NCBI GenBank assembly: GCA_038087875.1 | Contig: CM075988.1 | Coordinates: 62,001 to 126,000 of the forward strand | From: Malacoraja senta | Taxonomy: Eukaryota | Reading direction: 5' to 3' | Length of the DNA stretch: 64,000 bases | Shown here: piece after piece, positions 1 to 64,000 of the stretch | Numbering within the stretch: position 1 is the stretch's first letter | How the letters are laid out: the number at the start of each line of letters is the position of its first letter | Position numbers and translations under genes: made by a program | Notes under the pieces: generated by a model | Databases searched by the model: none | What the model was told of the DNA's origin: nothing | The model's input: only the letters and a program-made list of their open reading frames with translations

Positions 1-183
1 CGACTAACATGTCTCAGCTACACTAGTCATCGAATGATACAGTGCAGAAATAGGCCCTTCAGCCCAACTTGCCCACACTGGCCCATCTACACTAGTGATA
101 GAGTGATACAGTGTGGAAACAGGCTCTTCAGCCCAACTTGCCCAGCGACACTAGTCATAGAGTGATACAGTGTGGAAACGGCC
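1..183 (-). repeat. Tandem degenerate copies of a CR1-B LINE 3' tail
   Basis: Three recurrences of gtcatagagtgatacagtgtggaaacaggcc..., the reverse complement of the CR1-B tail at 3108-3198. Confidence 0.75.
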
Positions 184-330
184 TGGGGTGGAAGATTGCA
201 ACCTTCACGTGGTCCGCCCTGTTTCGACGAATGCAATCAACCTGGTGTGCACAATCAAATAAGATCAAATAGAACAAGTTGTCCTACAACTTTAGGCTGT
301 GCACGCCATACGCAAGAAGAAGAAGAAGAA
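184..330 (+). mobile_element. Short retroposed insert ending in (GAA)n, unclassified
   Basis: Unrelated sequence ending gaagaagaagaagaa interrupts a CR1-B tail, with a degenerate gaaac(a)gg(g)cc duplication on both sides. Confidence 0.45.
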
Positions 331-662
331 ACAGGGCCTACGGCCCAACTTGCCCACACCGACTAACAATGTCCCATCTACACTAGTCCCACCTGCCCAT
401 GTTTGGTACATTTCCCTCCAAACATGTCCTATCCATGTACCTGTCTAACTGTTCCTTAAACGTTGGGATAGTCCCAGCCTCAACTACCTCCTCTGGCAGC
501 TCGTTCCATACACCCACCATCTGTCTGAAAAAGTTACCCCTCTGATTCCTTGAATCTTTTCCCCTTCAACTTGAACCTATGTCCTCTGGTCCTCGATTCC
601 CCTACTCTGGGCAAGAGACTCTGTGCATCTACCCGATCTATTCCTCTCATGATTTTATACAC
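331..662 (-). mobile_element. CR1 LINE 3' fragment (subfamily B)
   Basis: The minus strand matches the CR1 ORF2 C-terminus (RVDAQSLLPRVGESRTRGHRFK) and 3' UTR seen at 57340-57825. Confidence 0.85.
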
Positions 663-711
663 CTCATCCGCCTTTTCATCCTACACTCCAAAGACGTACA
701 AGTTTGTAGGT

Positions 712-881
712 TTAAGTTTAAGGGGGACAGATTTAATAGGAATCTGAGGGGTAACTTTTTCACACAGAGGGTGGTGGGTGTATGGAACGAGCTGCCAGAG
801 GAGATAGTTGGGACTATCCCAACATTTAAGAAACAGTTAGACAGGTACATGGACAGGACAGGTTTAGAGGGATATGGACCA
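712..881 (+). mobile_element. CR1 LINE 3' fragment (subfamily B), inverted relative to 331-662
   Basis: Encodes FNRNLRGNFFTQRVVGVWNELP, a CR1 ORF2 C-terminal motif. Confidence 0.85.
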
Positions 882-1310
882 AGTCAAGAGTGTTTTATTG
901 TCATATGTCCCGGATGGGACAATGAAATTCTTACTTGCTGCAGCACAACAGAATTTGTGAATATGTAAACATAGTGCATAAAGGGGGAAGAGAAAAAAAA
1001 AGTTCAATAAATAGCAAATATTAGACTAAGTGGGACCATTGGGTCCCAGCATCACACGGGAGGGCTGGTCCCCCAAAGCAATATTCCACCTATCCACCAA
1101 TTCCAATATTGGTGGCCAGTGGTGGGGGGGGCTTTCAGGAGCGCTAGTATGGGTGTTGTGGGCTGAAGGGACTGGTTTCCAGAGGGCTAGTATGGACATT
1201 GTGGGCCAAATGGATTCTTGGGCTGGTGGCTCAGTCACTCAAGCCTGATGTGCTGGCAGCTCAGTCACTCAAGGCTGGTGGGCTGGCAGTTGACTCACGG
1301 CTATTCCTTG

Positions 1311-1440
1311 AAATTCCATTTCAAGCAGGGTGCAAGGCCACCAAATTCAAATAGCAGTTTCTTACCACTTCAAGCAGGGTGCAAGGCCACCAAATTCAAG
1401 TGCAGTTTCATACCATTTCCAGCAGGGTGCAAGGCCACTA
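1311..1440. repeat. ~49-bp minisatellite (about 3 units) inside the Helitron
   Basis: Repeated ccatttcaagcagggtgcaaggccaccaaattcaa unit. Confidence 0.85.
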
Positions 1441-1726
1441 AAGACAGTGAGTCATGACCTCTCCCTCCTCCATCTTGCAGAGACTGAGCCACGCCCACAC
1501 GTCTGGGTTTTATAGCCCCTCCCCTCCCACCAGAAGGGGCGTGGCCTTCATGGCGTGATTGACAGTAGAGAGAATCTCAACATTTTTTAAACACGAATAA
1601 CTCTTTTATTTTTCATCAATGGGAAAAATCCTCGGCACCTGATGGGTGGAGGGGACTCTGAGTAAGATGGCCAAAAATCACAGCGCAAACAGGAAGTGGT
1701 CAAGATTAGACTTTTAATTATCTAGA

Positions 1727-1806
1727 AGGCAAGGCAACTTTAATTAGGCAAGGCAACTTTAATTGGGCAAGGCAACTTTAATTAGGCAAGGCAGCTTTAA
1801 TTAGGC
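1727..1806. repeat. 19-bp minisatellite (about 4 units) inside the Helitron
   Basis: aggcaaggcaactttaatt in tandem. Confidence 0.9.
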
Positions 1807-2650
1807 AACACAGCTTTAGCATTTCCAAACCAAGGGCAACACAGCTTTAGCATTTCCAAACAATATTTTCAAACCACATTAAGGGCACTGACAGGTCAGT
1901 AAAACACACTCACAGTTTAGTAGACATGTGTTCAGTGTTATTCACAGAGACTGAGAGACGTGACCCTCTCGCTCCCCCATCTTGCAGAGACTGACTGAGG
2001 CACTCAACACTTCCGGGTTTAATAGTCCCTCCAGAAGGGGCGTGGCCTTCAGGAGAGAGAATCTCAACAATTGTTTAAACACTAATAACTCTTTTATTTT
2101 TCATCGATGGGAAAAATCCTCTTATCCTGTGCAGCGGAGGGGGACTATGAGTAAGATGGCCAAAAATCACAGCCATAAGTGGCAGCGTTTTTTCTAAAAT
2201 CAATATACAGAACAACAGGAAGTGGTCAAGATCAGACTTTTAGTAATATAGATAGTGCAATAATAATATAGTCTTTTGCATTTCAGAGCTCAGAGCTTAT
2301 TTGTTGTCATGTTTAATAGCCTGATGGGTGTAGGGAAGCTGTTTCTGAACCTGGACGTTACAGTTTTCAGGCTCCTGTACCTTCTTCCCGATGGCAGTGG
2401 TGAGATGAGTGTGTGGCCAGGATGGTGTGGGTCTCTGATGATGCTGGCTGCCTTTTTGAAGCAGCGACTATGATAGATCCCTTCGACGGTGGGGAGGTCA
2501 GAGCCGGTGATGGGCTGGGCAGTGGTCTCAACTTTTTGCCGTCTTTTCCGCTCCTGGACGTTCAAGTTGCCGAACCAGGCCACGATGCGACCAGTCAGCG
2601 TGCTCTCTACCGTGCACCTGTAGAAGTTCAGGAGAACAAGCGCAGGCATT

Positions 2651-3107
2651 GAAACATAGAAAATAGGTGCAGGAGGAGGCCATTCGCCCCTTCGAGCCAG
2701 CACCGCCATTCATTGTGATCATGGCTGATCGTCCCCAATCAATAACCCGTGCCTGCCTTCTCCCCATATCCCTTGACTCCACTAGCCCCTAGAGCTCTAT
2801 CTAACTCTCTCTTAAATCCATCCAGTGACTTGGCCTCCAATGCCCTCTGTGGCAGGGAATTCCAGAAATTCACAACTCTCTGGGTGAAAATGTTTTTTCT
2901 CACCTCAGTCTTAAATGACCTCCCCTTTATTCTAAGACTGTGGCCCCTGGTTCTGGACTCGCCCAACATTGGGAACATTTCTCCTGCATCTAGCTTGTCC
3001 AGTCCTTTTATAATGTTTCTATAAGATCCCCCTCATCCTTCTAAACTCCAGTGAATACAAGCCTAGTCTTTTCAATCTTTCTTCATATGACAGTCCCGCC
3101 ATCCCAG
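2651..3107 (-). mobile_element. CR1 LINE 3' fragment
   Basis: ORF 2739..2978(-) has MFPMLGESRTRGHSLRIKG...NFWNSLPQ, followed by the CR1 3' UTR hairpin and tttctatg tail. Confidence 0.92.
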
Positions 3108-3325
3108 GGAAGTGGGACTAATGTAGCTGGGACATGTTGGTCAGTGTGGGCAAGTTGGGCCAAAGGGCCTGTTTCCACACTGTATCACTCTATGACTATT
3201 TGACTTGGTATAATTATAAATTGTCACTAGTATGTGTAAGATAGTGTCAGTGTGTGGTGATGGCTGGTCGGTGCGGACTCGGTGGGCCGAAGGGCCTGTT
3301 TCCGTGCTGTATCTCTAAACTAAAC
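3108..3325 (+). mobile_element. CR1-B 3' tail (3108-3198) followed by a V-SINE 3' half (3200-3325)
   Basis: Both carry gggcc(g/a)aagggcctgtttcc..ctgtatc. The SINE ends in taaac repeats. Confidence 0.75.
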
Positions 3326-3399
3326 AACGGCCATTTCAAACACTTTAATTCCCCTTCCCATTCCCCTCTCTATCCTGGGCCTCCTCCAATAAGGTCAGG

Positions 3400-3665
3400 T
3401 TCATAAGAAATAAGAGTAGAATTAGGCCATTCGGCCCAACAAGTCTACTCTGCCATTCAATCATGGCTGATCTATCTCTCCCTCCTAACCCCCATTCTCC
3501 TGCCTTCTCCCCATAACCTCTGACACCCGTACTAATCAAGATGTCTATCTATCTCTGCCTTAAAAATATCCATTGACTTGGCCTCCACAGCCTTCTGTGG
3601 CAAATAATTCCACAGATTCACCACCCTCTGACTAAAGAAATTCCTCCTCATCTCCTTCCTAAAAG
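3400..3665 (-). mobile_element. CR1 LINE 3' fragment (subfamily C)
   Basis: Reverse complement of the CR1-C end seen at 34000-34340 (RRNFFSQRVVNLWNSLPQ...GYGEKAGEWG). Confidence 0.85.
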
Positions 3666-3945
3666 AGCAGCCTAACTCAGCGGGTCAATAGACAATAGGT
3701 GGAGGAGTAGGCCATTTGGCCCTTCAAGCCAGCACCACCACTCAATGTAATCATGGCTGATCATCCATCTCTGGAGAGAAGGAATGGGTGACCCTTCCTC
3801 AGACCAAGTATGCATTCAATCATTCAAGAGTGTTTTATTGTCATATGTCTGGGTTTTGGGAGGTCTACCATGGGCGGACCGACACAGTGAATGGTAGGGC
3901 TCTGGGGACTGTTGTAGAGCAGAAGGATTTAGATGTGCATGTACA

Positions 3946-4550
3946 TAGAATAGAATAGAATGCCTTTTATTGTCATTCAAACAGCTTGGTTTGAACGAAA
4001 TTGCATTTTCTACAGTCTTAGCATTACAAAAAATACCAAGACCCACACTTAACACAATTTACACAAACATCCATCACAGTGAATCTCCAACACCTCCTCA
4101 CTGTGATGGAAGGCAAAAGTCTTATCTCTTCCCTTTGTTCTTCTCCCGCGGTCCAGCAGTCCAACTGCAGCGTCGAGGCGAACTGGGGCTCCCGACGTTA
4201 AAGCCCCCGATGTTACTGTCCACCAGGCCTGCGGTCGGAGCCTCCGAAGCTCCAAAGTCGGGTCGCAGCCGCGCGCCACCACAGCTCTTCCCGCTCCGAA
4301 GTCGGCCAGCTCCAAGATGTCAGTTCCGCCGGCTCCACGATGTTAGGCCCAACGACACCGGAGACCCGACAGGGAAAAAGTCGGGTCCCCGTACAGGGAA
4401 GAGATGAAACGGTTCCCCCCCCCCACCCCCACCCCCACATATACACAGCTAAAAAATAATACAAACTAGAATCAAAAACATACATTTAACGAGACAAAAA
4501 TTAAAAAAAAAGACAGACGGACTGCAGTCGAGCCGCTGCCGTTAGGCATC
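3946..4550 (-). mobile_element. GC-rich non-coding retroposon (structured SINE-like family), copy 1
   Basis: Same architecture as the copies at 14845, 17180, 25086 and 54305: T-rich leader, G-run, hairpin A, GC core, hairpin B, then a Rex-type tail with a microsatellite. Confidence 0.75.
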
Positions 4551-4827
4551 GTCACACCACCACCTCCACCTAGTTCCTTGAAGGTGGTGAGGGGTAGATG
4601 GGGTGGGCAAAAGTTAGGCCAATGGGACTGTTTCCACTCTGCATGGCTCCATGAATCTGTGACTAAGTGTCTCCAATGAGGTAGATGGGAGGTCAAGACC
4701 GCTCTCTAGTTGGTGAGAGGATGGTTCAGCTGCCTGATGAACCTAAACTGAAACCTTGTGTGACCAATATGTCTTACAGCAGGTTGGCTGGATGGCAGAA
4801 GGTAACGAGTTGTGAGTCTGTGACTTG

Positions 4828-5340
4828 TGAGCCAGCACCGCCATTCAATGTGATCATGGCTGATCATCCCCAATCAGTACCCCGTTCCTGCCTTCTCCCC
4901 ATATCCCCTGACTCCGCTATTTTTAACAACCCGATCTAGCTCTCTCTTGAAAGCATCCAGAGAACCGGCCTCCACCGCCCTCTGAGGCAGAGAATTCCAC
5001 AGACTCACAACTCTCTGTGAGAAAAAGTGTTTCCTCGTCTCCGTTCTAGGCTCACCCCTTATTCTTAAACTGTGGCCCCTTACCACATTGAAACTTATCA
5101 AATAGTGAAAGGCCTGGACAAGAGTGGATGGGGAGAGGATGTTTCCACTAGTGGGAGAGTCTAGGACCAGAGGTCACAGCCTCAGAATTAAAAGACGTTC
5201 CTTTAGAAAGAAGACGAGGAGGAATTTGTTTAATCAGAGGCTGGTGAATCTCTGGAATTCTTTGCCTCAGAGGGCTGTGGAGGCCACAAGTCAGTGGACA
5301 TTTTTAAGACGGTGTGTGACAGATTTATGATTAGTACGGC
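4828..5340. mobile_element. Two CR1 3' fragments in opposite orientation (4828-5080 minus; 5100-5340 plus)
   Basis: ORFs 4874..5101(-) and 5124..5330(+) carry RGHSLRI...LWNSLPQRAVEA. Confidence 0.88.
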
Positions 5341-5400
5341 CTACATCTGCTCCTGGAACTTGAACTTAAGAACTTATCAGCCCAGGGCAGGACATCAGTT

Positions 5401-5680
5401 GGGGCAGCACAGCGGCAGTGACCCGGGTTCCATCCTGACAACGGGTGCTGTCTGTACGGAGTTTGTACGTTCTCCCCGTGACCTGCGTGGGTTTTCTCCG
5501 GGTGCTCCGGTTTAATTCCCACACCCTAAAGACGTGCAGGTTTGTAGGTTAATTGGCTTGGTATAGAAAAAAAATAAAATTGTCCCTAGTGTGTTTAGGA
5601 TAGTGCAAGTGTGCGGGGATCGCTGGTTGGCGCGGATTGACTGGGCCTGTTTTCGCGCTGTTTCTCTAAACTAAATAAAA
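5401..5680 (+). mobile_element. V-SINE (HE1-type)
   Basis: B-box-like ggttccatcc, V-domain ctgtacggagtttgtacgttctccccgtgacctgcgtggg, and a CR1-derived tail with taaac repeats. Confidence 0.85.
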
Positions 5681-6002
5681 TCTGTTTAACATTGGATCAG
5701 TGGAAGGGCTGGTCTGAGAATGACGGCGCCCTCTCAGGGCCGTGCTGGGACTGCATGTTGGAGTTTGTAGAACTCACCATCTCCCTCATTGGTGACCCTC
5801 GGACTATCCTTGATCGGACTTTCTGGCTTTACCTTGCACTAAACGTTATTCGCTTATTTACACTGTAAGTGTCTCGATTGTAATCAATTGTAATTCTTCT
5901 GCAGTTGTATAGGGCTCTGGTGAGACCACATCTGGAGTATTGTGTACAGTTTTGGTCTCCTAATTTGAGGAAGGACATCCTAGGGATCTGAGTCACGTGA
6001 CA

Positions 6003-6202
6003 NNNNNNNNNNNNNNNNNNNNNNNNNNNNNNNNNNNNNNNNNNNNNNNNNNNNNNNNNNNNNNNNNNNNNNNNNNNNNNNNNNNNNNNNNNNNNNNNNN
6101 NNNNNNNNNNNNNNNNNNNNNNNNNNNNNNNNNNNNNNNNNNNNNNNNNNNNNNNNNNNNNNNNNNNNNNNNNNNNNNNNNNNNNNNNNNNNNNNNNNNN
6201 NN
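6003..6202. other. Assembly gap (200 N)
   Basis: Run of 200 N. Confidence 1.
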
Positions 6203-7410
6203 ACCCTTCCTTTAACCTTCTATGATAGATAGAGCTTTTATAAATTGGGAAAGAGCAGGAATTAAAACGTTTGGAGATATGTATGATAATGGAAGTTTTT
6301 AACATTTCACCAATTACAACTTAAATACAACTTGAATAATAATCAATATTTTAAATATTTCCAACTACGTGACTATTTGAAAAAGTATACACGGGAATAT
6401 CAAAATATCTCTCCTGACTTATTAGATGGGATAATGAATATAAAAGCGGAATCAGCTAATTTAATATCATACCTATATAATTCCATTTTAAATATAGAAA
6501 TTCCATCATCGGACGGGATCAGAAGAGAATGGAACAGAATTGGCTATAAAAATCTCGAAAGAGAGTTGGGATAAAACATCTATTATATGTGCATAAATGT
6601 TCGATTAACGTAAGACATACTCTGATTCAATTTAACATTTTACATAGATTATATTATTCAAAAGCTAAATTAAGTAAATTTTACCCAAATACCTCTGCTA
6701 ACTGTGATAAATGCCTAGTCCAAGAATCAACTATAGCACATTCTTTTGTTTTCTGTATAAAAATTCTAAAATTTTGGAATGAAATTTTCACTAAATTATT
6801 TAAAATAAAACTGAAACCGAATGCAGAATTGATTATTTTTGGAACAATAGAAGCAAGTTTGGAGCTGACTTCGTTTCAAAGGAGTTTTCTTAGTTATGGC
6901 TTAATAACGGCAGAAAAATTAATACTGAAATTTTGGAAAAATGCTCCTACGCCAACAATAAAAATGTGGACTTCTAATATGTCGGAATTGTTACATCTAG
7001 AAGATATGAGATTCCTCCTAGCAGGTAAAACAAGACCAATTCCAAAAGATTTGGTCTCCATATATCGACTTATTACAAACATAGGGTGCAACAAAATGTT
7101 GATAATAAATGGTTTTAGGACCTGGCGAGGGGTGAGTAAAGATAAGAAGTAGGCACATCCCTTTCATATTGTCCTATCTTATTTTCTTTTTTCTCTTTTT
7201 TTCTTTTCTTCTTTAACTACTTCTTGTGGTTTAGGTTCAAATGTGTGTTCCTGGGCCACTTTTTCATTCACTCACTGACTGTCCTTGCTAGTTCTTTCTA
7301 TTCTTCTTTTCTATTAAAGTTGAAAAACAGAAGTGGTACAAGAACTGTATAAATTTACGTTATTGCAGATTACTGTAATGTAAAATACTTCTAAAAAAAT
7401 AAAAATATTT
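6203..7410 (+). mobile_element. L1 LINE 3' fragment (degenerate ORF2 C-terminus plus 3' UTR)
   Basis: ORFs 6332..6574 and 6589..7152 give FKYFQLRDY...LIQFNILHRLY...CDKC...TIAHSFVFC...FWNEI (fish-type L1 CCHC region), followed by a T-rich UTR and an A-rich end. Confidence 0.85.
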
Positions 7411-7643
7411 TTTTTTAAAAAGCTGCCAAGAGGTCTAAGACGAGACTCAAGCGCTGAGATTTTGTCTCGTCAGAGTTGACTATTTTTGGGGAAATCTGAC
7501 TGCCTATGTCAAACAAGAAGTCGCAAGCCTGGGGGTAAAAATTGATAATGATGATTTTAAATCTCACATAAATAAGGTAACAAAGTGCGATTTTTATCAC
7601 CTCAGAAATATTGCTAAAGTACGGCCTTTCTTAAACCAACATG

Positions 7644-7980
7644 CTAGAATTCGCTAGAATTTAGAAGATTGAGGGGGGATCTTGTAGAAACTTAAAAAAT
7701 TCTTAAGGGGTTGGACAGGCTAGATGCAGGAAGATTGTTCCCGATGTTGGGGAAGTCCAGGACAAGGGGTCACAGTTTAAGGATTAAGGGGAAATCCTTT
7801 AGGACCGAGATGAGAAAAACATTTTTCACACAGAGAGTGGTGAATCTCTGGAACTCTCTGCCACAGAAGGTAGTTGAGGCCAGTTCATTGGCTATATTTA
7901 AGAGGGAGTTAGATGTGGCCCTTGTTGCTAAAGGGATCAGGGGGTATGGAGAGAAGGCAGGTACAGGATACTGAGTTGGA
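7644..7980 (+). mobile_element. CR1 LINE 3' fragment
   Basis: ORF 7711..7974 has DAGRLFPMLGKSRTRGHSL. Confidence 0.92.
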
Positions 7981-7989
7981 TACATACAT

Positions 7990-8643
7990 ACATAGATACA
8001 TAGAAAATAGGTGCAGGAGTAGGCCATTCGGCCCTTCGAGCCTGCACCGCCATTCAATATGATCATGGCTGATCATCCAACTCAGTATCCCGTACCTGCC
8101 TTCTCTCCATACCCCCTGATCCCTTTAGCCACAAGGGCCACATCTAACTCCCTCTTAAATATAGGCAATGAACTGGCCTCAACTACCCTCTGTGGCAGAG
8201 AGTTCCAGAGATTCACCACTCTCTGTGTGAAAAAGTTTTTCCTCATCTCGGTCTTAAAGGATTTCCCCCTTATCCTTAAGCTGTGACCCCTTGTCCTGGA
8301 CTTCCCCAACATCGGGAACAATCTTCCTGCATCTAGCCTGTCCAACCCCATAAGAATTTTGTACGTTTCTATAAGATCCCCTCTCAATCTCCTAAATTCT
8401 AGCGAGTATAAGCCAAGTCTATCCAGTCTTTCTTCATATGAAAGTCCTGACATCCCAGGAATCAGTCTGGTGAACCTTCTCTGCACTCCCTCTATGGCTA
8501 TAATGTCCTTCCTCAGATTTGGAGACCAAAACTGTACGCAATACTCCAGGTGTGGTCTCACCAAGACCCTGTACAACTGCAGTAGAACCTCCCTGCTCCT
8601 ATACTCAAATCCTCTTGCTATGAAGGCCAACATACCATTCGCC
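7990..8643 (-). mobile_element. CR1 LINE 3' fragment, near-identical to the 3' part of 44070-46015
   Basis: ORF 8082..8651(-) has [21 protein letters not shown]...YKILMGLDRL. Confidence 0.95.
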
Positions 8644-8734
8644 ATGATCATATTGAATGGCTCGAAGGGCCGAATGGCCTACTCCTGCACCTATTTTCTA
8701 TGTTTCTATGTTTCTATGACTGTAAAAGTCTCAT

Positions 8735-9225
8735 AGGTAGACAAAAATGCTGGAGAAACTCAGCGGGTGAGGCAGCATCTATGGAGCGAGGAAATAGGCA
8801 ACGTATCGGGTCGAAACCCTTCTTCAGACTGATGTGAGGGTGGGGGGGGGGGGGCGCAGGAGGAAGAAAGGAAGAGGTGGAGCCGGAGGGCTGAGGGAGA
8901 GCTGGGAAGGGGAAGTGAAAGTAGGGACTACCTGAAATTGGAGGTCAATGTTCATACCGCTGGGGTGTAAACTATCCAAGCAAAATATGAGGTGCTGCTC
9001 CTCCAATTTACGGTGGGACTCACTCTGGCCATGGAGGAGGCCCAGGTCAGATTCGGAATGGGAGGGGGAGTTGGTGCTGAGGGTTGGTTATTGTGAACCG
9101 AGCGGAGGTGTTCGGTGAAGCGATCGCTAAGCCTATGCTTGGTCTCACCGATGTAGAGCAGCTGACACCTAGAGCAGCGGATGCAATAGATGACGTTGGA
9201 GGAGGTGCAGGTGAACCTCTGTCGC
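8735..9225 (-). mobile_element. Penelope-like element 3' fragment (GIY-YIG endonuclease plus tail)
   Basis: ORF 8952..9227(-) has RQRFTCTSSNVIYCIRCSRC.LLYIGETK.RL.DRF.EHLRSV, the PLE GIY-YIG signature. Confidence 0.9.
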
Positions 9226-9656
9226 ACTCATACATGCGTTCATATCAAGCAGACTTGATTACTGCAATGCCTTATTTACCGGTCAGCCTTCAAAATCCAC
9301 CAATAAGTTACAGCGCATTCAAAATGTCGCAGTCCGGATTGTAACAAATACCAAGACAAGGGAACATATCACCCCAGTATTATACTCCCTTCATTTGCTC
9401 CCTGTGAGATCCAGGATAGACTATAAGGTCCTCCTTCTTGTCTATGAAGCCCAAAATGGCTCAGGAGCAGCATATTTCACAGAGTCCCTCCTTCCCTACG
9501 CCCCTACTCGAGCACTCAGGTCTTCCGATGCCGGCCTGTTATGGGCCTGTCCTGCTTAGGCTATGTTTTCGGCGACTGTCACAGTCGTAGCAGGTCGCCG
9601 AAAAAACGGCGACTGGACCCCCCTACAACAATGTCTACAGCAACGACTACAACAAT

Positions 9657-10703
9657 TAGCAATGTTACAACATTTTGAGATTTTAAAAATCAAGTCTGTA
9701 ATTTATCCCATCAGATAAAGCATAAAAAGAAGTTTAATTTGACACCTAATTCACTTTCATATCTTCAGTATTAAAAAAGTTATGGCCATTTTCATACTCG
9801 GAAATTAGCATCTTGTTCCCTATTGCTTTTCCATTGACTTAACACAAAAGCTGTGATCGAGGACAGTCAAAAGCCCATAACTTTCTTAAAAATTAAGAAA
9901 ACTGAAAGAAATGTTCAGTTATTATAGATTGAAGCATTCTGAAACAAATATGAAACAATCTTACTTGGATGACCTGAAATTAAAGCATATATATATATAA
10001 GTTAGTTACCTAATTGTAGCTAATTACAAAATTCAATTACTAGATCTAAACATCTATCAATTTCTTAAGAATAGATTAACATTTTTTAATAGCCTAAGTG
10101 TCCAAATAACATTCACACAAGAATTCACAATATAACATAATTTTTAAATCTCATTGTCATGGATTTATAGGCCAAATGGAAGGAATTTAATGTTTAATAC
10201 CTGTAAATGAATGGCCATTTAAATCATCTTGCGAGTGGGATTTTCTGGAACGCGATCATTTGGAACGTTGATTTGGTGAATTTAAACCCGTATCGGCATG
10301 AAAAATACAGCCGGTTCGTTCGGGAAAAAAAATCACCGTTTCGCAACTTAAAATGTGAATTAAAGGCCTCTTAAGGAGCACTTTTATACATAAAATAAAC
10401 TGCTTTTCTTTACCTGTCCCGTGCGTGAAATCCGTCCCCGTTGTCGGCGTTGACGGCTTTAGAAGCTGATTTTAAAATAACTCCAGCTCTGAACTTGTCG
10501 ATCGAATAATTTAAAAAAAACACACAAAACGCCCGTAGGAACGATTCTTCAGCAAAAGCTTGCACTCCAATGAAATATAATTCAGGACAAGGTAGGAGAA
10601 ACCCGCGTTTTAACCCCGCCTCCCCCTCAAAGGCGCCAAAATCGCGCACGCGGCCAGTGGCAGAATTGCAGCGCCGCTGAAGGTAAGTATTGTAACATAC
10701 CTA
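9657..10703. mobile_element. Non-autonomous TIR DNA element, superfamily uncertain (hAT-like TAG termini)
   Basis: Imperfect 14-bp TIR TAGCAATGTTACAA / TTGTAACATACCTA, flanked by caacaat / caacaag. AT-rich, non-coding interior. Confidence 0.65.
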
Positions 10704-10721
10704 CAACAAGAATGTCTACTA

Positions 10722-11080
10722 GAACAAACATATAAAATTATAAAAGGACTGGACAAGCTAGATGCAGGAAAAATGTTCCCAATGTTGGGCGAGTCCAGAA
10801 CCAGGGGCCACAGTCTTAGAATAAAGGGGAGGTCATTTAAGACTGAGGTGAGAAAAAACGTTTTCACCCAGAGAGTTGTGAATTTGTGGAATTCCCTGCC
10901 AAGTCACTGGATGGATTTAAGAGAGAGTTAGATAGAGCTCTAGGGGCTAGTGGAGTCAAGGGATATGGGGAGAAGGCAGGCACGGGTTATTGATTGGGGA
11001 CGATCAGCCATGATCACAATGAATGGCGGTGCTGGCTCGAAGGGCCGAATGGCCTCCTCCTGCACCTATTTTCTATGTTT
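10722..11080 (+). mobile_element. CR1 LINE 3' fragment nested in the MITE
   Basis: YKIIKGLDKLDAGKMFPMLGESRTRGHSL followed by the CR1 tail. Confidence 0.9.
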
Positions 11081-11834
11081 AACCTACCACCTAGTCAACG
11101 TCAAGCTACGGCAAGCTGCCGACAACTGGCGACCCATTAAGACGTCCACCTACGACCACACCTATGACAACCTACGACCACACAAGCTACGACAAGCAAC
11201 GACCCTGTCGGTGACAACTGACAACAATTCAGTCGCCGGTACCTGTCGCCGGTTGACGTAGGTCGTCGCCAATGGAACTCACCGAAGTCAGCACCCGGCG
11301 AAAACCTACGTCACCTGGCGACAACCTACGCCAGCACCTACGTCAGGAGAAGTCGAGCTACGCTCATTGGTGTCAAGCCCACTGTCGCCGAAAATTTGTC
11401 AACACGATGAAAATCCAGCGGCGACCGGAAAGGCGCTACGACTCTTTGGGCGACTGAGGAGACGACTCACTACCATACAGGCGACACCCATGTGGCAACA
11501 GCGTAGTCGCCTGTAGTCGCCTAAAAAATAGCCTAAGTGGGACAGGCCCTTTAGCATCTCAACGCCGCAGCAATAAGAACATTGGTGAAGCAGCCTTTTT
11601 CAATGACGCCACCAACCTGTGGAATATCCCACTCAGGGCTACGAGAGACATCCACTCAGTTGACATTTGTAAACGGCAGCTAAAAACGTCTCTTTTAACT
11701 GATTTTACTCTGTATTTGACCTCAGTGGTTTTTTTTTTGTCGTTTCCCATTTTCACTTTTATATTTTAAATATTGATATAAATATGTGCCTTTTAGGCTA
11801 TTAGCAGCCTATGTCCTTACTGTTCAAGAATTAT

Positions 11835-12275
11835 GAGTCAAGAGAGTTTTATTGTCATGTGACCCAGATAGAACAATGAAATTCTTGCTTTGCTGCAGCA
11901 CAATAGAATATGTAAACATAGTACGCAACAGGAGATAAAAGTTCAATGTGTCTATAGACCATAGACCATATATATACACACAATAAATAAACAGATAGAG
12001 TGCAATAATAATAGGCTGTTAGTGTTCAGAGCTTGTTTGATGTCGTGTTTGATAGCCTGAGGGAAGAAGCTGTTCCTGAACCGTGATGTTCCAGATTTCA
12101 AGCTCCTGTACCTTCTTCCCGATGGCAACAGAGAGATGAGTGTGTGGCCAGGATGGTGTGGGTCTCTGATGATGTTGGCTGCCTTTTTGAGGCAGCGACT
12201 GTGATAGATCCCGTCGACGGTGGGGAGGTCAGATCCGGTGATGGACTGGGCAGTGGTCACAACTTTCTGCAGTCT
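11835..12275 (-). mobile_element. Rex1/Babar 3' fragment (family A)
   Basis: ORF 11952..12260(-) has [24 protein letters not shown]. Confidence 0.9.
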
Positions 12276-12394
12276 TTTAAATTTACTGTTTTAAATTGTA
12301 TTTTTTTGTTTAGTCCTGTGTTTTTGTGGAAAGCACTCGGGGTTGCATTTAATTGTATGAAAAGTGCTATACAAATAAAATTATTATTATTATT

Positions 12395-12705
12395 AATACA
12401 TGATTACAATTGAGCCATCCACAGTGTACAGATACATGATAAAAGGAATAACGTTTAGTGCGAGGTAAAGTCCAGTAAAGATAGTCCAAGGGTCACCAAT
12501 GAGGTAGATAGTAGTTCAGGACCGCTCTCTGGTTGTGGTAGGATGGTTCAGTTGCCTGATAACAGCCGGGAAGAAACTCCCTGAATCTGGAGGTGTGCAT
12601 TTTCACTCTTCTGTGCCTCTTGCCCGATGGGAGAGGGGGGAAGAGGGAGTGGCCGGGGTGCGACTGGTCCTTGATGATGCTGCTGGCCTTGCCGAGGCAG
12701 CGTGA
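12395..12705 (-). mobile_element. Rex1/Babar 3' fragment (family B)
   Basis: SRCLGKASSIIKDQSHPGHSLF..LPSGKR. Confidence 0.85.
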
Positions 12706-12919
12706 GGGGGTGGGGAGGGGTGGGTGAAGCTGGTTGTGGCTAGATTGTTGGTTGCTCCAGATTCCAGCATCTGCAGTCTCAGCATCAGAGATCTTGTGTC
12801 TCTGGTTCAGATGCAGTCTGCACAGGTCCATTGACTGGGCAATACTACCCTCTGCTGCCCAATGTCTGTGTGTGCAGGAATAGGACACACAAAGTGCAGG
12901 AGTAACTCAGCGGGTTAGC

Positions 12920-14050
12920 GTCATAGAGTCACAGGTAGAGTGTGGAAACAGGCCCTTCAGCCCAACTCGCCCATACTGGCCAACATGTCCCAGCTAAACT
13001 AGTCCCACCTGCCTGCGCTTGGTCCATATCCCTCCAAACCTGTCCTATCCATGTACCTGTCAAACTGTTTCTTTGACATTGGGATAATCCCGGCCTCAAC
13101 TACAATAGACAATAGACAATAGGTGCAGGAGTAGGCCATTCAGCCCTTCTAGCCAACACCACCATTCAATGTGATCATGGCTGATCATCCCCAATCAGTA
13201 CCCCGTTCCTGCCTTCTCCCCATATCCCCTGACCGCTATCTTTAAGAGTCCTATTTAGCTCTCTCTTGAAAGCATCCAGAGAACCTGCCTCCACCGCCCT
13301 CTGAGGCAGAGAATTCCACCGACTCACAACTCTCTGTGAGAAAAAGTGTTTCCTCGTCTCCGTTCTAAATGGCTTACTCCTTATTCTTAAACTGTGGCCC
13401 CTGGTTCTGGACTCCCCCAACACCGGGAACATGTTTCCTGCCTCTAGCGTGTCCAATCCTTTAATAATCTTATATGTTTCAATGAGATCCCCTCTCATCC
13501 TTCTCAACTCCAGAGTGTACAAGCCCAGCTGCTCCATTCTCTCAGCATATGACAGTCCCGCCATCCCGGGAATTAACCTTGTAAACCTACACTGCACTCC
13601 CTCAATAGCAAGAATGTCCTTCCTCAAATTAGGGGACCAAAACTGCACACAATACTCCAGGTGTGGTCTCACTAGGGCTCTGTACAACTGCAGAAGGACC
13701 TCTTTGCTCCTATATTCGATTCCTCTTGTTATAAAGGCCAACATGCCATTCGCTTTCTTCACTGCCTGCTGTACCTGCATGCTTACTTTCATAGACTAAT
13801 GTACCAGGACCCCCAGATCCTGTTGTACTTCCCCTTTTCCCAACTTGACGCCATTTAGATAGTAATCTGCCTTCCTGTTTTTGATACCAAAGTGGATAAC
13901 CTCACATTTATCCGCATTAAACTTCATCTGCCATGCATCTGCCCACTCACCCAACCTGTCCAAGTCACCCTGCATTCTCATAGCATCCTCCTCACAGTTC
14001 ACACTGCCACCCAGCTTTGTGTCATCTGCAAATTTGCTAATGTTACTTTG
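12920..14050 (-). mobile_element. CR1-B tail (12920-13103) adjacent to a ~950-bp CR1 fragment (13103-14050)
   Basis: ORFs 13175..13792(-) and 13796..14149(-) have [12 protein letters not shown]...[15 protein letters not shown]. Confidence 0.93.
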
Positions 14051-14204
14051 AATAGGGCTCTGGAAGATTGTGGAGTCAGGGGATATGGGGAGAAGGCAGG
14101 AACGGGGCACTGATTGTGGATGATCAGCCATGATCACATTGAATGGCATTGCTAGCTTGAAGGGCCGAATGGCCTACTCCTGCACCTATTGTCTATTGTC
14201 TATT

Positions 14205-14460
14205 GCCCTGTTCTCATCCAAATCATTGATGTAGACGACAAACAGTAACGGGCCCAGCACCGAAAACCCTGTGGCACACCACTAGTCACAGGCCTCCATT
14301 CTGAGAAGCAACCTTCCACCATCACCATTAGCTTCCTTCCATGGAGCCAATTTGCTATCCATTCAGCTATCTCTCCTTGGATCCCATGCGATTTAACCTC
14401 CCAGAGCAGCCTACCATGCGGCACCTTGTGGAATACCTCACTGAAATCCATGTAAATAAC
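14205..14460 (-). mobile_element. CR1 RT fragment
   Basis: YMDFSEVFHKVPHGRLL...VTSGVPQG. Confidence 0.88.
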
Positions 14461-14644
14461 CTCCTCACCTCTGGACCATGGCAGCACTTACACAGCAGGC
14501 TCCTGTTGTAGAATAGGGAGACAATAGGCAATAGGTGCAGGAGTAGGCCATTCGGCCCTTCAAGCCAGCACTACCATTCAATGTGATCATGGCTGATCAT
14601 CCCCAATCAGTACCCCGTTCCTGTCTTCTCCCCATATCCTCGGT

Positions 14645-14810
14645 AAAAGATCCCAGGCTCCGCGATGGTAAGCCCGCGCCACGCCCGCGGCTTGAAGCTC
14701 CGGGCCGGTCCCCAGGAAAGGCCGCACCATTCCAAGTTGTTGGCTGCAGGGGGTGGGGGGGGGGGGATGGAGATGCAACACGAAAAAAAATCGCAGCTCC
14801 ATCGAGGTAT
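14645..14810 (-). mobile_element. GC-rich retroposon fragment
   Basis: Hairpin A variant ggagatgcaa...tcgcagctcc. The flanking sequence is the reverse complement of 25270-25345. Confidence 0.6.
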
Positions 14811-14844
14811 ATCAGATAGAAGCACAGAGTCAATTTTAATTTTT

Positions 14845-15700
14845 TTTTTTTTTCAATTTAATTCAATTTATTTGTCTTTTGAGGGACAAATTTGTCATTT
14901 GGACCCCTTGAGGTCCAAACGAAATGTCGTTTCTGCAGCCATACAATACAAAACAAAGAAGACCCGAGACACAACACAATTTACACATACATCCATCACA
15001 ACGCTGTGATGGAAGGCAAAAATAACGTATCTCTCCACTGCACTCCCCCCCCCCGATGTCAGAGTCAAAGTCAAAGCCCCCGGCGGGCGATGGTAATTAT
15101 CCCGCGACCATTATAGCCTCGCCGGGTGATGCAAGGTCGCGCACCGGGTCTTGGTGTTAGAGCCCCGGCGCTCGCCCGCAAAGTCCGGCAGCCATTCCAA
15201 GCCGCACGGGGGGATAAAGCCCCGCTCCAGGTGCTCTTCAACCCCGCAACTCGGGCGGGAGAGTCGCCGCTGCGGAAGCCCCGAAAAGCGGTCTCCCACC
15301 AGGGGACCCGCGGGCTTCCAGTGTTGCCGTCCGCCAGACCCGCGGTTGTAACCTCCGAATCTCCGGCGGTCGGGTCGCAGCAGCGATTGTTTCCACCACA
15401 GCTCCACCCGCTCCGGACTCGGCCAGCCCCGTGACGGTGAGTAGTCCGCAGCTCCGCAACTGGAGCCCCAGGTCGTTCCTGCTGGAGGCCGCTCCACGTT
15501 GCCCAGCCCCAACGACAACGGAGACCCGACAAAGAAAAGGTCAGGTCTCCCGTGCAGGGGAAAGATTTCAAAGTTCTCCCCCCCCCACCCCCACCCCCAC
15601 CCCCCCCACACACATACCCCGACAAAAAAAATAATAAAAACTACATAAAACGAGACAAAAATAATAAAAAGACAGACGGACTGCAGAGGCCGCTGCTGAC
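14845..15700 (-). mobile_element. GC-rich non-coding retroposon, copy 2
   Basis: Hairpin A at 15520-15550 and hairpin B at 14992-15013. Leader agacagacggactgcag is shared with copy 1. Confidence 0.78.
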
Positions 15701-15888
15701 GAGAGTCAGGCAGCATCTGTGGAGAACTTGGATAGGTGACGATTTGGATTGAAACTTGAACGTCGCCTATTCCTTTTTTTCCACATATGCTGCCTGACCC
15801 ATTGAGTTACTCCAGCACTTTGTGTCTATCTCCGGTTTAAACCAGCATCTGCAATTCCTTCCTAAACTAAACTAAACTAAACTAGACA

Positions 15889-16225
15889 GACGGCACGGTG
15901 GCGCAGTGGGTAGAGCTGCTGCCTCACAGCGCCGGAGACCCGGGTTCCATCCCGACTACGGGTGCTGTCTGTACGGAGTTTGTAGGTTCTCCCCGTGACC
16001 TGCGTGGGTTTTCTCCGGGCGCTCCGGTTTCCTCCCGCACTCCAAACACGTGCAGGTTTGTTGGTTAATTGCCTTTGGTTGTCCCCAGTGTGTGTAGGAT
16101 AGTGTTAGTGTGTGGGGATCGCTTGTCGGGGTGGGCTCGGTGGGCTGAAGGGCTTGTTTGCGCACTGTACGTATCTCTAAACTAAACTAATCTAAACTAA
16201 ACTGAACTGCAGTGAAGTGAACTAA
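15889..16225 (+). mobile_element. Full-length V-SINE (HE1-type, tRNA-derived head)
   Basis: A-box TGGCGCAGTGG, B-box GGTTCCATCCC, V-domain, CR1-B-like tail and (taaac)n. Confidence 0.92.
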
Positions 16226-16255
16226 CCTAGACTGCGGAGATGGAAGCTTTATGTG

Positions 16256-16372
16256 CTTCCCCCGCCCCCCCATTGGCCACCAATATTGGAATTGGTGGAG
16301 AGGTGGAATATTGTGTTGGGGGACCAGCCCTCCCGTGTGATGCTGGGACCCAACGGGTCCCACTTAGTCTAG
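16256..16372 (+). mobile_element. Helitron 3' terminus, same family as 1021-2252
   Basis: Reverse complement of 1021-1130. Hairpin TGGGACCC-aac-GGGTCCCA at 16344-16362, then CTAG (16369-16372) and T. Confidence 0.85.
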
Positions 16373-16509
16373 TGTATTGTTATGTGTGTGTACCCTTGTA
16401 TGCAGCACATTAGTATCTGCACTGATGTAAAGCACTTTGGTCAACGTGAGTTGTTTTTAAATGTGCGATACAAATAAAATTGACTGACTGAATGACTTTG
16501 AATACAGCT

Positions 16510-17180
16510 TAAAAATCCTCGGAGTCAATATCACCAACTACTTCTCCTGGACCACCCATATTGAAGCAACGACCAAGAAAGCACACCTATTTCCTTAGAA
16601 GGCTAAGGAAGTTCAACATGTCCCCGACAACTCTCACCAACTTCTACAGATGCGCCGCAGGAAGCATTTTATCGAGGTGCATCACAGCACGGTTTGGGAA
16701 CAGCTCCATCCAAGACCGCAAGAAATTGCAGCGAATTGTGGACGCAGCCCAGACCATCACACAAACCAACCTCCCTTCCATTGACTCCATCTACACCTCA
16801 CGCTGCCTCGGCAAGGCCAGCAGCATCATCAAGGACCAGTCTCACCCCGGCCACTCCCTCTTCTCCCCTCTCCCATCAGGCAAGATGTACAGAAGTGTGA
16901 AAGCGCACACCTCCAGATTCAGGTGCAGTTTCTTCCCGGCTGTTATCAGGCAACTGAACCATCCTCTCACCAACTAGAGAGCGGTCCTGAACTCCCATCT
17001 ACCTCATTGGAGACTGTCAGACTATCTTTGAATGGACTTTACTGGACTTTACCTTGTACTAAACGTTATTCCCTTTATCGTGTATCTGTACAGTCTGTAC
17101 GCAATGTGTACACAGCGGAACATTTATGTACGCAACAAAACCTTTTCACTGTAGCTCGATGCACATGACAATAAACTAAG
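16510..17180 (+). mobile_element. Rex1/Babar 3' fragment (family B)
   Basis: ORF 16561..16977 has YFLRRLRKFNMS...NFYRC...HPGHSLFSPLPSG. Tail tttcactgta...tgacaataaa. Confidence 0.92.
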
Positions 17181-17875
17181 TTCACATTTATTGCCCCATG
17201 CACCAGTTAAGGTACGGTGGAATTTGATTTACCATGCAGCCATACAAACAAAAAGAGCACAATATACAATAGAATATAACATGAACATCCACCACAGTGG
17301 AACCAACATTCTTCACTGTGGTAGAAGGCAACAAAGTTCAATTAGTCCTCCTCCTTTGTTCCCCCGTGGTCGGGGCCATGAACCCTCCGTAGTCGCCGCT
17401 ACGGACGGCCCGATGTACAGGGCCTCTCGTCGGGATTCTCGAAACTCCGACGTCGGGACAGACGGACACCCCGCGGCTTGGAGGTCCCGAATCGGCTGCT
17501 TCCTTCCGGAGAACGCGGCTTCACGATGTTATAGGCCGCAGGCCGGCGGTCGGAGCTCTTCTCCGGCGATCCCCGGCAAGGGCTCGCCCGGCACCGAGAT
17601 GGAAAGTCCGCACTGCGCCTGCTGCTGAAGCTCTGGGCCCGACTCCGGGAAAGGCCCCACCAATCCAAGCTGTTAGGCCGCGAGGGAGGGGAAAATACAA
17701 CTAAGGGAAAAGTCGCATTCCACCGAGGTAAGTGACTAAAAAACAGTTTCCCCCAATTCCCGCCCCCAACCCCCCCCCACACTAAAACACACTTTTAGAC
17801 AGACTAAAAACACAAAAAAAAGTGGAATGGATGAACAGCTGCTGGCGTGGCTGCCGGCTCGCGGCTCCACCCGTC
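17180..17875 (-). mobile_element. GC-rich non-coding retroposon, copy 3
   Basis: Hairpin B at 17288-17325. The core is homologous (reverse complement) to 25480-25710. Confidence 0.78.
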
Positions 17876-18000
17876 ACGATTGTTCAGTGACAATCCTACT
17901 GTACATTAGGAACAATCATTACCACGTATACTAGTGTAAGACGTTAGACCACATGAGTCCATACACAAGAGTCGCCACGTTCAAGATACTATCTTGTACC

Positions 18001-18125
18001 ATCCATGTTCTCCACAGATGCTGCCTGACCCGCTGAGTTACTCCAGCACTCTGTGAAACGTCACCTATCCATGTTCTCCACAGATGCTGCCTGACCCGCT
18101 GAGTTACTCCAGCACTCTGTGTCAT
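18001..18125 (+). repeat. 66-bp tandem repeat (about 2 units) derived from a Penelope tail
   Basis: atccatgttctccacagatgctgcctgacccgctgagttactccagcactctgtg starts at 18001 and again at 18067. Confidence 0.9.
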
Positions 18126-18859
18126 CTTGTATCCTTCTGGTCTGAATCTTAAAAATAATGCCACATTCTTATCTTGGCCATAAAGGCCTGTTGTCGTGGT
18201 GACGACCCTGGGTGGGAGTTGCAGGGGTCGGCCTGGCCTGGCGATGTTTTTCGGTGACCCCCACCGCTGCTCCGCAGCACCGTGCCGCTGCTGGCCGCGT
18301 CCAATCCACGCGCTCGGCCTGTTGGAGCAGCGCTCGATCTACTGGAGCCCCAGGCTGCTGCTGGGCCTCCAGCGGCCCACTCCACCCGCCGCCAGACTTG
18401 CATTCCTCCTAACGATGATCGTGATGGAGAGGATTCCAGCATCTTCTCCGCGTTGCAGACAAGGTCAGAGAGTGATACAGCTTGGGTTGCCAACTTTCTC
18501 ACTCCCAAATAAGGGACGAAAGGTCAAAATACGGCACAAATTCCCCACGGCAATTCGTTGACCGACTCGGCCGTGGCTGGGTGAATGATGAGTTGGCCAG
18601 GGTGCTATATATTGATAATAATACCAGCCTCAACTACCTCCTCTGGCATCTCGTTCCATACACCCAACACCGTGTGAGTGAAAAAGTCGTCCCTCGGGTT
18701 TCGATTAAATCTTTCCCCTCTCTCCTTAAACCTATCTCCTCTAATTCTTGCTTCCCACACTCTGGGTCAATTCACCCGATCTATTCCTCTCATGATTTTG
18801 GACACCTCTGTAAGATCGCCCCTCATCCTCCTGCGCTCCAAGGAATAAAGTCCTAGCCT

Positions 18860-19580
18860 GTTGGGAAGTACAACAGGATCTGGGGGTCCTTGTTCATCAG
18901 TCAATGAAAGTAAGCATGCAGGTACAGCAGGCAGTGAAGAAAGCCTTTATAACAAGAGGAGTTGAGTATAGGAGCAAAGAGGTCCTTCTGCAGTTGTACA
19001 GGGCCCTAGTGAGACCACACCTGGAGTATTGTGTACAGTTTTGGTCCCCTAATTTGAGGAAGGACATTCTTGCTATTGAGGGAGTGCAGCGTAGGTTTAC
19101 AAGGTTAATTCCCAGGATGGCGGGACTGTCAAATGCTGAGAGAATGGAGCAGCTGAGCTTGTACACTCTGGAGTTTAGAAGGATGAGAGGGTATCTCATT
19201 GAAATATATAAGATTGTTAAGGGCTTCGACACACTAGAGGCAGGAAACATGTTCCCGATGTTGGGGGGAGTCCAGAACCAGGAGCCACAGCTTAAGAATA
19301 AGGAGTAAGCCATTTAGAACGGAGACGAGGAAACCTTTTCTCACAGAGAGTGGTGAGTGTGGAATTCTCTGCCTCAGAGGGCGGTGGAGGCAGGTTCTCT
19401 GAATGCTTTCAAGAGAGAGCTAGATAGGGCTCTTAAAAATAGCGGTCAGGGGACATGGGGAGAAGGCAGGAACGGGGTACTGATTGGGGATGATCAGCCA
19501 TGATCACATTGAATGGCGGTGCTGGCTCGAAGGGCCAAATGGCCTACTCCTGCACCTATTGTCTACTGTCTATTGTCTGT
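18860..19580 (+). mobile_element. CR1 LINE 3' fragment
   Basis: ORF 18904..19308 followed by the CR1 tail. Confidence 0.93.
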
Positions 19581-19909
19581 TGTCTGCCCAACCTCTCTCC
19601 CTGTAGCTCAGGCCCTCGAGTCCTGGGAACATCCTCGTAAACTGCGCAGCGGTAGAGTTACTGCCTGACTGTGCCAAAGTGCCTTGACTACGGGTGCTGT
19701 CTGTACGGAGTTTGCATGTTCTCCCCATGAGCTGCCTGGGTTGTCTCCGGGTGCTCCGGTTTCCTCCCACACTCCAAGAGACGGTTGTAATTGTAAATTG
19801 TCCCTAGTGTGTGTGTGTGTGGGGGATAGTGCTTGTGTGTCGGGATCGCTGGTCACAGAAACAGAGGAGATATGGACGGTGATGTAGAGAGATGTAGAAC
19901 AAATAACAA

Positions 19910-20412
19910 TAGACAATAGATAATAGAAAATAGGTGCAGGAGTAGGCCATTCGGCCCTTCGAGCCTGCACTGCCATTCAATATGATCATGGCTGATCATC
20001 CAACTCAGTATCCTGTACCTGCCTTCTCTCCATACCCCCTGATCCCTTTAGCCACAAGGGACACACCTAACTTAAATATAGCCAATGAACTGGCCTCAAC
20101 TACCTGCTGTGGCAAAGAATTCCACAGATTCACCACTCTCTGTGTGAAAAATGTTTTCCTCATCTCGGTCCGAAAAGACTTCCCCCTTATCCTTAAACTG
20201 TGACCCCTTGTTCTGGACTTCCCCAACATCGGGAACAATCTTCCTGCATCTAGCCTGTCCAACCCCTTAAGAATTTTGTAAGTTTCTATAAGATCCCCTC
20301 TCAATCTTCTAAATTCTAGCGAGTACAAGCCGAGTCTATCCAGTCTTTCTTCATATGAAAGTCCTGCCATCCCAGGAATCAGTCTGGTGAACCTTCTCTG
20401 TACGCCCTCTAT
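19910..20412 (-). mobile_element. CR1 LINE 3' fragment
   Basis: ORF 20005..20370(-). Confidence 0.93.
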
Positions 20413-21214
20413 GGTCGGCGTGGACTCGGTGGGCTGAAGGGCCTGTTTCCACGCTGTGTCTCCAAAACTAAACTAAGCCAAACGTCGGCGGAAGAACCAC
20501 CTCCGCAAACATGAAAGGGTGCGACTTAATGCGAGTGGAGATCTTTACGAGTGGTTGGAATGTCAGCTGGAGGGAAGGTCAGACTCTGGTGGGATTCCTG
20601 AGTTAAATGGACTGTAAGTGCGGACAAATTGAGAAGTTAAACCTCCCCCTAATTACAGGCCGCTCCCCTCATTCATGTCCATGGAAACATTAGCGGTGGT
20701 GGTCCCATTAGCGGGGTGATAGCGGGAGGTTGGAATGCTTGAGGCCGAGGGGGGGGGAGATGGGACTGAGATAAGATGGGTAATGGTTGCGTATACATGA
20801 GCGTGGTCGGTGAGTGCATGCCTTATCCACTCCATCAGCTGCAGGTTTCAAAACGCCTCCGAGAAAACATTCAGCTCCATAATCACCAGGGCACATTGCT
20901 CAGTCCGATATTAATCCACCCACTACCTTAGCTTGGGGGGGGGTGGTGGTAGCAGGTGAGGCGGGGCAGGGTGGGGGGGGGGGGAGAGGGGGGAGGATCA
21001 ACAGTTTAATGGTCCTTTATTGTCACGTGTCCACTGTTTAGTTTAGATTAGCTTAGGTTAAACAGAGAAACAGAGATAATAGGTGCAGGAGGAGGCCATT
21101 CGGCCCTTCGAGCCAGCACCGCCATTCATTGTGATCATGGCTGATCTTCCCCAATCAATAACCCGTGCCTGCCTTCTCCCCATATCCCTTGATTCCACTA
21201 GCCCCTAGAGCTCT

Positions 21215-21970
21215 CTGCCTGATAACAGCTGGGAAGAAACTGTCCTTGAATCTGGAGGTGTGCGTTTTCACACTTCTCTACCTCTTGCCCGATGGGAGAG
21301 GGGAGAAGAGGGAGTGGCCAGGGTGAGACTGGTCCTTGATGATGCTGCTGGCCTTGCCGAGGCAGCGTGAGGTGTAGATGGAGTCAATGGAAGGGAGGTT
21401 GGTTTGTGTGATGGGGACTGGTTTGTCCGAAAGAGAGGTGAACAGGATAAAGTGTGCCACAGGTGGACACAGGTGAGGTGGGTTTCAATAGACAGAGGGT
21501 GGCAGCAGGTATCACACTTGCCTGGACCACCCATATTGAAGCAACGACCAAGAAAGCATACCTACTTCCTTAGAAGGCTAAGGAAGTTCAACATGTCCCC
21601 TACAACTCTCACCAACTTCTACAGATGCGCCGCAGGAAGCATTTTATCGGGATGCATCACAGCACGGTTTGGGAACAGCTCCATCCAGGACCGCAAGAAA
21701 TTGCAGCGAATTGTGGACGCAGCACAGACCATCACACAAACCGACCTCCCTTCCATTGACTCCATCTACACCTCACGCTGCCTCGGCAAGGCCAGCAGCA
21801 TCATCAAGGACCAGTCTCAACCCGGCCACTCTCTCTTCTCCCCTCTCCCATTGGGCAAGAGGTACAGAAGTTTGAAAACACACATCTCCAGATTCAGGGA
21901 CAGTTTCTTCCCAGCTGTTATCAGGCAACTGAACCATCCTACCACCAACTAGAGAGTGGTCCTGAACTCC
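21215..21970. mobile_element. Two Rex1/Babar family B fragments in inverted orientation (21215-21415 minus; 21520-21970 plus)
   Basis: ORFs 21278..21460(-) and 21404..21952(+) share SIDSIYTSRCLGKASSIIKDQS. Confidence 0.9.
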
Positions 21971-22183
21971 CATTTGCCCACTCACCCAACCTATCCAAGT
22001 CACCTTGCAGCCTCCTAGCATCCTCCTCACAGCTAACACTGCCCCCCAGCTTCGTGTCATCCGCAAACTTGGAGATGTTGCATTCAATTCCCTCGTCCAA
22101 ATCATTAATATATATTGTAAATAGCTGGGGTCCCAGCACTGAGCCTTGCGGTACCCCACTAGTCACTGCCTGCCATTCTGAAA
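21970..22183 (-). mobile_element. CR1 RT fragment
   Basis: [29 protein letters not shown]...KFADDTKL. Confidence 0.93.
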
Positions 22184-22185
22184 AT

Positions 22186-22590
22186 TGTAGTTGGGTTGGG
22201 GGGAGTTCCCCCCCCACCACGGGTACCATGTAATCCCGTGCTACCTGCTCCATGGTCAGATAGTCGACGACTAAACCGTCTCCCCCACCCTGGTTTGCCA
22301 GGTGAGGGGGGGGCTGTGGATCCCCAGCAGGACCAAAAACAAGACCTGTCAAAGGGCAGATGAGCTTCTAGCGAGCCGACGGCCATCCACACTTCAGTAG
22401 AAGTTGCGATCACTGTCGTACATGGCATTGTAGGGAACGATGATAAATCACACACACACCAAAATCCTAGACTTCCAGCGACGGAAGTCCGCAGGAACTG
22501 GAGGACAGAGATGTGTGGTGCGTCTGTCACCGTTCCCGTCGGAAACCAGCACCACGGCGTCGCTAATGTTTTCAAACGATGATGAATGAA
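22186..22590 (+). mobile_element. Putative short non-autonomous retroposon (RTE-like?)
   Basis: About 400 bp, non-coding, with local hairpins and a gatgatgaatgaa end. Single copy in the window. Confidence 0.35.
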
Positions 22591-22649
22591 GCATTGTCGC
22601 GCACCAGTTCCAGAGACGGAGTCCAATGTCGGTGTACATGGGGGAGGAG

Positions 22650-22858
22650 TGTTCAGGAAAGAACTGCAGATGCCGGTTTACACCGAAGATAATAACAAAA
22701 TGCTGGAGTAACTCAGTGGGTCAGGCAGCATCTGTGGAGTGAAGAAATGGGCGACGTTTCGGGTCGAGACCCTTCTTCAGACTTGGAGTCAGGGGAATGG
22801 ACTAGACTAGAGATATGGAAGGGTAAAGTGTGAAAACAACAGATCAAAGCTGATGATG
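22650..22858 (-). mobile_element. Penelope-like element 3' tail
   Basis: Reverse complement of the tails at 27100-27305 and 32340-32490. Confidence 0.88.
22750..22783 (-). ncRNA. Minimal hammerhead ribozyme motif (PLE tail)
   Basis: The minus strand reads CTGAAGA-A-GGGTC-TC-GACCC-GAAA-C-GTC. Confidence 0.6.
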
Positions 22859-22859
22859 A

Positions 22860-23920
22860 ATAAATGAATGAATGAATGAATGAATGAATGAATAGTTTAT
22901 TTCGGTCATACATTAAAAAGAACAAAACTTTACAATCTGTGTGAATATGAACCAACACTGTATCCATTTCACACAACGTTCACATAATCAATGACCGAAA
23001 AAGGAATAGGCTGAAGCCACCAAGCTTATTTTGCCTATCCTATACAATCCATAAAATAATCCAGAATATCAGCATTACAAAGGGAAAAAAAAAAATTACT
23101 CTAAATTGTAGTCCTTACATTTAAATCATTTCACATTATAATCCATAATTATTTTACATTTTAAGGCTTTTTTGAAACTCAACAGAGCTACAAAATTTCA
23201 ACTCATCACTAAGCCCATTCCATGATGATCAAGGACGTGTAGAATGGTTCTCTGTTGGCCAGGGGAATGGTAACCGTAAAGGTAATTTTAAACTTTTCCA
23301 ATGCCCAACTTATTATTGCCGATAATACACAGGAAGGGAGGAGCGGAATTTACGCAGTTGATAACAAAAACTAATCCTCCGGGTCGTTCTTTCCAGTTTC
23401 ATTGATCCTTTATTGAAGTAGTTGTACGTACAAAGAAGTGAACATTCCAGATCGCTTTATAATAATAATAATAATAAATCCTTTATTTCGAACAGACTAT
23501 AAAATAAAAAGCAAGTATGAAACAGCATACACAAAACAAAAAAACAAAACAAGAATATTTATAAAGTGTCATAAACAATATTTATAAATATATGAATCGT
23601 ATGTGTCCGAAAAGGAGCAGGAAGAAGCCAAAGCTTATTAATTCCCACCCCTTATTCAACTGCTTATAATTTTCTTATACAAATTTAGCAGCTATAAGCA
23701 CCTATTTCCATATGTACACCAAACTATTTACATTTGTACACTAATCAAATATTTGCAAAGCCATACAAAAAAAAAAGAGAAAAAAATAACAAATAAAAAA
23801 CCCTCCTGTACTATACAGTATCTCTTAATCCGTATCTATACAAAATCCCTGCCCAAGCGTACCAAATAATTCTGCAAGAAATATCTGGACAAAATCTGGA
23901 CAAAATAATAAAATATGCTG
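22860..23920 (-). mobile_element. Two old AT-rich LINE 3' UTRs (L2/Crack/Daphne-like; 22860-23225 and 23460-23920)
   Basis: Both start with a microsatellite plus tttatttcg and carry ccgaaaa(a)gga..agg..gaagcc...aagcttatt. Confidence 0.5.
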
Positions 23921-23927
23921 ACAGTAA

Positions 23928-24446
23928 AGAGGCTGTCCCACTGCGGCGACCTAATTGGCGAGTTTAGGAGAGTTTAGGAGAGTTTGAAAAATGTCATGTT
24001 GAAGACCTCCTTCCACTATGTTGAAGACCAGCTTCGACTAACTTCGGGAAAATTGGACACCGAATAGTGGAGAGTGAAGACGACCTCCTTCGATCTCCTT
24101 CGACCTCCCTTCGACTATGTTGAAGACTATCTACGATTACCTTCGACTACCCTCGATTACCTACGAATAACATGCCGACCTACTACGACCTACCTCGACT
24201 AAACCTACGAGTAAAAAAAGTATCAATTTTTTCCATGGCGACCTATTTTTACTCGCGGGCATTTTTCAGCATTTTGAAAAATACGCCGCGACCTAGCTGA
24301 GGCCTCGAGTACGCGGGGACCACTCTCGAGCATGAAGGAGAGTTACAAAGACCTCCTAGGACCTCGTGTCGACCATGCTGCGAGTACGAGTTGAGGGCAA
24401 ACTTGTCAGAACTCGCGGATTAGGTCACCGCAGTGGGACAGCCCCT
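23928..24446. mobile_element. PIF/Harbinger-type MITE family 2
   Basis: TIR agaggctgtcccactgcggcgacctaat / attaggtcaccgcagtgggacagcccct with a TAA TSD. A second copy starts at 63676. Confidence 0.9.
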
Positions 24447-24694
24447 TAACTAAGCCTAAGCAAGAATGGCTCCGACAGTAACCATGTTGGTCAGTGCGGG
24501 CAAGTTGGTGTGAAGGGTCTGTTTCCACGCTGTATGACTTCCTGACTCCGATCTGCCCCATGGGAGCAGGGAGAAGAGGGAAAAGATCGGCAGGTACAGA
24601 AACACCATTTAAATGAGATTTGTGGTGAAATGGTGAGGAAAGGTTAGATAGAGGCTCTCACCCTAGTCATGGTCACTGTCGTCCTGTTGAGTTT

Positions 24695-25085
24695 CATATA
24701 AGATTATTATGGGTTTGGACACGCTAGAGGCAGGAAACATGTTCCCGATGTTGGGGGAGTCCAGAACCAGGGGCCACAGTTTAAGAATAAGGGGTAAGCC
24801 ATTTAGAACGGAGACGAGGAAACACTTTTTCACACAGAGAGCGGTGAGTCTGTGGAATTCTCTGCCTCAGAGGGCGGTGGAGGCAGGTTCTCTGGATGCT
24901 TTCAAGAGAGAGCTAGATAGGGCTCTTAAAGATAGTGGAGTCAGGGGATATGGGGAGAAGGCAGGAATGGGGTACTGATTGGGGATGATCAGCCATGATC
25001 ACATCGAATGGCGGTGCTGGCTCGAAGGGCCGAATGGCCTACTCCTGCACCTATTGTCTATTGTCCATTGTCTATTGTCATTGTT
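24695..25085 (+). mobile_element. CR1 LINE 3' fragment
   Basis: ORF 24709..24978 followed by an (attgtct)n tail. Confidence 0.93.
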
Positions 25086-25915
25086 TCAGTGGCTGCCTCG
25101 CCAGCAGCCGTTAGTCCTTTCACCCTTATTGTTATTTTTAATGCGTCTAAATGTATGTTTTAAATGTTCCTCAGTATGTCTTATGTGGGGGGGTGGTAGG
25201 GGGAACCATTTTTTCCAGTCACTTACCTGGATGGAGATGCGTCTTTTCTCTGCGTCGCATCTTCGCCCCCCCCCCTCCCCCTCGCGGCCTACCAACTGGA
25301 TAGGCGCGGCCTTTCCTACCGGAGACCGGCCAGAGCTTCAGCAGTGGGCGCAGCACTGAATTACCATCGCGGAGCGGGGCGATGCCTTGCCAAGGCCTTG
25401 CGGAGCGTTGGGCCTGCTGACTTTAACATCGTGGAGCTGCGGTCTGCGGAGCTTCTAGCCACAGGCGCGACGCTGACTTTAACATCCTGGAGGCCTGGGA
25501 CCTTGTGCCGGGGATCGCCAGTGTTGGAGCTCCCTCCAGCTCGGCCTGTGGACTTCGGAAGCCGCGGTCTCCGGTAAGAAGCGGCCGATTCGGAAACTCC
25601 AGGCCGCAGAGTGTGTTCATCCGTTCCAACGTCGGAGTTCCGATCATCCCAGCAAAAAAGGACCTGAACATCCGTAACGGCGACTGCGCAGGGCTCAAAG
25701 GCCCCGACCACGGGTGAACAAAGAGGAAGGAAGATGACTGAACTTTACTGCCTTCCCCCACAGTGGGAAACGTTGATTCCGCTGTGTGGGGATGTTCATG
25801 TTAAACTCTATCGTGTATTGTGTTCTTTTTATTGGTATGGCTGTATGGTAGCTCAAATCTCACTGTACCAATTGGTGCATGCGACAATACATGTAAACTT
25901 GTGAACTTGACTTGA
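25086..25915 (+). mobile_element. GC-rich non-coding retroposon, copy 4 (apparently complete)
   Basis: Hairpin A at 25233-25264, internal (t)aacatcgtggagct-like repeats, hairpin B at 25754-25792, tail tctcactgtaccaattggtgcatgcgacaata plus acttg repeats. Confidence 0.8.
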
Positions 25916-26224
25916 AATTCGTCATCACCAACCCCACAGCCAACAATGGACCATTGTGGGCTCCAATTTTCCTTGATCACCGTCTTTTCTGCATCTTTCA
26001 TTAATTTGTTCTATATCTCAGTGCATCATGGTCTATATCTCTCGATTCCCTTTTCCCTGCCTCTCAAGAAGGGTCTCGACCCGAAACGTCAATCTATTCC
26101 TCTTCTCCCGAGATGCTACCCGACCCTTTGAGTTACTCCAGATTTTTGTGCCTGTCTGGTGTTTAGAGGGATGTGGGTCAAACGCAGGCAGGTGGGACGT
26201 CTGTACATAATCAGTAGAATCAAG

Positions 26225-26570
26225 GTCCAGTCTCACCCCGGCCACTCCCTCTTCTCCCCTCTCCCATCGGGCAAGAGGTACAGAAGTGTGAAAACGCACA
26301 CCTCCAGATTCAGGGGCAGTTTCTTCCCAGCTGTTATCAGGCAACTGAACCATCCTACCACAACCAGAGAGCGGTGCTGAACTACTATCTACCGCATTGG
26401 TGACCCTCAGACTATCCTTGACCGGACTTTGCTGGCTTTACCTTGCACTAAACGTTATTCCCTTACCCTGCTCGATTGTAATCATGTATTGTCTTTCCTC
26501 TGACTGGATAGCACGCAGCAACAGCTTTTCACTGTACCTCGGTACACGTGACAATGACCTAAACTGAACT
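26225..26570 (+). mobile_element. Rex1/Babar 3' fragment (family B)
   Basis: QSHPGHSLFSPLPSGKRYRSVKTHTSRF followed by the Rex tail. Confidence 0.9.
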
Positions 26571-26574
26571 GATT

Positions 26575-26760
26575 GAGTCCGCGCCTACCAGCGATCCCCG
26601 CACATTAACACCATCCTACACCCACTAGGGACAATTTACAAGTTAGACCAAGCCAATTAACCTACAAACCTGTACGTCTTTGGAATGTGGGAGGAAACCA
26701 AAGCACCTGCAGAAAACCCACGCAGGTCACGGTGAGAACGTATAAACTCTGTACAGACTG
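26575..26760 (-). mobile_element. V-SINE fragment
   Basis: Reverse complement of the V-domain and 3' half of 15889-16225. Confidence 0.8.
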
Positions 26761-26819
26761 TCTTGAGTCTGTCTTTGGTTTAGAGGGATATGGGCCAAAC
26801 GTGGTGAGACAGGTCTTTG

Positions 26820-27305
26820 ACTGCTCTACATCGGTGAGACCAAGCGCAGGCTTGGCGATCGCTTCGCCCCACACCTCCGCTCAGTTCGCAATAACCAACC
26901 CCGATCTCCCGGTGGCTCAGCGCTTCAACCCCCCCCCCACCCACCTTTCTGTCCTGGGCCTCCTCCATTGTCAGAGTGAGTCCCACCGCAAATTGGAGGA
27001 ACAGCACCTCATATTTCACTTGGGTAGTTTATACCCCAGCGGTATGAACATTGACTTCTCCAATTTCAGGTAGTCCCTGCTTTCTCCTTCCTTCCCCTCC
27101 CCTTCCCAGCTCTCCCACAGCCCACTGTATCCGCTTCTTCCTTTCTTTTCCCCGCCCCCCCTCCCCGACATCAGTCTGAAGAAGGGTCTCGACCCGAAAC
27201 GTCACATATTCCTTCGCTCCATAGATGCTGCCTCACCTGCTGAGTTTCTCCAGCAATTTTGTCTACCTTCGATTTTTCCAACATCTGCAGTTCTTTCTTA
27301 AGCAC
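26820..27305 (+). mobile_element. Penelope-like element 3' fragment
   Basis: GIY-YIG C-terminus LLYIGETK...RKLEEQHLIFHLGSL.PSGMNIDFSNF followed by the tail. Confidence 0.9.
27173..27206 (+). ncRNA. Minimal hammerhead ribozyme motif (PLE tail)
   Basis: CTGAAGA at 27176-27182, stem II GGGTC/GACCC, GAAA at 27196-27199, putative GTC cleavage triplet at 27201-27203. Confidence 0.62.
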
Positions 27306-27494
27306 AGGTCTTTGATTAAGTCGGCTGCTTTCCTGAGGCAGCGTGATATGTAGCTGGAGTATGGTCCGTGTGTCTCGATGTATCGGAAGGAACTGCAGAT
27401 GGTTCATACCAAAGATAGACACAAAATACTGGAGTAACTCAGCGGGACAGGCACCATCTCAGGAGAGAAGGAATGGGTGACGTTTCTTCAGACT

Positions 27495-27795
27495 GAGCTT
27501 GGTTTGGAGGAGGTGAGAGGAGTGGAAGGAGAAGTTGTTGAGGGTGGGGACCAGCTCCGTTAGGCGGAGTAGGGTGTTAGTCGAGAGAAGTTGGCTGGTT
27601 CTGCAATTGAGGAAGAAACGGAGGGTTTTAAGGCCATCCTGGTGGGGAATGGAGGTGCAGAGTGACTGAACGTCCATAGTAAAGATGAGGGAGTGGGAAC
27701 TCAGAAAGCGGAAGTCATTGAAGAGACGAAGCGCGTGTGAGGGGTCTTGAGCCAAGGTCGGGAGGGATTGGACCAGGGGGATAGGATAGAGTCAA
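27495..27795 (-). mobile_element. Penelope-like reverse transcriptase fragment
   Basis: ORF 27459..27755(-) has LIFTMDVQSLCTSIPH...LLRLTELVPTLNNFSF (PLE RT motif DV.SLYT.IP). Confidence 0.88.
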
Positions 27796-27797
27796 GG

Positions 27798-28190
27798 TAT
27801 GAATGAATGAATAAGCTTATTGGCCAAGTATTCACATACAAGGAATTTGCCTTGCTGCTCCGCCCACAGGTGACAACATGACATACAGTGACAGTTAGGA
27901 ATGGTACATAAAACATTAAACATTAATAATAAAACATTATTGATTAAATAAAATATCAGAGCAAAAGGAGGCTACAGATTTTTGGCTGTTGAGTAGAGCT
28001 ACTACTCATGGAAAAAAGCTGTTTTTATGTCTGGCTGTGGCAGCTTTGACAGTCCGGAGTCGCCTTCCAGAGGGAAGTGATTCAAAGAGTTTGTGGCCAG
28101 GGTGAGAGGGGTCAGAGATGATCTTACCCGCTCGCTTCCTGGCCCTTGCAGCGTACAGTTCATCAATGGAGGGAAGGTTGCAGCCAATAT
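27798..28190 (-). mobile_element. Rex1/Babar 3' fragment (family C)
   Basis: The minus strand gives IISDPSHPGHKLFESLPSGRRLRTVKAATARHKNSFF with an (attc)n tail. The same tail occurs at 40145-40715. Confidence 0.82.
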
Positions 28191-29120
28191 GAAAAGTAAT
28201 TCAGTGGGACAGAAACAGCGGGTGTGCCAGGGCAGTTGTGTTTGTGGACTTTGGAGAGAAGATTCGCCTGCCCCGATTCTCCTTCAAGGCTTCGACTTGA
28301 GGAGACCCGATCTGAAATGCCATCAAAGCCGCCTTATAATGAGGAACCTTATCCAGCAGCCAGGGGGGCAATTTCCGAAGGATTCTTCCATGTAAAACGC
28401 AGGCACTTCAAGCCCTGCCATTCCAGCCCTGTCTGCCAAAGGTGTTTCATTTTTACATTAACCCGAGAGGCAAAGAGAAAGAAAAACAAAAATCCAAGCA
28501 AGCAGTTCAAAAGTGAGGGCGATTAAAATATAAATGAAGTCTTGCATAGATAAGGCCCTGCGCCTATTTAACATTCATGAAACCATATAATCAGTCCCCA
28601 TTATCAAGGCACATGATACTGCCAGTGCCTCTGCTAATCCTATGTTGCTATGAGCTGCCAAACACTGCCCCTTGCTGACAAATGCATTATCCATTTGCTC
28701 TGTAGTGTTGTTGGCTAAAGGGCATTTAAGGCCCATTGCAACAGGGCCTCACTTGAAATGCCATTTAGCCAAACTAGTTTTGATAATTGGTCTATTTTGC
28801 GCGACATATTCGCGCTCCTTCTCAGCTCAGCCTGAATTAAAGACCTTATCAGTCGGTCTTTTTCTTTGGTAAGGAGAAAAATAATGTGCAATTTATCAGC
28901 CGTTCTTCGAGAAGAAATAAAAGAATCATCGGACGGAATAATTTGTTGCTGAAAGCTGGAAGGCAGGTCTTGTGTTTCTCGTTCAATTTCCTATTAATTG
29001 CTTTGGCCCTGAGCTACCCGACGAAGTTTATTTGGTTGTCATTAACATTCTGCACCAAAAATAAAAGTTTGTGTCCTCCGTCGAATAGCAAACAAAATGG
29101 ACGTGCAGTAGATGGAGTGG
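28190..29120. promoter_or_regulatory. Single-copy island, candidate conserved non-coding element
   Basis: About 0.9 kb with no repeat homology in the window, many TAAT/TTAT motifs and no credible ORF. Confidence 0.35.
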
Positions 29121-29269
29121 TACTGGCTTCAGGTTTAGTTTGGAGGTACAGCGCGGGAAACAGGCCCTTCGGCCCACCGAGTCCGCGCCGACCAGCGATC
29201 CCCGCACACTTACACTATCCTGCACGCACTAGGAGCAATCTACACTTATACCCAGCCAATTATGAGAAT

Positions 29270-29710
29270 GGGGAATGGAGCGGCTGGGCTTGTACACTCT
29301 GGAGTTTAGAAGGATGAGAGGATATCTTATTAAAACATATAACATTATTAAGGGTTTGGACACGCTAGAGGCAGGAAACATGTTCCCAATGTTGGGGGAG
29401 TCCAGAACCAGGGGCCACAGTTTAAGAATAAGGGGTAAGCCATTTAGAACGGAGACGAGGAAACACTTTTTCACACAGAGTGGTGAGTCGGTGGAATTCT
29501 CTGCCTCAGAGGGCGGTGGAGGCCGGTTCTCTGGATACTTTCAAGAGAGAGCTAGATAGGGCTCTTAAAATAGCGGAGTCAGGGGATATGTGGAGAAGGC
29601 AGGAACGGGGTACAGATTGGGGATGATCAGCCATGATCACATTGAATGGCGGTGCTAGCTCGAAGGGCCGAATGGCCTACTCCTGCACCTATTGTCTGTT
29701 GCCTATTGTC
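29270..29710 (+). mobile_element. CR1 LINE 3' fragment
   Basis: ORF 29275..29559. Confidence 0.92.
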
Positions 29711-30036
29711 GATCTGGAACGCCGTAGGTTGAGGGGGAGACCTGATAGAAGTTTATAAAATGAAGACTGGCATAGATAGGGTAGCCAGTCAGAACCTTTT
29801 TCTCAGTGTCTATTGTCTATTAACCTGCAAACCTGTACGTGTTTGGAGTGTGGGAGGAAACCGGATCATCCCGGAGAAAACCGGCGCAGGTCACGGGGAG
29901 AACGTGCAAGCTCCGTACAGACAGCACCTGCAGTCGGGTCTCTGGCCCTGAAAGGCGGCAACTCTACTCACAACTATCACAGGGACTCACAGGCGGCAAC
30001 TATCACTTCAGCCAGTCTTTGTAGGTTTGTGCTTTA

Positions 30037-30283
30037 AGGGCCTGTCCCACTTTCACGAGGTAATTCACGAATTCTCCCGTATTTTCCCCTGATTCAAACT
30101 CGCAAAATGTTCGTAACGAGTCCGTAGGAGTTCGTAGATATATCGTAGCAGCTGGTTATGCCAGCCGCAGGTACTCCTGGCATCAGGTAAGTCGAGACGT
30201 TTTTTCCAGCCCGGTAAAAAATGTCCACGAGTAAAAAAATGGCCGGGAAGAAAGAATTAAGTGGTGAAAGTGGGACAGACCCT
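30037..30283. mobile_element. PIF/Harbinger-type MITE family 3
   Basis: TIR agggcctgtcccactttcac / gtgaaagtgggacagaccct with a TTA TSD, inserted in a V-SINE remnant. Confidence 0.9.
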
Positions 30284-30344
30284 TTAATTGGCTTGGTTTT
30301 GTACACTTGGTATGAGTGTAAATGTCCCTAGTGTGTGACAATAG

Positions 30345-30910
30345 AGAACAGACAACAGACAATAGGTGCAGGAGGAGGCCATTTGGCCCTTCGAGCCAGC
30401 ACCGCCATTCAATGTGATCATGGCTGATCATCCACAATCAGTATCCCGTTCCTGCCTTCTCCCCATATCCCCTGACTCCGCTATTTTAAGAGCCCTATCT
30501 ATTCCACAGACTCACCACTCTCTGTGAGAAAAAGTGTTTCCTCGTCTCCGTTCTAAATGGCTTACTCCTTATTCTTAAACTGTGGCCCTTGGTTCTGGAC
30601 TCCCCCAACATCGGGAACATGTTTCCTACCTCTAGCGTGTCCAAGCCCTTCACAATCTTATATGTTTCAATGAGATCCCTCTCATCCTTCTAAACTCCAG
30701 AGTGTACAAGCCCAGCTGCTCCATTCTCTCAGCATATGACAGTCCCGCCATCCCGGGAATTAACCTGGTAAACCTACGCTGCACTCCCTCAATAGCAAGA
30801 ATGTCCTTCCTCAAATTAGGGGACCAAAACTGTACACAATACTCCAGGTGTGGTCTCACTAGGGCCCTGTACAACTGCAGAAGGACCTCTTTGCTCCTAT
30901 ATTAGATTCC
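30345..30910 (-). mobile_element. CR1 LINE 3' fragment
   Basis: ORF 30650..30874(-). Confidence 0.92.
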
Positions 30911-31575
30911 TTTGCAGGCTTGTGTTAGTGTGCGGGGATCGCAGGTCGGGGCGGACCCGGTGGGCCGAAGGGCCTGTTTCCGCGCTGTACCTCCAAACTA
31001 AACTAAACTAAACTAAAAAGAAAGGTGACCACACCTGAACACGATATCATACTTCACCCCCCGATAGCTAAACCGTACTGTAAAAACTGCATAATGAAGT
31101 CATTATGTTTTAATTTTCTCATCTGGGTTAAATTACAAGCCATGATAAAAGTGACATTATGTGGATGTTCTCGATGCCCTGCCCAGTAGCCTGTAGGGGC
31201 AATTGGAGTGGGAGGGTGGGGCGGTGTAGGACGGGAAAGAGGGGTGTGTGTGTGGGGTGGGTGTGGGGTGAGTGGTTTTATGGATGAGGGGGGAGGAGGT
31301 GTTTGGAGCAGCCTTCCATTCACACGGCGTTCATGTTGAGACAGGCACCGCACTTTGGCAGCGACTTGCAGGGGGCTACGGTTTCAGCAGCTGCCTGTCA
31401 GTTATCTCTGGAGCGCAGGCGATCGGGTGTCAGCGAGACCGCAGAGGAGAGCAGGCGGTGGACAATGAAATCAAAGTGTTACATGATAAAGAGGCACAAC
31501 AAACACACACAGAGCCAAAGACACAGCCCTCCCTGGGAAAGTCACGCTGCCTCGGCAAGGACAACGCTACCTGAA

Positions 31576-31577
<2 letters not shown>

Positions 31578-31635
<58 letters not shown>
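31578..31635. repeat. (TA)n microsatellite
   Basis: Perfect TA run. Confidence 0.98.
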
Positions 31636-31638
<3 letters not shown>

Positions 31639-31651
31639 TGTGTTGTGATAA

Positions 31652-32060
31652 AGACAATAGACAATAGGTGCAGGAGTAGGCCATTCGGCCCTTCGAGCCA
31701 GCATTCAATGTGATCATGGCTGATCATCCCCAATCAGTACCCCGTTCCTGCCTTCTCCCCATATCCCCTGACTCCGCTATCTTTAAGAGCCCTATCTAGC
31801 TCTTTCTTGAAAGCATCCAGAGAACCTGCCTCCACCAGGCAGAGAATTCCACAGACTCACCACTCTCTGTGAGAAAAAGTGTTTCCTCGTCTCCGTTCTA
31901 AATGGCTTACCCCTTATTCTTAAACTGTGGCCCCTGGTTCTGGACTCCCCAAGCATCGGGAACATGTTTCCTGCCTCTAGCGTGTCCAAGCCCTTAACAA
32001 TCTTAATCTTAACAATCTTAATATCCCCTGACGCCGCTATCTTTAAGAGCCCCATCTAGC
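31652..32060 (-). mobile_element. CR1 LINE 3' fragment
   Basis: ORF 31792..32055(-). Confidence 0.9.
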
Positions 32061-32395
32061 TCTTGGGTGAATGGGTGGCGTTTCAGGTCGAGGCCCTTCT
32101 TCAGGCTGGTTAGGGATAAGGGAAACGAGAGATATAGACGAGATAAAGAACAATGAATAAAAATATATATATAGATATATATAAATATAACCAAGTAACC
32201 CTTGCTTTCCCTCTCCCTCCTCAACCCTAGTTCTCCTAGTTTCATTTCCTCCTGATTAAATATACTGTTTGTACGCCTCGTTGTCACCTTCCCCTCAGCT
32301 AACAATGACCCATTCTACCTTTACTTGATCTGCTTTGATCTGTCATGTTCACACCTCACCCTTCATATCTCTAGTTTCCCTCTCCCCTGACGCTC

Positions 32396-32429
32396 AGTCT
32401 GAAGAAGGGTCTCGACCCGAAACGTCACC
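32396..32429 (+). ncRNA. Minimal hammerhead ribozyme motif (PLE tail, within 32190-32490)
   Basis: CTGAAGA-A-GGGTCTCGACCC-GAAA-C-GTC at 32399-32426. Confidence 0.62.
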
Positions 32430-32494
32430 TATTCCCTTCCCACAGAGATGCTGCCTGTCCCGCTGAGTTACTCCAGCTTTTTGTTTCTGTTTAG

Positions 32495-32800
32495 TTTTTG
32501 CTTTGGAGATACAGCGTGGAAACAACACGCCCTTCGGCCCATGGAGTCCGCGCCGACCAGCGATATCCGCACGCTAACACTATCCGACACATATTAGGGA
32601 CAATTTACAATTTTTACTGAAGCCAATTAACCTACAAACCTGTACGTCTTAGAAGTGTGGGAGGAAACCAGAGCACCCGAAGAAAACCCACGCAGGTCAC
32701 GGGGAGAACGTACAAACTCCGTACAGACAGCGCCCGTAGTCAGGATCGAACCGAGTCTCTGGCGCGGTGATGCAGTAGGTCATTTGCTGCGCCATTTTGC
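32495..32800 (-). mobile_element. V-SINE
   Basis: Reverse complement of the V-SINE, including the B-box (ggttcgatcc) and V-domain. Confidence 0.85.
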
Positions 32801-32809
32801 TGTCCCAGA

Positions 32810-33405
32810 GCAGCATCATCAAGGACCAGTCACACCCCGGCCACTCCCTCTTCTCACCTCTCCCTTCAGGCAAGAGGTACAGAAGTGTGAAAACGCACAC
32901 CTCCAGATTCAGTGTTTGAGAAAGAACTGCAGATGCTGGAAAAATCGAAGGTAGACAAAAATGCTGGAGGAACTCAGCGGGTGGGGCAGCATCTATGGAG
33001 AGAAGGAATATCCTTTATTTTTTCTGCAACCCCCCCCCCCCTCCGACATCAGTCTGAAGAAGTGTCTCGACCCGAAACGGCGCCTATTCCATCTCTCTAT
33101 AGATGCTGCCTGTCCCGCTGAGTTTCTCCAGCATTTTTGTCTACCTCCAGATTCAGGGACTGTTTCTTCCCCAGCTGTTATCAGGCAACTGAACCATCCT
33201 ACCACAACCAGAGAGCGGTCCTGAACTACTATCTACCTCATTGGAGACCTTCGGACGACCTTAAATTGGACTTTACCTTGCACTAAACATAATTCCCTTT
33301 ATCCTGTATCTGTACACTGTGGACGGCTCGATTGTAATCATGTATTGTCTTCCCGCTGACTGGATAGCACGCAACAAAAGCTTTTCACTGTACCTCGGTA
33401 CACGT
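32810..33405 (+). mobile_element. Rex1/Babar family B fragment, interrupted by a Penelope mini-insertion
   Basis: The Rex sequence resumes exactly after a duplicated acctccagattcag. Confidence 0.88.
32913..33142. mobile_element. Penelope mini-insertion: two inverted tails with a 14-bp TSD
   Basis: ACCTCCAGATTCAG at 32899-32912 and 33143-33156. A minus-strand tail is followed by a plus-strand tail. Confidence 0.85.
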
Positions 33406-33409
33406 GACT

Positions 33410-33790
33410 ATCAACTCAACTAAACTATCTGTGGAGTCAGTATGGATAGAGCTGAGGAATTGTAAGGGTAAAAACACCCTAATGGGAGTTATCTACAGGC
33501 CCCCAAACAGTAGCCTGGATATAGGGTGCAAGTTGAATCAAGAGTTAAAATTGGCATGTCGTAAAAGTTATGCTACGGTTGTTATGGGAGATTTCAACAT
33601 GCAGGTAGACTGGGAAAATCAGGTTGGTACTGGACCCCAAGGAAGGGAGTTTGTGGAGTGCCTCCGAGATGGATTCTTAGAGCAGCTTGTATTGGAGCAT
33701 ACCAGGGAGAAGGCAATTCTGGATTTAGTGTTGTGTAATGAACCGGATTTGATCAGGGAACGAGGTTGAGGAGCCATGAGGAGGTAGTGA
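33410..33790 (+). mobile_element. CR1 ORF2 APE endonuclease fragment
   Basis: VESVWIELRN...MGVIYRPPNS...VVMGDFN...ILDLVLCN. Confidence 0.9.
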
Positions 33791-33796
33791 ACATAA

Positions 33797-33996
33797 TATG
33801 AAGGCTGCAGCAGAAAAGGGTCTGGTCGTCTTGGACTCCATGCCACTGGATCCTGACCCAGATCTGTCAAGGACTGTGGGGTGGCTGTCTGTGCACCAGT
33901 CTCCCCACGTTAAACAAAGTCACGCACAGGCGTCCTCCATATAGGGAATAGCACCCTGGAGACACCCATGGTCAGCCACGACCAAAGGGGGCCTAA
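33797..33996 (+). mobile_element. RTE-derived short element, 3' part
   Basis: Nearly identical to 49908-50109. Confidence 0.85.
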
Positions 33997-33999
33997 GTG

Positions 34000-34340
34000 G
34001 ACGTGGAGAGGATGTTTCCACTAGTGGGAGAGTCTAGGATCAGAGGCCACAGCCGCTGAAATAAAGCACATTCTTTTAGGAAGGAGATGAGGAGGAATTT
34101 CTTTAGTCAGAGGGTGGTGAATCTGTGGAATTCATTGCCACAGACGGCTGTGGAGGCCAAGTGTTTGGGTATATTTAAAGCACAGATTGACAGACTTTTG
34201 ATTAGTGCGGGTGTCAGGGGTTATGGGGAGAAGGCAGGAGAATGGGGTTGGGAGGGAGAGATAGATAGATCAGCCACGATTGAATGGCGGTGGAGGCGAT
34301 GGGCCGAATGGCCTAATTCTGCTCCTATCACTTATGAACA
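34000..34340 (+). mobile_element. CR1 LINE 3' fragment (subfamily C)
   Basis: ORF 34087..34437. Confidence 0.88.
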
Positions 34341-34669
34341 TGTGGCCAAACCAAGGTGCTGGAGGAACTCAGTGGGACATCAGATCATAGGTGATAGGAG
34401 CAGAGTTGGGCCGAATGGCCTAATTCTGCTCTTATGACGAATTTATGAACATGAATATATCTATGCGGTGTGGAAGGTTTGATTGTGTTTTCTTTTCTTT
34501 GCTTACATAGTCTTTTCTTTGATAGTGTGCAAAGTAAAGGTTTACACTGTACCACAGTACACATTACTGTAATAAACTAGACTAAACTAAGCAAGAGTCA
34601 TCAAGTTTTAAAGCACGGGAACAGGCCATTCGGCCCAAATCGTCCATGCCGGCCAAGATGCCTACTCTA

Positions 34670-35290
34670 AGCTTGGCGTGCAGGTACAGCAGGCAGTTAA
34701 AAAAGCTAATGGAATGTTGGCCTTCATAACAAGAGGATTTCAGTATAGGAGTAAAGAGGTTCTTCTGCAGTTGTATGGGGCTCTGGTGAGACCACATCTG
34801 GAGTATTGTGTACAGTTTTGGTCTCCTAATTTGAGGAAGGACATCCTTGTGATTGAGGCAGTGCAGCGTAGGTTCACGAGATTGATCCCTGGGATGGCGG
34901 GACTGTCATATGAGGAAAGACTAGGTTTGTATTCACTGGAGTTTAGAAGGATGAGGGGATATCTTACAGAAAATTATAAAATTATAAAAGGACTGGACAA
35001 GCTAGATGCAGGAAAAATGTTCCCAATGTTGGGCGAGTCCAGAACCAGGGGCCACAGTCTTAGAATAAAGGGGAGGCCATTTAAAACTGAGGTGAGAAAA
35101 AACTTTTTCACCCAGAGAATTGTGAATATGTGGAATTCCCTGCCACAGAGGGCAGTGGAGACCAAATCACTGGATGGATTTAAGAGAGAGTTAGATAGAG
35201 CTCTAGGGGCTAGTGGAGTCAGGGGATATGGGGTGAAGGCAGGCACGGGTTATTGATTGGGGACGATCAGCCATGCACCTATTTTCTGTG
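34670..35290 (+). mobile_element. CR1 LINE 3' fragment
   Basis: ORF 34678..35256. Confidence 0.94.
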
Positions 35291-35354
35291 TTTCTAAGCT
35301 GGTTCCATTTGCACACATTTGGTCCATACCCCTCTAAACCTTTCCCATCCCTGT

Positions 35355-36400
35355 CTGGGAAGGTGCAAGTGAACCTCTGCCTCACCCGTAAGGATTGTTG
35401 GGGTCCCTGACAGAGTCGAGGGGGGGGGGGGGGTATTGGGACAGGTGTTGCTGGGGAGGGGGGTGGTTTGGGTGGGAAGGGACGATTTAACCAGGGAGCT
35501 GCGGAGGGAACGGTCCCTGCGGAAGGCGGAAAGGTGTGGAGACGGGAAGATGTGGGTGGTGGTGGGATCCCGTTGGAGTGGCGAAAATATCAGAGGATTA
35601 TGTGTTGTATGCGACGGCTGACGGGGTGGAAGGTGAGGACAAGGGGGACTCTGTTCCTGTCGCGACTAGGGGGAGGGGGAGCAAGGGCGGAGCTGCGGGG
35701 TACCGAGGAGACACCGAGGAGGGCCCTCATCACACCTTGCACCTCCTCCAACCTCATCTACTGTATTTGTTGTTCAAGATGTGGACTCTTATACATCGGC
35801 GAGACCAAAGGTAGACTGGGCAATCGTTTCGCTGGACACCTTCGCTCAGTCCGCCTGGACCTACCTGATCTCCTGGTTGCTAAACACCTAAATTCCCGCT
35901 CCCATTCCCACACTGACCTTTCTGTCCTGGGCCTCCTCCATTGTCAAAGTGCGGCTAAACGCAAAACGCAGCATTTAAACGCAAGCAGCATTTCATATCT
36001 CGTTTGAGCAGCTTACAACCCAATGGGGAAAATTGATTTCTCAAACTTCAAGTAACCCTTGGATTCCCCCTCTCTCTCTCTATCCCTCCTCCACCCAAGT
36101 TGTACCAGCTTCTCGTTCTCACCTAGCCCACAGCTAACAATGGCCTGTTTCCTTTCTCATCGATACTTTTTTGCACATCTTTAATTCGATACTTTTTGCA
36201 CATCGATACTTTTTTGCACATCTCTCTACATCACCGTCTATATCTCTCATTTCCCTCTCCACTGACTCTCGGTCTGAAGATGGGTCTCAACCCAGAAACG
36301 TCACCCATTCCTTCTCTCCAGAGATGCTGCCTGTCCCGCTGAGTTACGCCAGCATTTTGTCTATCTTCCGTTTAAACCAGCATCTGCAATCCTTCCTGCA
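35355..36400. mobile_element. Penelope-like element: minus segment (35355-35730) joined to a plus-strand GIY-YIG and tail (35735-36400)
   Basis: CTSSNLIYCICCSRCGLLYIGETKGRLGNRFAGHLRSV. The minus segment ends ...RQRFTCT, immediately upstream of that motif, which suggests an internal inversion. Confidence 0.82.
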
Positions 36401-36599
36401 CTTTAATATATGATTTCTCTAAATTCAAGTAACCTTTGCATCCCTCTCTCTCCGTTTCTCCGCCACCCAAGTTGTTGGACTCATTTCTATGTCGTCTTGT
36501 TGAGTCTCATTGTCTGTAACCCGTTTTCACCTAGCCCACAGCTAACAATGGCCTGTTTCCTTCATCATCATTACTTTTTTGCAGATCTTTCATTCATTT

Positions 36600-37090
36600 C
36601 AATTCACAAGGTTAATTCCCGGGATGGCAGGACTGTCATCTGCTGAGAGAATGGAGCGGTTGGGCTTGTACACTCTGGAGCTTAGAAGGAGAAGGATGAG
36701 AGGATATCTTATTGAAACATATAAGATTATTAAAGGTTTGGACACGCTAGAGGCAGGAAACATGTTCCCGATGTTGGGGGAATCCAGAACCAGGGGAAAT
36801 AGTTTAAGAATAAGGGTTGAGCCATTTAGAACGGAGCTAAGGAAACACTTTTTCACACGTAAGTCTGTGGATTCTCTGCCTCAGAGGGTGGTGGAGGCCG
36901 GATCTCTGGATACTTTCAAGAGAGAGATAGATAGGGCTCTTAAAGATAGCGGAGTCAGGGGATATGGGGAGAAGGCAGGAACGGGGTACTGATTGGGGAT
37001 GATCAGCCATGATCACATAGAATGGCGGTGCTGGCTCGAAGGGCCGAATGTCCTACTCCTGCACCTATTGTCTATTATCTATTGTCTATT
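36600..37090 (+). mobile_element. CR1 3' fragment inserted in a Penelope tail (36420-36600 / 37090-37290)
   Basis: ORF 36579..36992. Penelope tail sequence lies on both sides. Confidence 0.9.
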
Positions 37091-38154
37091 GTCATTTGTT
37101 CTACATCTCTCTACATCACCGTCCATATCTCTTGTTCTCTCTCCCCTGACTCTCAGTCTGAAGAAGGGTCCACAACCCGAAACGTCACCCATTCCTTCTC
37201 TCCAGAGACGCTGCTTGACCCGCTGAGTTACTCCAGCATTTTGTGTCTATCTTCGGTGCGAACCAGCATCTGCGGTTCCTTCCTACACATTAGGCCGCCT
37301 GTTCCCTCTCTCTCTGACAGCTGGGTGTAAGTGTAGCCGTCTGCCCTCCGGGCTACGCTGTAACACTACGCTCCGTGACAAAGAGCGATCTCGCTCTTCC
37401 CTGGATTTGTTTTCACCAAACCTGGTCGATGCTCGTGTTGAGCAATTAAAGGTGGCTAAACAGACAGCGCGGCTGAAACCCGGTCCGCTCTGCTTCTTTC
37501 AACAGATGAATAGGCACTTGGCCTGGTGCCTGCACCTGTCAGCCTCCCATTGCTCACCTCCCACTGCTTCACCTCCAGGCACCAAAAACCTACCCATCCA
37601 CTCTCCTCTTCCGCAGCCACCCGCCTCTTCCCAGCAGACGCTCAGCATGTCCCGAACGGCTCACACCGCGAGACGCAGCCCAAACTATACTAGTCCCACC
37701 TAGAGTCACAGAGTGATACAGAGTGGAAACAGGCCCTTCAGCCTAACTTGCCCACACCGACCAACATGTCTCAGCTACACTAGCCAATATCAATATCAAT
37801 CAATATCAGGTTTATTCGTCACAAGTTTACGAAGTGACGAATTAGATAGAGCTCTAGGGGCTAGTGGAATCAAGGGATATGGGGAGAAGGCAGGCACGGG
37901 TTATTGATTGGGGGCGATGATCACAATGAATGGCGGTGCTGGCTCAAAGGGCCGAATGGCCTCCTCCCTCCTGCACCTATTTTCTATATTTCTATGTTTC
38001 TATGAAATGAATTTGCCAGCAGCGGTACAATGAAAAAAGAACACACAATACACAATAAAAATTGAACACAAACATCCACCACAGCGTTCATCACTCTGGT
38101 GGAAGACACCAACATTTGCCTGTCCTCCTCCATTTCCCCCGTGGTGGACAATAA

Positions 38155-38836
38155 ACATCAGACAATAGGTGCAGGAGTAGGCCATTCGGCCCTTCGAGCC
38201 AGCACCACCATTCAATGTGATCATGGCTGATCATCCCCAATCAGTACCCCGTTCCTGCCTTCTCCCCATATCCCCTGACTCCGCTATCTTTAAGAGCCCT
38301 ATCTTGCTCTTTCTTGAAAGTATCCAGAGAACCAGCCTCCACCGCCCTCTGAGGCAGAGAATTCCACAGACTCACCACTCTCTGCGTGAAAAAGTGTTTC
38401 CTCATCTCCGTTCTAAATGGCTTACCCCTTATTCTTAAACTGTGGCCCCTGGTTCTGGACTCCCCCAACATCGGGAACATGTTGCCTGCCTCTAGCGTGT
38501 CCAAACCCTTAATAATCTTATATGTTTCAATAAGATGCCCTCTCATCCTTCTAAACTCCAGAGTGTACAAGCCCAGCTGCTCCATTCTCTCAGCATATGA
38601 CAGTCCCGCCATCCCGGGAATTAACCTTGTAAACCTACGCTGCACTCCCTCAATAGCAAGAATGTCCGTCCTCAAATTAGGAGACCAAAACTGCACACAA
38701 TACTCCAGGTGTGGTCTCACTAGGGCTCTGTACAACTGCAGAAGGACCTCTTTGCTCCTATATTCGATTCCTCTTGTTATAAAGGCCAACATGCCATTTG
38801 CTTTCTTCACTGCCTGCTGTACCTGCATGCTTACTT
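38155..38836 (-). mobile_element. CR1 LINE 3' fragment
   Basis: ORF 38241..38828(-). Confidence 0.94.
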
Positions 38837-39444
38837 TGCCACTTTCAAAGAGCTATGGACCTGTACCCTAATATTCCTCTGTATATCACGGTGGCGCAGC
38901 AGTAGAGCTACTGCCTTTTACAGCGCCAGAGACCCCGGTTTGATCCTGACTTATGGGGGATTCTGCACCGACCAGCGTTCCGGTTCCACGCCGACCAGCG
39001 TCCCCCCGTACACTAGCACTACCTTACACAAGCTAGGGACAATTTACAATTATACCATTATATAATGATACCAGGCCAATTAGCCTACAAATCTGTGCGT
39101 CTTTGGAGTGTGGGAGGAAGCCGGAGATCCCGGAGAAACCCCACGCAGGTCACGGGGAGAACGTGGAAACTCCAACTGTTCTAGCATGCTCTATGGTTTT
39201 TATTTTAGATGAACTCAGTGACTAAGCCTCCACAGAATTCTTCACCCTGGAGATTCACCGGCCTGAGGCTGTGAGTGCGGGTGGCATGAACAGTGAGTTT
39301 GCAGATGAAGGAAACATTTGTAAAATTTATAATGCTGCCGCCATGACTCAAAGGTCTGAGCTACAGGGAGAGGTTGGGCAGACCAGAACTTTATTCCCTG
39401 GAGCACAGGACACTGAGGGGTGATCATTAGTTCATCAGTGCATT

Positions 39445-40088
39445 GTCAAGTCAAGTCAAGTCACTTTTATTTCTATAGCACATTTAAACAACAACACTCG
39501 GTGACCAAAGTGCTTTACATTTGGTGGAGGTACTAACGTTATACAACAGTGGTTCATAGATTAAGTACATACATAAATACATACATATAGCCCTCCCTCA
39601 GAGGACGTCAAGAAAGGCTTGAGAGTAGAGATGAGTTTTAAGTCTTGACTTAAAAGAGTCGATGGAGGGGGCAGTTCTGATGGGAAGAGGGATGCTGTTC
39701 CACAGTCTAGGAGCTGCAACCGCAAAGGCCCGGTCGCCCCTGAGCTTATGCCTGGACCGCAGGATGTTCAGTAACCCCAAGTCGGCCGATCTGAGGGACC
39801 TGGAGGTGGTGTGGTGGGTAAGCAGACTTTTGGTGTAGGTGGGGGCAAGCCCATTGAGGGCTTTGTGGACGTAAAGGAGGATCTTGAAATTTATTCAGAA
39901 CCGCACAGGGAGCCAGTGTAGAGAGGCCAGGATCGGGGTGATGTGGTCCCTTTTTCGGGTGCCCGTCAGGAGTCTCGCTGCGGCGTTTTGGACCAGTTGC
40001 AGGCGGGACAGGGAAGATTAGCTGATGCCAGTGTAAAGGGAGTTGCAGTAATCGAGGCGGGAGGAGATAAATGTGTGGATGATCTTTT
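39445..40088 (-). mobile_element. L2 LINE 3' fragment
   Basis: RGDRAFAVAAPRLWNSIP...FKSRLKTHLYSQAF, upstream IIHTFISSRLDYCNS, tail aaatgtgctatagaaataaaagtgacttgacttg. Confidence 0.92.
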
Positions 40089-40183
40089 ATAACTTATAGG
40101 AGTGGAATTAGGCCATTCGGCCCATCAAGTCTACTCTGCCAATATTATGAATGTTTATTATTTTATGTGTCATTCCTAACTGT

Positions 40184-40615
40184 TCCGGGCAGTGGGCAGG
40201 TGCTATAGACCTGCAGGGGAAGGTAGACGCTCCCGCCCCCACGAGTCTCGGGCAGATGGGGCTCGTCAGCCTGGGAAGGCAGTCCATCTAGGAGAGGGGA
40301 AAACTCTGATTTAAAACCTCCACTGCCTTTGTGGCCGTATCCAGTCATGGAAAAGGCTCCTGGAGTAAACCTCAAGACAATCCGGAGTCGGAGCCCCTAA
40401 GGCAGTTCGTCGTTGTCTACAACCTCTCTCTGGCAGCTCCTGCGACGGCGCTGGTGCCAAACTGTAACGGCCCTGCTGTTCCTTTGGATCGATCAGCGAC
40501 GTGGAGAGGGGGGACGTGCTGCATGGGCAACAGCCTGTCCTCCATATGACATCACCCAGGCTTGCATCCGACCAGGATGCATGACCCATGGTCAGTCATG
40601 ACCGAGGGGGGCCTA
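40184..40615 (+). mobile_element. RTE-derived bipartite short element with a 9-bp TSD
   Basis: TSD CCTAACTGT (40175-40183 / 40616-40624), RTE-type 5' UTR motif tcgtcagcctgggaaggcagtccatctaggagagggaaaactctg, 3' end cccatggtcagtcatgaccgaggggggccta. Confidence 0.78.
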
Positions 40616-40894
40616 CCTAACTGTCACTGTATGTCATGTTGTCACTTGCGGGTGGAGCACCAAGGCAAATTCCTTGTATGTGTATACTTGGCCAATAAAC
40701 TTATTCATTCATTCTATCATGGCTGATCTATCTTCCCTTCTCAACCCCATTCCAGGAACGGGGTATGGATTATTAGAGGTATAATTGTGATTAGATCGTT
40801 CGTTCTTTGCTCGATGTTCTAAGTCTCTGATCAAGATCTCAGCTAGTGGAATATAGAGCAAGATATGGATTCATGAGTTCATCAATGACAGGAG

Positions 40895-41230
40895 CAGCCC
40901 GGAAGTTGGAGGAACAGCACCTCATATTCCGCTTGGGCAGTCTGCACCCTAGCGGCATAAACATTGAATTCTCCAATTTCCGGTAGCCCTCGCTCTCTCC
41001 TCTCCTTCTCAGCTCTCCCTTAGCCCTCAAGCTCCTCCTCTTCCTTTATCCTTTTTCCTTTCTTCTCCCCATCTCTCCCCCCCCCCCCACCCTACATCAG
41101 TCTGAAGAAGGGTTTCGGCCCGAAACGTTGCCTATTTCCTTCGCTCCATAGATGCTGCCGCACCCGCTGAGTGCCTCCAGCACTTTTATCTACCTTCGAT
41201 TTTCCAGCATTTGCAGTTCCTTCTTAAACA
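40895..41230 (+). mobile_element. Penelope-like 3' fragment
   Basis: RKLEEQHLIFRLGSLHPSG, plus a hammerhead-like core at 41102-41129. Confidence 0.88.
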
Positions 41231-41414
41231 CAGGAGCAGAATTAGTCCCATTAATTCGGCCCATTAAGTCTACTCCACCATTCAATCATGGCTGATCTAT
41301 CTCTCGCTCCTAACCCCATTCTCCTGCCTTCTTCCCAAAACACCTGACACCCGTACTAATCAAGAATCTATCTTTCTCTGCCTTAAAAATATACATTGAC
41401 TTGGCCTCTGGAAT

Positions 41415-42160
41415 TTACTCTGGAATTTAGAAGGATGAGAGGGTATCTTATTGAAACATATAAGATTATCAAGGGTTTGGACACGCTAGAGGCAGGAAAC
41501 ATGTTCCCGATGTTGGGGGAGTCCAGAACCAGGGGCCACAGTTTAAGAATAAGGGGTAAGCAATTTAGAACGGAGACGAGGAAACGCTTTTTCACTCAGA
41601 GAGTTGTGAGTCTGTGGAATTCTCTGCCTCGGAGGCCAGTTCTCTGGATGCTTTCAAGAGAGAGCTAGATAGGGCGAGTCAGGGGATATGGGGAGAAGGC
41701 AGGAACGGGATACTGATTGTGGATGATCAGCCATGATCACATTGAATGGCGGTGCTGGCTTGATGGGCTGAATGGCCTACTCCTGCACCTATTGTCTATT
41801 CTATTGATAGGAGCAGAATTAGTCCATTCGGCCCATCAAGTCGACTCCGCCATTCAATCATGGCTGATCTATCAGCCATTCTCCTGCCTTCTCCTGCCTT
41901 CTCCCCATAGCCCCTGACACGCGTTCTAATCAAGTATCTATCTATCTCTGCCTTAGAAATATCCACTGACTTGGCCTCCACAGCCTTCTGTGGCAAAGAA
42001 TTCCACAGATTCACCATCCTCTGACTGAATAAATTCCTCCTCGTCTCCTTCCGAAAGGAACGTCCTTTAATTCTGAGGCTGTGCCCTCTAGTCCTAGACT
42101 CTCCCGCCAGTGGAAACAGCCTCTCCACATCCACTCTATCCAGGCCGTTCACTATTCGGT
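41415..42160. mobile_element. Tail-to-tail CR1 fragments (41415-41800 plus; 41805-42160 minus, subfamily C)
   Basis: ORFs 41396..41668 and 41796..42263(-). Confidence 0.9.
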
Positions 42161-42819
42161 CCGTTTCAAGATTGCAATAAGGGTGCGGGAAGTGTAACTG
42201 GAATAAAATACCATTCCTTGTCTCATGTCGCAAATCAAATGAAGAAAATCCCATGCCAAACATTTCAGAAATACCAAAACGTCACACCATTGATATCAAA
42301 TTTGTCTGTTGATAAAGGGCTCAGTATTTTTCCCAGCGTTTAAAGTTTTAATGAATTTCATTCTTCCATCTCCCATTATAATCTGGACCTGTGTTGTCTT
42401 GCAATGAATCTGGGCTCAGTGCGGGTGAGGCAGGGTTCAGCCAAGAGTGGAGCGGTGGAGGTGAGGATATCGGAGCGCTCTGCTCCCATCCCAGCGGACA
42501 GCCGGCGGAGAAAGAGGAGGAATGCGTCTCAGTGCCGCGGGGACGGAAGCTGATCTCGTCGGCTATTCAGGGATTAAACCCTGTGAAAGAGAATCGGGCT
42601 GCCTCGGGTTACACACCCTGCCGACACTCCAGCATCTCCACGTCGCAGTTAAAGAGCAGGGGGCCGGGGGGGAATAAATGGGCTAATTGGCAACTCGGAC
42701 CGTCCAACAGTACAGCCAAGGGACAGGCCCTTCGGCCCACAGTACCCCTGCTGTACGTCACGCCAAGACTAGACTTCAGCGACAAAGCCTTCTCATGTAT
42801 CTGTACACTGTATGCGTAA

Positions 42820-44010
42820 GAACGAACAGCAGATGCTGGTCTAAATCGAAGGGAGACACAAAATGCTGGAGTAACTCAGCGGGACAGGCAGCGTCTCTGG
42901 AGAGAAGGAATGGGCGACGTTTCGGGTCGAGACCCTACTTCAGACTGATGTCGGGAAGAGGGTGGGACAAAGATGGAATGTAGTCGGAGACAATAAGACT
43001 AGTGGGAGAACTGGGAATGGGAAACATAGAAAATAGGTGCAGGAGGAGGCCATTCACCCCTTCGAGCCAGCACCGCCATTCAATGTGATCATGGCTGATC
43101 ATCCCCAATCAGTACCCCGTTCCTGCCTTCTCCCCATATCCCCTGACTCCGCTATCTTTAAGAGCCCTATCTAGCTCTCTCTTGAAAGTATCCAGAGAAC
43201 CTGCCTCCACCGCCCTCTGAGGCAGAGAATTCCACACACTCACCGGTCTCTGTGAGAAAAAGTGTTTCCTCATCTCCGTTCTAAATGGCTTACTCCTTAT
43301 TCTTAATCTGTGGCCCCTGGTTCTGGACTCCCCCAACATCGGGAACATGTTTCCTGCCTCTAGCGTATCCAAACCCTTAATAATCTTATATGTTTCAATA
43401 AGATTCCCTCTCATCCTTCTAAACTCCATAGTGTACAAGCCCAGCCGCACCACATATAACAGTCCCGACATCCCTGGAATTAACCTTGTAAACCTACGTT
43501 GCACTCCCTCAATAGCAAGAATGTCCTTCCTGGAGTAACTGGAGTAACTCAGCGGGACAGGCAGCATCTCTGGAGAGAAGGAACGGGCGACGTTTCGGGT
43601 AGAGACCCTTCTTCAGACTAATGTCAGGGGAGTGGACGGAACAAAGGTAGAATGTAGTCGGAGACAGTAATACTAGTGGGAGAATTGGGAAGGGGAGGGG
43701 ATGGAGAGAGAGGGAAAGCAAGGGTTACTTGAAGTTAGAGAAGTCAATGTTCATACCGCTGGGGTGTAAACTACCCAAGCGTAACATGAGGTGCTGTTCC
43801 TCCAATTTGCGCTGGGCCTCACTCTGGCAATGGAGGAGGCCCAGGACAGAAAGGTCAGATTGGGAATGGGAGGGGGAGTTGAAGTGCTGAGCCACCGGGA
43901 GGCCAGGTAGGTTAAGGCAGACTGAGCGGAGGTGTTCAGCGAAACGATCGCCGAGCCTGCGCTTGGTCTCGTCGATGTAGAGAAGTTGACACCTGGAACA
44001 GCGGATACAG
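42820..44010 (-). mobile_element. Penelope-like element with two tail copies (42820-43021 and 43535-44010) separated by a CR1
   Basis: GIY-YIG coding on the minus strand at 43730-44010. About 150 bp of tail is repeated at 42867 and 43539. Confidence 0.85.
43022..43530 (-). mobile_element. CR1 LINE 3' fragment
   Basis: ORF 43109..43567(-). Confidence 0.92.
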
Positions 44011-44038
44011 TCGTACTGTAAATGGCTCGATTGTAATC

Positions 44039-45916
44039 ATGTATTGTCTTTCTGCTGACTGGATAGCACGAGACCAGCAGAGGAGGACAAAGGGCTTAAT
44101 TAGGAAAGGGAAAATAGATTATGAAAGGAAACTGGCAGGGAACATAAAAACTGACTGCAAAAGTTTTTATAGATATGTGAAGAGAAAGAGATTAGTTAAA
44201 ACAAATGTAGGTCCCTTGCAATCAGAAACAGGTGAATTGATCATGGGGAACAAGGATATGGCGGACCAATTGAATAACTACTTTGGTTCCGTCTTCACTA
44301 AGGAAGACATAAATAATCTGCCGGAAATAGCAGGGGGCCTCAGGTCAAAGGAGATGGAGGAACTGAGTGAAATCCAGGTTAGTCGGGAAGTGGTGTTGGG
44401 TAAATTGAATGGATTAAAGGCCGATAAATCACCAGGGCCAGATAGGCTGCATCCCAGAGTACTTAAGGAAGTAGCTCCAGAAATAGTGGATGCATTAGTG
44501 ATAATTTTTCAAAACTCTTTAGATTCTGGAGTAGTTCCTGAGGATTGGAGGGTAGCAAACGTAACCCCACTTTTTAAGAAGGGAGGGAGAGAGAAAACGG
44601 GGAATTACAGACCAGTTAGTCTAACATCGGTAGTGGGGAAACTGCTAGAGTCAGTTATTAAAGATGGGATAGCAGCACATTTGGAAAGTGGTGAAATCAT
44701 TGGACAAAGTCAGCATGGATTTACGAAAGGTAAATCGTGTCTGACGAATCTTATAGAATTTTTCGAGGATGTAACTAGTAGAGTGGATAGGGGAGAACCA
44801 GTGGATGTGTTGTATCTGGACTTTCAGAAGGCTTTCGACAAGGTACCACATAAGAGATTAGGATACAAACTTAAATCACACGGTATTGGGGGTTCAGTAT
44901 TGATGTGGATAGAGAACTGGCTGGCAAACAGGAAGCAAAGAGTAGGAGTAAACGGGTCCTTTTCACAATGGCAGGCAGTGACTAGTGGGGTACCGCAAGG
45001 CTCAGTGCTGGGACCCCAGCAATTTACAATTTATATTAATGAACTGGATGAGGGAATTGAAAGCAACATCTCCAAGTTTGCGGATGACACTAAGCTGGGG
45101 GGCAGTGTTAGCTGTGAGGAGGATGCTAGGAGACTGCAAGGTGACTTGGATAGGCTGGGTGAGTGGGCAAATGTTTGGCAGATGCAGTATAATGTGGATA
45201 AATGTGAGGTTATCCACTTTGGTGGCAAAAACGGGAAGGCAGACTATTATCTAAATGGTGGCCGATTAGGAAATGGGGAGATGCAGCGAGACCTGGGTGT
45301 CATGGTACACCAGTCATTGAAAGTAGGCATGCAGGTGCAGCAGGCAGTGAAGAAAGCGAATGGTATGTTGGCCTTCATAGCAAGAGGATTTGAGTATAGG
45401 AGCAGGGAGGTTCTACTGCAGTTGTACAGGGTCTTGGTGAGACCACACCTGGAGTATTGCGTACAGTTTTGGTCTCCAAATCTGAGGAAGGACATTATAG
45501 CCATAGAGGGAGTGCAGAGAAGGTTCACCAGACTGATTCCTGGGATGTCAGGACTTTCATATGAAGAAAGACTGGATAGACTTGGCTTATACTCGCTAGA
45601 ATTTAGGAGATTGAGAGGGGATCTTATAGAAACGTACAAAATTCTTATGGGGTTGGACAGGCTAGATGCAGGAAGATTGTTCCCGATGTTGGGGAAGTCC
45701 AGGACAAGGGGTCACAGCTTAAGGATAAGGGGGAAATCCTTTAGGACCGAGATGAGGAAAAGCTTTTTCACACAGAGAGTGGTGAATCTCTGGAACTCTC
45801 TGCCACAGAGGGTAGTTGAGGCCAGTTCATTGGCTATATTTAAGAGGGAGTTAGATGTGGCCCTTGTGGCTAAAGGGATCAGGGGGTATGGAGAGAAGGC
45901 AGGTACGGGATACTGA
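44039..45916 (+). CDS. CR1 ORF2 remnant (reverse transcriptase domain). No endonuclease domain; the ATG and first ~10 codons come from an adjacent Rex tail
   Basis: [79 protein letters not shown]. Confidence 0.85.
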   Translation: MYCLSADWIARDQQRRTKGLIRKGKIDYERKLAGNIKTDCKSFYRYVKRKRLVKTNVGPLQSETGELIMGNKDMADQLNNYFGSVFTKEDINNLPEIAGGLRSKEMEELSEIQVSREVVLGKLNGLKADKSPGPDRLHPRVLKEVAPEIVDALVIIFQNSLDSGVVPEDWRVANVTPLFKKGGREKTGNYRPVSLTSVVGKLLESVIKDGIAAHLESGEIIGQSQHGFTKGKSCLTNLIEFFEDVTSRVDRGEPVDVLYLDFQKAFDKVPHKRLGYKLKSHGIGGSVLMWIENWLANRKQRVGVNGSFSQWQAVTSGVPQGSVLGPQQFTIYINELDEGIESNISKFADDTKLGGSVSCEEDARRLQGDLDRLGEWANVWQMQYNVDKCEVIHFGGKNGKADYYLNGGRLGNGEMQRDLGVMVHQSLKVGMQVQQAVKKANGMLAFIARGFEYRSREVLLQLYRVLVRPHLEYCVQFWSPNLRKDIIAIEGVQRRFTRLIPGMSGLSYEERLDRLGLYSLEFRRLRGDLIETYKILMGLDRLDAGRLFPMLGKSRTRGHSLRIRGKSFRTEMRKSFFTQRVVNLWNSLPQRVVEASSLAIFKRELDVALVAKGIRGYGEKAGTGY

Positions 45917-46015
45917 GTTGGATGATCAGCCATGATCATATTGAATGGCGGTGCAGGCTCGAAGGGCCGAATGGCCTACTCCTGCACCTATTTTCTATGT
46001 ATCTATGTATCTATG
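44070..46015 (+). mobile_element. 5'-truncated young CR1 LINE with an uninterrupted RT frame and intact 3' tail
   Basis: No stop codon from ~44070 to 45916. The 3' UTR hairpin and (t/a)tctatgt repeats run to ~46015. Confidence 0.96.
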
Positions 46016-46424
46016 AATGAATAGCTTTTCACTGTACCTCGGTACACGTGACAAGCTGAACATAACTGAGACAGTGCCTTCAGCCCACCAAGTCGGTGCC
46101 GAACAACGATCACCCCCATACACTAGCACTATCCTGCACACTAGAGAAAATTCACAATTTATGAAAGGCAATTTACAGAAGCCAATTAACCTACAAACCT
46201 TTAGACTTTAAACTTTGGTGACACAGCATGGCAACATGCCCTTCAGCCCACCGATCAGCAATCACCCAACATCAACTTAACGCTATCCTGCACACACTAG
46301 GGACAATTTTCATTTAACAGAAGCAAAATAACCTACAAATCTGTACGTCATTGGAGTATCGGAAGAAACCGGAGCACCCGGAGAAAATCCACGCTGTCAC
46401 AAGGAGAAGGTACATCTCCAACAT

Positions 46425-46815
46425 ACCCAACACCTCCGCTCGGTTCGCATTAACCAAACTGATCTCCCGGTGGCTCAGCACTTCAACTCCCCCTCCCATT
46501 CCGAATCCGACCTTTCTGTCCTGGGCCTCCTCCATGGCCAGAGTAAATTGGAGGAGCAGCACCTCATATTTCGCTTGTGTAGTTTACACCCCAGCGGTAT
46601 GAACATTGACTTCTCCAATTTCAGGTAGTCCTTGCTTTCTCCCTCCTTCCCCTCCCCTTCCCAGCTCTCCCACAGCCCACTGTCTCCGCCTCTTCCTTTC
46701 TTTTTCCCACCCCCACATCAGTCTGAAGAAGGGTCTCGACCCAAAACGTCGCCTATTCCTTCGCTCCATAGATGCTGCCTCACCCGCTGAGTTTCTCCAG
46801 CAATTTTGTCTATCT
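46425..46815 (+). mobile_element. Penelope-like 3' fragment
   Basis: Same GIY-YIG C-terminus and tail as 26820-27305. Confidence 0.88.
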
Positions 46816-47099
46816 CCATGCAGAAAGCACCCTTAGTCAGGATCGAACCCAGGTCCCTGGCACTGTAAGGCAGCAACTTTGGACCCCATATCTGGGGAAG
46901 GATGTGCTGGCGTTGGAGAGGGAACAGAGGAGGTTTATGAGAATGATCCCAGGAATGTGTGGGTCACCAAATAGTGAAATGCCTTGAATGACTTGATGTG
47001 GAGAGGATGTTTCCACTTGTGGGAGAGGCTGGGCCCACGGGTCATAGCCTCAGAAGAAAAAGACGTTCCTTTCGGAAGGAGTTGAGGTGAAATTGGTGA

Positions 47100-48390
47100 C
47101 AGGATCGGTCAAAGTCAGCATGGATTTATGAATGGGAAATCATGCTTCACTAACCTCATGGAATATTTTGAAGATGTAACAAGTAGAATGGATAAGGGAG
47201 AGCCAGTGGATGTGGTGTATCTGGACTTTCAAAAAGCCTTTGACAAGGTCTCACACAAGAGATTAGTGGGCAAAATTAGAGCACATGGTATTGGGGGTAG
47301 AGTATTGACATAGATAGAGAACTGGTTGGCAGACAGGAAGCAAAGAGTAGATATTAACGGGTCCTTTTCAGAATAGCAGGCAGTGACTAGTGGGGTGCCG
47401 CAAGGCTCGTTTCTGGGACCCCAGTTGTTTACAATATATATTTACAATTTAGACTAGGAAATTAAATGATACATCTCTAGGTTTGTGGGTGACACAAAGC
47501 TGGGCAGCAGTGTGAGCTGCGATGAGGATGCTATGAGGCTGCAGGGTGACTTGGATAGGTTGGGTAAGTGGGCAGATGCATGGCAGAAGCAGTATTAATG
47601 TGTTTAAATGTGAGGTTATCCACTTTGGTGACAATAGCAGGAAGGCAGATTATTATGTCAGATTAGGAGAAGGGGAGGTGCAACGAGACCTGGGTGTGCT
47701 TGTACATCAGTCACTGAAAGTAAGCATGCAGGTACAGCAGGCAGTGAAGAAAGCTAATGGCATGTTCGCCTTCATTGCAAGAGGATTTGAGTTTAGGAGC
47801 AAGGAGGTCCTACTGCAGTTGTACAGGGCCCTGGTGAGACCACACCTGGAGTATTGTGTGCAATTTTGGTCTCCTAATTTGAAGAAGGACATTATTGCTA
47901 TTGATGGAGTGCAGCGTAGGTTCCCCAGGTTAATTCCTGGGATGGCGGGACTGACACATGATGAAAGTATGGGTCGACTGGGCTTGTATTCACTGGAATT
48001 TGGAAGGATGAGAGGCGATCTGAAAGAAACATAACATTCTTAAAGGATTAGACTGACTAGATGCAGGAAAAATGTTCCTAATGTCGAGGGAGTCCAGAAC
48101 CAGGGGTCACGGTTTAAGAATAAGGGGTAGGCCATTTAGGACTGAGATGAGGACAAACTTTTTCACCCAGAGAGTGGTGAGTCTGTGGAATTCTCTTCCA
48201 CAGAAGGCAGTGGAGGTCAATTCTCTGAATGTTTTCAAGAGAGAGTTAGATTTAGCTCTTCGGGCAAAAGTAATCAAGGGTTATGGGGAGAAAGCAGGAA
48301 TGAGGTACTGATTTTAGATGATCAGCCATGATCACATTGAATGGCGGTGCTGGTTCAAAGGGCCGAATGGACTACTCCTGCACCTATTTT
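47100..48390 (+). mobile_element. Degenerate CR1 LINE (RT to tail)
   Basis: VYLDFQKAFDKV...[15 protein letters not shown] with stops and frameshifts (ORFs at 47128, 47546, 48072). Confidence 0.93.
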
Positions 48391-48794
48391 TTTTCCTCTA
48401 TAAATTTCATCAGTCAGAGGGTGGTGAATCTGTGGAATTCATTGCCAGAATCGGCTGTGGAGGCCGTCATTGGATATTGACAGTTTCTTGATTAGTCTGG
48501 GGGTCAGTGTTATGGGGAGAAGGCAGGAGAATGGGGTTGAGAGGGAAAGATAGATCAGCCATGGTTGAATGGCGGAGTAGACTTGATGGGCCGAATGGCC
48601 TAATTCTGTTCCGATTACTCATCATTCACTATGTAAAAATTCCGCCCTGTATATCTCCGTTTGTTTTTCGGATCTTAAAGCTACGCCCTCTAGTCTTTGA
48701 CATTTACACTCTGGGCAAAAGGTTCTGAATGTCTACCCTATCTATGCCTCTCATAACATTACACCCTCTGGCAGCCTTCCTCTCAACCTGCAAC

Positions 48795-49203
48795 TACTCT
48801 GGAACTTAGAAGGATGAGAGGGATCTTATTGAAACATATAAGATTATTAAGGGTTTGGACACACTAGAGGCAGGAAACATGTTCCCGATGTTGGGGGAGT
48901 CCAGAACCAGGGGCCACAGTTTAAGAATAAGGGGTAAGCCATTTAGAACGGAGATGAGGAAACACATTTTCTCACACAGAGTGGTGAGTCTGTGGAATTC
49001 TCTGCCTCAGAGGGCGGTGGAGGAAGGTTCTCTGGATGCTTTCAAGAGAGAGCTAGATAGGGCTCTTAAAGATAGCGGAGTCAGGGGATATGGGGAGAAG
49101 GCAGGAACGGGGTACTGATTGGGGATGATCAGCCATGATCACATTGAATGGCGGTGCTGGCTCGAAGGGCCGAATGGCCTACTCCTGCACCTATCGTCTA
49201 TTG
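48795..49203 (+). mobile_element. CR1 LINE 3' fragment
   Basis: ORF 48855..49118. Confidence 0.92.
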
Positions 49204-49692
49204 TTCCGCCTGGGCCGCCGAGGGTCCGAGATACCGACCCGCAAAGTCCAGCCTCGGAAGTCGGCTATGGGAACGGATCTGCCGGCTCCGGCCGGGCCGG
49301 AGTTCCAGAGCCCCGGCCGCAGGAGGCGGATTCGACCCGCCGATCGGCTGCGGAAGTCCCGATGAGGTCGAGATCGACTTCCAGGGGGGGGGGGGGGGGG
49401 ATTTCAAACGCGTTCTCGTAATTCTGTCCGGATTAAGGGAGGTGATGGACCAACAGCTGCTGGAGGTGGAGGACCAGGACCTCCATCAGCCCTCGTTGCA
49501 ACCTCCATCATTCCAGTGAAAACAATCTGAGTCTGGCCAACTTCACCCAGTCGCTAATATCCTCTATTGGTTTGTAAATCTGAAGAAAACCCTTCTTCAG
49601 ACAGCCTGGAGCGCACTGTTGGATCTAGTGCTGGAGGCAGATACCATAGTGGTTTTTAAGAGCTTTTCGCAGGGAATGGAGGGATTTGAGTC

Positions 49693-50109
49693 GTGGATCG
49701 TCACCTTGCCGTGGTGGAGATGCTTGTGTGGACCTGAGATCCAGAGAGCGATGCCGTCTGGAGCTATGCTCCTGGTAGGGCCACCCATGGCGGTAAGGTC
49801 GAGGGGGAGGTCACTGACAAAGAGCAATCCAACCAAGACCTCGACGGTGGAACAGGCGGAGGACGATGGCTGACCTTAGTGGAGCGGCACAACGGCTGGG
49901 AAGGCGGATGAAGGCTGCAGCAGAAAAGGGTCTCCGGTCGTCTTGGACTCCACGCCACTGGATCCTGACCCAGATCTGTCAAGGACCGTGGGGTGGCTGT
50001 CTGTGCACCAGTCTCCCCACGTTAAACAAAGTCACGCACAGGCGTCCTCCATATGGGGAATAGCACCCTGGAGACACCCATGGTCAGCCACGACCGAAGG
50101 GGGCCTAAG
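49693..50109 (+). mobile_element. RTE (Expander/Rex3-like) derived bipartite short element with a 17-bp TSD
   Basis: TSD ATGGAGGGATTTGAGTC (49676-49692 / 50110-50126). The head gtcaccttgccgtggtgg...gctatgctcctggtagggccacccatggc resembles RTE 5' UTRs. Confidence 0.82.
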
Positions 50110-50839
50110 ATGGAGGGATTTGAGTCATGCACAGGCAGAGGAGATTTGGTTCTCGGCCTCGTGTTTAGCACGAACACTGTGGGCCGAAGGGCCTCTCCCT
50201 GTGCTGTACTGTTCTATGTTCTATGTTCATTGGTTCAACAGTACTTTATAGTCACATGTGCAAAGTGCAAATTCAATAGCTAATAGACAATAGACAATAG
50301 GTGCAGGAGTAGGCCATTCGGCCCTTCGAGCCAGCACCGCCATTCAATGTGATCATGGCTGATCATCCACAGTCAGTACCCCGTTCCTGCCTTCTCCCCA
50401 TATCCCCTGCGCTATTTTTAAGAGCCCTATCTAGCTCTCTCTTGAAAGTATCCAGAGAACCTGCCTCCACCGCCCTCTGAGGCAGAGAATTCCACAGACT
50501 CTCCACGGTGAAATACTTTCTTACCACACCGTATCACATCCCCGGTTAGCAAAGTCTACAGAAACAGTCCACGGAGCCAGCAGGTGCCATGTTTTGGCGC
50601 CATTTTCGGAGTCCAGTCCGCGCTCCAGTTGTTACGAGCGGTACCCGATCCAGGCGAGCCCCAGGCTGCTGCGGGGCCTCCAGCCATCATCTTCCTTGGA
50701 CGTGTGGATCGACCAGTGAATCCACGTCCCTCTCCTCCCCCTCGCCCGTCCACCTTTGTTCCCTGGTGGGGGTGGGAGCCTCCCGCAGCCGACTTCGAGG
50801 GCGCGGAAACAGGCCCTTCAACCCAACTAGTCTATGCAG

Positions 50840-51425
50840 AGGCCTAGTGAGACCACACCTGGAGTATTGTGTACAGTTTTAGTCCCCTAATTTGAGGAAG
50901 GACATTCTTGTTATTGAGGGAGTGCAGCGTAGGTTTACAAGGTTAATTCCCGGGATGGCGGGACTGTCATATGCTGGGAGAATGGAGCAGCTGGGTTGTA
51001 CACTCTGGAGTTTAGAAGGATGAGAGGGTATCTCATTAAAACATATAAGATTGTTAAGGGCTTGGACACACTAGAAGCAGCAAACATGTTCCCAATGTTG
51101 GGGGAGTCCAGAACCAAGGGCCACAGATTAAGAATAAGGAGTAAGCCATTTAGAACGGAGACGAGGAAACACTTTTTCTCACAGAGAGTTGTGAGTCTGT
51201 GGAATTCTCTGCCTCAGAGGGCGGTGGAGGCAGGTTCTCTGGATGCTTTCAAGAGAGAGCTAGATAGGGCTCTTAAAGATAGCGGAGTCAGGGGATATGG
51301 GGAGAAGGCAGGAACGGGGTACTGATTGGGGATGATCAGCCATGATCACATTGAATGGCGTGCTGGCTCGAAAGGCCGAATGGCCTACTCCTGCATCTAT
51401 TGTCTATTATCTATTGTCTATTGTC
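50840..51425 (+). mobile_element. CR1 LINE 3' fragment
   Basis: ORF 50996..51325. Confidence 0.92.
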
Positions 51426-51609
51426 AGATCAAGATGCCCCATCTACAGTAGGCCCAAGTTTGGCCCATATCCCTCTAAAACCTGTCCGAATGTCATTCAA
51501 ATATAATATTAGGTTGACACAAAGTGCTGGAGTAACTCAACGGGTCAGGCAACATCTCTGGGAAAAAATGGATGGGTGACGTTTTGGGTCGAGACTGAAG
51601 AAGGGTCAA

Positions 51610-52025
51610 TTCGGGTATGATTTGGGTAAAAATGTACATGGTTAGTACATTTACAGATGAAATTAAAATAGGCAGTGTCGTAGAAAGTATCTAAGATTAT
51701 CAATGGTTACAACAGGATCTTGACCAGTTGGGCAACTGGCCTTGAGGAGTTTAATGAAGTTAAGGGTAAGGCGTTGCACTTTGAGAAGTCTAACATGGGC
51801 AGGACCCACATAATGGATGGCAGGGCTCTGGGGAGTGTTGTAGAGCAGAGGGATCTAGGAGCGCAGGTGCATGGTTCCTTGAAAATGGCGTCACAAGTAG
51901 ATAGGGTGGTCAAGAAGACTTTTGACACATTGGCTTCCATCAGTCAGTACTTCAAGCATGGCATTTGGGACATTATCTTCAGTTGTACGAGCCATTAGTG
52001 TGCCCGCAGATGGAGTATTGTCAAG
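51610..52025 (+). mobile_element. Old CR1 fragment (post-RT region)
   Basis: ALHFEKSNMGRT...EQRDLGAQVHGSLKMASQVDRVVKK. Confidence 0.8.
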
Positions 52026-52038
52026 TTAAGATTCCTTA

Positions 52039-52286
52039 AGGGCCTGTCCCACTTGGGAGTCATTTGCGCGCCCCATCATATTCGCGTCACGACGCACGAC
52101 GCACGCCTCGTGACATGCACGTGATGCGCGCATAGGCGGGAATTCCGCTCGCTTGGCGTGAATTACGCGCGCATGGTGCATAGTGACGTAGGCAGTCGCG
52201 CGCGGCACCCCAGGATTTGGCGATTCACAAAATCTTCGCGCGCCACCTGCGTGACGCGCAAATGACGCCCAGGTGGGACAGGCCAT
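52039..52286. mobile_element. PIF/Harbinger-type MITE family 4 (extremely CpG-rich)
   Basis: About 32-bp imperfect TIR agggcctgtcccacttgggagtcatttgcgcg / cgcgcaaatgacgcccaggtgggacaggccat with a TTA TSD. Confidence 0.9.
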
Positions 52287-52322
52287 TTAATTGTCATGGG
52301 CGCTGGAAAGAGATCAATTAAA

Positions 52323-52750
52323 TTTCGCTGAACACCTCCGCTCAGTCCATCTTAACCTATCTGATCTCCCGGTTGCTCAGCACTTTAACTCCCCCTCCCA
52401 TTCCCACACTGACCTTTCTGTCCTGGGCCTCCTCCATTGTCAGAGTCAGGCCCAGCGCAAATTGGAGGAACAGCACCTCATATTTCACTTGGGCAGTTTA
52501 CACCCCAGCGGTATGAACATTGACTTCTCTAACTTCAAATAGCCCTTGCTTTCCCACTCTCTCCATCCCCTCCCCCTTCCCAGTTCTCCCACTAGTCGCA
52601 CTGTCTCCGACTACATTCTATCTCTGTCCCGCCCCCTCCCCTGACATCGGTCTGAAGAAGGGTCTCGACCCAAAACGTCACCCATTCCTTCTCTCCAGAG
52701 ATGCTGCCTGTCCCGCTGAGTTACTCCAGCATTTTGTGTCTACCTTTAAT
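52323..52750 (+). mobile_element. Penelope-like 3' fragment
   Basis: ORF 52291..52542 has FAEHLRSV...RKLEEQHLIFHLGSLHPSGMNIDF. Confidence 0.9.
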
Positions 52751-52989
52751 TAAAGTGATATTGGGATTATTACAGGGCTGTGGGGAGCACACCTCCAGAT
52801 TCAGGGACAGTTTCTTCCCGGCTGTTATCAGGCAACTGAACCATCCTACCGCAACCAGAGAGCGGTCCTGAACTTCTATCTACCTCATTGGAGATCCTTC
52901 GGGCTAATTTTGATTGGACTTTGCCTGATTTACCTTGCACTAAACGTTATTCTTTACATGTATCTGTACACCGCGGACGGTTCGATTGT

Positions 52990-54122
52990 CAAGTCAAGTC
53001 AAGTGAGTTTATTGTCATGTGTCCCTGGTAGGACAATGAAATTCTTGCTTTGCTTGAGCACAACAGAACATTTTAGGCATTTACTACAAGGCATTCTATA
53101 AATATATACACAATGGTCAATATACTGATAAAGTGCAAATAACAGTATTGGCTAGTAAAGTTCAGTGTTATGTCCGAGCCAGGTTTAATAGCCTGATGGC
53201 TGTGGGGAAGTAGCTGTTCCTGAACCTGGTCGATGCAGTCTTCAGGCTCCTGTACCTTCTACCTGAAGGTAGCGGGGAGATGAGTGTGTGGCCAGGATGG
53301 TGTGGGTCCTTGATGATGCTGCCAGCCTTTTTGAGGCAGCGACTGTGATAGATCCCCTCGATGGAAGGGAGGTCAGAGCCGATGATGGACTGGGCAGTGT
53401 TTACTACTTTTTGTAGTATTTTCCTCTCCAGGGCGCTCAAGTTGACGAACCAAGCCACGATGCAACCGGTCAGCATGCTCTCTACTGTGCACCTGTAGAA
53501 GTTAGAGAGAGTCCTCCTTGACAAACCGACTCTCCGTAATCTTCTCAGGAAGTAGAGGCGCTGATGTGCTTGCTTTATAATGGCATCAGTGTTCTCGGAC
53601 CAGGAAAGATCTTCAGAGATGTGCACGCCCAGGAATTTGAAGCTCTTGACCCTTTCAACCATCGACCCGTTGATATAAACGGGACTGTGGGTCCCCATCC
53701 TACTCCTTCCAAAGTCCACAATCAGTTCCTTGGTTTTGCTGGTGTTGAGGGCCAGGTTGTTGTGCTGGCACCATATGGACAGTTGCTCGATCTCTCTTCT
53801 ATACTCTGACTCATCCCCATCAGTGATACGTCCCACAACAGTGGTGTCATCAGCGAACTTGATGATGGAGTTCGCACTATGTCCGGCTATGCAGTCATGA
53901 GTATAGAGTGAGTACAGCAGGGGGCTGAGCACGCAGCCTTGAGGTGGTCCCGTGCTAATTATTATCGAGTCTGACACATTTCCACCAATACGAACAGACT
54001 GTGGTCTGAGAGTGAGGAAGTCGAGGATCCAATTGCAGAGGGATGCGCAGAGACCCAGTTCTGCGAGTTTGGTAACCAGCTTGGAGGGGATGATTGTATT
54101 AAATGCCGAGCTGTAATCAATG
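52990..54122 (-). mobile_element. Rex1/Babar LINE (family A), 5'-truncated, with an uninterrupted RT C-terminal frame
   Basis: ORF 53168..54169(-) has [10 protein letters not shown]...[20 protein letters not shown]...[12 protein letters not shown]...KTKELIVDF...LYFLRRLR. Confidence 0.95.
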
Positions 54123-54304
54123 TATTGTCTTTCTGCTGACTGGATAGAACGCAACAAAAAACGTTTCACTGTACCTCGTTACACGTGACAATAAACTAAA
54201 CTGAACTGAACTGAACTGGAGAGAGCGGGGCAGTGGGATTAGTGTGGGATTGATACAGGGCTGTGGATAGAGAGCGGGGCATAATTTTATATTTGCAAGA
54301 CAGA

Positions 54305-55089
54305 CGGGGGCACCATCTATATGTCCTGTAGCTGTCCATTTTTTTCACTTTAAAACATTTTTAGTACGTTAAAGTGTGTTGTTGGGGGTCTAATATTTGT
54401 ATGTGTGGGGAGTGGGGGGGTGGGGGGTGGCAGGGGAAGGGGGGAACTGCTTTTCTCAGTCCCTACCTTGTCGGAGAGGCAGCTTGCCTCCGAGCAGCAC
54501 CTTCGACCCGTCCTCGTAGCCTACCAGCGGGGTCTGGAGCGGCGTTTCCTGAGGGGATCTGGCCAGAACCTCGGCTTCGGCGGTGGCACAGCGCTGGAGC
54601 GCCATCGCGGAGCGGGCGATGCCTTGCCTGGGTTGCCGCGCTGGAGCTCTGGGATGCTGAGTCCACCGATGAATATCGCGGAGCTGCGGGTCTGTGGAGC
54701 GGTCAGCCGTGGGCGGCGGCGCTGAACTTTAACACCGTGAGCCTGGGATCTCTCGCCGAGATCACCAGTGGTGGAGCTCCGTCCAGCGCGGCCTGTCGGC
54801 TTCGGAAGCCGCGGTCTCCGGTAAGGAAGCGGCCGTTCCAGCATCCCAAGCCGCTGAGAGGATTCACCCTGCGAGAACGGCCTGAAACATCGGGCCTCCG
54901 TAAAGGCGACTGCGGAGGCCTCAATAGGCCCGACCATGGGTGGACAAGAGGATGGGGACTGGACTTTGTGCCTTCCCTCACAGTGGGAACCATTGTGGGG
55001 GGATGTTTTTTATGTTAAATTTCTTCTTTAATGTTATGTTGTATTTTTATTAGTGTGCTGAATTTCCCCTGAAAAGGGGATTAATAAAG

Positions 55090-55120
<31 letters not shown>
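54305..55120 (+). mobile_element. GC-rich non-coding retroposon, copy 5 (different tail)
   Basis: The core is homologous to 25360-25800, with hairpin B at 54974-55003. Tail aatttcccctgaaaaggggattaataaagta plus (tta)n. Confidence 0.78.
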
Positions 55121-55122
<2 letters not shown>

Positions 55123-55784
55123 GACTCTGTGCTGCAAACCCTTTCGCCTCTGAGCTGCTGGGCCTGCCAGCAGTGTTCTCTGTCCAGAGTTAGTGGCATT
55201 TGGAAGGAGAAATTCTCACCACACCCTCTGTGCAAGTCCCAGTTTCCCCACTGCCGTGTCTCTCGGGAGGCATCGGGACAGACAATGCTCCCTTTCATTG
55301 ACAGCGTATAAAAGGTGATATCTTTGAATTGAGTGCTATTTCCCCCCTTTTTGATGTTTAAATTGATCTCATTATTGAGTGAATAGGATACATTTAAATG
55401 CAATTTACTGAGGCCAAGTGGTGGGTGAAACATGAGCAGAGAACGGCCCTGCCTTCAGGCCGCGACTCAGCTCCAGCTGAATAGCCAACGCCGTGATGAA
55501 AATACCTTTGTGGCCCCGTTGGATTTGACTTTTAATCACTTTTTTATAAAGTTACCGGTGTGAAATAGGGCATTGAGACAAAGGAGCAAGTTTCATTGGC
55601 ACACCCCCCCCCACTCCTACAGTAACTTAGATTAAAGTCTTGGAATCACACAGTGTGGAAACAGGCCCTTCGGCCCAACTATTTACAATATATATTCATG
55701 ATTTGGATGAAGGGATTCAAAGTAACATTAGCAAATTTGCAGATGACACAAAGCTGGGTGGCAGTGTGAACTGTGAGGAGGATA

Positions 55785-57340
55785 GAAACATAGAAACATA
55801 GAAAATAGGTGCAGGAGTAGGCCATTCGGCCCTTCGAGCCTGCACCGCCATTCAATATGATCATGGCTGATCATCCAACCTTTAGCCACAAGGGCCACAT
55901 CTAACTCCCTCTTAAATATAGCCAATGAACTGGCCTCAACTACCTTCTGTGGCAGAGAGTTCCACAGATTCACCACTCTCTGTGTGAAAAAAGTTTTCTC
56001 ATCTCGGTCCTAAAAGATTTCCCCCTTATCCTTAAGCTGTGACCCCTTGTCCTGGACTTCCCCAACATCAGGAACAATCTTCCTGCATCTAACCTGTCCA
56101 ACCCCTTAAGAATTTTGTAAGTTTCTATAAGATATCCCCTCAATCTCCTAAATTCTAGCAAGTACAAGCCAAGTCTATCCAGTCTTTCTTCATATGAAAG
56201 TCCTGACATCCCAGGAATCAGTCTGGTGAACCTTCTCTGTACTCCCTCTATGGCAATAATGTCCTTCCTCAGATTTGGCGACCAAAACTGTACGCAATAC
56301 TCCAGGTGTGGTCTCACCAAGACCCTGTACAACTGCAGTAGAACCTCCCTGCTCCTATACTCAAATCCTCTTGCTATGAATGCTAACATACCATTCGCTT
56401 TCTTCACTGCCTGCTGCACCTGCATGCCTACTTTCAATGACTGGTGTACCATGACACTGACTGGTGTACCATGAGAATGGGATGCTATGAGGCTGCAGGG
56501 TGATTTGGACAGGTTGGGTGAGTGGGCAGATACATGGCAGATGCAGTATAATGAGGATCAATGTGAGGTTATCCACTTTGGTGGCAAAAACAGGAAGGCA
56601 GATTATTATCTAAATGGCGTCAAGCTGGGAAAAGGGGAAGTACAAGGGGATCTGGGAGGTCCTTGTACATCAGTCTATGAAAGTAAGCATGCAGGTACAG
56701 CAGGCAGTGAAGAAAGCGAATGGCATGTTGGCCTTCATAACAAGAGGAGTTGAGTATAGGAGCAGGGAGGTTCTACTGCAGTTGTACAGGGTCCTAGTGA
56801 GACCACACCTGGAGTATTGTGTACAGCTTTGGTCTCTAAACTTGAGGAAGGACAGCGTAGGTTCACTCCAGGTTAATTCCCAGGATGGCGGGACTGTCAT
56901 ATGTTGATAGAATGGAGCTGGTGGACTTGTATACTCTGGAATTTAGACGGATGAGAGGGGTTCTTATTGAAACATATGAGATTATTAAGGGTTTGGACAC
57001 GCTAGAGGCAGGAAACATGTTCCCGATGTTGGGGGAGTCCAGAACCAGGGGCCACAGTTTAAGAATATGTGGTAAGCCATTTAGAACGGAGATGAGGAAA
57101 CACTTTTTTAACACAGAACGTTGTGAGTCTGTGGAATTCTCTGCCTCAGAGGGCGGTGGAGGCAGGTTCTCTGGATACTTTCAAGAGAGAGTTAGATTGG
57201 GCTTTTAGGGATAGCAGAGTTAAGGGATATGGAGAGAAGGCAGGAACGGGGTACTGATTGTGGATGATCAGCCATGATCACATTGAATGGCGGTGCTAGC
57301 TTGAAAGGCCAAATGGCCTACTCCTGCACCTATTGTCTAT
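55785..57340. mobile_element. Head-to-head CR1 fragments (55785-56455 minus; 56475-57340 plus)
   Basis: ORFs 55970..56452(-) and 56487, 56614, 56885(+). A 17-bp direct duplication tgactggtgtaccatga lies at the junction. Confidence 0.92.
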
Positions 57341-57825
57341 AACTCGCCCACACCGGCCAACATGCCCCAGCTCCACTAGTCCCACTTGCCTGCGTTTTGC
57401 CCATATCCCTCTAAACCTGTCCTATCCATGTACCTGTCTCAATGTGTCTTCAACGTTGGGATAGTCCCAGCCTCAACTACCTCCTTCGGCAGCTCGTATC
57501 ATACACCCACTACCCGTTTTGTGAAAATGTTACCCCTCAGATTCCTTTTAAATCTTTTCCCCTTCACCTTAAACCTATGTCCTCTGGTTCTCGATTCCCC
57601 TACTCTGGGCAAAAGACTCTGTGCGTCTACCCGATCTATTCCTCTCATGATTTTGTACACCTGTATAAGATCACACCTCATCCTCCTGCGCTCCATGGAA
57701 TAGAGACCCAGCCTACTCAACCTCGCCCTATAGCTCACACCCTCTAGTCCTGGCAACATCCTCGTAAATCTTCTCCGTACCCTTTCCAGCTTGACAACAT
57801 CTTTCCTATGACACGGTGCCCAGAA
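57340..57825 (-). mobile_element. CR1 LINE 3' fragment (subfamily B)
   Basis: ORF 57499..57759(-) has MLPGLEGVSYRARLSRLGLYSMERRRMR. Confidence 0.9.
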
Positions 57826-58344
57826 CTGACTTGGCCTCCACTGCCGTCTGTGGCAATGAATTCCACAGATTCACCACCCTCTGGCCCACCAAGTCCACGT
57901 GGACCAGCGATCATCCCATACACAGGCACTGTCCTAGAAGCTAATTAACCTACACACCAACACATATTATGAATGGGCACAGGTGTAGGACATTTCCACC
58001 CTGGGAAAAAGATTCTGACTGTCCACCCTGTCTATGCCAGTCTTCAATAGAAAAAAGACAATAGGTGCAGGAGTAGGCCATTCGGCCCTTCGAGCCAGCA
58101 CCACCATTCAATGTGATCATGGCTGATCATCCCCAATCAGTACCTCGTACCTGCCTTCTCCCCATATCCCCTGACTCCGCTATCTTTAAGAGCCCTATCT
58201 AGCTCTCTCTTGAAAGCGATCCCCGCACAATAACACTATCCTACACACACTGGGCACAATTTACATTTATACCGAAGCCATTTAACCTACAAACCTACAC
58301 GTCTTTGGAGTGTGGGAGGAAAACTGAGGATCTCGAGAAACCGA

Positions 58345-59078
58345 GAAAAGACTAGGCTTGTATTCACTGGAGTTTAGAAGGATGAGGGGGAATCTTATAG
58401 AAACAAATATAATTATAAAAGGACTGGACAAGCTAGATGCAGGAAAAATGTTCCCAATGTTGGGCGAGTCCAGAACCAGGGGCCACAGTCTTAGAATAAA
58501 GGGGAGGTCATTTAAGACTGAGGTGAGAAAAAACGTTTTCACGTAGAGAGTTGTGAATTTGTGGAATTCCCTGCCACAGAGGGCAGTGGAGGCCAAGTCA
58601 CTGGATGGATTTAAGAGAGAGTTAGATAGAGCTCTAGGGGCTAGTGGAGTCAAGGGATATGGGGAGAAGGCAGGAACGAGTTGTTGATTGGGGACGATCA
58701 GCCATGATCGCAATGAATGGCGGTGCTGGCTCGAAGGGCCGAATGGCCTCCTCCTGCACCTATTTTCTATATTTCTATGTTTCTATGAAAGTATCCAGAG
58801 AATCGGCCTCCACCGCCCTCTGAGGCAGAGAATTCCACAGACTCACCACTCTCTGTGTGAAAAAGTGTTTCCTCGTCTCCGTTCTAAATGGCTTACCCCT
58901 TATTCTTAAACTGTGGCACCTGGTTCTGGACTCCCCCAACATCGGGAACATGTTTCCTGCCTCTAGCGTGTCCAAACCCTTAATAATCTTATATGTTTCA
59001 ATAAGATTCCCTCTCATCCTTCTAAACTCCAGGGTATACAAGCCCAGCCGCTCCATTCTCTCAGCATATGACAGTCCA
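58345..59078. mobile_element. Tail-to-tail CR1 fragments (58345-58787 plus; 58788-59078 minus)
   Basis: ORFs 58358..58546 and 58775..59104(-). Confidence 0.9.
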
Positions 59079-59109
59079 AGATAAAATAATCCAATTCTGT
59101 CCATCTACT

Positions 59110-59290
59110 GTGTTCAAGAAGGAACTGCAGACGCTGGAAAATCGAAGGTACACAAAAATGCTGGAGAAACTCAGCGGGTGCAGCAGCATCTATGGAGCGA
59201 AGGAAATAGGCAACGTTTCGGCCCGCTTATATTTCCTTCGCTCCATAGATGCTGCTGCACCCGCTGAGTTTCTCCAGCATTTTTGTGTAC
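59110..59290. mobile_element. Penelope mini-insertion forming a perfect 61-bp inverted repeat, with a 12-bp TSD
   Basis: Arms at 59148-59208 and 59230-59290. TGTCCATCTACT at 59098-59109 and 59291-59302. Confidence 0.88.
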
Positions 59291-59334
59291 TGTCCATCTA
59301 CTCCCTGGAGCCAATACACCCGAATAAAGGGCTT

Positions 59335-59850
59335 GATTTGGGAGCAGTTCCATCCAGGACCTCCAGAAATTGCAGCAAATTGTGGACGCAGCCCAGACCA
59401 ACGCACAAACCAACCTCCCTTCCATTGACTCCATCTACACCTCACGCTGCCTCGGCAAGGCCAGCAGCATCATCAAGGGACCAGTCTCACCCCCGGCCAC
59501 TCCCTCTTCTCCCCTCTCCCATCGGGCAAGAGGTACAGAAGTGTGAAAACGCACACCTCCGGATTCAGGGACAGTTTCTTCCCAGTTGTTATCAGGCAAC
59601 TGAATCATCCTACCATAACCAGAGAGCGGTCCTGAACTACTATCTACCTCATTGGTGACGCTCAGACTATCCTTGATCGGATTTTACTGGCTTTACCTTG
59701 CACTAAAAATTATTCTCTTATCCTGTATCTATACACTGTAAACGGTTCGATTGTAATCATGTGTTGTCTTTCCGCTGACTGGATAGCACGCAACAAAAGC
59801 TTTTCACTGTACCTCGGTACACGTGACAATAAACTGAACTGAACTGAACT
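59335..59850 (+). mobile_element. Rex1/Babar 3' fragment (family B) with complete tail
   Basis: Ends ttttcactgtacctcggtacacgtgacaataaactgaactgaa. Confidence 0.9.
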
Positions 59851-60264
59851 AGACACAAAATGCTGGAGTAACTCAGCGGGACAGGCTGCATCGCTGGAGA
59901 GAAGGAATGATTGACGTATCGGGTCGAGGCCCTTCTTTAGTGAGAGTCACGGGAGAGGGAAACGAGAGACGCAGAAGGTATGTATGAAAGATATGCAAAA
60001 AACAACGATGGTCAAAGGAATGGTGGAGCTTACATGTTTTACTGTCTGTATAACTGGTTATCAGTATCACCTACCCCACATCCAGCAATGGTGATAACGA
60101 GTTATAGAGACCCGTGAAGGGTGATTAGTACGGGTGTCAGCGATTATGGGGAGAAGGCAGTGGGGTTGAGAGGGAGAGATAGATCAGCCACGATTGAATG
60201 GCAGGGTAGACTTGACGGGCCGAATGGCCCAATTCTGCTCCTAGAACATATATATTCTTAGAGG

Positions 60265-60620
60265 ACGGACAGGCTAGATGGAGGAAAAATGTCGCAGATG
60301 TTGGGGGAAGTCCAGAACCAGGGGCCATAGTTTAAGGATAAGGGGTAAGCCATTTAGGACCGAGATGAGGAAAAACTTTTCCACCCAGAGAGTTGTGAAT
60401 CGGTGGAATTCTCTGCCACAGAGGCAGTGGAGGCCGATTCACTAGATGTTTTCAAGAGAGAGTTAGATTTAGCTCTTTGGGCTAACGGAATCAAGGGATA
60501 TGAGGAGAAGGCAGGAACAGGGTACTGATTGGGGATGATCAGCCATGATCATATTGAATAGCGGTGCTGACTTGAAGGGCCAAATGGCGTACTCCTGCAC
60601 CTGTTGTCTATTGTCTATTC
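60265..60620 (+). mobile_element. CR1 LINE 3' fragment
   Basis: gggaagtccagaaccaggggccatagtttaagg... followed by the CR1 tail. Confidence 0.88.
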
Positions 60621-60732
60621 TTTATCGTATCCCTGAACTTGCACATTTGAGTGGCTCGAAGGGTCGAATTGTCTAGTCCTGCACCTATTTGCTATGCTAT
60701 GTAACTTATGAAACTCAAAAGGACAATAAATA

Positions 60733-61305
60733 ACACTTCAACTCCCCCTCCTATTCCCACACTGACCTTTCTGTCCGGGGCCTCCTCCATTGCCAGAGCG
60801 AGGCCAAGCGCAAATTGGAGGAACAGCACCTCATATTTCGCTTGGGCAGCTTACACCCCAGCGGTACGAATATTGATTTCTCTAACCTCGTTACCCTTGC
60901 ATCCCCTCTCTCTCCATCCCTCCCCCACCCTAGTCGTTGTACTAGTTTCACTGTCGTCCTTTTGAGTTTCAATGTCTGCCCAACTCGTTATAATCTATAC
61001 CACAGCCAACAATGGACCATTGTGGGCTCCACCTATCTTTGATCATGGATATTTTTGCATTTCTTTCATTCATTTGTTCTAGGCACCTTCTACATCTCTT
61101 GTTTCCTCCACCCTCCCCTCCCCCCCCAGACACTCAAAGAAGGGCAGTGGGATTAGTATGGGGATTGATGCAGGGCTGAAGAAGGGTCTTGACCCGAAAC
61201 GTCACCTATTCCTCTTCTCCAGAGATGCTGCCTGACCCGCTAAATTACTCCAGCTCTTTGCGTTCACACTCGGTGTAAACCAGCATCTGCAGAGTTCCTT
61301 CCGAA
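60733..61305 (+). mobile_element. Penelope-like 3' fragment
   Basis: EEQHLIFRLGSLHPSG, plus a hammerhead-like core at 61176-61203. Confidence 0.85.
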
Positions 61306-61499
61306 ATATTCCGGGATATAAAATATTTTAAAAAATATTGAAATATAAAAAACCTCTTCTGTACTCTCTCCAAAGCTTGCACATACTTCCTGCAATGGGG
61401 TGACCAGAACTTATCCTTTTTAACTTTTGTTCCTCACAGCGCCAGAGACCCGGGTTCAATCCTGACCTCGGGTGCTGTCGGTGTGGAGTTTGCATGTTC

Positions 61500-61912
61500 T
61501 CAAGAGTCAAGAGAGTTTATTGTCATGTGTCCCAGATAGAACAATGAAATTCTTACTTGCTGCAACACAACAGAATATGTAAACGTAATAAATAATACAA
61601 CAAAAATTCAGGAAATAACAGAACAAACAATAACAGCGCCATCATAATAATAATAATAATAATAGACTTTTGTGGTTCATAGCTTATGAGGTTGGCAAGT
61701 TTAATAGCCTGATGGCTGTAGGGAAGTAGCTGTTCCTGAACCTGGACGTTACAGTTTTCAGGCTCCTGTACCTTCTTCCCGATGGCAGTGGTGAGATGAG
61801 TGTGTGGCCAGGATGGTGTGGGTCTCCGATGATGATGGCCGCCTTTTTGAGGCAGCGACTACGACAGATCCCTTCGATGGTGGGGAGGTCATTGCCGGTG
61901 ATGGCCTGGGCA
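61500..61912 (-). mobile_element. Rex1/Babar 3' fragment (family A) inserted into a V-SINE
   Basis: [24 protein letters not shown]. The SINE head (61433-61500) continues at ~61915. Confidence 0.88.
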
Positions 61913-62144
61913 GAGACTGCGTGGATTTTCTCCGGTTGCTCCGGTTTCTTCCCACATCCCAAGAACATGCGGAATGGTAGGTTAATTGGTAGGCTATAAA
62001 TTGCCCCTTGTGTGTCGGGGGCGGATACAAAAACGGAGTTACATAGTACTAGTCGATGCTGTGTTTTTCGATTAAACTGAGGATGTGGCCACAACTGCTG
62101 AGTTTCTCCGGCGCTTCCACATAGGAGGAGCAGTGATAGACTTA

Positions 62145-62515
62145 TGGGACTGGACAAGCTAGATGCAGAAAAAATGTTCCCAATGTTGGACGAGTCCAGA
62201 ACCAGGGGCCACAGTCTTAGAATAAAGGGGAGGCCATTTAAGACTGAGGTGAGTAAAAACGTTTTCACCCAAAGAGTTGTGAATTTGTGGAATTCCCTGC
62301 CACAGAGGGCAGTGGAGGCCAAGTCACTGGATGGATTTAAGAGAGAGTTAGATAGAGCTCTAGGGGCTGGTGGAGTCAAGGGATACGGGGAGAAGGCAGG
62401 CACGGGTTATTGATTGGGGACGATCAGCCATGATCACAATGAATGGCGGTGTTGGCTTGAAGGGCCGAATGGCCTCCTCCTGCACCTATTTTTCTATGTT
62501 TCTATCTTTCTATGT
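62145..62515 (+). mobile_element. CR1 LINE 3' fragment
   Basis: ORF 62144..62413. Confidence 0.92.
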
Positions 62516-62519
62516 GATT

Positions 62520-62830
62520 CAGCGTGGAAACAGGCCCTTCGGCCCAACTTGCCCACACTGACCAACATGTCCCATCTACACTTGTCCCACCTGCCTGCAT
62601 TTGACCCACATCCCTCCAAACCTGTCCTATCCATGTACCTGTCTAAATTTTTCTTAAAACGTTGCGTTAGTCCTTGGGTGTATGGAACGAGCTGCCAGAG
62701 GAGGTAGTTGAGGCTGGGACTATCGCAACAGTTGGACAGGTACATGGATAGGACAGGTTTGGAGGGATATGGGCCAAATGCAGGCAGGTGGGACTAGTGT
62801 AGATGGGACATGTTGGCCAGTGTGGGCGAG
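62520..62830. mobile_element. Inverted pair of CR1-B tails
   Basis: 62535-62645 is the approximate reverse complement of 62730-62830. Confidence 0.8.
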
Positions 62831-62999
62831 TTAGAGAGCTAGATAGGGCTCTTAAAGATAGCGGAGTCAGGGGATATGGGGAGAAGGCAGGAACGGGGTA
62901 CTGATTGGGGATGATCAGCCATGATCACATTGAATGGTGGTGCTGGCTCGAGGGGCCGAATGGCCTCCTCCTGCACCTATTGTGTATATTCTATTGTCC

Positions 63000-63340
63000 A
63001 AAGACATGCAGGCTTGAAGGTTATTTGGCTTCGGTAAAAATTGTAAATTGTCCTTGGTGTGTGTAGGATAGTGTTAATCTACGTGACAGTGTGGACTCGG
63101 TGGGCCGAAGGGCCAGTTTCTGCACTGTATCTCTAAATTAAGTTAAACTAAACGGCTGCTGTCTGTACGGAGTTTGTACGTTCTCCCCGTGACCTGCGTG
63201 GGTTTTCTCCGGGTGCTCCGGTTTCCTCCCACACTCCAAAGACGTACAGTTTTGTAGGTTCATTAGCTTGGTGTAGTTGTAAATTTTCCTCAGTGTGTGT
63301 AGGATGTGCGGGGACGGGGACAGGTAGTGTGCGGGGACGG
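63000..63340 (+). mobile_element. Two V-SINE fragments
   Basis: V-domain at 63158-63250 and a SINE tail at 63085-63150. Confidence 0.8.
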
Positions 63341-63675
63341 CCCCATAGCAGAAGCGTCCACATCACGGGGCTGGAAACTGGAAGTATCCTGAGCTAATTC
63401 TGCTACCACCATCATCTATTGTAACAAATGATGGCTCCCACCGATTGCCGCTGGAAGCTCGCGTCCTTTTCAGGACGAACGATGACAATATTTGGAAAAT
63501 TGGAAGATGGATACGAAAAGAAGAAGAGTGTGCGGGGATCGCTGGTCGGCACAGTCTCGGTGGGCCGAAGGGCCTGTTTCTGCGCTGTATCTCTAAGCTA
63601 AACAAAACGATTATTATCACATGTACCGAGGTACAGTGAAAAGCTTCGCTTTGCATGCTATCCAATCAACGGTTA

Positions 63676-64000
63676 AGGGGCTGTCCCACTGCAGCGACCT
63701 AATTGGCGAGTTTAGAAGAGTTTGCCCTCGACTCGTACTCGCAGCATGGTCGACACGAGGTCCTAGGAGGTCTTCGTAACTCTCCTTCATGCTCGAGAGT
63801 GGTCCCCGCGTACTCGAGGCCTCAGCTAGGTCGCGTAGTAGGTCGGCATGTTAGTCGTAGGTAATCGAGGGTAGTCGAAGGTAATTGTAGATAGTCGAAG
63901 GTAGTCGTAGCTAGTCTTCAACATAGTCGAAGGTAGTCGTAGCTAGTCTTCAACATAGTCGAAGGAGGTCTTCAACATGACATTTTTTCAAACTCTCCTG
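63676..64000. mobile_element. PIF/Harbinger-type MITE family 2, inverted relative to 23928-24446; runs off the window
   Basis: tta|aggggctgtcccactgcagcgacctaat. The interior is the reverse complement of 23928-24446 with a deletion. Confidence 0.9.

Follow-up and report, generated by a model that had tools for sequence, protein, structure and literature searches.

What kind of mobile element is the GC-rich sequence that recurs in this part of the Malacoraja senta genome, and is the structure of its RNA under selection? The stretch analyzed here, referred to as the window, comprises 64,000 nucleotides (assembly GCA_038087875.1, contig CM075988.1, positions 62,001 to 126,000). A sequence-only reading had proposed a structured, non-autonomous retroposon family with at least five copies, two covarying hairpins and a LINE-type tail, which is not derived from tRNA, 7SL or 5S RNA. 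The following sections give the copies, the pairing, the ends and partner of the element and finally its place among known systems.

Copies in the window and extent of the family

The five copies and two fragments were recovered at the positions and on the strands given by the sequence-only reading, with the same order of parts and with short internal repeats in the core. One boundary had to be corrected: 25086 is not the start of the element, as the true 5' end lies ~17 nt further upstream and the copy is slightly 5'-truncated. The features assigned in the window are as follows.

25086..25915, + strand: copy 4, member of the largest sampled subfamily, missing ~17 nt at the 5' end; the 39 further matches scored in the genome have the same ends, lie in unrelated flanks and are 80-85% identical to it along most of the element
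25086..25120, + strand: GC-rich head of copy 4, where an internal Pol II promoter probably begins; a 20-mer from the corresponding region of a sister subfamily also marks Rex1 5' ends
25121..25205, + strand: T-rich tract and G-run of copy 4, from sequence; position kept in all subfamily lines
25216..25228, + strand: 5' arm of the predicted long-range helix of copy 4 (pairing and covariation tests; coordinates from sequence)
25233..25264, + strand: hairpin A of copy 4, covarying (alignment, folding, tree test)
25265..25727, + strand: variable CpG-rich core of copy 4 with internal repeats and nested inverted repeats
25728..25740, + strand: purine-rich 3' arm of the predicted long-range helix of copy 4 (pairing and covariation tests; coordinates from sequence)
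25754..25792, + strand: hairpin B of copy 4, conserved in sequence with variable loop (motif count, alignment, folding, tree test)
25860..25915, + strand: Rex1-type tail of copy 4 with stem-loop, decayed polyadenylation hexamer and short tandem repeat (tail comparison; the stem-loop alone is weak here, z -1.0)
3946..4557, - strand: copy 1, of the other main branch, short because of an internal deletion; genomic two-piece matches up to 98%; hairpins at 4359-4391 (A) and 4070-4110 (B), long-range arms ~4395-4405 and ~4124-4134
14845..15705, - strand: copy 2, of a young subfamily, with 39 further matches (93-97% identical); hairpins at 15520-15550 (A) and 14992-15013 (B), long-range arms ~15552-15566 and ~15029-15043
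14624..14809, - strand: fragment comprising hairpin A and the beginning of a core
17180..17875, - strand: copy 3; hairpins at 17693-17721 (A) and 17288-17325 (B)
38004..38156, - strand: 3' fragment, retaining hairpin B and some of the tail
54305..55120, + strand: copy 5, with a different tail type; genomic relatives 80-87% identical; hairpins at 54470-54507 (A) and 54973-55003 (B), long-range arms ~54457-54468 and ~54949-54961
53168..54178, - strand: 5'-truncated Rex1/Babar-type LINE ORF, context outside the element (RVT_1, PF09004; young family, 95-97% identity), presumed to represent the partner clade of the element

Much of the window consists of densely placed CR1-type LINE fragments (43916-47100 and many 3' fragments), with one 666-aa RT frame. 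The stretch 6550-7152 is presumably an L1-like C-terminal fragment.

The family of at least five copies described before is real, and its extent is larger than noted. Dispersed relatives were found with four window copies as queries, at the identities listed above. The genome searched is a 1.94 Gb assembly in which CR1- and Rex1-type LINEs are abundant; it contains 16,622 exact matches to a degenerate 19-base motif of hairpin B, and the reversed control gave none. From sampling density alone (11 copies in 599 kb, taken as sixty evenly spaced 10 kb samples), ~36,000 copies are estimated genome-wide, within a wide interval of ~18,000-64,000. Clustering of 219 distinct copies placed 161 in 12 clusters of at least three members and 58 in smaller ones. 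The subfamilies number at least 12, and their majority lines, 0.7-0.9 kb long, are 51-87% identical over alignable parts. In alignments that include the flanks, the 5' end is fixed, the 3' end lies within a short tandem repeat and the flanking DNA is unrelated. In length, dispersal and number the element conforms to the SINEBase description of a SINE (<1 kb, interspersed, 100 or more copies). Both branches of the family are also present in DNA runs labelled as a second organism (thousands of contigs), and the hairpin-B motif was absent from the viral and metagenome contigs searched. We conclude that the family is a real, abundant, structured superfamily of non-autonomous retroposons.

As the sequence-only reading had claimed, there is no conserved ORF: none is common to the 12 subfamily majority lines, in which place and length of the ORFs differ. 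A start codon ahead of the G-run was considered as a conserved feature and dropped, since the G-run varies in length and the ORFs are not shared. A 1.6 kb copy (L283:1034-2631), whose core is enlarged by tandem repeats and extra sequence with head, hairpin A, hairpin B and tail intact, suggests that the length of the core is free. Family copies lying inside or adjoining other family copies were seen at loci L150, L249 and L163 and at window 14624-14860, twice in inverted orientation; a preference of the family for self-insertion is possible.

Hairpins and long-range helix

All ten hairpins fold in the five copies (z -2.6 to -4.9; 0-1 of 200 shuffles fold as well), and the seven for which coordinates had been proposed are located there. 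Whole copies also fold better than shuffles (z -7.9 for copy 2, z -3.8 for the copy at 25080-25915), and the same holds, modestly, for 11 of 12 cores taken by themselves.

Covariation had been proposed for both hairpins, and it was found for hairpin A. In a sequence-only alignment of 28 subfamily representatives, which we chose from 164 module-bearing copies, hairpin A is 89.5% paired, with double changes in 12 of 14 pairs and a covariation score of 0.458 against 0.271 that none of 500 shuffles reached; the measure of further pair types was non-significant (36/500 shuffles). When the tree was built from the columns outside the stems, parsimony counted five independent compensatory events in this hairpin, a result obtained in 1 of 2000 null runs. 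Hairpin B is conserved in sequence instead: 95% paired over 40 rows, it shows double changes in only two of 14 pairs and one independent event on the tree, matched by 262 of 2000 null runs and hence not significant. Its variation is lowered because the sample was partly chosen by the 5' arm of hairpin B.

Covariation was found in one further element, a long-range helix which the earlier reading had overlooked. A pyrimidine stretch ahead of hairpin A is complementary to a purine stretch ahead of hairpin B, 280-690 nt apart. In 28 copies the arms bind their own partners at -18.7 kcal/mol versus -15.5 kcal/mol for permuted partners (0/10,000 permutations), and the advantage recurs on the 12 majority lines (0/20,000). 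The sequence-only alignment (21 of the 28 copies) has 78% of cells paired and double changes in 10 of 13 pairs (0/500); the score of 0.382 compares with at most 0.234 in slid controls, and the further pair types are again non-significant (72/500). One pair occurs as U-A, A-U and C-G, and changes from C-G to U-G are found as well. By parsimony on the stem-free tree, six independent compensatory events are counted (null 1.1; 0/2000). RNAalifold, unprompted, returned hairpin A, hairpin B and three pairs of the long-range helix.

Several measures are less decisive. Single-sequence folds contain the long-range helix in 7 of 28 copies and three of six majority lines, and the copy at 25080-25915 takes another fold without it. 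Because of their pyrimidine- and purine-rich composition, the arms pair with non-cognate ones as well (-15 kcal/mol); the cognate arm ranks first in its row for only 5 of 12 majority lines. A rule-anchored count of six pairs over 92 of the 164 copies, several rows of which were out of register, was weak (90/126 cells; 358/10,000); rule-based registration misplaced rows, and the alignment-based counts were used instead. On the minus strand the 5' arm (window 25216-25228) reads in one branch as what we take to be a consensus splice donor, a reading absent from the other branches. The RNA of the element is predicted to maintain a conserved fold including a helix between sites ~500 bases apart.

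On the sense strand G-U pairs outnumber A-C combinations between subfamily representatives (44:15 and 62:13, the cells not being independent), and this excess is not seen within subfamilies (63:51). The pattern agrees with source elements being selected through their sense RNA and with copies decaying neutrally once inserted. Together with the covariation of hairpin A it supports the proposal that the RNA structure is under selection.

Complementarity could also have its cause in the DNA, where inverted repeats may undergo repair or template switching, or in A-to-I editing of source RNAs, with no selection on RNA structure. Hairpin arms are indeed close inverted repeats, and A-to-G changes yield sense-strand G-U pairs, so that editing would produce these. 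The long-range arms, however, are imperfect, wobble-rich and ~500 nt apart, and the G-U excess is strand-specific between subfamilies. Moreover, the changes from C-G to U-G and the transversion swaps at one pair speak against such an origin, and editing would itself require an RNA helix. We therefore hold this explanation to be quite improbable.

Tail, head and the Rex1-type partner

The tail is LINE-type, as had been proposed, and of the Rex1/Babar type that was among the partners guessed at. A profile built from 10 subfamily tails, two ambiguous ones being excluded, matches 43 of 76 Rex1-type 3' ends, compared with 0/76 local shuffles, 2/76 antisense sequences and 6/176 CR1 ends. At least four tail types are joined to one body, and none of the Rex1 families searched has a tail that matches exactly. 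In the young subfamily (window 14862-14922) a second stem-loop follows the tail hairpin, just ahead of the polyadenylation hexamer.

If the element were the ordinary 3' UTR of an autonomous LINE, RT ends should adjoin it. No RT end lies directly upstream in 30 tail-anchored loci, nor within 350 nt of hairpin B in 96 copies taken by position. All of the 30 tail-motif loci fetched from 199 matches bear the body (10 are 5'-truncated), and among the copies taken by position hairpin A is kept in 59/96 and the head in 55/96. Hairpin B lies downstream of 161 of 169 hairpin-A matches in loci that were mostly preselected; three of the others are at a locus edge and the remaining five never run into an ORF. 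In evenly spaced DNA, B follows A in eight of nine cases, the ninth being at an edge. With its fixed 5' end, unrelated flanks and no adjoining RT ends in the sampled copies, the element is a unit of its own and the reading as a LINE 3' UTR is ruled out.

A LINE-like 3' tail ending in a simple repeat, as seen here, characterizes non-autonomous non-LTR retroposons. For 43 of 149 copies the empty site could be inferred: 23 junctions show overlaps of 1-6 nt, 14 deletions, one is flush and five have longer overlaps. Short overlaps or deletions in 37/43, together with the 5' truncations, are typical of target-primed insertion. A naive search of 64 copies gave no long target duplications above the mismatched-flank control.

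The partner LINE carries endonuclease, RVT_1 (RT) and PF09004 domains and has a short 5' region without ORF1; we assign it, by assumption, to the Rex1/Babar clade. The absence of ORF1 is in line with the description of Rex1 in the accessible part of PMC13343379. In the search for a parent LINE, the N-terminal query led to one family only and a third protein query to short 3' pieces only. One young Rex1-type family has many near-intact full-length copies at 95-100% protein identity (L106:4311-7961; G000 C1:163528851), and one long ORF in it results from an in-frame insertion into a CR1 endonuclease region. Fragments at L106:820-1970 (+), with a Phage_int_SAM_4 match and RNase H-like text by eye, presumably belong to a DIRS-type tyrosine-recombinase element. 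In a second Rex1 family 7 of 16 loci contain a copy of the element; these are read as insertions because the inspected copies have their own tails and occur in both orientations. At L319:1500-2560 (+) a whole copy has a Rex1 element's 5' region on both sides; the apparent target duplication is 5-7 nt long, and it lies at a word resembling the internal repeat of the copy's own family.

The head was compared with Rex1 5' ends as the sequence-only reading had suggested, and the comparison bears on the possibility that the element arose by internal deletion, as a bipartite derivative, from a Rex1 family that is extinct or unsampled, with head, hairpin A, core and hairpin B inherited as 5' UTR and the structures serving the parent LINE. 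A 20-base pattern is common to both, marking 27 element starts and three 5' ends of one Rex1 family in 30 loci fetched from 915 matches, and in three of the 12 lines the head matches the 5' end of that Rex1 family better than any of 200 shuffles. For one core segment a weak alignment with the beginning of the ORF of that family was obtained (z 8.5, in 1 of 36 comparisons). Repeated subunits of 100-500 bp near the 5' UTR, described for some ORF1-less CR1-group elements in the accessible part of PMC13343379, would also suit such an origin. Wider profile homology was not significant (no match in one test, at most 4.1 bits in another), so that the head is Rex1-like when judged at the level of motifs. 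Further evidence against deletion comes from three Rex1-type families, two full length and the third found by chance: their 5' regions lack hairpins A and B, inserted whole tailed copies apart. One body with at least four tail types likewise disagrees with it, as does the partial text of PMC5786205, which lists ORF-less bipartite derivatives for RTE, Ingi, Vingi and R2 alone. We regard descent by deletion as unlikely.

Which polymerase transcribes the element can be judged from its 5' part. ARAGORN found no tRNA gene. Rfam gave no match at gathering score in the window; six weak matches below gathering were obtained in eight loci with E up to 5, none of them a ribozyme, tRNA, 5S or 7SL RNA. 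These searches are in agreement with the claim that the element does not derive from tRNA, 7SL or 5S RNA. Pol III A and B boxes, reported as missing before, are not positionally conserved in the 12 lines either, box-like words being scattered and at least 200 nt from the start. T-runs (at least four T) begin 18-89 nt into all nine lines cut at the true 5' end; Pol III is unlikely because such early T-runs would stop it. The core shows little CpG depletion (observed/expected 0.8-1.1), and some heads contain words which we take to be ETS-like (8/164) or YY1-like. Judged from these sequence features, the element is likely transcribed by Pol II.

A 10-base word ahead of hairpin A in one branch, presumably U1-like, was tried as a mark of an snRNA-derived head and rejected, as it is internal, absent elsewhere and identical with the 5' arm of the long-range helix. 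That the head comes from this or a Pol III RNA, or that the fold is a self-cleaving ribozyme, is accordingly very improbable, even though HDV-like ribozymes cap several LINE clades in the accessible text of PMC5786205. Besides the Rfam results, an HDV-like descriptor of our own matched 0/164 copies on either strand, and neither of our descriptors, which were run without positive control, matched the 12 lines.

Related systems and proposed mechanism

With discrete ends, dispersed copies, truncations, Rex1-like tails, target-site changes and, between subfamilies, compensating substitutions in both hairpin A and the long-range helix all observed directly, the element is probably a Pol II-transcribed, Rex1-mobilized non-autonomous retroposon whose RNA fold is under selection. 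Transcription would begin at a Pol II start inside the source copy; an internal Pol II promoter is a fairly likely assumption because of the early T-runs and the YY1-like and ETS-like words ahead of the CpG-rich core. The helices would, with good probability, act in the sense RNA of source copies, and inserted copies would decay neutrally. By looping out the freely evolving core, the long-range helix would place hairpin A beside hairpin B near the tail. The Rex1 ORF2 protein very probably binds to the tail and uses the terminal repeat for priming, and target-primed reverse transcription would follow.

Alu, derived from 7SL RNA, is transcribed by Pol III and mobilized by L1 through poly(A), and its fold binds SRP9/14. 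By analogy of function the element resembles Alu in its conserved RNA fold, its non-autonomy and the proposed capture of a LINE protein in trans. Unlike Alu, to which it has no sequence relation, it lacks the 7SL origin, Pol III transcription and L1/poly(A) dependence. We tentatively suggest that the fold may be a platform for capturing the Rex1 ORF2 protein in trans, in a role like that of SRP9/14, as Rex1 has no ORF1 (PMC13343379, accessible part) and the fold outlasts tail swaps. RNA stability or protection, or export, is the main alternative role.

Under the strict definition the term SINE does not apply. According to the available text of SINEBase (PMC3531059), a SINE head is at least 60% identical to tRNA, 5S or 7SL RNA over 60 nt and transcribed by Pol III; the element has no such head and has early T-runs. 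Comparable to it are the bipartite ORF-less derivatives of LINEs (RTE: Bov-A, RTESINE, WALLSI3; Ingi/RIME; Vingi; R2), which share the lack of an ORF, a LINE-type tail and presumed Pol II transcription, and whose LINE-like 5' end the element may share at the level of motifs (PMC5786205, in part). The element differs from them in its Rex1/Babar-type partner, which is absent from that 2018 list as far as available, in the joining of one body to several tails, and in a 600-700 nt body found in no sampled LINE. The same partial text mentions SINEs with GC-rich heads; those of birds (Suh et al. 2016) resemble the element in a GC-rich head not derived from Pol III RNA and in an unproven polymerase, but contain bipartite RTE sequence, and a covarying architecture is not mentioned for them in the accessible parts of PMC7245038 and PMC5786205.

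CORE, Deu and V SINEs (SacSINE1, CmiSINE, HE1) likewise keep an internal module across diverged subfamilies, exchange LINE tails and occur in the same host group, whereas the element has no tRNA, 5S or 7SL head, is about twice as long and bears Rex1-type rather than CR1 or L2 tails (PMC5499810 and PMC3747384, in part). Its conservation, unlike theirs, consists in base pairing across a variable core. A pairing of a non-autonomous element with a Rex1 LINE is given for the sea anemone SINE2-5_NV and Rex1-24_NV in the accessible part of PMC3747384, in which that SINE is, in contrast, tRNA-headed. The coelacanth CoeG-SINE, compared by description only, is another long SINE-like element of an early-branching fish, with copies of 1.0-1.4 kb (PMC4255032, in part).

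There is a lesser but real chance that the family is already catalogued, unnamed or misfiled in RepeatModeler, Repbase or Dfam libraries, or is a relative of CoeG-SINE, and that only its structure went unnoticed; the high copy number would make capture in a de novo library likely, and the length of CoeG-SINE points the same way. This possibility is compatible with the Rex1-mobilized retroposon preferred here. Against it, no description of the family was found in the main texts searched (including the accessible parts of PMC6274825, PMC11481361 and PMC8455134), and the shark and ray SINEs in the available parts of PMC5499810 and PMC3747384 have tRNA heads and CR1 or L2 tails.

The long-range helix is new, and ORF-less non-autonomous elements reaching the Rex1 clade would extend the range known for such elements. 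The finding bears on what conserved SINE bodies do and on how non-coding RNAs overcome the preference of a LINE for its own RNA. Since the conservation is visible as base pairing, with independent compensations in many subfamilies, function could be tested by break-and-restore mutants. At ~36,000 copies the family would account for ~1-1.5% of the genome. As a speculation, a helix-closed loop that tolerates cargo could serve RNA-templated gene insertion. More boldly, and with less confidence than for the capture role itself, the family might represent an old, still recently active and undescribed class of structured RNAs that are transcribed by Pol II and parasitize LINEs lacking ORF1, in which the helix clamps a freely evolving CpG-island promoter into a loop and a two-hairpin platform captures the Rex1 reverse transcriptase in trans and survives tail swaps. 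If this were true, the platform would have evolved independently into a counterpart of the Alu domain, and it might show how the central domain of a SINE originates.
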